Shown here: positions 1 through 64,000 of the stretch, piece after piece | How the letters are laid out: each line of letters starts with the position of its first letter | Numbering within the stretch: position 1 is the first letter of the stretch | Origin: Lingula anatina | Lineage: Eukaryota; Animalia; Brachiopoda | Assembly (NCBI GenBank): GCA_051362555.1 | Contig: CM120641.1 | Location: 34,292,401 to 34,356,400, forward strand | DNA: 64,000 bases | Direction: 5' to 3' | The notes under the pieces: model-generated | Databases searched by the model: none | The model's input: the letters and a program-made list of their open reading frames with translations, nothing else | Told to the model about the DNA's origin: nothing | Made by a program: the position numbers and the translations under genes

Positions 1-229
1 GAAGCCACTGGTATGTGCTCTGTTTTCAAGCAAGGTAAAGGGAAGTATGTGAAGAGACATACTAGTACATCTATAGTAAATAAAATGTTATGGTGATATC
101 TTTAAAATGCTTGCTTTTCATTTTAAAACAAACACATTTGAGTATTGCAGTATTGTAGAAGCAATGCAAAAGTATCTTTGAAAATAGTCCTGAGAAAATA
201 AAACATAATTGTCATCATACAACACAAAC

Positions 230-27385
<27,156 letters not shown>

Positions 27386-29224
27386 CTTGCACTTTAGTTA
27401 CAATATCATACAAATGTTGTAATTGCGGAAATCAACGTAGAGCTCCTTGCAGCCTCAAGTCAATACTCGTCCATATTTGTTGCCCTACACATGACCTTGA
27501 CATTGTTCCCCCTGGGTCATATTACTCTGAGCCCAATCATGGATATTGGCAACAGAAAGTGAACAAGATGTGTATTGTGCTCAAGGGAGAACACATTCAA
27601 GGCAGTGAAACGATATTTCCTTTTCATTCTTTTTCTATTTTTATACTCTCTTAAGACCACCGTAGGCCTATTCGGACTATTTTCTGATTTGTTTTCTTGA
27701 AATATTGCCTTCACAATTTTAGAAAATTAATTTCAAGTTATGGTGCTCTTATAGTTCTCGACATAATATCTAGATATTGGCCTGTGGTCTGTATTGGTGT
27801 TCATACATGAATTGAAAAGAAGCCTGTGCTTTTTAACACGTTTTTCGCAACCGGTATTCCATGTACCCCCCCCCCCCCCCCCCCCCCCCATATCTGGCTA
27901 GTTTCATTTTGCTTGCACGTTGTGTTAGAGAAGACACGATTGTTGTGCAGTATTAGTGTGCCTTCTAAACATTTCAAATCCCTCTTGTTGCAAGTCTCTA
28001 AAAAAGACACAAAGTGTTGGTAGGGCATAGGAATGTGGATTCATGGAAAAATCAAAATTGTGCTGTTTTTGGAAAATGATAGTCTTAAAATATTTTTAAG
28101 ACTCTCAAAGGCACATGTTAGCATAGACTACGTCTCTTCCATGCGGTTTATGTAGAATTAAATATTGCGGTTTTTCGAAGGAATAAGTTCTATATTTGAT
28201 ATTTTGTGATTATATTGGAAATGCATGTTGTTATACGTGGTTTCATTTAAATGTTTTTTAATATTTATATATCTATCTTAATTAGCCTATTAACAATGCC
28301 AGTGAATCTAGAAAGTTAAGGCGTCTACTTGTCTTACTTGATCACAGACGTAAAGAGAAGTCAGTTTATTCATTAAAGCATATATCTACGCCACTGTATC
28401 ATATATTGACCCTATCTATTGCTGCCATATCCTGGGTTTTAAGGGTTGTATAATATTTACAAAATGTCACCTGGAATAAAAAAAAAAAAAAAGCAAACCT
28501 GATGTCCAACAAAACTGAAGAAAGACAAAATATTTGACGTACCTATTGGTTCCAAAACCATTCGGCATAAAATTGTCCGAATGATATTGCTGTCTGCAAT
28601 TGAAGTGCCACAGCCTTTCAACCCCTTTGCAACGCATGCATCCACTCATTTCATTGTTTTCGAAGGGCAACTCTGGTTCCTGAAGGTGCAGCCACAGATC
28701 TTGCTTTTGGAAATGTCATTCCCTGCCTTAAATATGTCATTCTCAAGAATATAGCCAATCCATTTTTTTTGCACGAGTTCCCCTTGCAACTGTGTGCCTA
28801 AAATTCTGCCAAGCTTTGGCAATGTTCTCAACATAGGCACTTCTGTTGAGAATGAGAGACAAAAAAAGCAAATAAAAAACTACAGAAGTCAATGTGACGA
28901 CTGTGAAAATAGATATAAAAAGTCATAGTCCTGCCTAGCAAAATTCAATGTATCCGTCCATCCTGTACAGTGCCTCTTTATCTATCCTGTATTCTTTTCT
29001 TAATTCTGTAAAAGCTAAACTGCGTTCTACTTGTCGCAAGGTCCCTTTTGATAATCCTAATAATGTAAATTTAGTGCTTAGATAATTTTTCATGCCACCC
29101 TTTATTCCGCAGAGAATATGCCATCGTATAAGAAGTAATTTAGGGAGTAATGAGAAGCGAGTTCAGATATATATTTCTTGAGTTCAGGACAGGGAAGTCA
29201 AACAGTTCAGGATGGCATGGGTAT

Positions 29225-31571
29225 TTAGGACCGACGGTGTAAAACCGGTCGGCGAAGCACTGGCTGTTCTCTAGCACGTAGACGTCTGGCAGGATGGCGA
29301 AATTGTGGGCAGGATGGTGCTGGCTGCTGTGGTGGTGTTGGCACTAAAGGTGGCAAGAACCTGTCGTTCTGGTGTTGCCTGATGGTTGCGCTCTGGCGAG
29401 TCACTGGCCTGGCTTGTGCTGATGCAGGTGCTGGGGTCGCGGGTCTCAGGGGTGGCACATATGGTGGTGGGAGGGCACCTGCGGCTGGTTGCTGTGGTGG
29501 TGTTGGCACTAAAGGTGGCAATAACCTGTTGTTCTGGTGTTGCCTGGTGGTTGCGCCCTGGCGAGTCACTGGCCTGGCCTGTGCTGATGCAGGTGCTGGC
29601 GTCGCGGGTCTCAGGGGTGGCAGAAATGGTGGTGGGAGGGCACCTGCGGCTGGTTGCTGTGGTGGTGTTGGCTCTAAAGGTGGCAATAACCTGTTGTTCT
29701 GGTGTTGCCTGGTGGTTGCGCCCTGGCGAGTCACTGGCCTGGCTTGTGCTGATGCAGGTGCTGGCGTCGCGGGTCTCAGGGGTGGCAGAAATGGTGGTGG
29801 GAGGGCACCTGCGGCTGGTTGCTGTGGTGGTGTTGGCACTAAAGGTGGCAATAACCTGTTGTTCTGGTGTTGCCCGATGGTTGCGCTCTGCCGAGTCACT
29901 GGCCTGGCTTGTGCTGATGCACTCGCAAAAGCAGGTGCTGGTGTCGTGGTTCTCATGGGTGGCAGAAATGATGGAGTGAGGGCACCTGCGGCTGGTGGTG
30001 TCGGTGAGCCTTGTCTGCCGTTTGGACTACGCAGAGCGGTTGCTGCCTCTGGCTGGTGAGGTGTGGTAGTCAGGCGTGGCAGAGAGTGTGGTGTCTGGCC
30101 GTTGACGGAACCAGGCCTAGTGAATACCGACTCTTGCCGTACAGGTCTTGGCGTCAGGGGTGTGAGGGGCGGCAGCAACGATGGCGGAAGGGCACCTGAG
30201 GCTCTTGGCAAGTCCTGTCTCAGATTTAGACTATGCAGAGGGGCCATTGCCTCTGGCTGGCGAGGTACTGCAGCCAGGCGTGGCAGAGAGAGTGGTGTCT
30301 GCCAGCTAACGGTACCACCCCTAGTGGATACTGCCTCTAAACTTGCTACTGCTGGTGTCGATGGTCTTAGGTGTGGCAGATATAGTGGTCTCTCTCCGTG
30401 GCATGGTCTCCACTGACTTGTGGCCGTTTCTTGCAGAGGAGCTGAAGTCTGCTGTGGTGGAAACTGTAGGGTCAGCATGCGATCATGAGTACTCTCAGTG
30501 TGCACTCTGATTTTAGGGGGTGGGGATGGGACCAGACTTGGCATAGCCTGTGCTGCAAGGCCACTTGGGGGAGTCCGTATACCAGTCTTTTCATCTTCCT
30601 GTGGAGTGTCAGACTCCGGCAGATGCTGCAATTGTTGCTCGGCATCTGGGTTTAACTCGGCCACTCTGAACGCTGCGCGTGCCCTTCGTATGGAGGCGAG
30701 TGTTTTTATACATGTCAGATATTTGGGACATGGTCTTTGCTGAATTGGGGCAGGCTCCGAGGGTGGACAAGGAAGTTTGGTGTCGCTGCTTCTGCAGACC
30801 TGCTTGTGAGCAAGGTTAGGCGGTGCGGGAGCCGCTGAAGTGGATGATAGAGCCAGTGCCCGATGTACTGCCCTGGAGTATATTTCTGACCTGAGGCTGA
30901 ATCTAGTGGGAGTATCTTGTACCGAGTTGGGGATCTTAGCTGTTCTTGGTCTGGAGCTTGATCCGTTACAAGCTGACGACGGTAGAGGCGCCTGTGTCCG
31001 CCTAGGGATCCTTGAAGGAATTGCTGCCGACTTGGCATTATTTTGTGCTGGGCTGGTGACCCTGGATGCTGTGCGGCTTGAACCAGCAGCACTTGGCGGG
31101 CCGGTAGCAATATGTGTCGGCGCGGGAATCCTCGATGGTCTGAGACCATGCCCAGTAGCACCCTTCGGCTGAGGCTCAATAACAACAGAGGCCAGCCCTG
31201 GAGTACTTGATGGTCTGCGTGGCCCGTCAAAGCCAGGTGCTAGAAGAGCGTCTTCTTCTTTCTCATCGGGCACATTACCCAATGCGTATACCCAGAACTT
31301 CGCCGTCTTTAATTTCTTGTCAAGCTTGCGAATATAAAGAGGCAACGGCTGTGTATGTATCTTTTTTCTTTTGTCTGGAAAAGTAAAAACATTGTTTTTG
31401 TTTATAGACAAACTGTTGCCACTGGCCTTTCTCTGTACAAAATTTGAGTTTTTAACAGTGTATAGGCCATTTGGGTATCTACGTACGTATATTGTGTGCT
31501 AAATGCGAAAGCGTGCAATAATGAGTGTGCCCTACGTGTTCTAAGATATGTAATGAAGCAAAATTCCATTC

Positions 31572-31619
<48 letters not shown>

Positions 31620-34415
31620 GTCAATTAAATGTTTATATTTGCCAGTATAAGCAAACAATAATGTTTGCGCAATGTGAAAGCAATATTCAGCCTGATATGT
31701 ATACCCTTTGTTTTAACGTTTGTTAAAAAATCAAGATGCACTCATCTTTAAAAGGATAATAACTCTTCGTATGAGATCTATATTTCACAATAAAAACATT
31801 GTGAACAACTCATGGAAATATATTATATTCTGTTGCAGAAGAAAAACGGCAGTTATAGCTATTATTCTGATATCTTAGCTTGTCTTCAGAGTCAGACCAC
31901 GTGACCTCCATTGATGGCTATACTCTGTTATAATCTCTTAAGAGATTTTAACAAAAAACCAAACTTTTTTTAGAAAAAAAACCAGGGACTAACTTTGAAT
32001 GTAAAAATGGATTCATTAACCATTGGTAAGTATGGGAAAATTGTTGTTTACTCCAGGAAAATTCATTTATTGGCCAAAACGAAGAGTTATTATCCCTTTA
32101 ATTTTATTTCATTTATCTGTTTCATTTGACATGACATTTAAACACTAGCAATACTTACATGTGGACAAATCTTCACACGATAATTCGAACAATAAAAACC
32201 AGAAGTTTTCAAACTCCCTAAAAAAAAATAGAAGACATATAAAAGTGGTCAGGTACAACAACTGAGTGACAGCGACTGAACAATAATAAGCAATTATTAT
32301 CTGTTTAGTGATGTCATTTGACAAGAGCAAGCACGAAGGCTCCTTTCAAAATACCCACAAAATACAGTCAATTTGTTCAGATGGTGACCCAACCCTTGTC
32401 AATCTATATATCTTTAGGCAAATGTTATTCTTGCGTTCAATGCATATGCGTTTTACCAATTCTAAGACAATTCCCCCCAAAGAAAAACCCCAGCTTTCCA
32501 GGAAAGAAAATACACTGCTATTGATCTATTTGAGGCATTTATAAATGTGTTAAATATTTACAGAAAAGAGATAGGAGACAGAAAATGAAGTAAGAGCATT
32601 ATATTTGCTATTAATTACAATATTCAAGAAGTAAGAGCATCATATTAGCTATTACAAGACCTTAGAAATGACCTTAAATTATTAGAATTATGAAAAAATG
32701 ACTTCAAGAAGATACCTGGTTGTTGCAAACCTGTTGCAAATATAACGTTCTTAAAGGGAGAACTTCGATGTGTTTTAAATCAACTAACCTCCCTGAAAGT
32801 CCTTCTGGATATTTCTTGAGAAACTTGAGAATGAAGTTTGCACAGGCGTGGTACCAATACTCCCCTCGATTTTTATCTGAAAAACAAACATCTTGACATG
32901 GTTAAACGAATTTGTAAGAAAAAGAATTTTTATCAGTGTACATGTTATAATTATCGCTTACATTTTGTTAGGTTAATGTGTTTATGGTACTGAATATAAA
33001 ATTGTTTTGGGTTTAATAACCTTACAACTTATGCTTATGCAACTAAAAATATTTATACATGTGGACTAGTAAATGCTGCTTACAAAATGTAGGCTGGCCG
33101 TAGTTTTCGCTAATGCAAATTATTGCATCTTTGGCCTCACTAAGATGGAAGTGAAAAGAAAAAGAAAACAATAGAAGCTAGAAAAGGCAACAAAGTTAAC
33201 AATAAAGTTTAAATAAAAGCGAAAAAATGCGGAACTAAAAAGGGGGCTTCAATCAAGACGAAAAAAGCATTGATACATTAGATAGTGAAAATAGAAAGTT
33301 AAACAAAACAGATAACAGAACAGAAGTGATAGATATATTTGTACAATAAAAATACTTACCGTTCACCGATCTTAAGTGTGTAGCCCCGCAAAAATTTTCT
33401 CAGCAGCGTCGCAGTCTTTGAGTAACACTCCTACAGGATAAATACATAATTTTACTCATAAGTTAATAAGTGGTTGAAAAAGGACGTAATCTCAAAGGGA
33501 TGATTTCAACTTTTTATATAATAATGAATAAGATGCCAAACTAGTAATAGTTATCTCTCCATGTTTAGCTTCAAAGAACACTGTATCTGCTTTCGGTCAT
33601 CAATGTTTTCGATTCCCTTTTATTTTTATTATAATAATATCATTAATTATGGGCTTTCAATCACCAATGTGTTCATTCCCTTTCATTTGTTTCATATATA
33701 TATACCATTTAATCATGAGCCTTCAATCGTCAATGCTTGCTTTTCCTTTTCATTTATTACGTAAGATGCTTAATTATGTATCATTCAAATCAGTCTAACA
33801 GTCACTAGGAAAAGCATTTTAAATGTCGTTCGTTCATTCGTTGAATTTAAAACCATTTCGTAGAATTACCATATTGATTTGGGCAGCTTGAAGTCTTTCC
33901 CGCCGAGAAAGTTGGCAGCTTTCAGACTCACGCTCTGCATGCTTTTCCAGATCCATTCTCGCAATGGCATCCAAAAGAAGATACCGCTCTGTTGCGGCTG
34001 TGCAAAATAAATAGATATATAAATAAATTAATGAAGCAACAAACAACAATGCAAAAAAGGCGAAAAAATTTACAATAGTATATGGAAACGAAAGTCAGCG
34101 AAAACTGAATGAGTAGGCCTAAGCCTATTTACATTTGTTAGCGTTCAAAAGGTGATAAAAGCGTAGCTCCACCCATTTAACCTCTGAAATTGCATTACAA
34201 ACTTAAATTTTAAATCGGGTAGTGTTTAGGAGGCTAAAAATCTAGAGACAAGTTACTGAAAAATATGTTGTAGGACGACTTATTCAATTTTACAAACCTA
34301 AACAACTTTGCTGCAAATATAGAGTTAATTCCTTACCTTGTGCTCTTCTTTCTCGGAAATTATCTTTTCCCGCTTTACTCTTTGGTTGGTCTTTATCCAA
34401 ATTACTTCGATTCAT
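29225..34415 (-). CDS. Unrecognised 7-exon gene: ~300-aa N-terminal region plus Pro/Arg/Ser-rich disordered tail with SxIP motifs and 55-aa repeats (~992 aa if a 1-bp frameshift at ~31411 is corrected)
   Basis: Phase-consistent GT-AG exons 34337-34415 (ATG), 33870-33997, 33360-33430, 33084-33139, 32716-32876, 32359-32525, then 31540 to 29225. Translation MNRSNLDKDQPKSKAGKDNFRERRAQAATERYLLLDAIARMDLEKH…ECYSKTATLLRKFLRGY…YKNRGEYWYHACANFILKFLKKYPEG…, joining the 728-codon GC-rich ORF. The last junction is uncertain. Confidence 0.7.
29321..29997 (-). repeat. Coding tandem repeat, 165-bp (55-aa) unit, about 4 copies
   Basis: gagggcacctgcggctgg at 29471, 29636, 29801 and 29978 (spacing 165, 165, 177). 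Unit PAAGALPPPFLPPLRPATPAPASAQARPVTRQGATTRQHQNNRLLPPL(V/E)PTPPQQ. Confidence 0.95.
31752..32097. mobile_element. TTAA-flanked non-autonomous DNA transposon (Kolobok-like MITE)
   Basis: TIR A(A/G)GGATAATAACTCTTCGT at both ends; TTAA at 31748-31751 and 32098-32101. Confidence 0.75.
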
Positions 34416-34533
34416 TTTGTTCAGATTAATATCTGTATTTATAGGCTGATAAAGTACAATGTACATGTGCTAAAGTCACAAAGTCGTAACTGTTTGCTTG
34501 ACTTGCGCTTGACGCCCAAGTCACTGATATGTA

Positions 34534-34577
34534 TGACGTCACAGACAATGTCTCGCACGATTGGCGCAAAATTCAAA
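34534..34577 (-). promoter_or_regulatory. Putative proximal promoter of the orphan gene: CRE, CCAAT box, E2F-like and CHR-like motifs
   Basis: TGACGTCA at 34534-34541; on the minus strand TTTGAA-TTTTGCGCCAAT (34560-34577). CpG-enriched patch 120-160 bp upstream of the ATG. Confidence 0.45.
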
Positions 34578-36755
34578 TGATTCCGCAAAGAACATCGCAC
34601 AATCTAGAGTCGCTGCGTCCGCGGTGCTAAATAAAACCATTTATCATATAAATAAACTGATAAGTAAATTAAAAAATAAATAAAAACGAATCTATTATAG
34701 GCTCCATGCAGTACAAGGTTTTGAATTTTTATATTCTTTGCACACAAATCCAGTAACATGTTCCCGTGAATAATATTGCTCCCTGACAAGAATAGGCTAC
34801 GATGAAAGATGAGGGCTTTCAAGTCAAAATATCTCCAGGTTACAATTCAGCTATGAAATATGCTATGATATACAGGTATTATCACACGTTTCCATTCCGT
34901 TTTCTCTTTTATTTTCATTTTTAGGGAGTTTACCGGCAGAGCACCATATACTGTACATGCACATAGGGTAGAAAGAAACCATTCGGGCACATCTCAAGGA
35001 AGGCAGTCTTGGAAGATATCAATAATACTACAAAAATTAACCAATACACGTATGTGAAAAAAAATTAAATTAAATGAGAGTATTTTGTTTGCGACATCTA
35101 TAATATCTTTCGAAACTTCCGTTTTCTCAAAATTGGACGAAATGATGCAGAAAGTTGAATGATACGTAAACACGTAAACACCATGGACTGCACTTTTGCA
35201 CATTTTTATTTTATTAAATTGATTACTTGGAGTCTTTGGTAAATAAGTAGTTCAAATAAGGCAGATATATTGAGGTTCCTACTCAGCTAACAAAGGAATG
35301 CTCTAAGAAGAATCAGGGAACGTTAGGTTTATGCTAGGACAATAGGCTTGGCATATATTGTGTCCTAGGTTTATGTTACCCTAACGCTAGGAATAACGTT
35401 TGTAAAATATTCCCAGTAAAGTATGGCCATATAGACAATGTATGGACCTGTACGTCACCAGTGTATTTGTCTATTGGGAGTAATATAATTCCCATATCTT
35501 TATTATTTAAGGGTAGACCCTCATGCGGATAGGATCGTCAGATGACCGTGATTTATCATTCAACGTTACTCACATAACCAACCCACGTTCTATTGCTAGA
35601 CTTATTCACTCCTGTGTTAGCTGACCTTGCGAGCAAGTTAATTAGAATGTATTTCTAAAAGTAAAGTAAAAACAATCCACTAGTCCGCCATTAACACCAA
35701 ACAATTATAAAGATTACTTAAAAAGACATTTTTTTAAAGGTCGTCACTGTATTGCTGTCTATTTAATCTTTCCCGGAAGTAATAAACAGTGGGTGGTTTA
35801 TTCAGTTTAATTCAGTTTAATTTTTTCACCACAGTTTTAAGTTTTTGCCGGTGAAGGGCACCGAAAAAATTTGGTATTTAAGAGGGCGAACGGTGCCATC
35901 TGGTATGGTTTAGAACTATGACACAGGAAGTCAAAATTCAAATTTCACGAGGGGACCATTGGGGTTGTTTTTTCAGTATTCCAAAGAGGGGTCAGGACTC
36001 CCCTGACCCCCCCCCCCTTAATCCGCCACTGACATGTTGGTAATTTCAGGAATCTACCGACAGTATATTTTGATATTAAATAATGTGAGAACGTTTTAAA
36101 CACGCTACATATGATCATTTAAGTTGAGAAAATTGTGGAGGTGCAAGGTCTGAAATCGTTTTTCCGTGTTTATTTTCTAATAATAACAAGAATGTATAAT
36201 TATTAAATCTCATCCAGATTTATTCACGTTAATACTATTCGGATCAATGAAAATAACAGTTGTCGTGTTTCAGAAAAACGTTCACTTAACTTTTGATGAG
36301 GGTCTAACCCATATATAAAGGCTCTGTCACACCTAGCGTAAAGAGATACGTATGAATATCATATGGACCACAATGGAAATAAGTTTTATACTTTATTGTG
36401 TAATCAATGCAGTTATAATGTTTTTTTTATGAATAAAATTCTATATATAAGATTCATTTTAAATATGAAATAAATCAAATCAAATAAAAAAATTTGACAT
36501 CGAATATACGCACAACTTTGAGTGTATGTGAAGGCCACTGAATTTATGGAACATTCGTGAACAGTTTCACTAACAACCTCTCACATAAAATGAGCTATTC
36601 TTGTTGTGATTTGCATAACAATAATTTGCTCATCGTCGTGCGAGCTGTCTTCCCGGATGCTCACTAGCTTGACAGTGTTGGACAGAGTCGGGTATAGACG
36701 CGACAGTATGTGTAGTGCAGTCACAAGGTCTAGCTTTTACAAGGCGTAGAAGCAA

Positions 36756-37122
36756 ATGCAAATGTTTGTGAGTATTATTTTTTCTTCAGTAGCCACTGCC
36801 TTTTACGACAAATATTTATGCCACAAGCCCTTGTACTACTATTCCCTATGCACCCAGAATTGTAGAATTTATTGGTTACAATGCATTGGGACTCAAAATG
36901 CACGGGATGAACGGCGCTCTCATCTGACTTTTGATGATAATAAGTCAATTGACACGCACGCCATTTCATTTGTAAGTACCCTCTCCTCTGTGATATTGCA
37001 TGCATTATTTGTATGTTAAAAGCCTGTCCGTTTAGTCTAAAGTTGTACACATTATTTTCTCCTTTCAGGAGCTCAACAAGATTCTGCACAACATGCACCT
37101 AAAAGCAACCTACGGTGTCTAG
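36756..37122 (+). CDS. Candidate small Cys-containing, possibly secreted peptide (89 aa, 2 coding exons: 36756-36971 and 37069-37122)
   Basis: TTT|gtaagt donor and ttttctcctttcag acceptor define a 97-nt phase-0 intron; AATAAA at ~37186. Sequence MQMFVSIIFSSVATAFYDKYLCHKPLYYYSLCTQNCRIYWLQCIGTQNARDERRSHL…ELNKILHNMHLKATYGV*. Confidence 0.45.
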
Positions 37123-37984
37123 CTTTTGTTTCACTCAAAGGAACAACAAGTTCATGATCATCCGTGGATCTGATATGAAAGCTGAATAAATACTTGTAAT
37201 CCGGCGTTTTTTTATCGTTTTGCAATGAAATTATAATGTTAACGATAGTAGTTATGGTAAGAGGAAATGAGTTTTATTATTTCGTTTTTGAGGACTTTCA
37301 AATTAGCTAAATCTGATCTGTAAATAATTTTGGTGATTGACAGTATTGTATGGTAACTAAAATTAGAAAAGTTGAAAAATGCCCAGTATTTTATGTAAAT
37401 GGAATTTGAACATTCAAGCTGTTTTAGCACACTAAAAGAAAATTTCTCAAAGTTTCAAACAACCAACATTTATAGATGTGTATATATTTTTTAATTTCAC
37501 ATTTAATTTTTGTTCTATAGTAAAATGCACTGAAGTCATTTGTCCTGGATATAATTTTCCTATTTATCCTTATATAGTACAGGGCCATTTTGAAAGGATC
37601 TGTTTTTTGTTTCCATGAATTGATTTATGTTTGATGACCTTATCTTCGTACGAATACTTCTATTTGGTATTTAAACAGAAAAATAAAAAAGCAAAAAGAT
37701 CCTAATGCAACCTCAAACCACGTTTTTTCATGGCAACAGTTAACTTTGCTCAAAATTCATTTTTTGAGAGTGTAACGGAACACATTTTCCATTCCTGTTC
37801 TCTGAATCAAATTGACATAATAAGAAATAATATGCCAAATATGTATTTTTGATTCCTTCGTGTATTTTTGTGGCCAATTTGGAATTTCACGAACTCCTAA
37901 ATGCTCAGCAAGCAAAGTTTTCTTGTACTGAATTATGGAATAGCTATATTTAAGATCCTTCAAATAAAATTAACTTGGAACACA

Positions 37985-38550
37985 TGCCACCTCTCCAATG
38001 AAATGGACTCATCTGACATCCCCTTCAATAGAATGGACTTAATTCACCTATCACCCTCGAATGGAATGGACTTGCCCAACCTGACACCCCTTCTGATCAA
38101 ATTGCCTCGTCCCACCTGACACCCCTAATTTTGAATGGACTTGCCCCACCTGACACCCCTTCTGATCAAATTGCCTCGCCCCACCTGACACCCCTTGTTT
38201 GGAATGGACTTGCCCCACCTGACACCCCTTCTGATCAAATTGCCTCGCCCCACCTGACACCCCTTGTTTGGAATGGACTTGCCCCACCTGACACCCCTTC
38301 TGATCAAATTGCCTCGCCCCACCTCACACCCCTTGTTTGGAATGGACTTGCCCTACCTGACCCCCCCCCCCTGTAATAGAATGGACTCGCCCCACTTGAC
38401 ACCCCTTTCCAATGGAATAGGCTCGACCCACGTGACACCCCTCAAATGGAATAACCTCGCCCAACCTGACACCCCTCAGATGAAATGGACGTGGTAAACC
38501 TGACTCCTTTTTCAATGTTATGAACTACAATGGAATGGACTCACTCCACC
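37985..38550. repeat. Minisatellite with a 69-bp dimeric unit and degenerate ~32-35-bp monomers on the flanks
   Basis: ggaatggacttgccccacctgacaccccttctgatcaaattgcctcgccccacctgacaccccttgttt repeated about 4 times (period 69, e.g. 38201 to 38270). Confidence 0.92.
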
Positions 38551-40342
38551 GAGTCTATTTAGTAATATTTAGAATCCTCGATTGATTTGTTGATTGGCAT
38601 TTATATGTGCTATTCAACGTTCAACTCTCTCTTGGATTATCTTGCAAGTTTCTTAGAAAGTAAGTTTATTAGAAACTACCTCTGAAAATGAAGTTGAAGC
38701 AATCCACTAGTTCAACATTAACACCAAACAACTATTTACATTACTTTAAAACAATCTTTCAGTCAATTTGATAGAGTTCGTTACAGTATTGATGTCTATT
38801 TAAACTTTCCCGTAAGTACTGAAAATGCCGGTTTATTCAGTTTAATAGTTTATTTAAGCTTTTAATAATTATATCGGTAAATTCGGGTACGTCAGTCTGA
38901 AGATCCTAAGGTTTAGCGTTTAAATCTGCAGCGATTTAGTTGCCGAATAATCCCAACCCCATATTGTAATTAACCACTAGGTGCTGTTCAAACAGCGTAA
39001 GACGCAGGCTTGCGACCCAACAGGCACGATTATCCAAAGCGACTGTGCCGACGGCGCTGCGACTACTGCTTGCTATCTGGGTGAATATTATCGAAACTTA
39101 TCATTAGATTTTCATAACATTGTGAGAACATTTTTCACGTTAGATGTGATCATTAAATGTGTACAAATTATTTAAAAAAATTTTAATTAACGAAAAATGT
39201 GAGTGTTAATAGCATGAAAATGTATAAACATGAATAGAACGTGCTTCGCCGTCTATCGGATGAGTATAGTGGCAGTGTAGAACGTAATTCTAACATTTTC
39301 CTTACGTTTGTTTATGGTCGAACCAATATATTAACTTGTGGTAAAATAGCGAACCGTACTGGGTAAACTGGGTATATGTTGCCTTTATTATACTGCATGT
39401 GTGAAAAAACAACAAGAGCCCAAATATCTATGAATGGAACTTTTTTTTTAATTTTAAAAGAAACTCATAATGGCATAAAACATTTTTATTCATGATAACG
39501 AATAATAAACTGTTTTAAAAGTAACTATAACAATTTCAACCTTAAATTGGTACTCATTTCACAAACCCTTGACTTCGTTTTAACAATGATCCCTAGCTCT
39601 GTTTTGAGCAAACGATTGTGGTCTTTAAGACGGTACAACTACAGCTCCAGATGAATGTTTTTATTTTGAAGGATTTCTGTCATTTTTGGCGCTAGAATGG
39701 ACTACAATAAGGCATTTCTGTTAAATTTGAACAATTAGCTTTAGTTTGATGCTCTATAGACATACTTAATTCGATTGAAAACCTATGAAAATAGACTTTA
39801 AAATGTCTTTTACAAAGTTACTTCTAGATGCATGAACCTTTCATTTGGACTCCGCACATTCTTTGCATCACTGGATACGGTCACTTCACAAGATTACAAT
39901 CAATTTTTTATACCTTGGAGCAGGAGGATGTCAAATTTATGACGGCAGATGATGATGGTTTTAACATAGCAAACATAACAGAACACTGCATTAGATAATT
40001 GTTAGGGCCTGGTCTCATTTGTTCGCCATACTGTTTTTTAGTAGTAGAGTAGAGTGTGAAGGGGGCGTGGCAGGAGATCGCAAGTTAAAGGTGGGGCGTG
40101 TACCACTGCCCCATCCCTCAATCCACCCCATGGATCTGCCACTGATCAATCAGTTTCACCATATAATAAAATCAATTCAAAATCTATCTAATTATATTAA
40201 ATAGTATTTATCATAATCCTTTCTTCTCCTTTTCTCTCATGATTTTTAATTGTATACATGTAAAAAGGACCAAAAATATCAGTAAACACTGGTAAGCAGT
40301 AAAAAACAGCAGTAAAAATTCAAGTAATAAAGGTACAAAAAA

Positions 40343-41859
40343 TCATAACATATCATCTATAGATTTCAGTTCAGCTTTTGTTAGAGGATTAAGCTGGAAA
40401 CCTTTCATGTCCTCCTTATTTTCCATGTCTCTTAATTTCTGTACTTTTGGTCGTAGACCATTTCTCAGTGAAGCAATCTGATGATCAATCTGATCAAAAT
40501 CTGAAATTGTAAAAAAATAATAATAATAAAAATAGATAAATAAATAAGCTTTAACAATTTGTCATACATACAAATCTAGCATTTAGGAATTATATCATAT
40601 CAATCAATTTGCAGGCCCATAGCCTGCAATTTTAAAGGGATGGTTCTTTTTCTGATAAAGTGGACCTTTTCCCATGAAATCTTCTTGTATCTTTATCATA
40701 TTTTACCCAGAACTTTTTCCAGCTTAAAAGGCAGTTTGTTCAACACACTCCCTCCCCCCTGGCTACAGGCTGGAATATGTAAGAAAGCAAGTTCTCCTGT
40801 ATTATAAAACCATTTGGCACTGTCAACTGAGCCCAGCATACACTCCATAATTGCTCAGATACAAAAATATATAAAAATACAGAACAGAAATAAAGACTAA
40901 AAGTGATCATTGCGTTCAGCCCGAGCCAAAAGGCACAGAACACAACACAGAACATTTCTGTGGTTGCATGAAAAATACCTTTATCGAGAAGTTTCTGTGC
41001 TGTTGGTTTAGGCATCTTGATGAACATGTTCCCAACACAGATCCATGTTTTCTTGCTTTCCTTGTCTTTAGAAAGTATCCTGCAAGAAAAAAAAATTACA
41101 GATATACTTAAGAATATATTCTTTGTTGCCGAGTGAAAAGCATGTAGTTTAAAAATAAATATATACATGGTACATGTACACTAATTTCGCTTGCTGGTTT
41201 CATTTCAAGTCCCCTAGTATGAGAAAAGTCACCTTTTACAGATAGATCTAGTTCCTTAATGAAAGGTACAGTGTCTTACTCAAAATTCTCAGCATGCTTA
41301 GGAAAGACTATTTTGCATTTAATTCATGTAAGACACAACCCAGTGAATTCTGATATAGTCAAGGAATTACCAAAATGACATGACATTCTCTTTCATGAAT
41401 CTTTTACTTTTCAGTTGAAGGTATCCCATCTTAAAAAAAAAATAATCCTACACATGGGTCAATGCTTGACCTGTCTCTGCACTGGGATTTGATTCTTAAA
41501 TCACATTTCTAATCAAATAATTTATTTTGAAATGTATCAACAAACATTCAGATAGCCAAAAGGATAAAGACTTGAGACACCAGGTACTTTTATATGAGGG
41601 GGTTTTATCTGAATTGGGAAAGAAAAATGCTTTGCGAGATATATATATATTAGGCATACATAGACAATATAACTTTAAGATGCTAACAAATGCAAATAAT
41701 ACAGTATACCGGTACCTTAAATACCTACCTTACAGCTTCTCTAGTTTTATTCCTCTTTCTGTCTAAGTCAACAAGATGTTGTTTGTCTGCTAAAATATCA
41801 TCTGCAACCTCCTCTATGGCAGAGACATGTTTTATCAACTGCTGCATGCCAGCATCCAT
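40343..41859 (-). CDS. PDRG1: p53 and DNA damage-regulated protein 1 (prefoldin-like subunit), 129 aa
   Basis: Exons 41729-41859, 40979-41079, 40343-40500 give MDAGMQQLIKHVSAIEEVADDILADKQHLVDLDRKRNKTREAVR-ILSKDKESKKTWICVGNMFIKMP…-DFDQIDHQIASLRNGLRPKVQKL…KGFQLNPLTKAEL. Recognisable PDRG1 motifs: VDLDxKRN, GNMFIKMP, KGFxLNPL. A splice acceptor sits 1 nt before the ATG. Confidence 0.93.
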
Positions 41860-42055
41860 GCTGAAAAACTAAAGGGTTAAAAACCATAGATTATTCATAT
41901 GCAGGAAATCGTCAGTCATGTGCAGCCCCCCCCCCCCCCCCCCAAAAAAAAAAAAAAAAAAAAACATGGGCAAGCAATTCATTCAAAGGTGCCTAGGTAA
42001 AAGTTAACACCCATTCACACAGAGACAGTATATATCCTGAAACATTTTTTCAGTC

Positions 42056-42374
42056 TGTTACGAATAAGCAAACTTCTTTAGTCTTTTTCACATCTATTTT
42101 ATTTGCTTGTCATTGAAATTGTCACGTAGAAACTGAAATGAACAAAATACATCAAATTAAGAAATTATCCTTAAATTATGTTACAATTACAGCTTATAAA
42201 GTTCTTATTAACTGTTTAAATTACTAAATGATTCATAAAGTCTTACCTCATTGCGGGAATTAGTGTCTTTTAGTGATCAGAACATAACTAACTATAAGCG
42301 CGTGCTCTAGTCAAAAAAGTAAAACGCTATCTCCACCGATGTGCATAACAGCTAAGACGGGCCAAACCTTAACA
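42056..42374 (-). repeat. 3' LTR
   Basis: TGTTA…TAACA ends; identical by eye to 47899-48217. Confidence 0.97.
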
Positions 42375-42664
42375 TGGCTCCCCTAAATTGTGAAAGCAAT
42401 TTACACAATATACACTGTTTACCTTATCATTACGTATAAAAAATATTTGCTCGGAAATTATTAAGAATTACCGTACCTTAATCAACTTTAAGGAACATCA
42501 AAACTTACTGTTAATTACTGTATTTAAACATAAAATACCTTGCAATCCCATAAACACAAATAGCCCAACATTTAACTGTCTTTAGAAAACAAAAGTGTTC
42601 ATTAAATCTACACAAACTGTAGCATAGAATCATAACAAACTAACACTATTGTCACAGTTAACAG

Positions 42665-45600
42665 TTATTTTGGCTCCTCGACGGGGTCTTCTCCGGTCAA
42701 TAAAAGAATTAACTTGTGCACTGGTCTCTCATATGTAGAGTCCCTAACTTTCAACTTGACCTTACGCACATATCCATCTGCACTTTGAAAGGTTTCTACT
42801 ATGCGACCAAGTGGCCACTGATTTCTTGGTGCACTGTCATCTATCATGAGAACAATATCTCCAACTTGTACATCTCTACATTGTTTGATCCACTTTTTTC
42901 TCTCTTGTAATGTAGGAAGAAATTCCTTTCTCCACCTGTTCCAAAATTCATTGGCTAGATATTGAACATGTCGCCATCTTCGATGAAGGTATGTGTCTTT
43001 CCTTATGAAATTCCCAGGTGGTGGCATCACGACCTTAGTTTTCAGGGTCAGGAGCTGATTTGGAGACAAAGGCATTGGAGAATCTGGTGACTGTGTATCA
43101 ATGTAAGTCAAAGGTCTACTGTTAACTATGGCTTCTGCCTCAGTTAACAATGTGGACAAGGAATCATCATCTAAACGGTCACTGTGAGCTGTGAGAAGTC
43201 CTGATAAAGCATTTCTGGCTGATCTGATCATTCTTTCCCACACGCCTCCCATATGTGAAGCATGAGGAACATTCATTTTAAACTGAATCCAGTCACAATG
43301 GTCTTTCAGAAGTTCTCTCCTGATCTTGTCCTGATCCATATCCATAAAGGCAGTTTCTTGCTCTCCCTTAACTCCAATGAAATTGGTTCCACGGTCTGCT
43401 CTGAGTAGACGTACTGGTCCACGCCTGCATACAAAGCGTCTGTAGCAGTTAATGAAAGAATCTGTGCTGAGTGAATACGCAACTTCTATATGAATAGCAC
43501 GTGATGCTAAACATGTAAACATAGCACCATATCTCTTCATCTGCTTTCTTCCCTCCTTCACATAGAATGGTCCAAAAAAATCTACTGCACTGTAGGTGAA
43601 TGGAGGTGCTGGTTCCAGTCTGTCAGCTGGAAGATCTGACATTTTCTGACTCTGTGAGTTTGCTCGTAGCTTACGACAGGTCACACATTTCCATATATAT
43701 GATCCAATCTTGGCACGGCCAGAAATTATCCAATAACCACTAGCTCGGACTTCATTAAGAGTAATGCCACTTCCTGAATGTCCACATCGTGTATGATAGT
43801 GGTCAATTATGAGATTTGTAACATGATGATGCTTAGGCAGAATCACTGGGTGTGTAAGCTCTCTGGGTAGATTTGCCCTCTTTATACGACCACCTACTCT
43901 GAGTAGTCCATCTTCACATAAAAATGGGTCTAAGCGGTATAGTGAACTGGTTTTCTTGATTTGTTCGTTGCGATATCTTGCCTGTTTTCTCTCTGTGTGT
44001 TCACTGTTATCTTCTCTGTTAATTGCTTTCAGTATTGCAATTTCCTTCTCAAATGTAGCAATCTGTGTTGACTTGAGAATGATCTTTTCTGCCACTTGTA
44101 TTTCTTGAACATTCAACGGTTCATTGCTGGTCTCAACTGTGTTCTGCTGTGTAGATTTCCTGTTCTTAGCTTGTTTCAGCTTCTGTATGAATCGTAAACA
44201 CCACGTAACAACTCGTGTTGCTCTGTTCCAGGAAGAAAACCTTTTCAATACATCAGACAAGTGATCGTGGTTGGTTTCTACTTTAGTAGCAAATACATTG
44301 ACTTCAGATTTGCGTACTTCTGGGTCATCTGGTGCTAGTCTGAATTGGGTATCAGTGGTAGATAGTGGTTCATCAATGCGCAGAAAGTCTGGCCCACTCC
44401 ACCACTGTTCATTCTGTAGTAGCTCTGTCACACCTGTTCCCCTGGAGGCTATATCAGCTGGGTTGTCACTGGACTTAACATGCCTCCATTGGGATGGCTG
44501 ACTGACTTCTCTAATTTGTTGTATTCTATTTGCTACAAAGACATGAAATCTCTTAGCATCATTATTGACATACCCTAGAACAACTTTGCTGTCAGTCCAA
44601 TACACATGGGTGATGTCCTCATACTCTAACTCCTTGGCAAGAAAGGTCCCCACCTTTATAGACATCACTGCTGCTGACAACTCTAGGCGTGGGACTGTCA
44701 CTGGTTTAGAGGGAGCTACCTTGGACTTGCCCATAACTAATGTGGTTGCTATTCTTCCTGTGTTGCTTTTAAGTCTCAAGTAACTGCACTGACCTAGGCC
44801 TTCTACACTGGCATCTGAGAAGTGATGAAGTTCTGCAGTAGTCACTTCACCAAAATCATTTGGCTTATAGCACCGTGGTATATTCAACTTGGTTAAGTTC
44901 AGCAAATCTGAGCGCCATCTTTCCCATCTGCATCTAATACTCTCTGGCACTTGATCATCCCACTCTGCACCGTCTCTGCATAGCTCTTGGAGAATTTTCT
45001 TACCGGCAAGGATGAATGGTGAGACAAGGCCTAAAGGGTCAAATATGGAACTTACAGTGGAGAGAATTCCCCTTCTTGTTAATGGCTTATCATTGATCTG
45101 GACCTTAAACTGAAAACTGTCCGCTTCTACACACCACTGTACTCCTAGAGCTGGGCATATTGGCAATGTGTCTCTGTTAAGGTCAATGTTTCTCATTTCT
45201 TTGGCTCTCTCTGACATTGGGATTGTATTCATCACTTCACGGTTGTTTGATACTAGCTTGTGAAGTCTTAGGTTACCTTTGTTCAGCAGCTCTCTTGTTT
45301 CTCTAACAAGACGTATAGCTTCTTCACTTGACTCAATGCTCTTGAGTCCATCGTCTACATAAAAGTCATTCTTAAGAAAGGCAATGACGTCTGGTGAATA
45401 CTCATCTTGGTAGTCCTCTGCTAGTTTCCTCAGTCCATACAATGCGCATGCTGGTGAACTTATCGCTCCAAATATATGAGACGTCATTCTGTATGTGATG
45501 GGATTACTACTGAGGTCACCGTCTTTCCACCATAGGAACTGTAAAAACTTTCTATCCTCTTCTTTCACTTTAAACCTGTGAAACATGTTCTCCATGTCAC

Positions 45601-47812
45601 CCATGATTGCTACTGGCTGCTCTCTAAACCTCAATAAAACACCTATGAGCGAGTTATTCTGATCAGGTCCTTTCAACAGGCAGTCGTTTAGCGCAACATT
45701 TTCATGTTTTGCACTGGCATCAAACACCACTCGTAATTTCTCACGTTTTTTGGGGTGATATACACCATGATGTGGTAAGTACCAACCTCCATCTTCATGA
45801 GGTGATTCTTCTGCATAGCATTTATCTATGAGGTCCTGCATAAAACTGTTATAGTGCTCATAATACTTCGGGTTGTGGATTAGCCTTTTCCTTAGCTGCT
45901 CTAGCCTGATCTCAGCTGCTGGTTTGTTGTTTGGCAATGCTGGATGTCCATCTTTAAATGGTAGTGGCATCTCATAAAAACCCTCGTTGAAATGTATGCC
46001 TTCCTCCATAATCTTCATGAACTTCTGGTCTTGAAGGCTTAACTTCTCATCTTTCTGTTGGTCGAAACCTTGGTCAAAGAGACTGCAAACCTCAGCGGGG
46101 CTGATCTCTGTCACTTGTGTTCTAAAGGCAAAGGCATGTGTTCCAAAGCTCTTGTTCTCATCTATGGGTCTTGATTTGTCCACTGGCCCTACTATACCCC
46201 AACCTAGGTTACATCTGTATGCATATGGCTCCTCTCCTCTACCATGTATGTACTCCAGACCTCTAATGGCTTTCATACAGTTTACTCCCAACAGCAGTCC
46301 TACCTCTATGTCTGGGCGATAAGGAGTAATCTTATCAGCAATTGAGTGCAAGTGTGGCCATTTCTTAGCAGTTTCTGGTCTGGGTATCTGTGATCGCTTA
46401 ACTGGAATGGAGTCTCTGGAGTATGTATCTGGGAGCTCAATCAATGTCTCTTGGTTCAGACCTCTCACAACAAGTCCTCTAACTTTCCTGCTCGGGACGG
46501 TTTTTTCTCCAAGTATGGTTGAAAGTCTGATGTCTACATGCTTCCCTTTACATTCGAGTTCACTGAGGGTCGAGGACTTTACAAAGCAGGCATCTGACTG
46601 CTCGTCTAGTACTGCATATACCACTGAATAAATGTCTGGATTATCCTCGTGGTGTACTACAACTGGCACTATCATGGAATGCACATTCTCAGAACTGTGG
46701 GTGGTATGGCATACAGCTGCTCCCACTACTTTACTAGTGTAATTGTCATCATGTAGAATTGTTGGATGATAAGAGTTACATTTTTGGCATTTCATTTTAC
46801 TTCTGCATTCATGTTTTCTGTGACCATATGCAAGGCACCCAAAACATAACCCATTATTCTTTATAATGCCGATTCTTTCATCCATTGTCTTTTCTTGCAT
46901 TTCTGGGCATTGGTGAAGTTTATGTTGTTCCTTGCATAATATACACTTGTGAACGTGTCTTTCGTTGCTGGATGCAGAGGCACTAGACAGTACTGTTTGT
47001 GCTGGAACTCTTCTCCTTGGTGCTGGTATAGGTCTCTCTGGTGGCGGTGGAACCTTTCCAAAAATGGGGTCAGCCAATTTTCGTGCTTCTTTCTGCACAA
47101 AATCGACGAAAACCTGAAAGGTTATCTTCTGTCCCCTTTCCTTCCTTTCATATACTATGCTTCTCCATTTATCATGCAATTTGAGCGGCAGCTTCGTCAT
47201 TAGCCTCTTAAGGTTATCGGGATACTCGAGGACTGGAATGGCATCTATTTCTTTTACTGCATATTCACATTCCCTTAAAAATATGCCGTATTTGTCTAAT
47301 GCGACATAATCATCATGCTTTATCACTGGCCACTGTAAGGCACGGTTTATATACGATGTCGCAATCTGTTCTTGGTCCCCATACCTTCTCTCAAATTCCT
47401 TCCATGTGGCCTTGAAACCAATGGATGCATCTAAGTGAGCGAATCCTAGCGTAATTTCATGAGGCTCACCTCTGGTGTATTGCAGTAGATAGTTCAGTTT
47501 TTCATCGTCAGAGTCGCATGTTTCTATGATTCTACTTTTGAACTGTCTCTTAAACAGCACATATTTGATCGGGTCACCTTCAAATACTTGAATCTGAATT
47601 CTTGGTTTACTGAGTTCCTTTGCTATCGTAGTTTGCTCACACAAAGTGAGTGGGGCACAAGATGTTAGTGTGTTTTTGGGCGTAGATGTCTTTTTTATGT
47701 TTGACTTTGTGAAGTTAAAATGCCTTTCTAACTCACGCATGGTTTGGTCTATATCCGACTCTACCCTTTTTAGTTCTGCTTGGAGAAGTATCATTTCTGC
47801 TTGTGTTGCCAT
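42665..47812 (-). CDS. Gag-Pol polyprotein (1715 aa): Gag with three Cys/His knuckles, protease, RT, RNase H, integrase
   Basis: Knuckles CILCKEQHKLHQC, CFGCLAYGHRKHEC, CQKCNSYHPTILH; protease AVLDEQS; RT WYLPHHGVYHPKK, LRVVFDAS, FYVDD; RNase H HFSDAS; integrase H-x4-H…CVTC, DFFGPF, DRGTNF, GGVWERM. PR-RT-RH-IN order; no env. Confidence 0.97.
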   Translation of the reverse strand: MATQAEMILLQAELKRVESDIDQTMRELERHFNFTKSNIKKTSTPKNTLTSCAPLTLCEQTTIAKELSKPRIQIQVFEGDPIKYVLFKRQFKSRIIETCDSDDEKLNYLLQYTRGEPHEITLGFAHLDASIGFKATWKEFERRYGDQEQIATSYINRALQWPVIKHDDYVALDKYGIFLRECEYAVKEIDAIPVLEYPDNLKRLMTKLPLKLHDKWRSIVYERKERGQKITFQVFVDFVQKEARKLADPIFGKVPPPPERPIPAPRRRVPAQTVLSSASASSNERHVHKCILCKEQHKLHQCPEMQEKTMDERIGIIKNNGLCFGCLAYGHRKHECRSKMKCQKCNSYHPTILHDDNYTSKVVGAAVCHTTHSSENVHSMIVPVVVHHEDNPDIYSVVYAVLDEQSDACFVKSSTLSELECKGKHVDIRLSTILGEKTVPSRKVRGLVVRGLNQETLIELPDTYSRDSIPVKRSQIPRPETAKKWPHLHSIADKITPYRPDIEVGLLLGVNCMKAIRGLEYIHGRGEEPYAYRCNLGWGIVGPVDKSRPIDENKSFGTHAFAFRTQVTEISPAEVCSLFDQGFDQQKDEKLSLQDQKFMKIMEEGIHFNEGFYEMPLPFKDGHPALPNNKPAAEIRLEQLRKRLIHNPKYYEHYNSFMQDLIDKCYAEESPHEDGGWYLPHHGVYHPKKREKLRVVFDASAKHENVALNDCLLKGPDQNNSLIGVLLRFREQPVAIMGDMENMFHRFKVKEEDRKFLQFLWWKDGDLSSNPITYRMTSHIFGAISSPACALYGLRKLAEDYQDEYSPDVIAFLKNDFYVDDGLKSIESSEEAIRLVRETRELLNKGNLRLHKLVSNNREVMNTIPMSERAKEMRNIDLNRDTLPICPALGVQWCVEADSFQFKVQINDKPLTRRGILSTVSSIFDPLGLVSPFILAGKKILQELCRDGAEWDDQVPESIRCRWERWRSDLLNLTKLNIPRCYKPNDFGEVTTAELHHFSDASVEGLGQCSYLRLKSNTGRIATTLVMGKSKVAPSKPVTVPRLELSAAVMSIKVGTFLAKELEYEDITHVYWTDSKVVLGYVNNDAKRFHVFVANRIQQIREVSQPSQWRHVKSSDNPADIASRGTGVTELLQNEQWWSGPDFLRIDEPLSTTDTQFRLAPDDPEVRKSEVNVFATKVETNHDHLSDVLKRFSSWNRATRVVTWCLRFIQKLKQAKNRKSTQQNTVETSNEPLNVQEIQVAEKIILKSTQIATFEKEIAILKAINREDNSEHTERKQARYRNEQIKKTSSLYRLDPFLCEDGLLRVGGRIKRANLPRELTHPVILPKHHHVTNLIIDHYHTRCGHSGSGITLNEVRASGYWIISGRAKIGSYIWKCVTCRKLRANSQSQKMSDLPADRLEPAPPFTYSAVDFFGPFYVKEGRKQMKRYGAMFTCLASRAIHIEVAYSLSTDSFINCYRRFVCRRGPVRLLRADRGTNFIGVKGEQETAFMDMDQDKIRRELLKDHCDWIQFKMNVPHASHMGGVWERMIRSARNALSGLLTAHSDRLDDDSLSTLLTEAEAIVNSRPLTYIDTQSPDSPMPLSPNQLLTLKTKVVMPPPGNFIRKDTYLHRRWRHVQYLANEFWNRWRKEFLPTLQERKKWIKQCRDVQVGDIVLMIDDSAPRNQWPLGRIVETFQSADGYVRKVKLKVRDSTYERPVHKLILLLTGEDPVEEPK

Positions 47813-47836
47813 CTTTTCTAAATACTGTGCTGATCG

Positions 47837-47898
47837 TCTTTCACTAAATCGTCGCTCAGTTTCTACTATCTTTCACTAAATCGTCGCTGAGTTTCTAC
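47837..47898 (-). promoter_or_regulatory. Non-tRNA primer-binding region: two 30-nt copies (period 32) abutting the 5' LTR
   Basis: Sense strand reads GTAGAAACTCAGCGACGATTTAGTGAAAGA then GTAGAAACTGAGCGACGATTTAGTGAAAGA. No TGG start. Complementary to LTR positions 47969-47979. Confidence 0.7.
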
Positions 47899-48217
47899 TG
47901 TTACGAATAAGCAAACTTCTTTAGTCTTTTTCACATCTATTTTATTTGCTTGTCATTGAAATTGTCACGTAGAAACTGAAATGAACAAAATACATCAAAT
48001 TAAGAAATTATCCTTAAATTATGTTACAATTACAGCTTATAAAGTTCTTATTAACTGTTTAAATTACTAAATGATTCATAAAGTCTTACCTCATTGCGGG
48101 AATTAGTGTCTTTTAGTGATCAGAACATAACTAACTATAAGCGCGTGCTCTAGTCAAAAAAGTAAAACGCTATCTCCACCGATGTGCATAACAGCTAAGA
48201 CGGGCCAAACCTTAACA
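47899..48217 (-). repeat. 5' LTR, with an intron-like segment (48089 to 47976) and a poly(A) signal (47941-47946)
   Basis: Sense GAG|gtaagac donor, ttttgttcatttcag acceptor, and AATAAA about 30 nt after the acceptor. Confidence 0.95.
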
Positions 48218-48561
48218 CAGTCATTGATTTTGATTCACCTCTTCGCTTTTCATCTCTTGCTCTCGTCTCAGGTTTCGGCCTTCCATCATAGTAGTAGTAG
48301 TAGTACATGCCAAGTTAGTAAGTTAGTATATGCGACACTTTTGCAGACCCCCCCTTCCCCCTATTGACGTTTTGGACTCTTGATTTGCATGCTATGCTAA
48401 TACAGAATGTATAACAAAAATTGTAAATAGCAGTGCTAATTTCGTGCTACAGTACCCCCCCCCCCCCCCCCAATAACAACAAGTATTTGATTTCCCATAT
48501 CTCCCCCTTGCAGCATGCACGTCTGACAACTAAGGCAAAGTCATACTCAAACAAAACTTAC

Positions 48562-48740
48562 CAAAGAAAGGGGAGCTATTTTCTACGTCCAGTTACAGTG
48601 GTTGTCATCTCCATCGGCGAACAAACTCCCTTGACTCGACGAACGTGTTTTCTGTGTACCTATAACGGAGTGTAAAATATCTCATGTTTTCATTGGCTCT
48701 TAGCATTGCGTGCGCGTATTCAGCAGCAACAGCGACCCTC
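48562..48740 (-). promoter_or_regulatory. Putative PDRG1 promoter and non-coding first exon
   Basis: CpG-enriched patch with GCGCACGC (NRF1-like) near 48708-48716 and a strong TG|gtaagt donor at 48561. A second possible donor lies at 48238. The PDRG1 coding exon starts with an acceptor, so an upstream exon is expected. Confidence 0.55.
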
Positions 48741-49947
48741 TTAGACAGGCCCCTCATTACACACCTGTGCTGTCTTCTCAGACAGAAAAAATGTTTAACT
48801 TTAAACAATTGAAAAAAAAAAAGAAAACTGCAAAGTAGTGAAAATACATTCTCACTGGACCAGAATACTGTTATTTACAAGATTATACAACTGCTTATAA
48901 TGGACACATGTAAAATTTAGTCTTATCATTTTGGTGTATTTGGCTTTTTCACACAGCTTAAATGTCTTGGGTTACTGTTAGATGGTACAAAGAGCTCCTA
49001 CAATTTTCACATTCACATCATGGACATTCATAATTTGTTTATGTTCACATCGATCCATTTACGGATAATTTGCAAACAAAGTTTATTTAATTTTAAACAA
49101 GAATGTGAAACCAGCAAGTATAATTTATAGATTTTTCATCAAAGATTTACTTCGAAATTGAAATCATATTTATAAATAAACTAATCCACTTTAGATAAAC
49201 CCCAAATATGAAGTAAAATGTGAGGGATGGCATGAGAAAGACATATTTGAATGATACAGTCACAAAATTACTCTTTAAATCATCAAAACTAGAATTAATA
49301 TTTTTTTTTTTTGCACAATCTTTGTACTACAGGTATGGACTCTGATTTGAAATTTCATAATAATGTTGACAAAACAAGTCTCAATGCTCACTTTTGAATA
49401 TGGTTTTATTAATCAAATAATTTATTGTGCCAGACATGTAATTGTGACCGACGTAAAATGTAAGCAAAATTGTCATAAATCAGTAAAACATATTGCCTTA
49501 AACAAAGGTAACATACACCACATGCTGTAAAAGGATAAATTTTGATGGTAGATATTAATCGGTCAGAGGATCCCAGATTCAAGCCAAATCCAATGTACCT
49601 CCAGTGGTGGTGAAAGTACCTGTAATCTTTTTCCTGTATTGTTCATGTTATAACCAAATTAGGAGGCTATGAAATAAAACTGCCAGGGTTGGTTCTATAC
49701 ATTAACACAATAAGATTAAGCCTCTAAATGGCATCAACATCTTGTCTACAACACTGCAATGTCAAAAAAAAATTCCACTTCCCTTTTTACACCTAATATA
49801 GGTAATATAATAGTTCTCATAAAACTGAGAAGGAATATTCTTTGACCTCAAGGTCCCATCATATTGTAACAAGGCAATGCTATTGCACTGAAGTGTGCTG
49901 TAAATTTTGCTATAAATAGATACACTGTGATATAAGAGGAAATTAAG

Positions 49948-49979
<32 letters not shown>

Positions 49980-50529
49980 CACAGAGAGAGAGAGAGAGAG
50001 AGAGAGTTAGAGTTGACTGCAGAAAGATGTAGAATCACTTCACAGATCCCAAGTTACATAGTTACCTGCTCATAAAGACAAGGGAAATCACACTTTCCCT
50101 AAACAGTTATACTCCTATGTACAAATTATCAGACATTTGCATACAAAAATCAAAGCCAATGTATTTGTGAATTGTAATTACCTTACTGGGACTTGCAGTG
50201 ATTTTGGAAGACTTCATAATTTCTTTGCAGAAAACATCATTACTACACAAGAAAGCTGACAAATATACAATCAACACACAAGTAGAGGTGCATGACCCAT
50301 GAGAACTAGGAGCCCATTGGGTATGTACCACCAGCCACAATATTGCCTTTTAAGTGGTTCAACTACCAAATTGTAAAATTATCTATACTTTTTAAAGAAA
50401 GCATAAAAATACTGATAATAATAAAAATAAATAGTGCTGCATACAAATATCAATGTATTTCAATAGACCATTTCAAACCTCAATAAAGCCAAACATAACA
50501 TTCACCTGCATCATTTCACCACCTTCTAA

Positions 50530-50744
50530 GGGTGTATTCCCATAGATTTTAGATCGATCTATCCGCATGGGGAGTCTCACTAGATTACTGTCAGATAATC
50601 CGGCTTAAATGTCCGTCCCGCCTACTACAAGCTGTAAGGGGGTAATTAACTTTCGTGCCCGCTCGGCTGACAGCTATTTAGCGTGAACCCCCAGGGAGTT
50701 AGGTTGATCTAGTTTGGATCGATCTAATCTCTGGGAATGGGGTC
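50530..50744. mobile_element. PIF/Harbinger (Tourist-like) MITE downstream of the NDST stop codon
   Basis: Imperfect TIR containing ATTCCCA(T/G)AGATT…AGATCGATC; TAA on both flanks. A related fragment lies at ~21537-21570. Confidence 0.65.
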
Positions 50745-52664
50745 TAAGTTAGGCACAAGTCAAGTTAACATATGTGGGACAATTAACAACTTAAACTTTA
50801 CACAAGCACATACTGTTGCTATTACTGTAGAATTAACTATAGCCTTAGTTATGGAAACACCAATCCCAAAGGAATCCAGTTCACCACTATGACCTTGAGA
50901 AGTAGATGAATTTTCCAAACCTGGGCCCCATCTCACATCAGAACTTAAATACCAGTCTTTGACAAAGACTGACACAAATCTGAGGCAACCTATTTCTCAA
51001 AAGGTAAGCCTAATATCTGGCAGTGTTCAGAATATAACAAAAAAGTATAACTTTTAAAACCATACTCTTGATCATGTCCACGTTCAAACTTGTATTGTTA
51101 CAGCCCCATATGTAATTCCCCATGGTGCTTTGAGAAAAACTGTGACACTGGTTTAAAGAAACTGTGGTAATAAGATCTGTGTGGTGTTATAGTTTTGGCC
51201 CCAACACTTATACAAGTAGGCAATTGCTATATGCCAGTGTGACTAAGATTAACAAGATGTTGTAGATTACAGTATACAGGCATTTACCAAACCCGAGATC
51301 TAACAGAACCTGTTTTGAAAATGCATTGTTTACGTGGCCTTTATTAAATGTGAGGTGGCTGCTACTGTTTTTGTGATCGTCAAGTGGAATGTGTGCACAT
51401 AACAGTGCCCACACATAAAACTGTGTATCTCTGATGTCTTATCCCTCCCCCCTCCCTCACACACACACACACACACACCCACTTACTAAATATATTGTCT
51501 GGAATCTAAATAAAAATTGATTAAAAAATCATATAACTATATACACACAAATGCATTACAAAACTGGCCAATATTCAAATTTCACCCTTAAAAGAAGGTC
51601 AAGTAAAAAACAAGTCAAGGAAAATTCCATGACTGGCTTATCACTTTCAATTCAATTTTAAGAGTAATGGTATGCCATTCTTTGTGATAATAAAGATATT
51701 CCCCCCTAAAACTTAAAATATACACCTGTGTCATTGGAATTTTTAAATAGCAACTCCAAAAAAGATACAGATATCACAAAATGTGGACCATTAACTTTTA
51801 ATGTGTGTTCATCTCTGAAAATGCACCAACTGACCCTTAAAACCATTACAGCCACTATAAATCACAATGACTGTTGTTTCAGAATTCCAAGTGGAGACCA
51901 TATTTGACTTCTCTTAATATGCCAGTTTTACTATACACTAGTGAACATAGCCTGTATCCTTTCAAATTACCTAGATATACAGGTTCTAATATTGGCAAAA
52001 TGCAAATATGCATCTTAACATCTTCAAAGCATGTAAGTTCAGTACCATTTCATGAAATAACAAAAATTAAGGATGAAGGTTGCAATTGGCTTGGGTTTTT
52101 CTAGGACTCAAACATAATTCCCTACACCTCCCTAAAAGTGAGATACTGAGAATTTTGCTAGGCATAATTGGATACAGATCTAAGTCATTGCACTAATGTT
52201 TGGGAAAAATCCCTTTAGGATCAACCACAGTCATTCACCTTTTTTAAATGAAATTTTTCAGAGTCACTGCAATCACAAAAATCAGACTTGGACATAGATG
52301 GTGGCTTAGACGAAGTGGGACTGTGCAAAATCCATAGTGCCACCAAACTTCAAGATGGTGGCACAACTAAAAACATACAACTGTAGATTTACACTCCCTT
52401 GTTTTCTGTTTGTTTATGTTTGTGTATTCATGATCGCTGTTCCTAGGTGAAACCTACTTCTGCATAATGTCCCTTTTGTCATAATATCATATCATATATA
52501 TTTTCTCGCTTCTTGATACCTTTCCTACAAACTTCCAAATACCTGTCATACAAAACTGAGGCAACAGTCCCACTGTCTAACATGCCAGTGCTTGTGCTGC
52601 CCTCTATATTTATAACCAGTAACCATACAATTCTTGACACCATATTAGACTAGTAACCATATAG

Positions 52665-55600
52665 TTATTCAAAGTTTCGTAAGTCTTCCTCTAGCCAGCT
52701 AGGAGTCTCTAAACCAAGCCTGTGAAGCATTTTGGACAATGCTACATTATGTCTTTTATAATACTGCTGCAAAAATTTTTCAGATTCAGAGTCCATGGGA
52801 GGGTACTTTCTCCCTTTGCTCCTCCCCAGGCATTTGGTGTGATCCCCATTAACAACCTGACAGTAAAAACCCTTCTTTGAATCATATCTGCAAAGAAAAT
52901 GAAACAAAATAATATATATATTTACATGACTTTGATTTTGCTTAGCATTCTTGTACTAAATAAAGGTTAAGATCTTTTCCCCCCTGACTTCATATGGACT
53001 GTGTGTATGTGTGTGCATGCATGCCTGCATGGAAGTGATATAAATGTTGGATTAAGTAGGTAGATAAACAAAATGTACACTTACTGGGTATATCACACAC
53101 TAGAAAGATAGACACCAATTTCTAGCAGTATTGCTTAGTTTCATAAATTGTTTCACTATCTTTCATGTTTAAAATCATATGGTTGTTTCAAGATAATTAT
53201 ACATATATATTATATTATCCATTTACATGTTCACACACATCTTCCCTAATGGCCTCCTTACAAATTCCACCTCATTTTACACTATTACTTACTTCTGGAT
53301 TATGTCTCACCTTAAATGCATTGAGTAATCAAAATACGGTTCTATATGCAAGAACCTCTGGACTTTATGCATGATTATCACAGGGTTGGTCTTCAGCAGT
53401 TCACCATCCAGAATAAGTAACTACAGAATGAAACAAAACAGATCAACTTCTGATAGGTTTCACAATAACAGCTCTTTAGAAATTTTGAAAAAAAGAAAAA
53501 AAGGAAATATTCATAGCATAAAAAGATAAACATGGACAAGCTGATGAGTTATAGAATGCTACTATGAAGTTTAAGCAATGATATCGAATCCACTTCTGAA
53601 ATTCAATATATGTTGCCTTTCAAACAAAATCCACATCAAATGATTAACTGAATTCTAAGTAAATAAATAAATATATATATATAAATAAATAAAATTATTA
53701 ATTATTTTTTTAAGAAAGACACTTATTAAACTTTGTATGATCTTCACTGGGAAATTAACTTGATTTAAATAAAGAAAAGCTGTGTTACCTGATTAACATT
53801 ATAATACTGCAGCCACCTATCGATATGTTGTGCATACATCCCTGGGACCAGACATCTGTTGCGTTGGTCGCGTAAAGCCTTGGGGGCATCATCTTTGGCT
53901 GTCACAACCTCGTAGAATGAGTATCTTAATGCTGTGCTGTCATTGTGGGCTCGCATATGCTGAACAGAAAGGAAACTTTTAATTTTACACATAGGGCATA
54001 AATTACATCTCACTGCACTGCTTACACTTCTTCGGAAGCTGCAATTTGCATTCATCTTACCTTATTGTACTACGACAGCACAGTTCTTGCACAGTACATA
54101 TTTTTCAGCCAGATGGCAAGAAGTAAGTCAATCTTGGAAGATTAATAATATCTTTGGATATTGATCTGATTATAAACTGTTAATAGTAACATATGCAAGA
54201 TAAAAACTGCACCTTACCTGATACCAGGAATAGGCCCTTTTTACTGGGCTGATGAGTATACAGATCAGCTTGGACTTTGGTAATAAAGCATGTGCCCGCA
54301 TGGGGACACGTTCTTTATCAAAATAACTGGCACTCTTTTCAAAAAGGTAATTCTGAGATATATTTGTGCCTGGGACTGGTGGAGGGAAGAACTGCATATA
54401 CCTGAAAGACAGAAGTTTAAATCATTCAAACAACAGTGAAACAGTCTGCTATCTTAACACTGGTGCAATGCCAAATCCCAGTAAAACTGGACCAGTAAAA
54501 TTTTGTAAATTTGCTCAGTTAGAGGCCATTGTTTCTGCTTTGGATTATTAGATTCTTGGACCTTGCTGACCTAAAAAGACAGTAGGCTAAAGAGTTTTCG
54601 GCACAGGGCTAATACCCAATAAAAGTATCACTCTATGTAGATCGATCCAACTCATTGTCACTGAATGCAATCAGATTAATATGCCTCCTCTTATATCCAA
54701 AGTACTTGTGTAATCACCAGCATATCTGTATTCTACTCACTGCCAGGAGGAGGCAAGGCAAAATCTTTTTATATAGGCCAGTCATGATTCTCTTACCAGT
54801 CTAGTCCCTTGTAATAATTGTTTCCACTGAAAAACTGAACCTCCTCGAATGTTTCTGGGCTCCAAGCATTGCTGGTAATGGCAGGATGCATAGACAGGAA
54901 AGAATAAAGGGCGGTAGTACCTGGAAAAATACCGGGAAATGTTAAAGTACACAGGTGTCTTGACAATAATTGCAAGTTTAAGGCAACTGTCCATCAGGGC
55001 TCTGTAACTCGAAAGCATCGCATATTGCGAATAGCAATATCACTTAGGCTAAAATGTATTACATGGCACGAGTATGGGCGAGTTATGGAATCGAGACGCT
55101 TGCGCTTGATCGCCTTGCGCGATGCTTTTGAGTTACGGGGCCCAGAATTTGGAAATTAAACCTTCTTGTTTTTTAAGTCTATGCTGATCCAATCCAGACC
55201 ACAAATATCTGATCAAATCTCATGAACTATCCAGCAAATTATGTAACTGAATGAAGAAGCTTTAATCAAGTACACAGAATTGTGAGTTTCTTTAATTTAA
55301 ATGACACTGTGATCACTGATGTATCCAATATAAAGGCACAGCAGCCAAGTCCCATTTCATGTAAAGGTCAAGTGTAAAGCCTGGAATGATCTGCTAATGA
55401 ATAACTGTTTAAACTGATTAGTGACCTGTAGAATAGTCAGTTCATCAATAATTCAGGACGGAAATGGTGGTAAAACATTAGTTTCCAATGTAATCTAGAC
55501 CAGTGCAGATAGTTTGTGTAGCTTTTTCCAAAACTTTTGTTTTACTAAACATGCATGTGCTAAGATTTATAAACATTTTCCACTCAATCTTAATGTAAAA

Positions 55601-57743
55601 GTAGGTATACAGGGGAGGTAACTACACATGGACAGCTATAATTTACAAAAATATTACCTGTTTTTTGTGGACCAATAACTAAAAACCTTGGCAAGCGATC
55701 GCAAGTCTTGTTCTTAAACCAGATTTCTCTGTGACGTGGATCCTCACAAGGATTCTGAAAGAATGTACAGTAAACTAGAAAGGGCATATCCTTTGAAACA
55801 CTTATGAGAGAGACATGGATGAACAAAAAAAAAAAAAAAGGTCACCACTAAAACTGCCTCCAAAAACTTTAACAGGGTTAATAATAAATCATCAAATAAA
55901 GTGCCTAACTTTTCCTTATCTATACTATTAAAGTACACAAATCCTATATCAGCTGTCCAAAGGGAGAGAGCCCTAGAGATTCCCATTTAAGTCCTTCCAT
56001 TTACAAAATTCCCTTTTCAAAATTTCAAGCGTTCATACCTGCCAGAAAGGATCCGCCTCCTCAGGATACATACTGAAGTATTTATCAGCAAGCACAGTAG
56101 GCGGGGCACTGAGAAGCTTGAGATTGGTCCAACACTGCACAAACTTAAACACGCTCTCAAAGGTGTAAAGGGCCAGGCGGTCACTGCCATAATTGGACAT
56201 ATGAGTCATAAATATATTGATCTGAAAAGATGTAGAGCAAATGCTGTTCAGTAAAATATTAGATAATGATGATAACTGGACAGTAAAGCTGTACGGTGAG
56301 AAAAATTCATTGAAAAAATTTCATTGCCATTGCTTGCATAAACTAATGTTACAGTATTAGTAGAAAACAGGCGCGTGCATAATTTATTTCTATATACTTG
56401 TTTTGTTTACTAGTATGATGATAGTATACAATAAATGCTGTGAGCAGTTGACTCGGCATTAAGATCCCACCTAGTTTAAGATTATGAAATACTTGATATA
56501 TGTGTGCAATGATGATACTATCTATGGAAATTCCCATTGTGTAACATACATTTCTGGATTGTTATTGTTTCAATGTATTGCATGTATTTTAGTTAGGTCA
56601 TAGCCTGTATTTATACTGCCCTGGGACCAATTATTAATAATACAATTAAAATAATGAACGGGTACAATCAGGTAAAAGGTTGACAAATTTGTCACCTTCA
56701 TGAAAAAATAATTTTTTAGAAAAATCATTTTAAACTGAACAATGGCCAAAGAACATATAATTTCGCCTAAAATTGATTAGGTTCACACATCAAATAATTT
56801 ACTTTTTCATGAAACATAAGAGTGAAGAAAAAGTTGCCAGGTTGATCCAGTAAGTGCCCACACTTACTGGATTAATGACGATTGTCTGGAAAAGGTCCCC
56901 TCCCCTGATGCTGTTTTCAAGCCTCTGTCTGCCACCAGGGTACTGGTTCAGAAACAACGTGTGCGTAAATAACCCACAGGTTTGGCGTGGTAGAACCTGA
57001 AAGATGATGTGAAAATATAATATTCTGATTACATGAAATAATGTAGTTCACCTTTCTAGAAATTTGTATGTCCCTGTAAACACAGCAACACTGGGCCAAT
57101 TTTGCCATGTTTACTCAGGTGAACCTCATGAATTGAACCTAATAAATTGCAAATAATCAATACAATGCCCACCTTCCTATTGCATATTATACTTGCTGTT
57201 TGACTCTCTACTGAGGAATAAATGTGACAAAGGTAATTTCATGGTCTGTCTAACTGTCCATTAATATCATCAGCAACTTCATATATATGCTGTCAAAACA
57301 CAAAGTCTTGCCTTGATTCCCCTGTGTATGAATCCCCTCCTGTGCCTGGCTGGCTTAAGATGAGGGTACTCCTCTGTGCTGGTCACCTTGATGTTCCAGA
57401 TTTTCTTCCAGGCCTCATACAGCTGCTCGTGGATGGGGTACACGCCAGAGTGGTGTGGAGCTATGGCATAATTCCACTCAACTGGAATACCTCGCTCCTA
57501 TAATGAATGAACTTGAATGCCAAAATCTAAAAGTATATGTTCTATCAATGCCTATGTGTGTTTTTTTTTTCAACAATTAATCTTAAATTTATCCAAAAGT
57601 AAATTTAAATATCTAATGAGTATCAAAAGATGTTAAAATTTGCTTCTTTTAATGTCTATGATAAGAATATCATACCGCAACACATACAAATTAATGCTGA
57701 GAAATAAGCTTCAATGGCATTTTTTAAAATTGTTAAATAAAAG

Positions 57744-57813
<70 letters not shown>

Positions 57814-59225
57814 CCCATGGCACCATCAGTAGAAAAAGTTGAAAAATTTATACACTTCTTGTCGATGACAGAAAAAAATTAGTGGTTACTTAAAACCTTT
57901 ATTCAAATTTTCATCAAAAAACTTGCGTGTGCTTCCGAAAGCCTTTACAGATGTACTGGTAGGAACAGTCATCAATAAAATCTCCACTTTTCAGGTCACA
58001 AAAGTAACACTGAAGGCAATAAGACAACTGCAATAGCCAAATCATCAATATCTTTGTCCCATGGGACACTGCAAGTGGAGTTCAAACATGGGACTGTACT
58101 TAGGGTTACAAAAGACTCTTTCCCAGACTTATTCCTAATGGACCTCTCTCTGCTGGACTTATAAATATGAACTTAAATTTTGTGTCTACTGGTGATTACA
58201 GTGACTTGCCTGTAGTCATCGGGTTTTTCATTCATTATTGGCAGAAATCTGAGTTTCATTAGTGTTTCTGCAAAGATGAAATCTACAAAGGGTTGTAAAC
58301 TACTGGGAAACACAACCTTTTCCAGAGAAATTTCAGTTAACAAACTTCATCAAAATTGACATCTGGTTCAAATTGACATCTTACAGGCTCAGTGTGCATG
58401 CCAATCAATATTTTTTTCTAGCTCCAAGTTGGTGTTGCACAGCACTGTGGTTTGCAAAAAGTAGTTGAGATAACAAGCTTTAAAATGGCTGGTCATCTAC
58501 TTCCCAGCCCATATTAAGTGGACAACCCTGGTCCTCATAAATGAATGAGCATTTTCAGTAAGTAACTTGAATGACATTTATATCGAGTAAAAATCACCTG
58601 AAGGTTGATCAAATTCCATGCCAACAGTTCAAATAAAATGTCCACTTTGAAAGCTACATGTACATCAGCGCATGCTTCATGGCATTTCTGATCATACTTT
58701 TATTGTCATTAGTAACAAAATCTCATATCAAAATGCACTTTCTAGCTATAACTTGTTAATCCTAACTTCTACACAAAAAACATCTAAATTTCAAAAACAT
58801 GCAACAAGATAATACCTTTTTGTTATGTCAAGCCAAGGCATGCTCTGGTGAGAACTTCAATTCCAGTGGTCAAGCTCAATCTGAACTGCCTATATGCAGG
58901 CTACTAGTAATAAGTGCATTCTGGTTTTGTATTGCATCTTCTTGTGTCATGTTGTGTTGTGTTATATGCAGTTATTTCAGTGAGAAGTGATAATGATCTT
59001 AATACTTTACCTTGTGAAAAAATCCATTCTGGGGACATTCTGATCAGATACATTCTACTCCCAACTACCCTTTTTTACTCTTAATTACAGGACCATTCAA
59101 GAGCATTTAGGACTAATAGAGTACAAACCAGATATTAAGGCTGACATGTATACAGACATTTAACATTCTATAAATTTGATAAACTGTCCTACAGGCAAAA
59201 AAAAAAAAAAAAAGAAAAAAAAATT

Positions 59226-59271
<46 letters not shown>

Positions 59272-62200
59272 GATCTAAACACCCTATCCAAAATCACTGG
59301 ATAAAACTTGTGTAAATAAAGCTGGTCCCGCTACTGGTGTATTGGCAAATAATGTTATCAATTTAAGATTGCAAATCAATATATTTTGCCTTACTAAATA
59401 GTGTGTGTTGCATTGTAATGTCTAATGAAAATTCAATTGTGTTCATGTAATGGGGCACTGTATGAATGTGAACTGCCATATGAGATGCTTAAATCAATGT
59501 TTTCTTTTAAAGCTGCCAGACAGACTTTATAATGGAAACAAACACCAGCTGACTTCTTGAATATTTGGTCACTTCAAAAGTTCAGTTCAGAAATATGGGT
59601 GCTTGGTATTTACAAACTGCAATCCAAAACATGCATGTGTGCAAAGACTAGAATGTCTCTCTCAATTTCAGAAACTGGAGGAAAAATAGCCAAAGTATTC
59701 TTCTAAAAAAAAAACCTTTAAAATGTTTTATCAGAGCACTTAAATGCATAGTGCTATCTTGGACCAATCAATAACCACAGGCAAAAACCAAGCGCAATAC
59801 CATGTAATGTGATAAACACCCCCTATCACACACACACACACACCATTTGTTTGAAGGGAAAATTAAAAGCAGGGGCAATATTAAATTTCTATGGGATTTC
59901 TATGAAAGTGGTTATGCATAAATGTGTCATGCACACCTGCACCTCATGGTGGTTAAGTGATAATGGAACTCTAGCTCTACTCTTTCTCCTCATTTTTTTT
60001 CAATAATTTCAATCACACCGAAAGATGCATTAACTACCAACAAATCCATAAAAAAATGACTTTTGAAAAAGTAGTCTCAACAGGATCATTTTCTAACTCG
60101 CCTTGCTTGAACCAAAAAGACTGTATCTTTCAGACAGTCTAACATAAAAAAGATATCCCTTTTCCTTTGTGTGTGTGTGTGTGTGCGCGTGAGTTCTACA
60201 AACTTTCACTTTCATTTTCCCCATAATGCTTGTTCTTTGTTAATTGCAAGCTGAATATTAACTGAAGCCACTTCCTGTGATACTACCTGTGCAAACTGCT
60301 TGTTGAAGATCATTTCATTCTCTAGTGTCGACTCATTCAACAGGTGTGGCTGTGAGTGACTCCACATATGACCAAACCACCAAAATTCATGTCTGTAAGC
60401 TGATGAGGAAATGAAAGAAATCAAATATTTGGGTGTACATAAAATGTAGTGAGAGGGACTGATGTCGTTTTAGTCCACTTTCTTGCCCCATGTTGCAGTT
60501 GTGTGCAATCAGTGACAATGTTCCTGCTGCCTCTACTGTGACTGGTGAGCTCCCTTCTGCAGCTGCTACCAAAATCCTAGGCATCATCCTTAGTTGGAAA
60601 GGGAATATGTTAGCCTTACTTACCTCCCCACATCTCCTTGTGGTAGGTCTAATTAGTCAGAGTTAAAGAAAACAAGTACAACAGTTAAAGCATTACCCTT
60701 TACCAGAGTTCCATCTGATCCAGTTGCTTCTAGAAACTTACCACCCACCAGGACCTGTGCTTGCATTCTGTGTTGACAGTGATAGCAAAGGTCTGAAGGA
60801 ATCAGACTAAAATAGCTGTTGCTCATCAGGAGAACTGACTATTAAACACTTTCTCACTTAGTTTCATGCTTATTTCGAGACTGGATGTCTTTTTAAAAGT
60901 TGTAAGCTTAAAGCCAGTTTTTGTCATTTATTGAAAAAAAATTAATGAGATATCACTGTTAACACAAAATTTTAGCACGTGTCACAGCAAACACACATCA
61001 CCAATCATTGGCACCCTTGTTGTCATCATGTGTTCACGATCATCAACATCACCATCATTGCCATTGTCCTACCAAATTACCTGAGCAAACTTGCAATTTT
61101 TGGCCATGTCTGCTTCAAGGTGGGACTGATTGCTATACTTATGCGGCTGTGTGTGCTGCCACATGTGATCAAACCACCAAAACTTAGACTTGTGCTCTGG
61201 AAGACAAATACCCACATAGATTGCCAGTGAATTTGTGGGACACACATATATATTCCTTCCATAAATCTAGTAGTCAATGCAAGGGTCGACTATGCATTTT
61301 GCACTTTGTACTTTTGCACTTTTTATTTTAGTTCAAAACAATGAAAAAACCCAGTTGGCTGGGCTGTTTAAATCTGAAAGAATTTTATGTGATATAAACT
61401 TTCTGGGACTGTGGCATGTTTAACATTGTATTACTACTTGTCGCTGATTTTATCTACAACTGGATGACTTGAGTGCCTTAAAACCAGTACTCATGGTATG
61501 CCTGTAATGCAAAATATTACAATACTATGCTTAAAAAAAGTCCTTTAAAGTAATTTCCAATTGTGATACGTTATCAAAATAAGACAAACATTCCATGATT
61601 TGCAGTAATTTAATTTTGATAATTGAAAGCATTTCTCAAAAATCTTGTACTGCAGGTTAAGCACTGGCAAAATGCAGTTCTGTATAGTGTATGTCCAGAC
61701 ATGCTGAAACTGTCGGTCCGATCGGTCACGACTGGCAAAATTTGTCTGGACTGGTAAAAAAATTGGACTTGGTCGGTCCAAAGGACCGATAAGAGTTTAA
61801 AGAGTTGCAATTTTGAATTTACAGTCATCATTCGACATACTTCGCTAATAAAATGATATAAAACCCAAAGCATTTTTCCCTTCCATTTCAAACCTATCAC
61901 ATTCACAAACAAAGTAAGCTACCCTAATCGTACTGGTAGTATCTGTCTCAAATGAATAGGGTGATTTTTGGTCCAACAAAAATCCATTCGGTCCGACAAA
62001 TTTTTCATTACTGCCGATCCAAATGTCCGGCCATTCTGAAAAGTTTTCAGCATGTCTGTACGCCTTATTCACAATAATAATGAATGTGTTTAGGCATTTT
62101 TGTGATTCAGATACAGTATTACATAACAAAAACAGATGTCTCTGTCCTTTTAAGTAATAAACTTTTTCTTCACTAAATTCAATTTTGTCATAATTTTTTG

Positions 62201-62896
62201 GAGAAAAAGAGGACTATATGACATCCACTGTCAATTGTGATTTGTCTTAATGGACTACTGAATGATGGACAAAATGCTACATTAAACATATTTTCCAGTA
62301 CCCCATGCAACTTCTTTGGCATGTTGCTATGATAAAAAAAAACACATTTCAAGGGTAGAAAAAAAAACTGCACACAACTGGTTGTAAAGAGTAAAATGCC
62401 ACCACATTGTCTCCCACACATTTTCCCAGACATTTAGAAAGTCACCAAGTCACGAAAGGTGGTAATTATGAATCCAACATAGTTCAAATATAAAACTTAC
62501 ATCACACATTTTTTTTATACACCTCTCTCCTTAATGTCACATTTACAGAAACATTTTATCAATTATCTTGTAAAAAAAATACATGACTGGAGGTAATGTT
62601 GAAGTCTGTTTAATAACTAGATCTGCTAAGCACCAGACTACTGACTGAAGAAATCAATAGCAAATAAACTGCAAATGTAGTTTTTATGCTTGGCGGTTTG
62701 AATATGAAGACAGTGTATTAAAAAACTTACCAAGTAGCCTGTCATCTCCAAGATCTTCCTCTGGTGTTCCATGATGGAAGTATTTAGCAGAAAACCCCAG
62801 ATTGAAATGGAAATTAGGGATCTGCTTCTGCCATCGCTCTTGGAACAGTACCATAGCCTAGATAAGTGAAGCACATTTTACTTGGATGAAAAAAAC

Positions 62897-62956
<60 letters not shown>

Positions 62957-64000
62957 AAAAATCTTTAACATGACAGATTTCTACATAAATCAAAGATAAT
63001 ATGAAAAACTTGTTCGATGTTTCACGTAATTGCCAATTTTATATATAAATTTATACGATTTAACCTATATGTCAATTCTACCTTGACCTGAATGCGCACT
63101 TACCTCTGCATCATCAGCATGCATCCGGATCCCATTCCTGCCCACAAAGATGTCATCAACATCCAGAAGTATGTACCTTTCTAGAGGCAGGCTAAGCTTG
63201 CCATGGGAGAGGTAGGATAAACTATCCAAAAATAAAAGCCTGTGTAGCCAGAACTTAAACCCATTCCCAAAGAAAACTCTCTGTATTCCATCGCAGAGCC
63301 CCAGATCTTGTAGAACAACCACCTGCTTCACGTCCTCCCCAACGCTGTCATAGGAATAATGGTCTGTCATACGAATGCTAGCATAAGCCAGAGGTTGGTA
63401 AGTTGAATGATTGGCGATAAATACTGTCCAGTCCTCGTCTGGCAGATCCCCCTGCCACGTCTCTCCAGCTCGTGTTAAACGCAGAATGTTAGAGTGCGGG
63501 TTTATTTTGTAGTCTTTTAAAACTAGGTTTGTGTGTATGTACAACTGGAACCCTTCCACCTGAGAGCTGAGAATACCATCTTCTTTGGAAGGTGCAAAGA
63601 TGATCATACCCACGTGGTATTCTTTACAATACTTGTCCAAGAGCTGGCGATTCCACTTGTCCATGTTGGTGTAGGCCTCCAAGTTCTCAAAGACAATCAC
63701 TCCAAACTTGCCTTTGTCCATATGTGTCAGATAAGGCAAGGACTTCCCTGTGGGCTCCACACGGAATTTTATTCTGGCTGCCTCCAAGATGGCCACAATT
63801 TCCTGACCAAGCCGTGAATATTGTGTTTCCACAAGAACTAAGACGTGGTTGTTGATCCTCATTTTGGCGTCAGAGTCATGGTCCCTGGGGGGGATGCCTA
63901 TGTCATCTCTGTAGATGCTCTGTGCACGGCCCTGGCACTCCAGGTACGGCACAGGGGGAGAGTTTCTTTCGCCAGCACTTTTGCTGTTGCTGAAGGGGGC
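52665..64000 (-). CDS. NDST: Bifunctional heparan sulfate N-deacetylase/N-sulfotransferase (5' end outside the window)
   Basis: Exons 63104 to >64000, 62731-62857, 60287-60399, 57312-57497, 56868-56996, 56039-56221, 55658-55754, 54797-54920, 54218-54401, 53789-53959, 53311-53420, 52665-52887. Motifs [59 protein letters not shown], 5'-[24 protein letters not shown], 3'-[21 protein letters not shown]. Confidence 0.98.
54998..55142. mobile_element. 145-bp Harbinger-like MITE in an NDST intron
   Basis: TIR GGC(T/C)C(T/C)GTAACTC(G/A)AAAGCATCGC at both ends; CAG duplicated on the flanks (54995-54997, 55143-55145); CpG-rich. Confidence 0.8.
59197..59270. repeat. Poly(A)-rich tract in an NDST intron
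   Basis: About 74 nt, almost all A. Confidence 0.9.

Follow-up and report, generated by a model that had tools for sequence, protein, structure and literature searches.

Two stretches that match the 3′ end of tRNA-Asp lie next to and upstream of the 3′ LTR of a BEL/Pao-type retroelement, and their conservation and pattern of tolerated changes suggest that host tRNA-Asp anneals to the minus-strand DNA and primes the plus strand at the 3′ LTR edge, both in this element and in a wide group of relatives (probability roughly 0.55, judged from sequence comparison). A broader proposal is put forward more tentatively, at slightly less than even odds: that the primers have been swapped in a widespread animal lineage, with the element's own spliced RNA starting the minus strand and tRNA-Asp, docked via a two-part minus-strand site, starting the plus strand. 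Replication of BEL/Pao elements is described by the ICTV as poorly understood (PMC8742986). In the published descriptions consulted, some of them in excerpt, a tRNA or self-primer starts the first strand and a purine tract the second (e.g. PMC8742986, PMC5371799). Literature searches returned no report of plus-strand tRNA priming or of this motif; an earlier mention could stand in material beyond their scope, such as supplements, annotations in Repbase and GyDB, and most subscription papers. The main texts of four BEL/Pao surveys mention neither PBS, polypurine tract nor tRNA.

An intact BEL/Pao-type element with two tRNA-Asp motifs

The window, the 64-kb stretch of Lingula anatina DNA that was analysed, contains an intact BEL/Pao-type LTR element of 6162 nt on its minus strand, on which all features given below lie. 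The 5′ LTR (47899..48217; 319 nt, TG...CA) is 100% identical to the 3′ LTR (42056..42374), which has an AATAAA at 42098-42103, and the element is flanked by a 5-bp target-site duplication, GACTG (42051..42055 and 48218-48222). A single gag-pol ORF (42665..47812) encodes 1715 aa counted from the first ATG, with no internal stop, and contains the Pfam families DUF1759, Peptidase_A17 and DUF5641; PF05380 and PF18701 are present in all of the 120 ORF homologues listed. The domains described for Belpaoviridae (gag, protease, RT, RNase H and integrase in 1-2 ORFs, with BEL-type domains) are found, and the 319-nt LTRs and 6162-nt element fall within the family ranges of 0.2-1.2 kb and 4.2-10 kb. In RT phylogenies, the named clades of the family are BEL, Pao, Tas, Suzu, Sinbad/Sailor, Dan and Flow. 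Because the 18-nt tRNA-Arg/tRNA-Gly primer site is missing (there is no TGG), the element is placed as BEL/Pao-type by its protein and departs from the full ICTV description of the family.

Directly before the 3′ LTR, the edge motif GGGGAGCCA (42375-42383) abuts the TG of the LTR and matches positions 68-76 of tRNA-Asp, CCA included, in 9/9 letters. The inner motif GACCGGAGAAGACCCCGTCGAGGAGCCA (42671-42698) falls in the final codons of the ORF, 296 nt before the edge motif, and comprises tRNA positions 45-53, a shortened T-loop and positions 61-76. Compared with the printed Drosophila tRNA-Asp(GTC) (bioRxiv 10.1101/2025.05.12.653498), a reference that may differ from the host tRNA-Asp, it matches in 15/16 letters at 42671-42686 and in 7/8 at 42691-42698; compared with the printed mammalian tRNA-Asp (PMC5699543), the match at 42671-42686 is 14/16. 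Both motifs lie where an earlier note on this DNA had located them, its counts of 9/9 at the LTR boundary and 14/16 at the inner site were reproduced, and the tRNA-Asp sequence that it gave agrees with the mammalian one in print. Allowing up to two mismatches, the 16-mer has one match in the window and 0 in 100 shuffles. The edge 9-mer by itself is not rare, as 13/100 shuffles hold one somewhere in 64 kb, and its weight therefore rests on its position and conservation. Seven of its nine letters are purines, it occupies the place of the Belpaoviridae polypurine tract of about 10 nt, and a 7-bp hairpin (42384..42403) ends directly before it. No tRNA gene, cloverleaf or A/B boxes were found in the window (ARAGORN made no call and Rfam gave no tRNA match).

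Complementarity of the minus-strand primer site to an LTR splice joint

The minus-strand primer-binding site (47888..47898), part of a region duplicated in tandem (2 x 31 nt, 47837..47898), is a predicted self-primer site: it has no TGG, and its 11 nt are complementary to the exon-exon joint of an LTR intron, 7 nt matching exon 2 and the other 4 nt the last letters of exon 1; without splicing, 9 nt pair. The earlier note had called the PBS self-complementary; it is not a tRNA site and pairs with the splice joint of the element's own LTR. The 114-nt GT..AG intron (47976..48089 in the 5′ LTR, 42133-42246 in the 3′ LTR) is assigned from its donor and acceptor letters and from an RNA junction that skips the 114 nt in run X14 (4 and 7 reads, in a diverged LTR copy). 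The joint is absent from the DNA contigs of two runs. Among 14 loci, 9 show pairing of 10-12 nt across the joint, and the remaining 5 gave no joint, 3 having no upstream sequence and 2 no acceptor within 300 nt. A joint-spanning primer would be internal to the transcript and not its first nucleotides. RNA reads are sparse (39, 49, 0 and 30; 15 and 36 in a further set) and form no pile-ups at starts or ends. Across the internal region, a single direction prevails in X11, X15 and X12 and X16 is mixed; with libraries of the usual stranded type, the prevailing direction would be sense. Reads in the minority direction are also present.

Edge and inner motifs occur together among relatives

From 58 related families, 10 without an edge call or of insufficient length were excluded, which leaves 48 in the linkage count (median protein identity 54%, synonymous sites saturated). 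The inner motif is present in 27/27 families with a tRNA-type edge and in 0/21 families with another purine tract. On the tree of these 48 rows, built like the other trees of relatives from the integrase region only, each label (edge type, inner motif) changes four times and 3/3 independent pairs are concordant (sign test p 0.25). Only 3-4 independent transitions support the linkage. The cut-off for the inner-motif score was chosen after the data had been seen; 3/27 inner scores (18.5-20.5) overlap with the null maxima, and about 18 points can come from the shared 9-nt core by itself. A second LTR confirms 6/27 tRNA-type edges, and the remainder are pattern calls. Correction by hand assigned L008 and L012 to the tRNA type on the basis of their printed edges and shifted the edge to the second match in L032 and L037. 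In one family, L014, the inner motif is present and no edge match occurs within 1.6 kb.

The distance from inner to edge motif is 35-698 nt, mostly about 80-150, and a hairpin with a stem of at least 5 bp precedes the edge in 26/27 families, with several pair types per position. Between A76 of the edge and the TG of the LTR, the spacer is 0 nt in 25/27 families and 2 nt in the other 2. Position 76 is invariably A at the edge (27/27), whereas at the inner motif it is not A in 8/30. By this measure the inner site, proposed in the earlier note as a second site of priming, resembles a docking or secondary site more than a priming site of equal rank. Among host copies, about 20 positions vary in the 3′ UTR and 0 in either motif, a weak observation because the motifs are short. 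The viral contigs searched contained no relatives of the element, tRNA-Asp gene or inner motif, and the prokaryote genomes no tRNA-to-LTR junction. The 7 motif matches in the latter all lie away from BEL-like ORFs and were taken as chance; both collections are unsuited to the search and carry no evidential weight.

In the family L009, sister to the window element (support 99/98), one contig holds positions 21-76 of tRNA-Asp, with the GTC anticodon and CCA, 140 nt past the ORF and with 2 mismatches relative to the Drosophila gene. This arrangement suggests that mature tRNA-Asp was present during reverse transcription of L009. The same stretch contains A-box-like and B-box letters and is called as a tRNA by ARAGORN.

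The inner motif is selected as nucleotides and fits pairing with the minus strand

The inner motif stands in one reading frame in 12 of 30 cases, in another in 4 and in non-coding sequence in 10; in 1 case a stop lies inside it and in 3 the context was not determined. At the C-termini of the 120 homologues listed, three different translations of it are seen (43, 16 and 2, by loose patterns). Identity within it is 0.77, whereas the two flanks reach 0.29 and 0.27 and fourfold sites 0.29. Since the motif recurs in different frames and after stop codons, these alignments indicate that it is selected at the nucleotide level; a constraint at the protein level is ruled out by the frame diversity and the non-coding copies. 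The nucleotide-level conservation for which the earlier note proposed to test is found across relatives, outside any single reading frame and with both motifs co-occurring.

The departures from the tRNA are G>A in 64 cells (24 of them at position 69), C>T in 7 and A>G in 1, and on a quick tree 40 G/A changes over 11 sites compare with 7 C/T changes over 9 sites. Position 66 is T in 7, C in 12 and A in 11 of the 30 motifs, and never G. The G>A bias fits G-T wobble in a tRNA paired with the minus strand. Base composition in the 3′ UTR runs opposite to this bias (T/(T+C) 0.74, A/(A+G) 0.61); at fourfold sites it runs in the same direction, more weakly (A/(A+G) 0.64 vs T/(T+C) 0.52). The predicted duplex with the 3′ part of the tRNA is −44 kcal/mol for the minus-strand motif versus −23 kcal/mol for the sense motif, with RNA parameters as a proxy. 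The variable-loop letters 45, 46 and 48, unpaired in the RNA, are kept in 22, 28 and 27 of 30 motifs. T-stem pairs are Watson-Crick in 101/150 cases, column shuffles would give 104, and a single change is compensatory; in the absence of T-stem covariation, an intramolecular T-hairpin, as in a folded sense mimic, is ruled out.

A proposed mechanism and its alternatives

In the proposed mechanism, a fragment of spliced RNA from the element itself would start the minus strand. RT would then copy about 100-300 nt beyond the LTR and RNase H would remove the RNA, exposing the inner site. This site would open the T-arm and acceptor stem and dock the tRNA via positions 45-53 and about 57-76, while T54-C56 would form a loop. 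The last 9 nt of the tRNA would pair perfectly with the edge site, which the hairpin delimits, placing A76 next to the TG of the LTR for extension by RT. The weak 3′ end of the inner site, with its wobble at 69 and frequent mismatch at 76, may favour handover of the tRNA 3′ end to the edge. Alternatively, a second tRNA may prime at the inner site and displace the strong-stop DNA for strand transfer, in a manner like Ty3 re-priming. Plus-strand priming by tRNA-Asp had been proposed in the earlier note; the tolerated changes support its pairing of the tRNA with the minus strand, from which we infer priming, and the edge is also a plausible purine-tract primer.

That last possibility is the most serious alternative, although an unlikely one. 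Here, the edge would be an ordinary RNase H-resistant purine tract and the true plus-strand primer, tRNA-Asp would be only a helper at the inner site (as a back-up or displacing primer, or in protecting single-stranded DNA), and the tract would have converged on the tRNA end through the shared RT/RNase H. An RNA fragment of the edge sequence would already be annealed after minus-strand synthesis and would thus be the default primer, which counts against tRNA priming. A tract-primed plus strand is also the family description (PMC8742986), and Ty1 and Ty3 re-use their tract, as stated in the part of PMC5371799 consulted. The edge is purine-rich, and the ordinary tracts of 14/21 sister families follow the same hairpin; this 7/9 purine content in a shared hairpin context, together with the presence of three independent pairs only, is also to be counted against tRNA priming. 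In contrast, the edge is nearly invariant, with a pairwise identity of 0.96 compared with 0.56 for the tracts of the sisters, which are also more divergent, and 4/5 of its departures are G>A. The conserved letters include the CCA with its constant A76, the edge is gained and lost jointly with the inner motif, and the tract is repeated at the ORF end in 0/21 ordinary-tract sisters versus 18/27 tRNA-type families.

An improbable reading places the function of the motifs on the sense RNA as tRNA mimics, either as a folded tRNA-like end for a protein or through pairing with the 5′ acceptor strand of the tRNA for capture or packaging. The A at position 69 in 24/30 inner motifs would pair better with U4 of tRNA-Asp, in Watson-Crick geometry, a hairpin followed by CCA is minihelix-like, viral tRNA mimicry is established (PMC10424219), and L009 has its box letters and ARAGORN call. 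However, the T-stem does not covary and its sense-strand pairs are A-C in 26 cases versus G-U in 5; G>A changes at 50, 65 and 68 would break sense pairing with the tRNA, positions 73-75 are almost fixed yet have no partner, and the window has no Rfam tRNA match. Such a role could coexist with plus-strand tRNA priming.

It is highly improbable that the packaged genome is instead a transcript antisense to the ORF, on which tRNA-Asp would prime the first strand as usual. The plus strand of the window does read LTR-CA followed exactly by TGGCTCCCC, a canonical tRNA-Asp primer site, the wobble pattern would suit any antisense strand, RNA or DNA, and some reads run in the minority direction. Yet the spliced LTR intron and the AATAAA have the direction of the ORF, as do most internal reads in X11, X15 and X12 under the usual library type (X16 is mixed). 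Sister families that share the self-primer have their purine tract on the sense strand, so genome polarity would need 3-4 flips. A role without priming, in which tRNA-Asp fragments target the sites on antisense transcripts for regulation or silencing, has a very small chance of being correct: it is compatible with the wobble pattern, and 3′ tRNA fragments act on retroelement primer sites (PMC7472051, in the part consulted), but it leaves unexplained both the abutment of A76 on the LTR TG and the conservation of positions 45-53. A negligible probability goes to chance, to protein-level constraint on a PxEEP tail and to neutral remnants of an ancient tRNA capture. One may cite the commonness of the 9-mer and the many relatives ending in PxEEP in their favour, but 10/30 inner motifs are non-coding, others lie in another frame and motif identity far exceeds that of fourfold sites and flanks (0.77 vs 0.27-0.29).

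If plus-strand priming by tRNA-Asp is correct, it would add to the priming modes of LTR retroelements and show that both primers are open to rewiring of RT and RNase H. Under the broader proposal of swapped primers, the tRNA primer of a reverse-transcribing element would define the U3 end, and sister families would switch repeatedly between tRNA and purine-tract priming. The finding makes a precise, testable prediction on the RNA joined to the first TG of plus-strand DNA. Even if the edge is a purine-tract primer, the predicted conserved tRNA-Asp binding site on the minus strand is without precedent in the literature searched. For annotation, tools that orient elements by a TGG site beside the LTR would read such elements backwards.

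Comparison with known systems

A tRNA-like stretch near the 3′ end of a retroelement and tied to reverse transcription is shared, as far as the partial account consulted goes, with HIV-1. There, a tRNA-Lys3 gene-like sequence reportedly lies in U3-R and, by the title of a 2010 report by Piekna-Przybylska, promotes minus-strand transfer; it is said to be complementary to the tRNA on the RNA. The Tf1 plus strand is reportedly primed by a purine tract. The self-priming of Tf1 and sushi elements resembles that predicted here, in that about 11 nt transcribed from an element's LTR are complementary to its primer site behind the 5′ LTR; in the window element, a splice joint creates these 11 nt, and the element belongs with BEL/Pao and is not a chromovirus (PMC6317226 and PMC5371799, each in part). 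In Tf1/sushi self-priming, the primer consists of the transcript's first nucleotides, which RNase H releases. The central polypurine tract of HIV-1 and Ty1 is likewise a second, internal copy of the plus-strand priming sequence, whereas the inner copy here lies off-centre and runs on for another 20 nt of tRNA sequence rich in pyrimidines (PMC11241228 and PMC5371799, in the portions consulted). Helenus TRIMs also carry tRNA-derived sequence within an LTR retrotransposon; as excerpted from PMC10886601, theirs lies inside the LTR and acts as a Pol III promoter, in elements with an ordinary PBS and PPT, whereas the sequence in the window element lies outside the LTR and keeps its CCA. The bipartite PBS of Ty3 and Ty1 offers a likeness in layout, a short acceptor-end match at the LTR edge and a distant T-arm site (here 68-76 at the edge, and 45-53 and 61-76 at the inner site). 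According to the part of PMC5371799 consulted, the genomic RNA of Ty3 and Ty1 carries the complement of the tRNA at these sites, which serve to start the minus strand; those of the window element are tRNA-identical on the ORF strand, lie near the 3′ LTR and are binding sites only on the minus strand. Finally, with Belpaoviridae (Semotivirus; ICTV, PMC8742986) the window element shares one gag-pol ORF, BEL-specific Pfam families, LTR and element sizes in range and an animal host. It differs from them in having no 18-nt tRNA-Arg/tRNA-Gly site after the 5′ LTR, and in carrying a tRNA-Asp 3′ end at the position of their purine tract, together with a longer tRNA-Asp motif at the ORF end.

An intact element with two tRNA-Asp motifs

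The BEL/Pao-type element on the minus strand of the window is an intact, young animal element: its 5′ and 3′ LTRs (47899–48217 and 42056–42374, minus strand) are identical over 319 nt, its target-site duplication is GACTG, and its one ORF of 1715 aa matches the Pfam families DUF1759, Peptidase_A17 and DUF5641. Where the 120 listed homologues are named, they come from sea anemone, coral, barnacle, shrimp and limpet. Also on the minus strand of the window are a proline-rich, 757-codon open frame over 165-nt tandem repeats (29225–31498), which has no Pfam match, and an exon-like frame (118–714) that matches VPS13 family models below their cut-offs.

The edge motif, GGGGAGCCA (42375–42383, minus strand), ends at the TG of the 3′ LTR, and the inner motif (42671–42698, minus strand) fills the last ORF codons, 296 nt upstream. 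The tRNA-Asp 3′ end given in the earlier note agrees with two printed tRNA-Asp sequences. The mammalian sequence printed in PMC5699543 matches the inner motif at 14 of 16 positions, and the Drosophila sequence printed in bioRxiv 10.1101/2025.05.12.653498 matches it at 15 of 16 (positions 61–76) and 7 of 8 (45–53); either may differ from the tRNA of the host.

Conservation of the inner motif and its linkage to the edge

Relatives were gathered from metagenomes by protein matching that took no account of the motif; 599 stretches matched, and 584 of them were relatives. The best 80 of these 584 were kept, yielding 79 loci that, with the window, form 58 families (<80% protein identity; median 54%). 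Nucleotide-level conservation, which the earlier note had named as a test of its proposal of a tRNA-primed plus strand, is borne out: pairwise identity averages 0.77 over the motif, against 0.29 and 0.27 for the two flanks and 0.29 for fourfold sites (22 families). The position relative to the reading frame varies across 30 inner motifs: 12 and 4 are translated in two different frames, 10 follow the stop codon, 1 contains the stop and 3 are unassigned. The tails of the 120 listed homologous proteins, sorted by loose patterns with near-copies included, are DRGIPxEEP-like in 43, TGESQPRS/DSQSGS-like in 16, PDGGA-like in 2 and absent in 59, many of which stop earlier; the three tail types are the three reading frames of one sequence. 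Neither constraint on a protein tail nor a neutral relic accounts for the multiple frames, the non-coding copies and the difference in identity, and these comparisons indicate that the inner motif is selected as nucleotides. The motif-encoded tail occurs four times in tandem at the C-terminus of protein P0055, pointing to an array of inner sites.

One of the 58 families was too short and nine lacked an edge call, leaving 48, drawn from the best 80 relatives, for the analysis of linkage. The edge is of tRNA type in 27 (two labels assigned by hand from the printed letters) and another purine tract in 21. The inner-motif score is at least 18.5 in all 27 tRNA-type families and at most 16.5 in all 21 others. 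As this cut-off was taken from the data, 3 of the 27 scores fall among those of the null and ~18 points can come from the shared core by itself, the argument is borne by the letters kept at each position: C61 and C62 in 30/30, C63 and C67 in 29/30, A46 in 28/30, and C48 and C49 in 27/30. The inner motif is also present in three of the nine families without an edge call, and one family with the inner motif and no edge match in 1.6 kb (L014) may be an exception to the linkage. The edge call is backed by a second LTR in 6 of the 27 tRNA-type families. On the tree, each label needs four changes; the independent pairs, three in all, are concordant, a number too small to reach significance (p 0.25).

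A probable captured tRNA in a sister element

The sister of the window element on the tree, L009, carries an ORF-end motif as well; 140 nt beyond it, ARAGORN calls a tRNA-Asp(gtc). The copy, found in the 3′ UTR of one contig (1106–1186), comprises tRNA-Asp positions 21–76 including CCA, with two mismatches to the Drosophila gene. Because eukaryotic tRNA genes do not encode CCA, the copy in this one contig is best read as mature tRNA-Asp copied during reverse transcription. A weak likeness to the tRNA 5′ part or an A box is seen in the 25 nt ahead of the copy, so that the whole tRNA may have been captured or the stretch may be a Pol III template.

The LTR edge and plus-strand priming

A conserved hairpin that shows compensatory pairs (42384–42403, minus strand) lies directly before the putative plus-strand priming site, and because it begins there the tRNA match ends at position 68. 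A76 adjoins the LTR TG in 25 of the 27 tRNA-type families and is 2 nt off in the other two. A perfect stem of at least 5 bp, with several pair types per position, precedes the edge in 26/27 of these families (controls 0/26), and the same hairpin precedes the ordinary tract in 14/21 sisters (controls 0/17). The architecture is therefore shared, and the primer letters alone differ. Edge identity among families is 0.96 for the tRNA type; for the sisters, a more divergent set, it is 0.56.

Judged from sequence, the motifs are real and conserved, and from them we infer, with a probability of roughly 0.55, a mechanism in which spliced element RNA would start the minus strand, tRNA-Asp would dock on the minus-strand DNA at the inner site, and its last 9 nt would serve as the plus-strand primer at the LTR edge. 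The main rival, in which the purine tract stays the plus-strand primer and tRNA-Asp is a helper, is possible but distinctly less probable; sequence alone does not separate the two, as the tRNA end has the same letters as the tract fragment.

The strand that pairs with the tRNA

If the minus strand pairs with the tRNA 3′ strand, sense G>A and T>C changes produce wobbles, whereas C>T and A>G produce mismatches; for the sense RNA the reverse holds. Departures of the inner motif from the tRNA are G>A in 64 cases (24 at position 69), C>T in 7 and A>G in 1, and position 66 is T in 7, C in 12, A in 11 and G in none. Counted on a quick tree, 40 changes fall on 11 G sites versus 7 on 9 C sites. In the 10 non-coding motifs taken separately, the counts are 12 versus 2. 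Base composition is no explanation for this bias: the 3′ UTR is skewed towards T, and the skew of fourfold sites towards A is only mild. The predicted duplex energy, with RNA parameters as a proxy, favours the minus strand (−44 versus −23 kcal/mol for the sense strand); in the predicted window duplex, 24 positions are paired and the tRNA T-loop is unpaired. The main oddity is position 69, a fixed A at the inner site and a G at the edge in 25/27 families: in pairing with the minus strand, A69 gives a wobble; on the sense strand, it pairs perfectly with U4. Functional pairing of tRNA-Asp with the antisense strand, by whatever mechanism, is very probable. Mimicry of the tRNA by the sense strand is unlikely; a sense T-stem hairpin is not maintained (101/150 pairs versus 104 by shuffle, with one compensatory change). 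The same T-stem changes would be compatible with a hairpin on the minus strand, which would, however, leave positions 45–48 and 66–76 unexplained.

Minus-strand priming and expression

TGG is absent after the 5′ LTR of the window element. Instead, the primer site (47888–47898, minus strand) pairs over 11 nt with the exon joint of a 114-nt GT-AG intron in the LTR (47976–48089, minus strand). Splicing is seen in RNA run X14, with 4 and 7 reads from a diverged LTR copy; an intron-less joint was not found in the DNA contigs of two runs. Pairing of 10–12 nt between joint and primer site occurs in 9 of 14 loci (window, L002, L007, L008, L016, L024, L029, L052 and L072), the sequence or acceptor being missing in the other five, and the paired letters differ among families in a compensating manner. 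Since the pairing extends to sisters whose edge is an ordinary purine tract, the predicted self-priming is the broader character, and only a subset of its bearers has the tRNA-Asp motifs.

The primer-site region is tandemly duplicated (47837–47898, minus strand), copy 1 pairing 11 nt with the spliced joint and copy 2 pairing 11 nt with the unspliced acceptor. In another locus (L010, ~6915–6935), the 3′ LTR is apparently intron-less, with an 11-nt match to the primer site by pairing, and the acceptor is still present in the 5′ LTR; because its LTRs are 88% alike, this contig may mix copies. The diverged LTR in X14, probably a solo LTR, has different flanking sequence and forms part of another transcript, within which it is spliced.

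RNA reads are few, and those of the internal region run mostly in one direction in X11, X15 and X12, are mixed in X16 and are absent from X17. Provided that the libraries are stranded in the usual way, the main direction is ORF sense, which weighs mildly against an antisense genome, a reading that is improbable. Fragment-guided regulation is equally improbable as the role of the motifs, and chance is least credible of all: the 16-mer occurs once in the window and in 0/100 shuffles. The 9-mer by itself is not rare, appearing in 13/100.

Comparison with known systems

No report of such tRNA-Asp motifs or of tRNA-primed plus strands was found in the mainly open-access main texts searched; term look-ups in PMC554778, PMC3118150, PMC6238403, PMC8556966 and PMC8220671 returned none. 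For BEL/Pao, the ICTV gives an 18-nt site for tRNA-Arg or tRNA-Gly together with a purine tract, and regards replication as poorly understood (PMC8742986). A plant survey distinguishes three primer types, every one for the first strand (PMC6317226). The proposed mode would work as a mirror image of the bipartite site of Ty3 (PMC5371799), on the opposite strand and at the opposite LTR.

Follow-up and report, generated by a model that had tools for sequence, protein, structure and literature searches.

The locus considered here raises the question of how a BEL/Pao retrotransposon primes its minus-strand DNA when the leader following its 5' long terminal repeat (LTR) does not begin with TGG. The window (the whole 64-kb stretch of Lingula anatina DNA that was analysed) contains on its minus strand a BEL/Pao element of 6,162 bp in total. 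A preliminary description had noticed that the start of the leader was complementary to a stretch of the LTR, and had proposed that transcription starts within that stretch and that the transcript primes itself as in Tf1. According to the present analysis, this intact element probably does prime itself in a Tf1-like manner, by an RNA primer assembled via splicing and not by a tRNA; we infer both the cleavage that would release this primer and the priming itself. The element as a whole displayed the following features:

48217-47899, minus strand: 5' LTR, 319 bp, TG...CA, identical to the 3' LTR (comparison of the LTR pair).
42374-42056, minus strand: 3' LTR, 319 bp, with the same intron at 42246-42133 (comparison of the LTR pair).
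48218-48222 (left) and 42051-42055 (right), minus strand: target site duplication GACTG, 5 bp (sequence).
47812-42665, minus strand: gag-pol open reading frame (ORF), unbroken, of BEL/Pao type, 1715 aa from its ATG (ORF and Pfam).
42378-42384, minus strand: polypurine tract AGGGGAG, 3 nt upstream of the 3' LTR (sequence).
47946-47941, minus strand: AATAAA poly(A) signal, 22 nt past the predicted primer end (sequence).

The insertion was considered recent because both LTRs were identical and a 5-bp duplication flanked the element. Within the ORF, DUF1759 (7e-08), Peptidase_A17 (2e-44) and DUF5641 (2e-29) scored above the Pfam cut-offs, which confirmed the BEL/Pao assignment made earlier, while RVT_1 and Integrase_H2C2 stayed below the cut-off, yet were placed in BEL/Pao order. 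A YVDD and three Cys/His motifs were also visible in the ORF. The closest annotated protein, from Lingula anatina, matched at 88 % across half of the region searched. Most relatives had a Gag N-terminus longer by about 100-280 residues than that of the element (47812-47600, minus strand), whose ATG lay only 86 nt after the LTR.

With its LTRs, a single ORF in an animal host, Pao-type Gag and Pol domains in the order Gag-PR-RT-RH-IN and a short polypurine tract, the 6.2-kb element resembled the Belpaoviridae of the ICTV, and its LTR length, total length, polypurine tract and target duplication agreed with the published ranges (LTRs of 0.2-1.2 kb, genomes of 4.2-10 kb; PMC8742986). In contrast, the 18-nt site for tRNA-Arg or tRNA-Gly given for that family (PMC8742986), which is a described trait and not the basis of the taxonomy, was encountered nowhere in this lineage: TGG was absent from the first 6 nt past the LTR in the element and in the 17 relatives scored with it (18 out of 18).

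The first leader base after the 5' LTR was 47898, and the leader begins with GTAGAAACTCAGCG. Its nucleotides 1-9 were the exact complement of AGTTTCTAC (47977-47969), 70 nt ahead of the LTR end. Letters and positions of this match were as first described, and the same held for TCAGTT and for AATAAA, the latter 31 nt after the A. Dinucleotide shuffling of the LTR, repeated 20,000 times, gave a match of at least 9 nt at offset 0 in 59 cases (0.3 %), and at offsets 0-3 in 192 (1 %). The 9-nt level was reached at nine out of some 5,480 internal positions, four of these nine being the two primer binding site (PBS) copies. The AG of AGTTTCTAC, which had gone unnoticed, was the last dinucleotide of an intron lying within the LTR. 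The region around the primer was accordingly composed of the following parts (slashes mark splice sites or joints):

48134-48129, minus strand: tentative transcription start TTAGTT, Inr-like (reach of spliced reads).
48090-48107, minus strand: end of LTR exon 1; TGAG (48093-48090) is the 5' part of the predicted primer, the upstream bases a second, bulged helix (reads and folding).
48089-47976, minus strand: GT-AG intron, 114 nt, inside the 5' LTR, with donor GAG/GTAAGA, a T-rich tract and acceptor TTTCAG/ (RNA reads and splice scoring).
47969-47975, minus strand: start of LTR exon 2, TTTCTAC, the 3' part of the predicted primer, with a putative cut after AC at 47969 (sequence and folding).
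47875-47898, minus strand: candidate PBS, perfectly complementary to the spliced joint over 11 nt (47898-47888), with bulged pairing predicted to about 47875 (complementarity and folding).
47856-47866, minus strand: second PBS-like copy, product of a 32-nt tandem duplication (sequence).

When the LTR was scored for splice consensus, the donor was the best of 12 and the acceptor TCAG/TT the best of 21 AGs. RNA run X15 contained 12 reads, with 11 starts and one orientation, that joined 48090 to 47975 (region 46600-48400); these represent the sense of the element if the usual stranded protocol applies. The Inr-like TCAGTT is therefore the end of an intron and the start of an exon, because reads splice at its AG. 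X15 was the only one out of six RNA runs to display the joint, which was not listed in X12, X13, X16 and X17 (6-26 reads each); X18 had zero reads. Contigs from two DNA runs spanned the intron, and no joint was listed for them. The spliced reads were attributed to another copy of the family because they carried family variants and left the LTR into other DNA; this copy displayed a loose end at 47898 and was not observed entering the PBS. As contigs lose rare variants, the reads may also stem from an intron-less DNA copy. They covered no more than 44 nt of exon 1, and sense depth decreased from 14 at 48109 to 2 at 48134, which, for reads from another copy, faintly suggests a transcription start near TTAGTT, about 43 nt ahead of the donor. 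In the metagenome locus L017 (see below), exon 1 sequence extended over 83 nt; both lengths may tell against a primer formed by the very first bases of the RNA, as in Tf1.

Splicing strengthened the predicted pairing. The spliced joint TGAG/TTTCTAC was complementary to the first 11 leader nt, compared with 9 nt for the unspliced LTR, and perfect pairing ended 4 nt into exon 1. Duplex energies were -20.2 kcal/mol for the spliced and -13.2 kcal/mol for the unspliced form. Folding of the spliced 5' end predicted the 11-bp helix at a probability of about 1.0, followed by bulged pairing to about 47875; the unspliced RNA was predicted to form the shorter 9-bp helix too, with a probability of 0.7-1.0 when the second leader copy was left out.

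The 32-nt tandem duplication of the leader start (47835-47898, minus strand) accounts for the coordinate 47837 at which the preliminary description began. Its first copy suited the spliced LTR and its second copy the unspliced one (11 nt, as against 9 nt with the spliced form), one base being decisive. A loose end at 47869 in DNA run X3 hinted at family members with a single leader copy. Second PBS-like copies were also encountered in relatives L026 and L049, and because these lacked the switch between spliced and unspliced forms, it is not claimed to be general. ARAGORN detected no tRNA within the 64-kb window, and the one Rfam match to a snoRNA at 47700-48300 (22.5 bits, threshold 50) was rejected as chance.

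Relatives were gathered with an alignment of 11 proteins as query. The best 80 of 226 metagenome loci and four loci from genome bins were retained, and these 84 loci formed 53 families at 85 % DNA identity; in a viral collection, 32 pattern matches were obtained, none of them a relative. Identity to the window element over protease and RT was 34-46 %. A quick tree, which omits L041, L026, L016, L044 and L053 and includes no named clade references, placed five distant Pao-domain proteins apart from the window element and its relatives with a support of 100, and split primers were spread over several of its branches. L081-L084 were BEL/Pao elements on contigs binned with bacterial genomes, into which animal DNA had most likely strayed.

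Fifteen of the 53 families had no 5' flank, 12 had a flank with an unrecognised LTR end or PBS, and 26 displayed a PBS. In 14 of these 26, the PBS matched the family's own spliced joint, with 4-6 bases from exon 1, 5-11 bases from exon 2, and letters that differed between families, as in these six:

L017: joint AGAT/TTTTCGTTAC, site GTAACGAAAAATCT.
L031: joint AAAC/TTTTCGAAAC, site GTTTCGAAAAGTTT.
L056: joint CAAA/TTCGAAC, site GTTCGAATTTG.
L047: joint CAAG/TTCTCAC, site GTGAGAACTTG.
L049: joint AATCG/TTGAC, site GTCAACGATT.
L033: joint CGAG/TTCGAC, site GTCGAACTCG.

L026 matched partially, with three exon-1 bases. An unsplit LTR complement of 10-11 nt was present in three families (L005, L019/L063 and L046/L070) and exact intron loss in a fourth (L077); because the primer is unsplit in these four out of 26, splicing is not required everywhere. 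Acceptor and PBS were found with no visible donor in two families, the PBS alone was visible in three, and two were degenerate (L062-L068 and L076). The unsplit sites (LTR ends L005:382, L063:1155 and L070:127) end in AC; a bulge of 3 nt comes next and then another short helix, as in the split families, and L019/L063 displayed an acceptor-like tract 20-40 nt downstream of the unsplit complement. L008, L012, L013, L016, L021, L044, L053 and L071 had upstream DNA with an unrecognised LTR end or PBS, and may be truncated, decayed or otherwise primed.

Covariation was scored on 18 hand-picked elements with visible LTR and leader, namely the window element, the 14 families above, L026, L068 and L076. 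The acceptor was the AG preceding the best PBS match (chosen by hand for L068 and L076), and in 17 out of 18 an independent pyrimidine score ranked it 1-4 among 12-61 AGs. The donor was picked blind to the PBS, on splice consensus alone; for L080 the 5' LTR was used, whose donor is altered. At least four matching exon-1 bases were obtained in 12 of the 18 elements, or 11 of 17 without the window element. Permuting exon ends among elements gave a mean of 1.5, and none of 20,000 permutations reached the observed value. With one element per exon-1 tetramer the result was 9 of 12 (0 of 20,000 permutations), and five of the seven families in which the 5'/3' repeat fixes the LTR end came to at least four bases (14 of 20,000); these trials are not fully independent because the families are kin. 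Guiding the donor by the PBS raised the count to 15 of 18. Exon 1 supplied no base in L068 and three each in L026 and L076, L060 was a mismatched copy, and the blind donor missed L045, L049 and L080 as well.

The pairing extended 0-3 nt into the intron in all 18 elements, and because it extended 0 nt in 7 of the 15 clean cases, the intron's AG was considered to lie outside the match. The 18 elements carried 16 different site strings; cross-matches between elements averaged 2.5 nt, and the 10 out of 240 pairs that reached 10 nt all had near-identical sites. The distance of the sites from the LTR end was 0-6 nt, and the 3' end of the primer was always AC. Scoring was limited to sites at LTR ends, because unanchored scans for splice joints gave many chance matches of 9-14 nt elsewhere. 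The leaders of L017, L023, L034, L031, L036, L056 and L080 displayed a spacer of 3-5 nt (TTC, TTTC, TTTTT) between LTR end and PBS. This spacer was absent from the branch of the window element; where present, trimming from the cDNA end would be needed. The covariation check proposed in the preliminary description thus uncovered compensatory change between PBS and LTR. Of its idea of self-priming, the pairing of the site with the element's own LTR was retained, while the 9-nt primer gives way to an 11-nt spliced joint as the likely partner.

Two loci displayed LTRs lacking the intron. In L017, a 117-nt GT-AG intron was missing from the 5' LTR and present in the 3' LTR, and the spliced-form 5' LTR was continuous with a 14-nt matching PBS and the ORF, on a contig of RNA or DNA origin. 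As judged from its sequence, this is the form that a spliced primer would need in genomic RNA. The 5' LTR of L077 starts with TG and is flanked by further DNA, and the intron of L080 and L034 was exactly missing from it; the PBS of L077 had one mismatch and its 3' LTR was incomplete. This loss is as expected from past copying of fully spliced RNA.

We lean towards extending the proposal to a large marine branch of BEL/Pao, in which the host spliceosome would assemble a primer that is split by an LTR intron, the spliced 5' R priming well and the unspliced 3' R passing the intron on. Transcription might begin about 43 nt before the LTR donor, and the 114-nt intron would then be removed, as was seen in reads from a family copy. 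TGAG/TTTCTAC, whose complementarity to the site at the LTR end is exact, is predicted to fold back onto it through the 11-bp helix and the bulged second helix. A nuclease, by analogy with Tf1 the RNase H of the element, would cut after the invariant AC, and the 3'-OH at 47969, facing the LTR end, would start minus-strand DNA there. The short DNA would subsequently jump to the approximately 50 nt of R (from the cut to the poly(A) site) at the RNA 3' end. Because the 3' R would usually keep its intron, both new LTRs would regain it, and only the 5' R copy, being spliced, would be marked as a strong primer. Splicing of the 3' R too would produce intron-less copies, as L017 and L077 suggest.

Four other explanations were weighed. 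It is unlikely, though the best of the four, that the conserved fold-back helix is structural or regulatory (packaging, dimerisation, control of poly(A) or translation, or a sensor of the splicing state) and that priming follows another route. Covariation by itself demonstrates pairing and not priming, several sites start like 5' splice sites (GTAAG, GTGAG or GTAGA), and exon 1 is seemingly longer than the Tf1 primer. However, the helix sits at the PBS position, where all 18 elements lacked a tRNA-type site, it has the polarity of a primer and a fixed AC end, and sites such as GTTTCG, GTCAA and GTTCG do not resemble donors.

Transcription starting from 47977, at the A of TCAGTT, so that unspliced RNA would prime with its first 9 nt just as Tf1 does, was the original proposal and now appears improbable. 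The 9-nt match does exist and its predicted folding probability is about 1.0, the second leader copy pairs with the unspliced LTR over 11 nt, and four families do have an unsplit primer. What speaks against it is that this site is a splice acceptor in use and the best-scoring one of the LTR, that the match in relatives enters exon 1 and not the intron, leaving the AG outside in 7 of 15 clean cases, and that no pile-up of read ends was found at 47977, where depth was low.

Equally doubtful is priming in trans, by which a short spliced LTR RNA, derived from solo LTRs or early polyadenylation and cut or trimmed to AC, would anneal to the PBS of another genome. LTR sequence was abundant in the DNA runs and the spliced reads came from a copy that leaves the LTR into other DNA (loose end at 47898), but folding predicts that the spliced 5' end pairs with its own PBS at a probability of about 1.0, and the spliced 5' LTR of L017 continues into its own PBS and ORF. 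Priming by a host tRNA fragment or other small RNA, with an incidental LTR match, is hardly credible despite the tRNA-Arg or tRNA-Gly given by the ICTV for Belpaoviridae (PMC8742986) and the half-tRNA priming known in Ty1/copia (accessible part of PMC6317226), since 16 different sites each track their own LTR joint and sites seldom match the joints of others (2.5 nt on average; 10 nt in 10 of 240 pairs, near-identical sites only).

Priming by the spliced joint of the element's own LTR was compared with known systems. In Tf1, according to the accessible parts of PMC7175516 and PMC4600332, the primer is made by an RNase H cut between bases 11 and 12. Tf1 and Tf2 of Schizosaccharomyces pombe, Tj1 and the Tf1/sushi group (Ty3/gypsy, Metaviridae) share with the present element the absence of a tRNA site and a PBS complementary to about 11 nt of their own LTR RNA; here the 11 nt are those of the spliced joint, with covariation in 14 families. 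They differ in that the present element belongs to another superfamily, displaying Pao-specific Pfam families instead of a Ty3/gypsy chromovirus polyprotein, and in that its primer is split by a spliceosomal intron and seemingly lies about 40 nt inside the RNA instead of forming the 11 bases at its start. Here the LTR is followed by a spacer of 0-6 nt, and the priming is predicted from sequence and RNA reads. The element is thus a member of BEL/Pao that is Tf1-like in its self-pairing and stands outside the Tf1/sushi group.

Self-priming is listed for Tf1/sushi, Tcn1 and TAR/Houba/Osr-1, and BEL/Pao does not figure in that list, in the accessible part of PMC6317226. For the Tcn1 chromoviruses and the plant Ty1/copia elements TAR/Houba/Osr-1 it was likewise predicted from complementarity between LTR and PBS, and the same part of that source mentions no LTR intron for them (PMC6317226). 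Fungal GalEa elements (Ty1/copia) also lack a tRNA site and display a conserved RNA pairing at the PBS position, the 'conserved hairpin site'; as far as the accessible part of PMC5445492 goes, that hairpin lies within the leader and no LTR complement was found, whereas here the partner is the LTR splice joint. Replication of BEL/Pao was called poorly understood in the ICTV profile (PMC8742986), the words primer, PBS, tRNA and intron are absent from the main text of two BEL/Pao surveys (PMC3118150, PMC6238403), and the Sinbad paper (PMC554778) does not mention PBS or tRNA. Neither self-priming nor an LTR intron in BEL/Pao was found in full-text searches of the main texts of open-access papers; an earlier mention elsewhere is possible.

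If the proposal is correct, self-priming would occur in one more LTR superfamily, the third, and take a form that the literature searched did not contain, with splicing producing the primer. Next to tRNA priming and the 5'-end priming of Tf1, it would represent a third way to prime, and retrotransposition would be subject to a splicing checkpoint. Mobility would be tied to host splicing, the persistence of an intron in a reverse-transcribed LTR would be explained, and PBS-based annotation would overlook such elements. Exact RNA ends are predicted: a cut after AC, with spliced RNA on the minus-strand DNA.

Elsewhere in the window, host exons were detected for the VPS13 family (PF25033; 118-714, minus strand) and for heparan sulfate N-deacetylase/sulfotransferase (PF25119; 63065-64000, minus strand). 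A Pro/Ala-rich open frame of 757 aa with internal repeats (29225-31498, minus strand) occupied a GC-rich patch, was overlapped by other frames on either strand and had no Pfam match. Positions 38020-38510 were occupied by a tandem array with a period of 69 nt and subunits of 33-39 nt.

Follow-up and report, generated by a model that had tools for sequence, protein, structure and literature searches.

A BEL/Pao-type LTR retrotransposon of Lingula anatina likely carries a splice-made, Tf1-like self-primer, for which both cleavage and priming are predicted. The element lies in the window, a stretch of 64,000 nucleotides analysed here, and its LTR contains an intron whose joined exons are complementary to the site of primer binding (PBS) directly beside the LTR. 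The best explanation of the whole, to which we give a probability of roughly 0.7, is that this junction would prime reverse transcription after a predicted cut, and that a second copy of the leader is likely a private duplicate.

Structure and classification of the element

The element spans 48217 to 42056 on the minus strand, on which all of its features are read, and window positions 47837–48217 form its 5′ end. The 319 bp 5′ LTR (47899..48217, TG...CA) and the 3′ LTR (42056..42374), which carries the same intron at 42246–42133, differ at 0 of 319 sites. The target-site duplication GACTG was found upstream (48218..48222) and downstream (42051..42055). With an identical LTR pair and a 5-bp duplication, the retrotransposon is young. 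AATAAA at 47941..47946 is the predicted, likely poly(A) signal, and a polypurine tract with a motif that recurs in relatives precedes the 3′ LTR (42375..42384).

A single gag-pol ORF of 1715 aa (42665..47812) encodes CCHC knuckles (residues 290 and 323), protease (402), RT with YVDD (818) and an HHCC integrase (1338), the BEL/Pao order with integrase after RT. The Pfam families Peptidase_A17, DUF5641 and DUF1759 scored above cut-off; the Pfam search of the element returned BEL/Pao families only, with no chromodomain or Ty3/gypsy chromovirus proteins. A search of a viral sequence collection gave no match. A protein named by NCBI as a Lingula anatina protein (P0001) was 100% identical over residues 600–1150, the next matches being at most 58% identical; its differing N-terminus indicates that a second copy or allele of the element exists. 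Named BEL/Pao clades include Sinbad, Suzu, Sailor and others.

The ICTV description of Belpaoviridae/Semotivirus (LTRs of 0.2–1.2 kb, a genome of 4.2–10 kb, one gag-pol ORF, PR-RT-RH-IN order and a polypurine tract; PMC8742986) is shared by the element, with its LTRs of 319 bp, total length of 6162 bp and polypurine tract at 42384–42375. The same description gives an 18-nt PBS for tRNA-Arg or tRNA-Gly. In place of this, the present element and 22 relatives carry a site complementary to the junction; the PBS here starts with GTAG, not TGG, and no TGG-type tRNA site was found at the LTR edge. By its protein, the element is classified as BEL/Pao-type, departing from the ICTV description in its PBS.

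An intron within the LTR is spliced in a sister copy

The original prediction described a 114-nt GT-AG intron inside the LTR, and its coordinates, ends and length all agreed with the sequence (47976..48089; donor GTAAGA beginning at 48089, acceptor AG ending at 47976). The donor is the only GT[AG]AG in the LTR, and the acceptor ranked first among 14 AG sites by our own score, so that the intron uses the strongest donor and acceptor of the LTR.

RNA reads were examined in eight of nine runs from the same species, X9 being left out. Run X4 contained 12 reads with 11 different starts that skipped exactly 47976–48089, with CT..AC ends and a short side of up to 44 nt, which is the 48090/47975 junction that had been proposed as a check. 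First-mate-plus depth in this run was 14 at 48108 and 0 at three places in the intron, and reads of the opposite direction were unspliced. First-mate-plus was taken as element sense on the basis of internal reads in X1 and the usual library chemistry. Positions 48109 and 48116 held other letters in X4, where 16 reads came loose at 47898 and ran past the LTR end into non-element sequence; we infer that these and the junction reads represent the same molecules. Splicing of the intron is thus real, seen for a diverged sister LTR and not for the PBS-bearing RNA. The sister LTR copy likely drives a host transcript elsewhere or is contained in one.

The junction was listed in this one run of the eight and in none of the other seven, of which X7 had 0 reads and X8 had 1 read. 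Unspliced first-mate-plus reads were present in X2, X3 and X6; in X6 depth fell at the donor and reached 0 inside the intron, below the limit for listing junctions. An ATG at 48094–48092, just before the donor, opens a frame of 2 codons in unspliced and 12 codons in spliced RNA, as read by eye.

The splice junction is complementary to the PBS

Two leader copies start at 47898 and 47866. The first 11 nt (47898–47888) of leader copy 1 (47869..47898) abut the LTR, match the spliced junction and constitute the PBS. The last 4 nt (48093–48090) of the exon 1 end (48090..48098) pair with PBS positions 8–11, and the first 7 nt of exon 2, TTTCTAC (47969..47975), complete the match and would be the 3′ end of the self-primer. 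CGC (48098–48096) can pair with positions 12–14 past a 2-nt bulge. This arrangement of 11 nt, a 2-nt bulge and 3 nt, claimed from the outset, was re-derived from the sequence. Copy 1 pairs over 11 nt with the spliced junction and over 9 nt with the unspliced LTR; in 20,000 Markov-resampled LTRs a 9-nt match occurred in 0.21% and an 11-nt match in 0. The duplex of copy 1 was calculated at −18.5 kcal/mol with spliced and −11.3 kcal/mol with unspliced RNA, and folding placed spliced RNA on copy 1 at P=1.0 for four of four assumed starts.

Elements of the Tf1/sushi type have been sought by requiring at least 10 nt of the 5′ LTR to be complementary to sequence 0–5 nt past the LTR (excerpts of PMC6317226). 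The element gives 9 nt by this test in DNA and 11 nt once spliced. Because the full match is absent from the DNA, such elements would escape PBS and self-primer annotation, which the splice-made primer, if true, would explain.

The junction match is conserved in relatives

An alignment of 40 proteins led to 78 fetched loci, of which 26 relatives with a usable LTR and leader were scored; the rest had no LTR or leader, retained just the acceptor side or came from a family already represented. Because scanning for junction matches without constraints produced many false ones, LTR ends were fixed first. The ends were set by the repeat pair alone in seven matching relatives (six perfect at 11–12 nt and L069 with one mismatch), from its sister L018 in L019, and by motif in 14 relatives. 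Eighteen of the fetched loci (L061–L078) are in bacterial MAG records and encode BEL/Pao relatives; they are most likely animal-host DNA.

In 21 of the 26 relatives, 10–14 nt (mostly 11) of perfect pairing extended across the relative's own GT-AG junction, with differing letters, so that the co-conservation of LTR intron and junction-complementary PBS that had been suggested as a check was present in sister families. L069 paired at 10 of 11 nt. L049, L064 and L076 had no junction match, the LTR ends of L064 and L076 being uncertain, and the match of L052, by eye, was contiguous behind a spacer and not at the junction. L049 (1–240) and L052 (1–200) belong to a sister lineage with another purine tract, and show a 10–12 nt contiguous (unspliced) LTR match behind a spacer of several bases; this lineage possibly has a different self-priming geometry.

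Except in L071, the match follows the LTR without any intervening base (spacer 0). The split of the pairing varies, exon 1 giving 3–7 nt and exon 2 giving 5–8 nt. With the window included, 18 distinct PBS 11-mers were present; positions 3–10 vary and yet stay paired except in one cell (L069), and only 26 of 506 cross-family pairs reached 10 nt. By splice-site scores that were set after the data were seen, no other donor of the LTR scored as high as the paired one in 14 of 23 rows, and in 21 of 23 the paired acceptor took the top rank. In RT, the 21 rows of the tree that match show 35–81% identity, and they fall into 20 clusters at 80%. When whole leaders were folded, the junction helix reached P≥0.7 in only 8 of 17 relatives (L014, for which a wrong donor had been taken, was left out). 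In a tree made by a quick method, the match label did not cluster (5 changes, shuffled mean 5.6); no conclusion was drawn from it because two of the six 'no' rows later matched and two have uncertain ends.

The 3′ LTR of L018 lacks exactly bases 137–672 of L019, a 536-nt intron, and seven other 3′ LTRs keep a donor motif. This intron-less LTR (L018 6695–7103) is 98.5–100% like L019 in its upstream part and 88% like its own 5′ LTR downstream. Recombination or a chimeric assembly may account for it, and its source record may be DNA or RNA. Together, the junction reads, the relatives whose junction and PBS match with changed letters, and an LTR that lacks exactly the intron support the claim of the original prediction that splicing creates the priming duplex, priming itself being predicted. 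From the comparison of relatives, copy 1 is taken to be the ancestral, conserved PBS.

Three other explanations of the match were weighed against these data. The junction-PBS helix could be real and serve a structural role, in packaging, dimer formation, translation control or help for another primer. Covariation shows pairing and not priming, and at least 44 nt precede the junction in the reads, unlike the primer of Tf1, which is the first 11 nt (excerpts of PMC7175516). A purely structural helix is nevertheless improbable, since it would have to begin directly after the LTR in all but one relative and mostly to be exactly 11 nt, as in Tf1, at LTR edges where no TGG-type site is found.

The second explanation is that TCAGTT at the acceptor is an initiator. 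Transcription would start at 47977, the first 9 nt would self-prime as in Tf1, and the intron would be incidental and the two leader copies equal. A TCAKTY consensus is indeed present at 47979, and RNA starting at 47977 folds onto copy 1 (P=0.9). Such a start does not account for the 3–7 exon 1 bases that track the PBS in 22 relatives, for an unspliced match of only 5 nt in five families, or for the junction reads and the intron-less LTR of L018, and we regard it as very improbable. In the third, priming is by an internal tRNA fragment, and the complementarity comes second to it. Half-tRNAs are known as primers from copia lineages (excerpts of PMC6317226), but each of the 18 different PBS 11-mers tracks its own junction; no tRNA gene was found within the 64-kb window. 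This explanation is hardly credible. A splice-made self-primer remains the preferred reading of the match.

The second leader copy

Leader copy 2 (47837..47866) is separated from copy 1 by a 2-nt TA (47867..47868). The original prediction of two 30-nt copies with a single difference held for the difference, at position 10 (C at 47889, G at 47857); the period is 32 nt, and the copies are followed by different bases, TA and CG. The G at 47857 makes the first 11 nt of copy 2 match the unspliced acceptor, a pairing that was confirmed on the sequence, and it has no counterpart in relatives. Copy 2 pairs over 9 nt with the spliced junction, at −14.7 kcal/mol, and its duplex with unspliced RNA was calculated at −17.7 kcal/mol.

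These matches raise the possibility that both copies function. Spliced RNA would prime on copy 1, and unspliced RNA would be parked on copy 2 without priming at the LTR edge; alternatively, copy 2 would pair with the unspliced 3′ LTR and bring the RNA ends together for strand transfer. The in-silico folding proposed as a check predicted a clean switch, with spliced RNA on copy 1 and unspliced RNA on copy 2 at P=0.83–0.97 for five of five starts upstream of the acceptor (a start at 47977 led to copy 1). Each copy prefers its own RNA form by 4–6 kcal/mol, both RNA forms exist, and, out of the 90 single changes possible in 30 nt, the lone difference is the only one that completes the match. The switch was, however, noticed after the fact at a single locus, and a PBS tandem at the LTR end was found in 0 of 29 relatives (best self-match 10–14 of 20, against 19 of 20 in the window). 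A leader stretch of more than 6 nt complementary to the unspliced acceptor was found in 0 of 18. A GAG exon end is shared by L004, L020, L027 and L047, each of which gets by with a single junction-type PBS. The claimed switch, in which the splicing state of the RNA selects between the two PBS copies, therefore stood for the folding of this element and not for its relatives, and a functional two-copy switch is unlikely. Slightly less likely still is the broader proposal that in a wide marine BEL/Pao branch with a spliceosome-built primer the second site captures unspliced RNA here, forming a one-base splicing sensor that decides copying.

The preferred reading is that copy 2 is most likely a private 30-nt duplication whose one altered base is a chance change or derives from an unspliced primer that was copied. 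The rarity of the change that completes the match and the identity of the LTRs count against an incidental copy 2: with no LTR differences, the G is hard to put down to drift after insertion, and it probably predates insertion or arose during copying. About three reads of run X6 cross the tandem and, at this low number, no difference was listed. For the origin of the G, we put even odds on chance or on selection that disfavoured a rival priming site 32 nt from the LTR edge. A more tentative idea is that unspliced RNA once acted as the primer and, through copying, left its sequence in the PBS. Roughly half of Tf1 cDNA ends 3′ in a single-stranded DNA copy of the PBS, through which a primer could come to set the PBS sequence, and the Tf1 RT adds untemplated bases (excerpts of PMC11042837); by this analogy, a 30-nt repeat with 2 extra joining bases would fit an end jump. 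Retention of the G for a function, as a selected decoy or an end-joining site, is equally tentative, and this functional reading of copy 2 is the least safe because the copy is not conserved.

Comparison with known self-priming elements

Self-priming has been described for the Tf1/sushi group, and the Tcn1 and TAR lineages are predicted to act likewise (excerpts of PMC4600332 and PMC6317226). In Tf1 the RNA's initial 11 bases pair with the PBS, and cutting by RNase H occurs between bases 11 and 12 (excerpts of PMC7175516). The element resembles Tf1/Tf2, Tj1 and other Tf1/sushi members, which are Ty3/gypsy chromoviruses, in having no tRNA site and a PBS complementary to about 11 nt of its own LTR RNA (excerpts of PMC7175516, PMC4600332 and PMC6317226). 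It differs from them in having BEL/Pao proteins and an 11-mer that is absent from the DNA and made only by splicing. In the reads seen, which come from another LTR copy, the 11-mer is internal to the RNA, whereas in Tf1 it is the first 11 nt.

In maize, young elements have been reported to undergo canonical splicing inside their LTRs (bioRxiv 10.64898/2026.05.08.723830). In the available part of that text, the products are LTR-contained non-coding transcripts of unclear role, with no link to priming and 0 occurrences of 'PBS'. A literature search, with subscription journals, Repbase notes and supplements outside its scope, found no description of a splice-made primer or of BEL/Pao self-priming. 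Term searches of the accessible portions of PMC554778, PMC2774666, PMC6238403, PMC3118150 and PMC11117352 found no discussion of the PBS, and the portion of PMC3601003 available mentions self-priming only as an ancestral idea.

Proposed mechanism

By analogy with Tf1, we infer the following steps. Transcription would start in the 5′ LTR before the donor, splicing would bring 4 nt from exon 1 and 7 nt from exon 2 together, and the resulting 11 nt would fold onto copy 1. As in Tf1, RNase H would then cut 3′ of the paired bases, here after 47969, and strong-stop DNA of about 70 nt would be made. This DNA would jump to the 3′ end, where U3 and the intron would be copied from the 3′ LTR RNA; for that reason the intron would survive only if the 3′ LTR copy stays unspliced. 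The 3′ LTR intron would usually be unspliced in the copied RNA, so that daughters keep it, and the intron-less 3′ LTR of L018 may show the other outcome, in which the 3′ copy was spliced. A possible benefit would be that the full 11-nt match is limited to the 5′ end of the RNA. Copy 2 would have arisen by the 30-nt duplication. The primer, the cut and the strong-stop DNA are predictions, for which the element gives exact ends, a cut at 47969/47968 and a 70-nt strong stop; no start peak was listed in the RNA runs.

If true, the mechanism would make splicing an obligatory step of reverse transcription in a widespread branch of animal retrotransposons assumed to be tRNA-primed, and the host would gain a control point at the level of splicing. 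It would also pose the puzzle of how one intron is spliced at the 5′ end of the RNA yet kept at the 3′ end. The natural C/G pair of the two leader copies may record which RNA form primed.

Other features of the window

Three further features were noted elsewhere in the window. An exon-like ORF on the minus strand at 121–714 matched the middle region of VPS13 (73 bits, cut-off 50). A 757-aa open frame at 29225–31498, without a Pfam match, is made of GC-rich repeats of 165–210 nt. At 38020–38510 there is a 69-nt tandem array with shorter sub-units of 33–39 nt.
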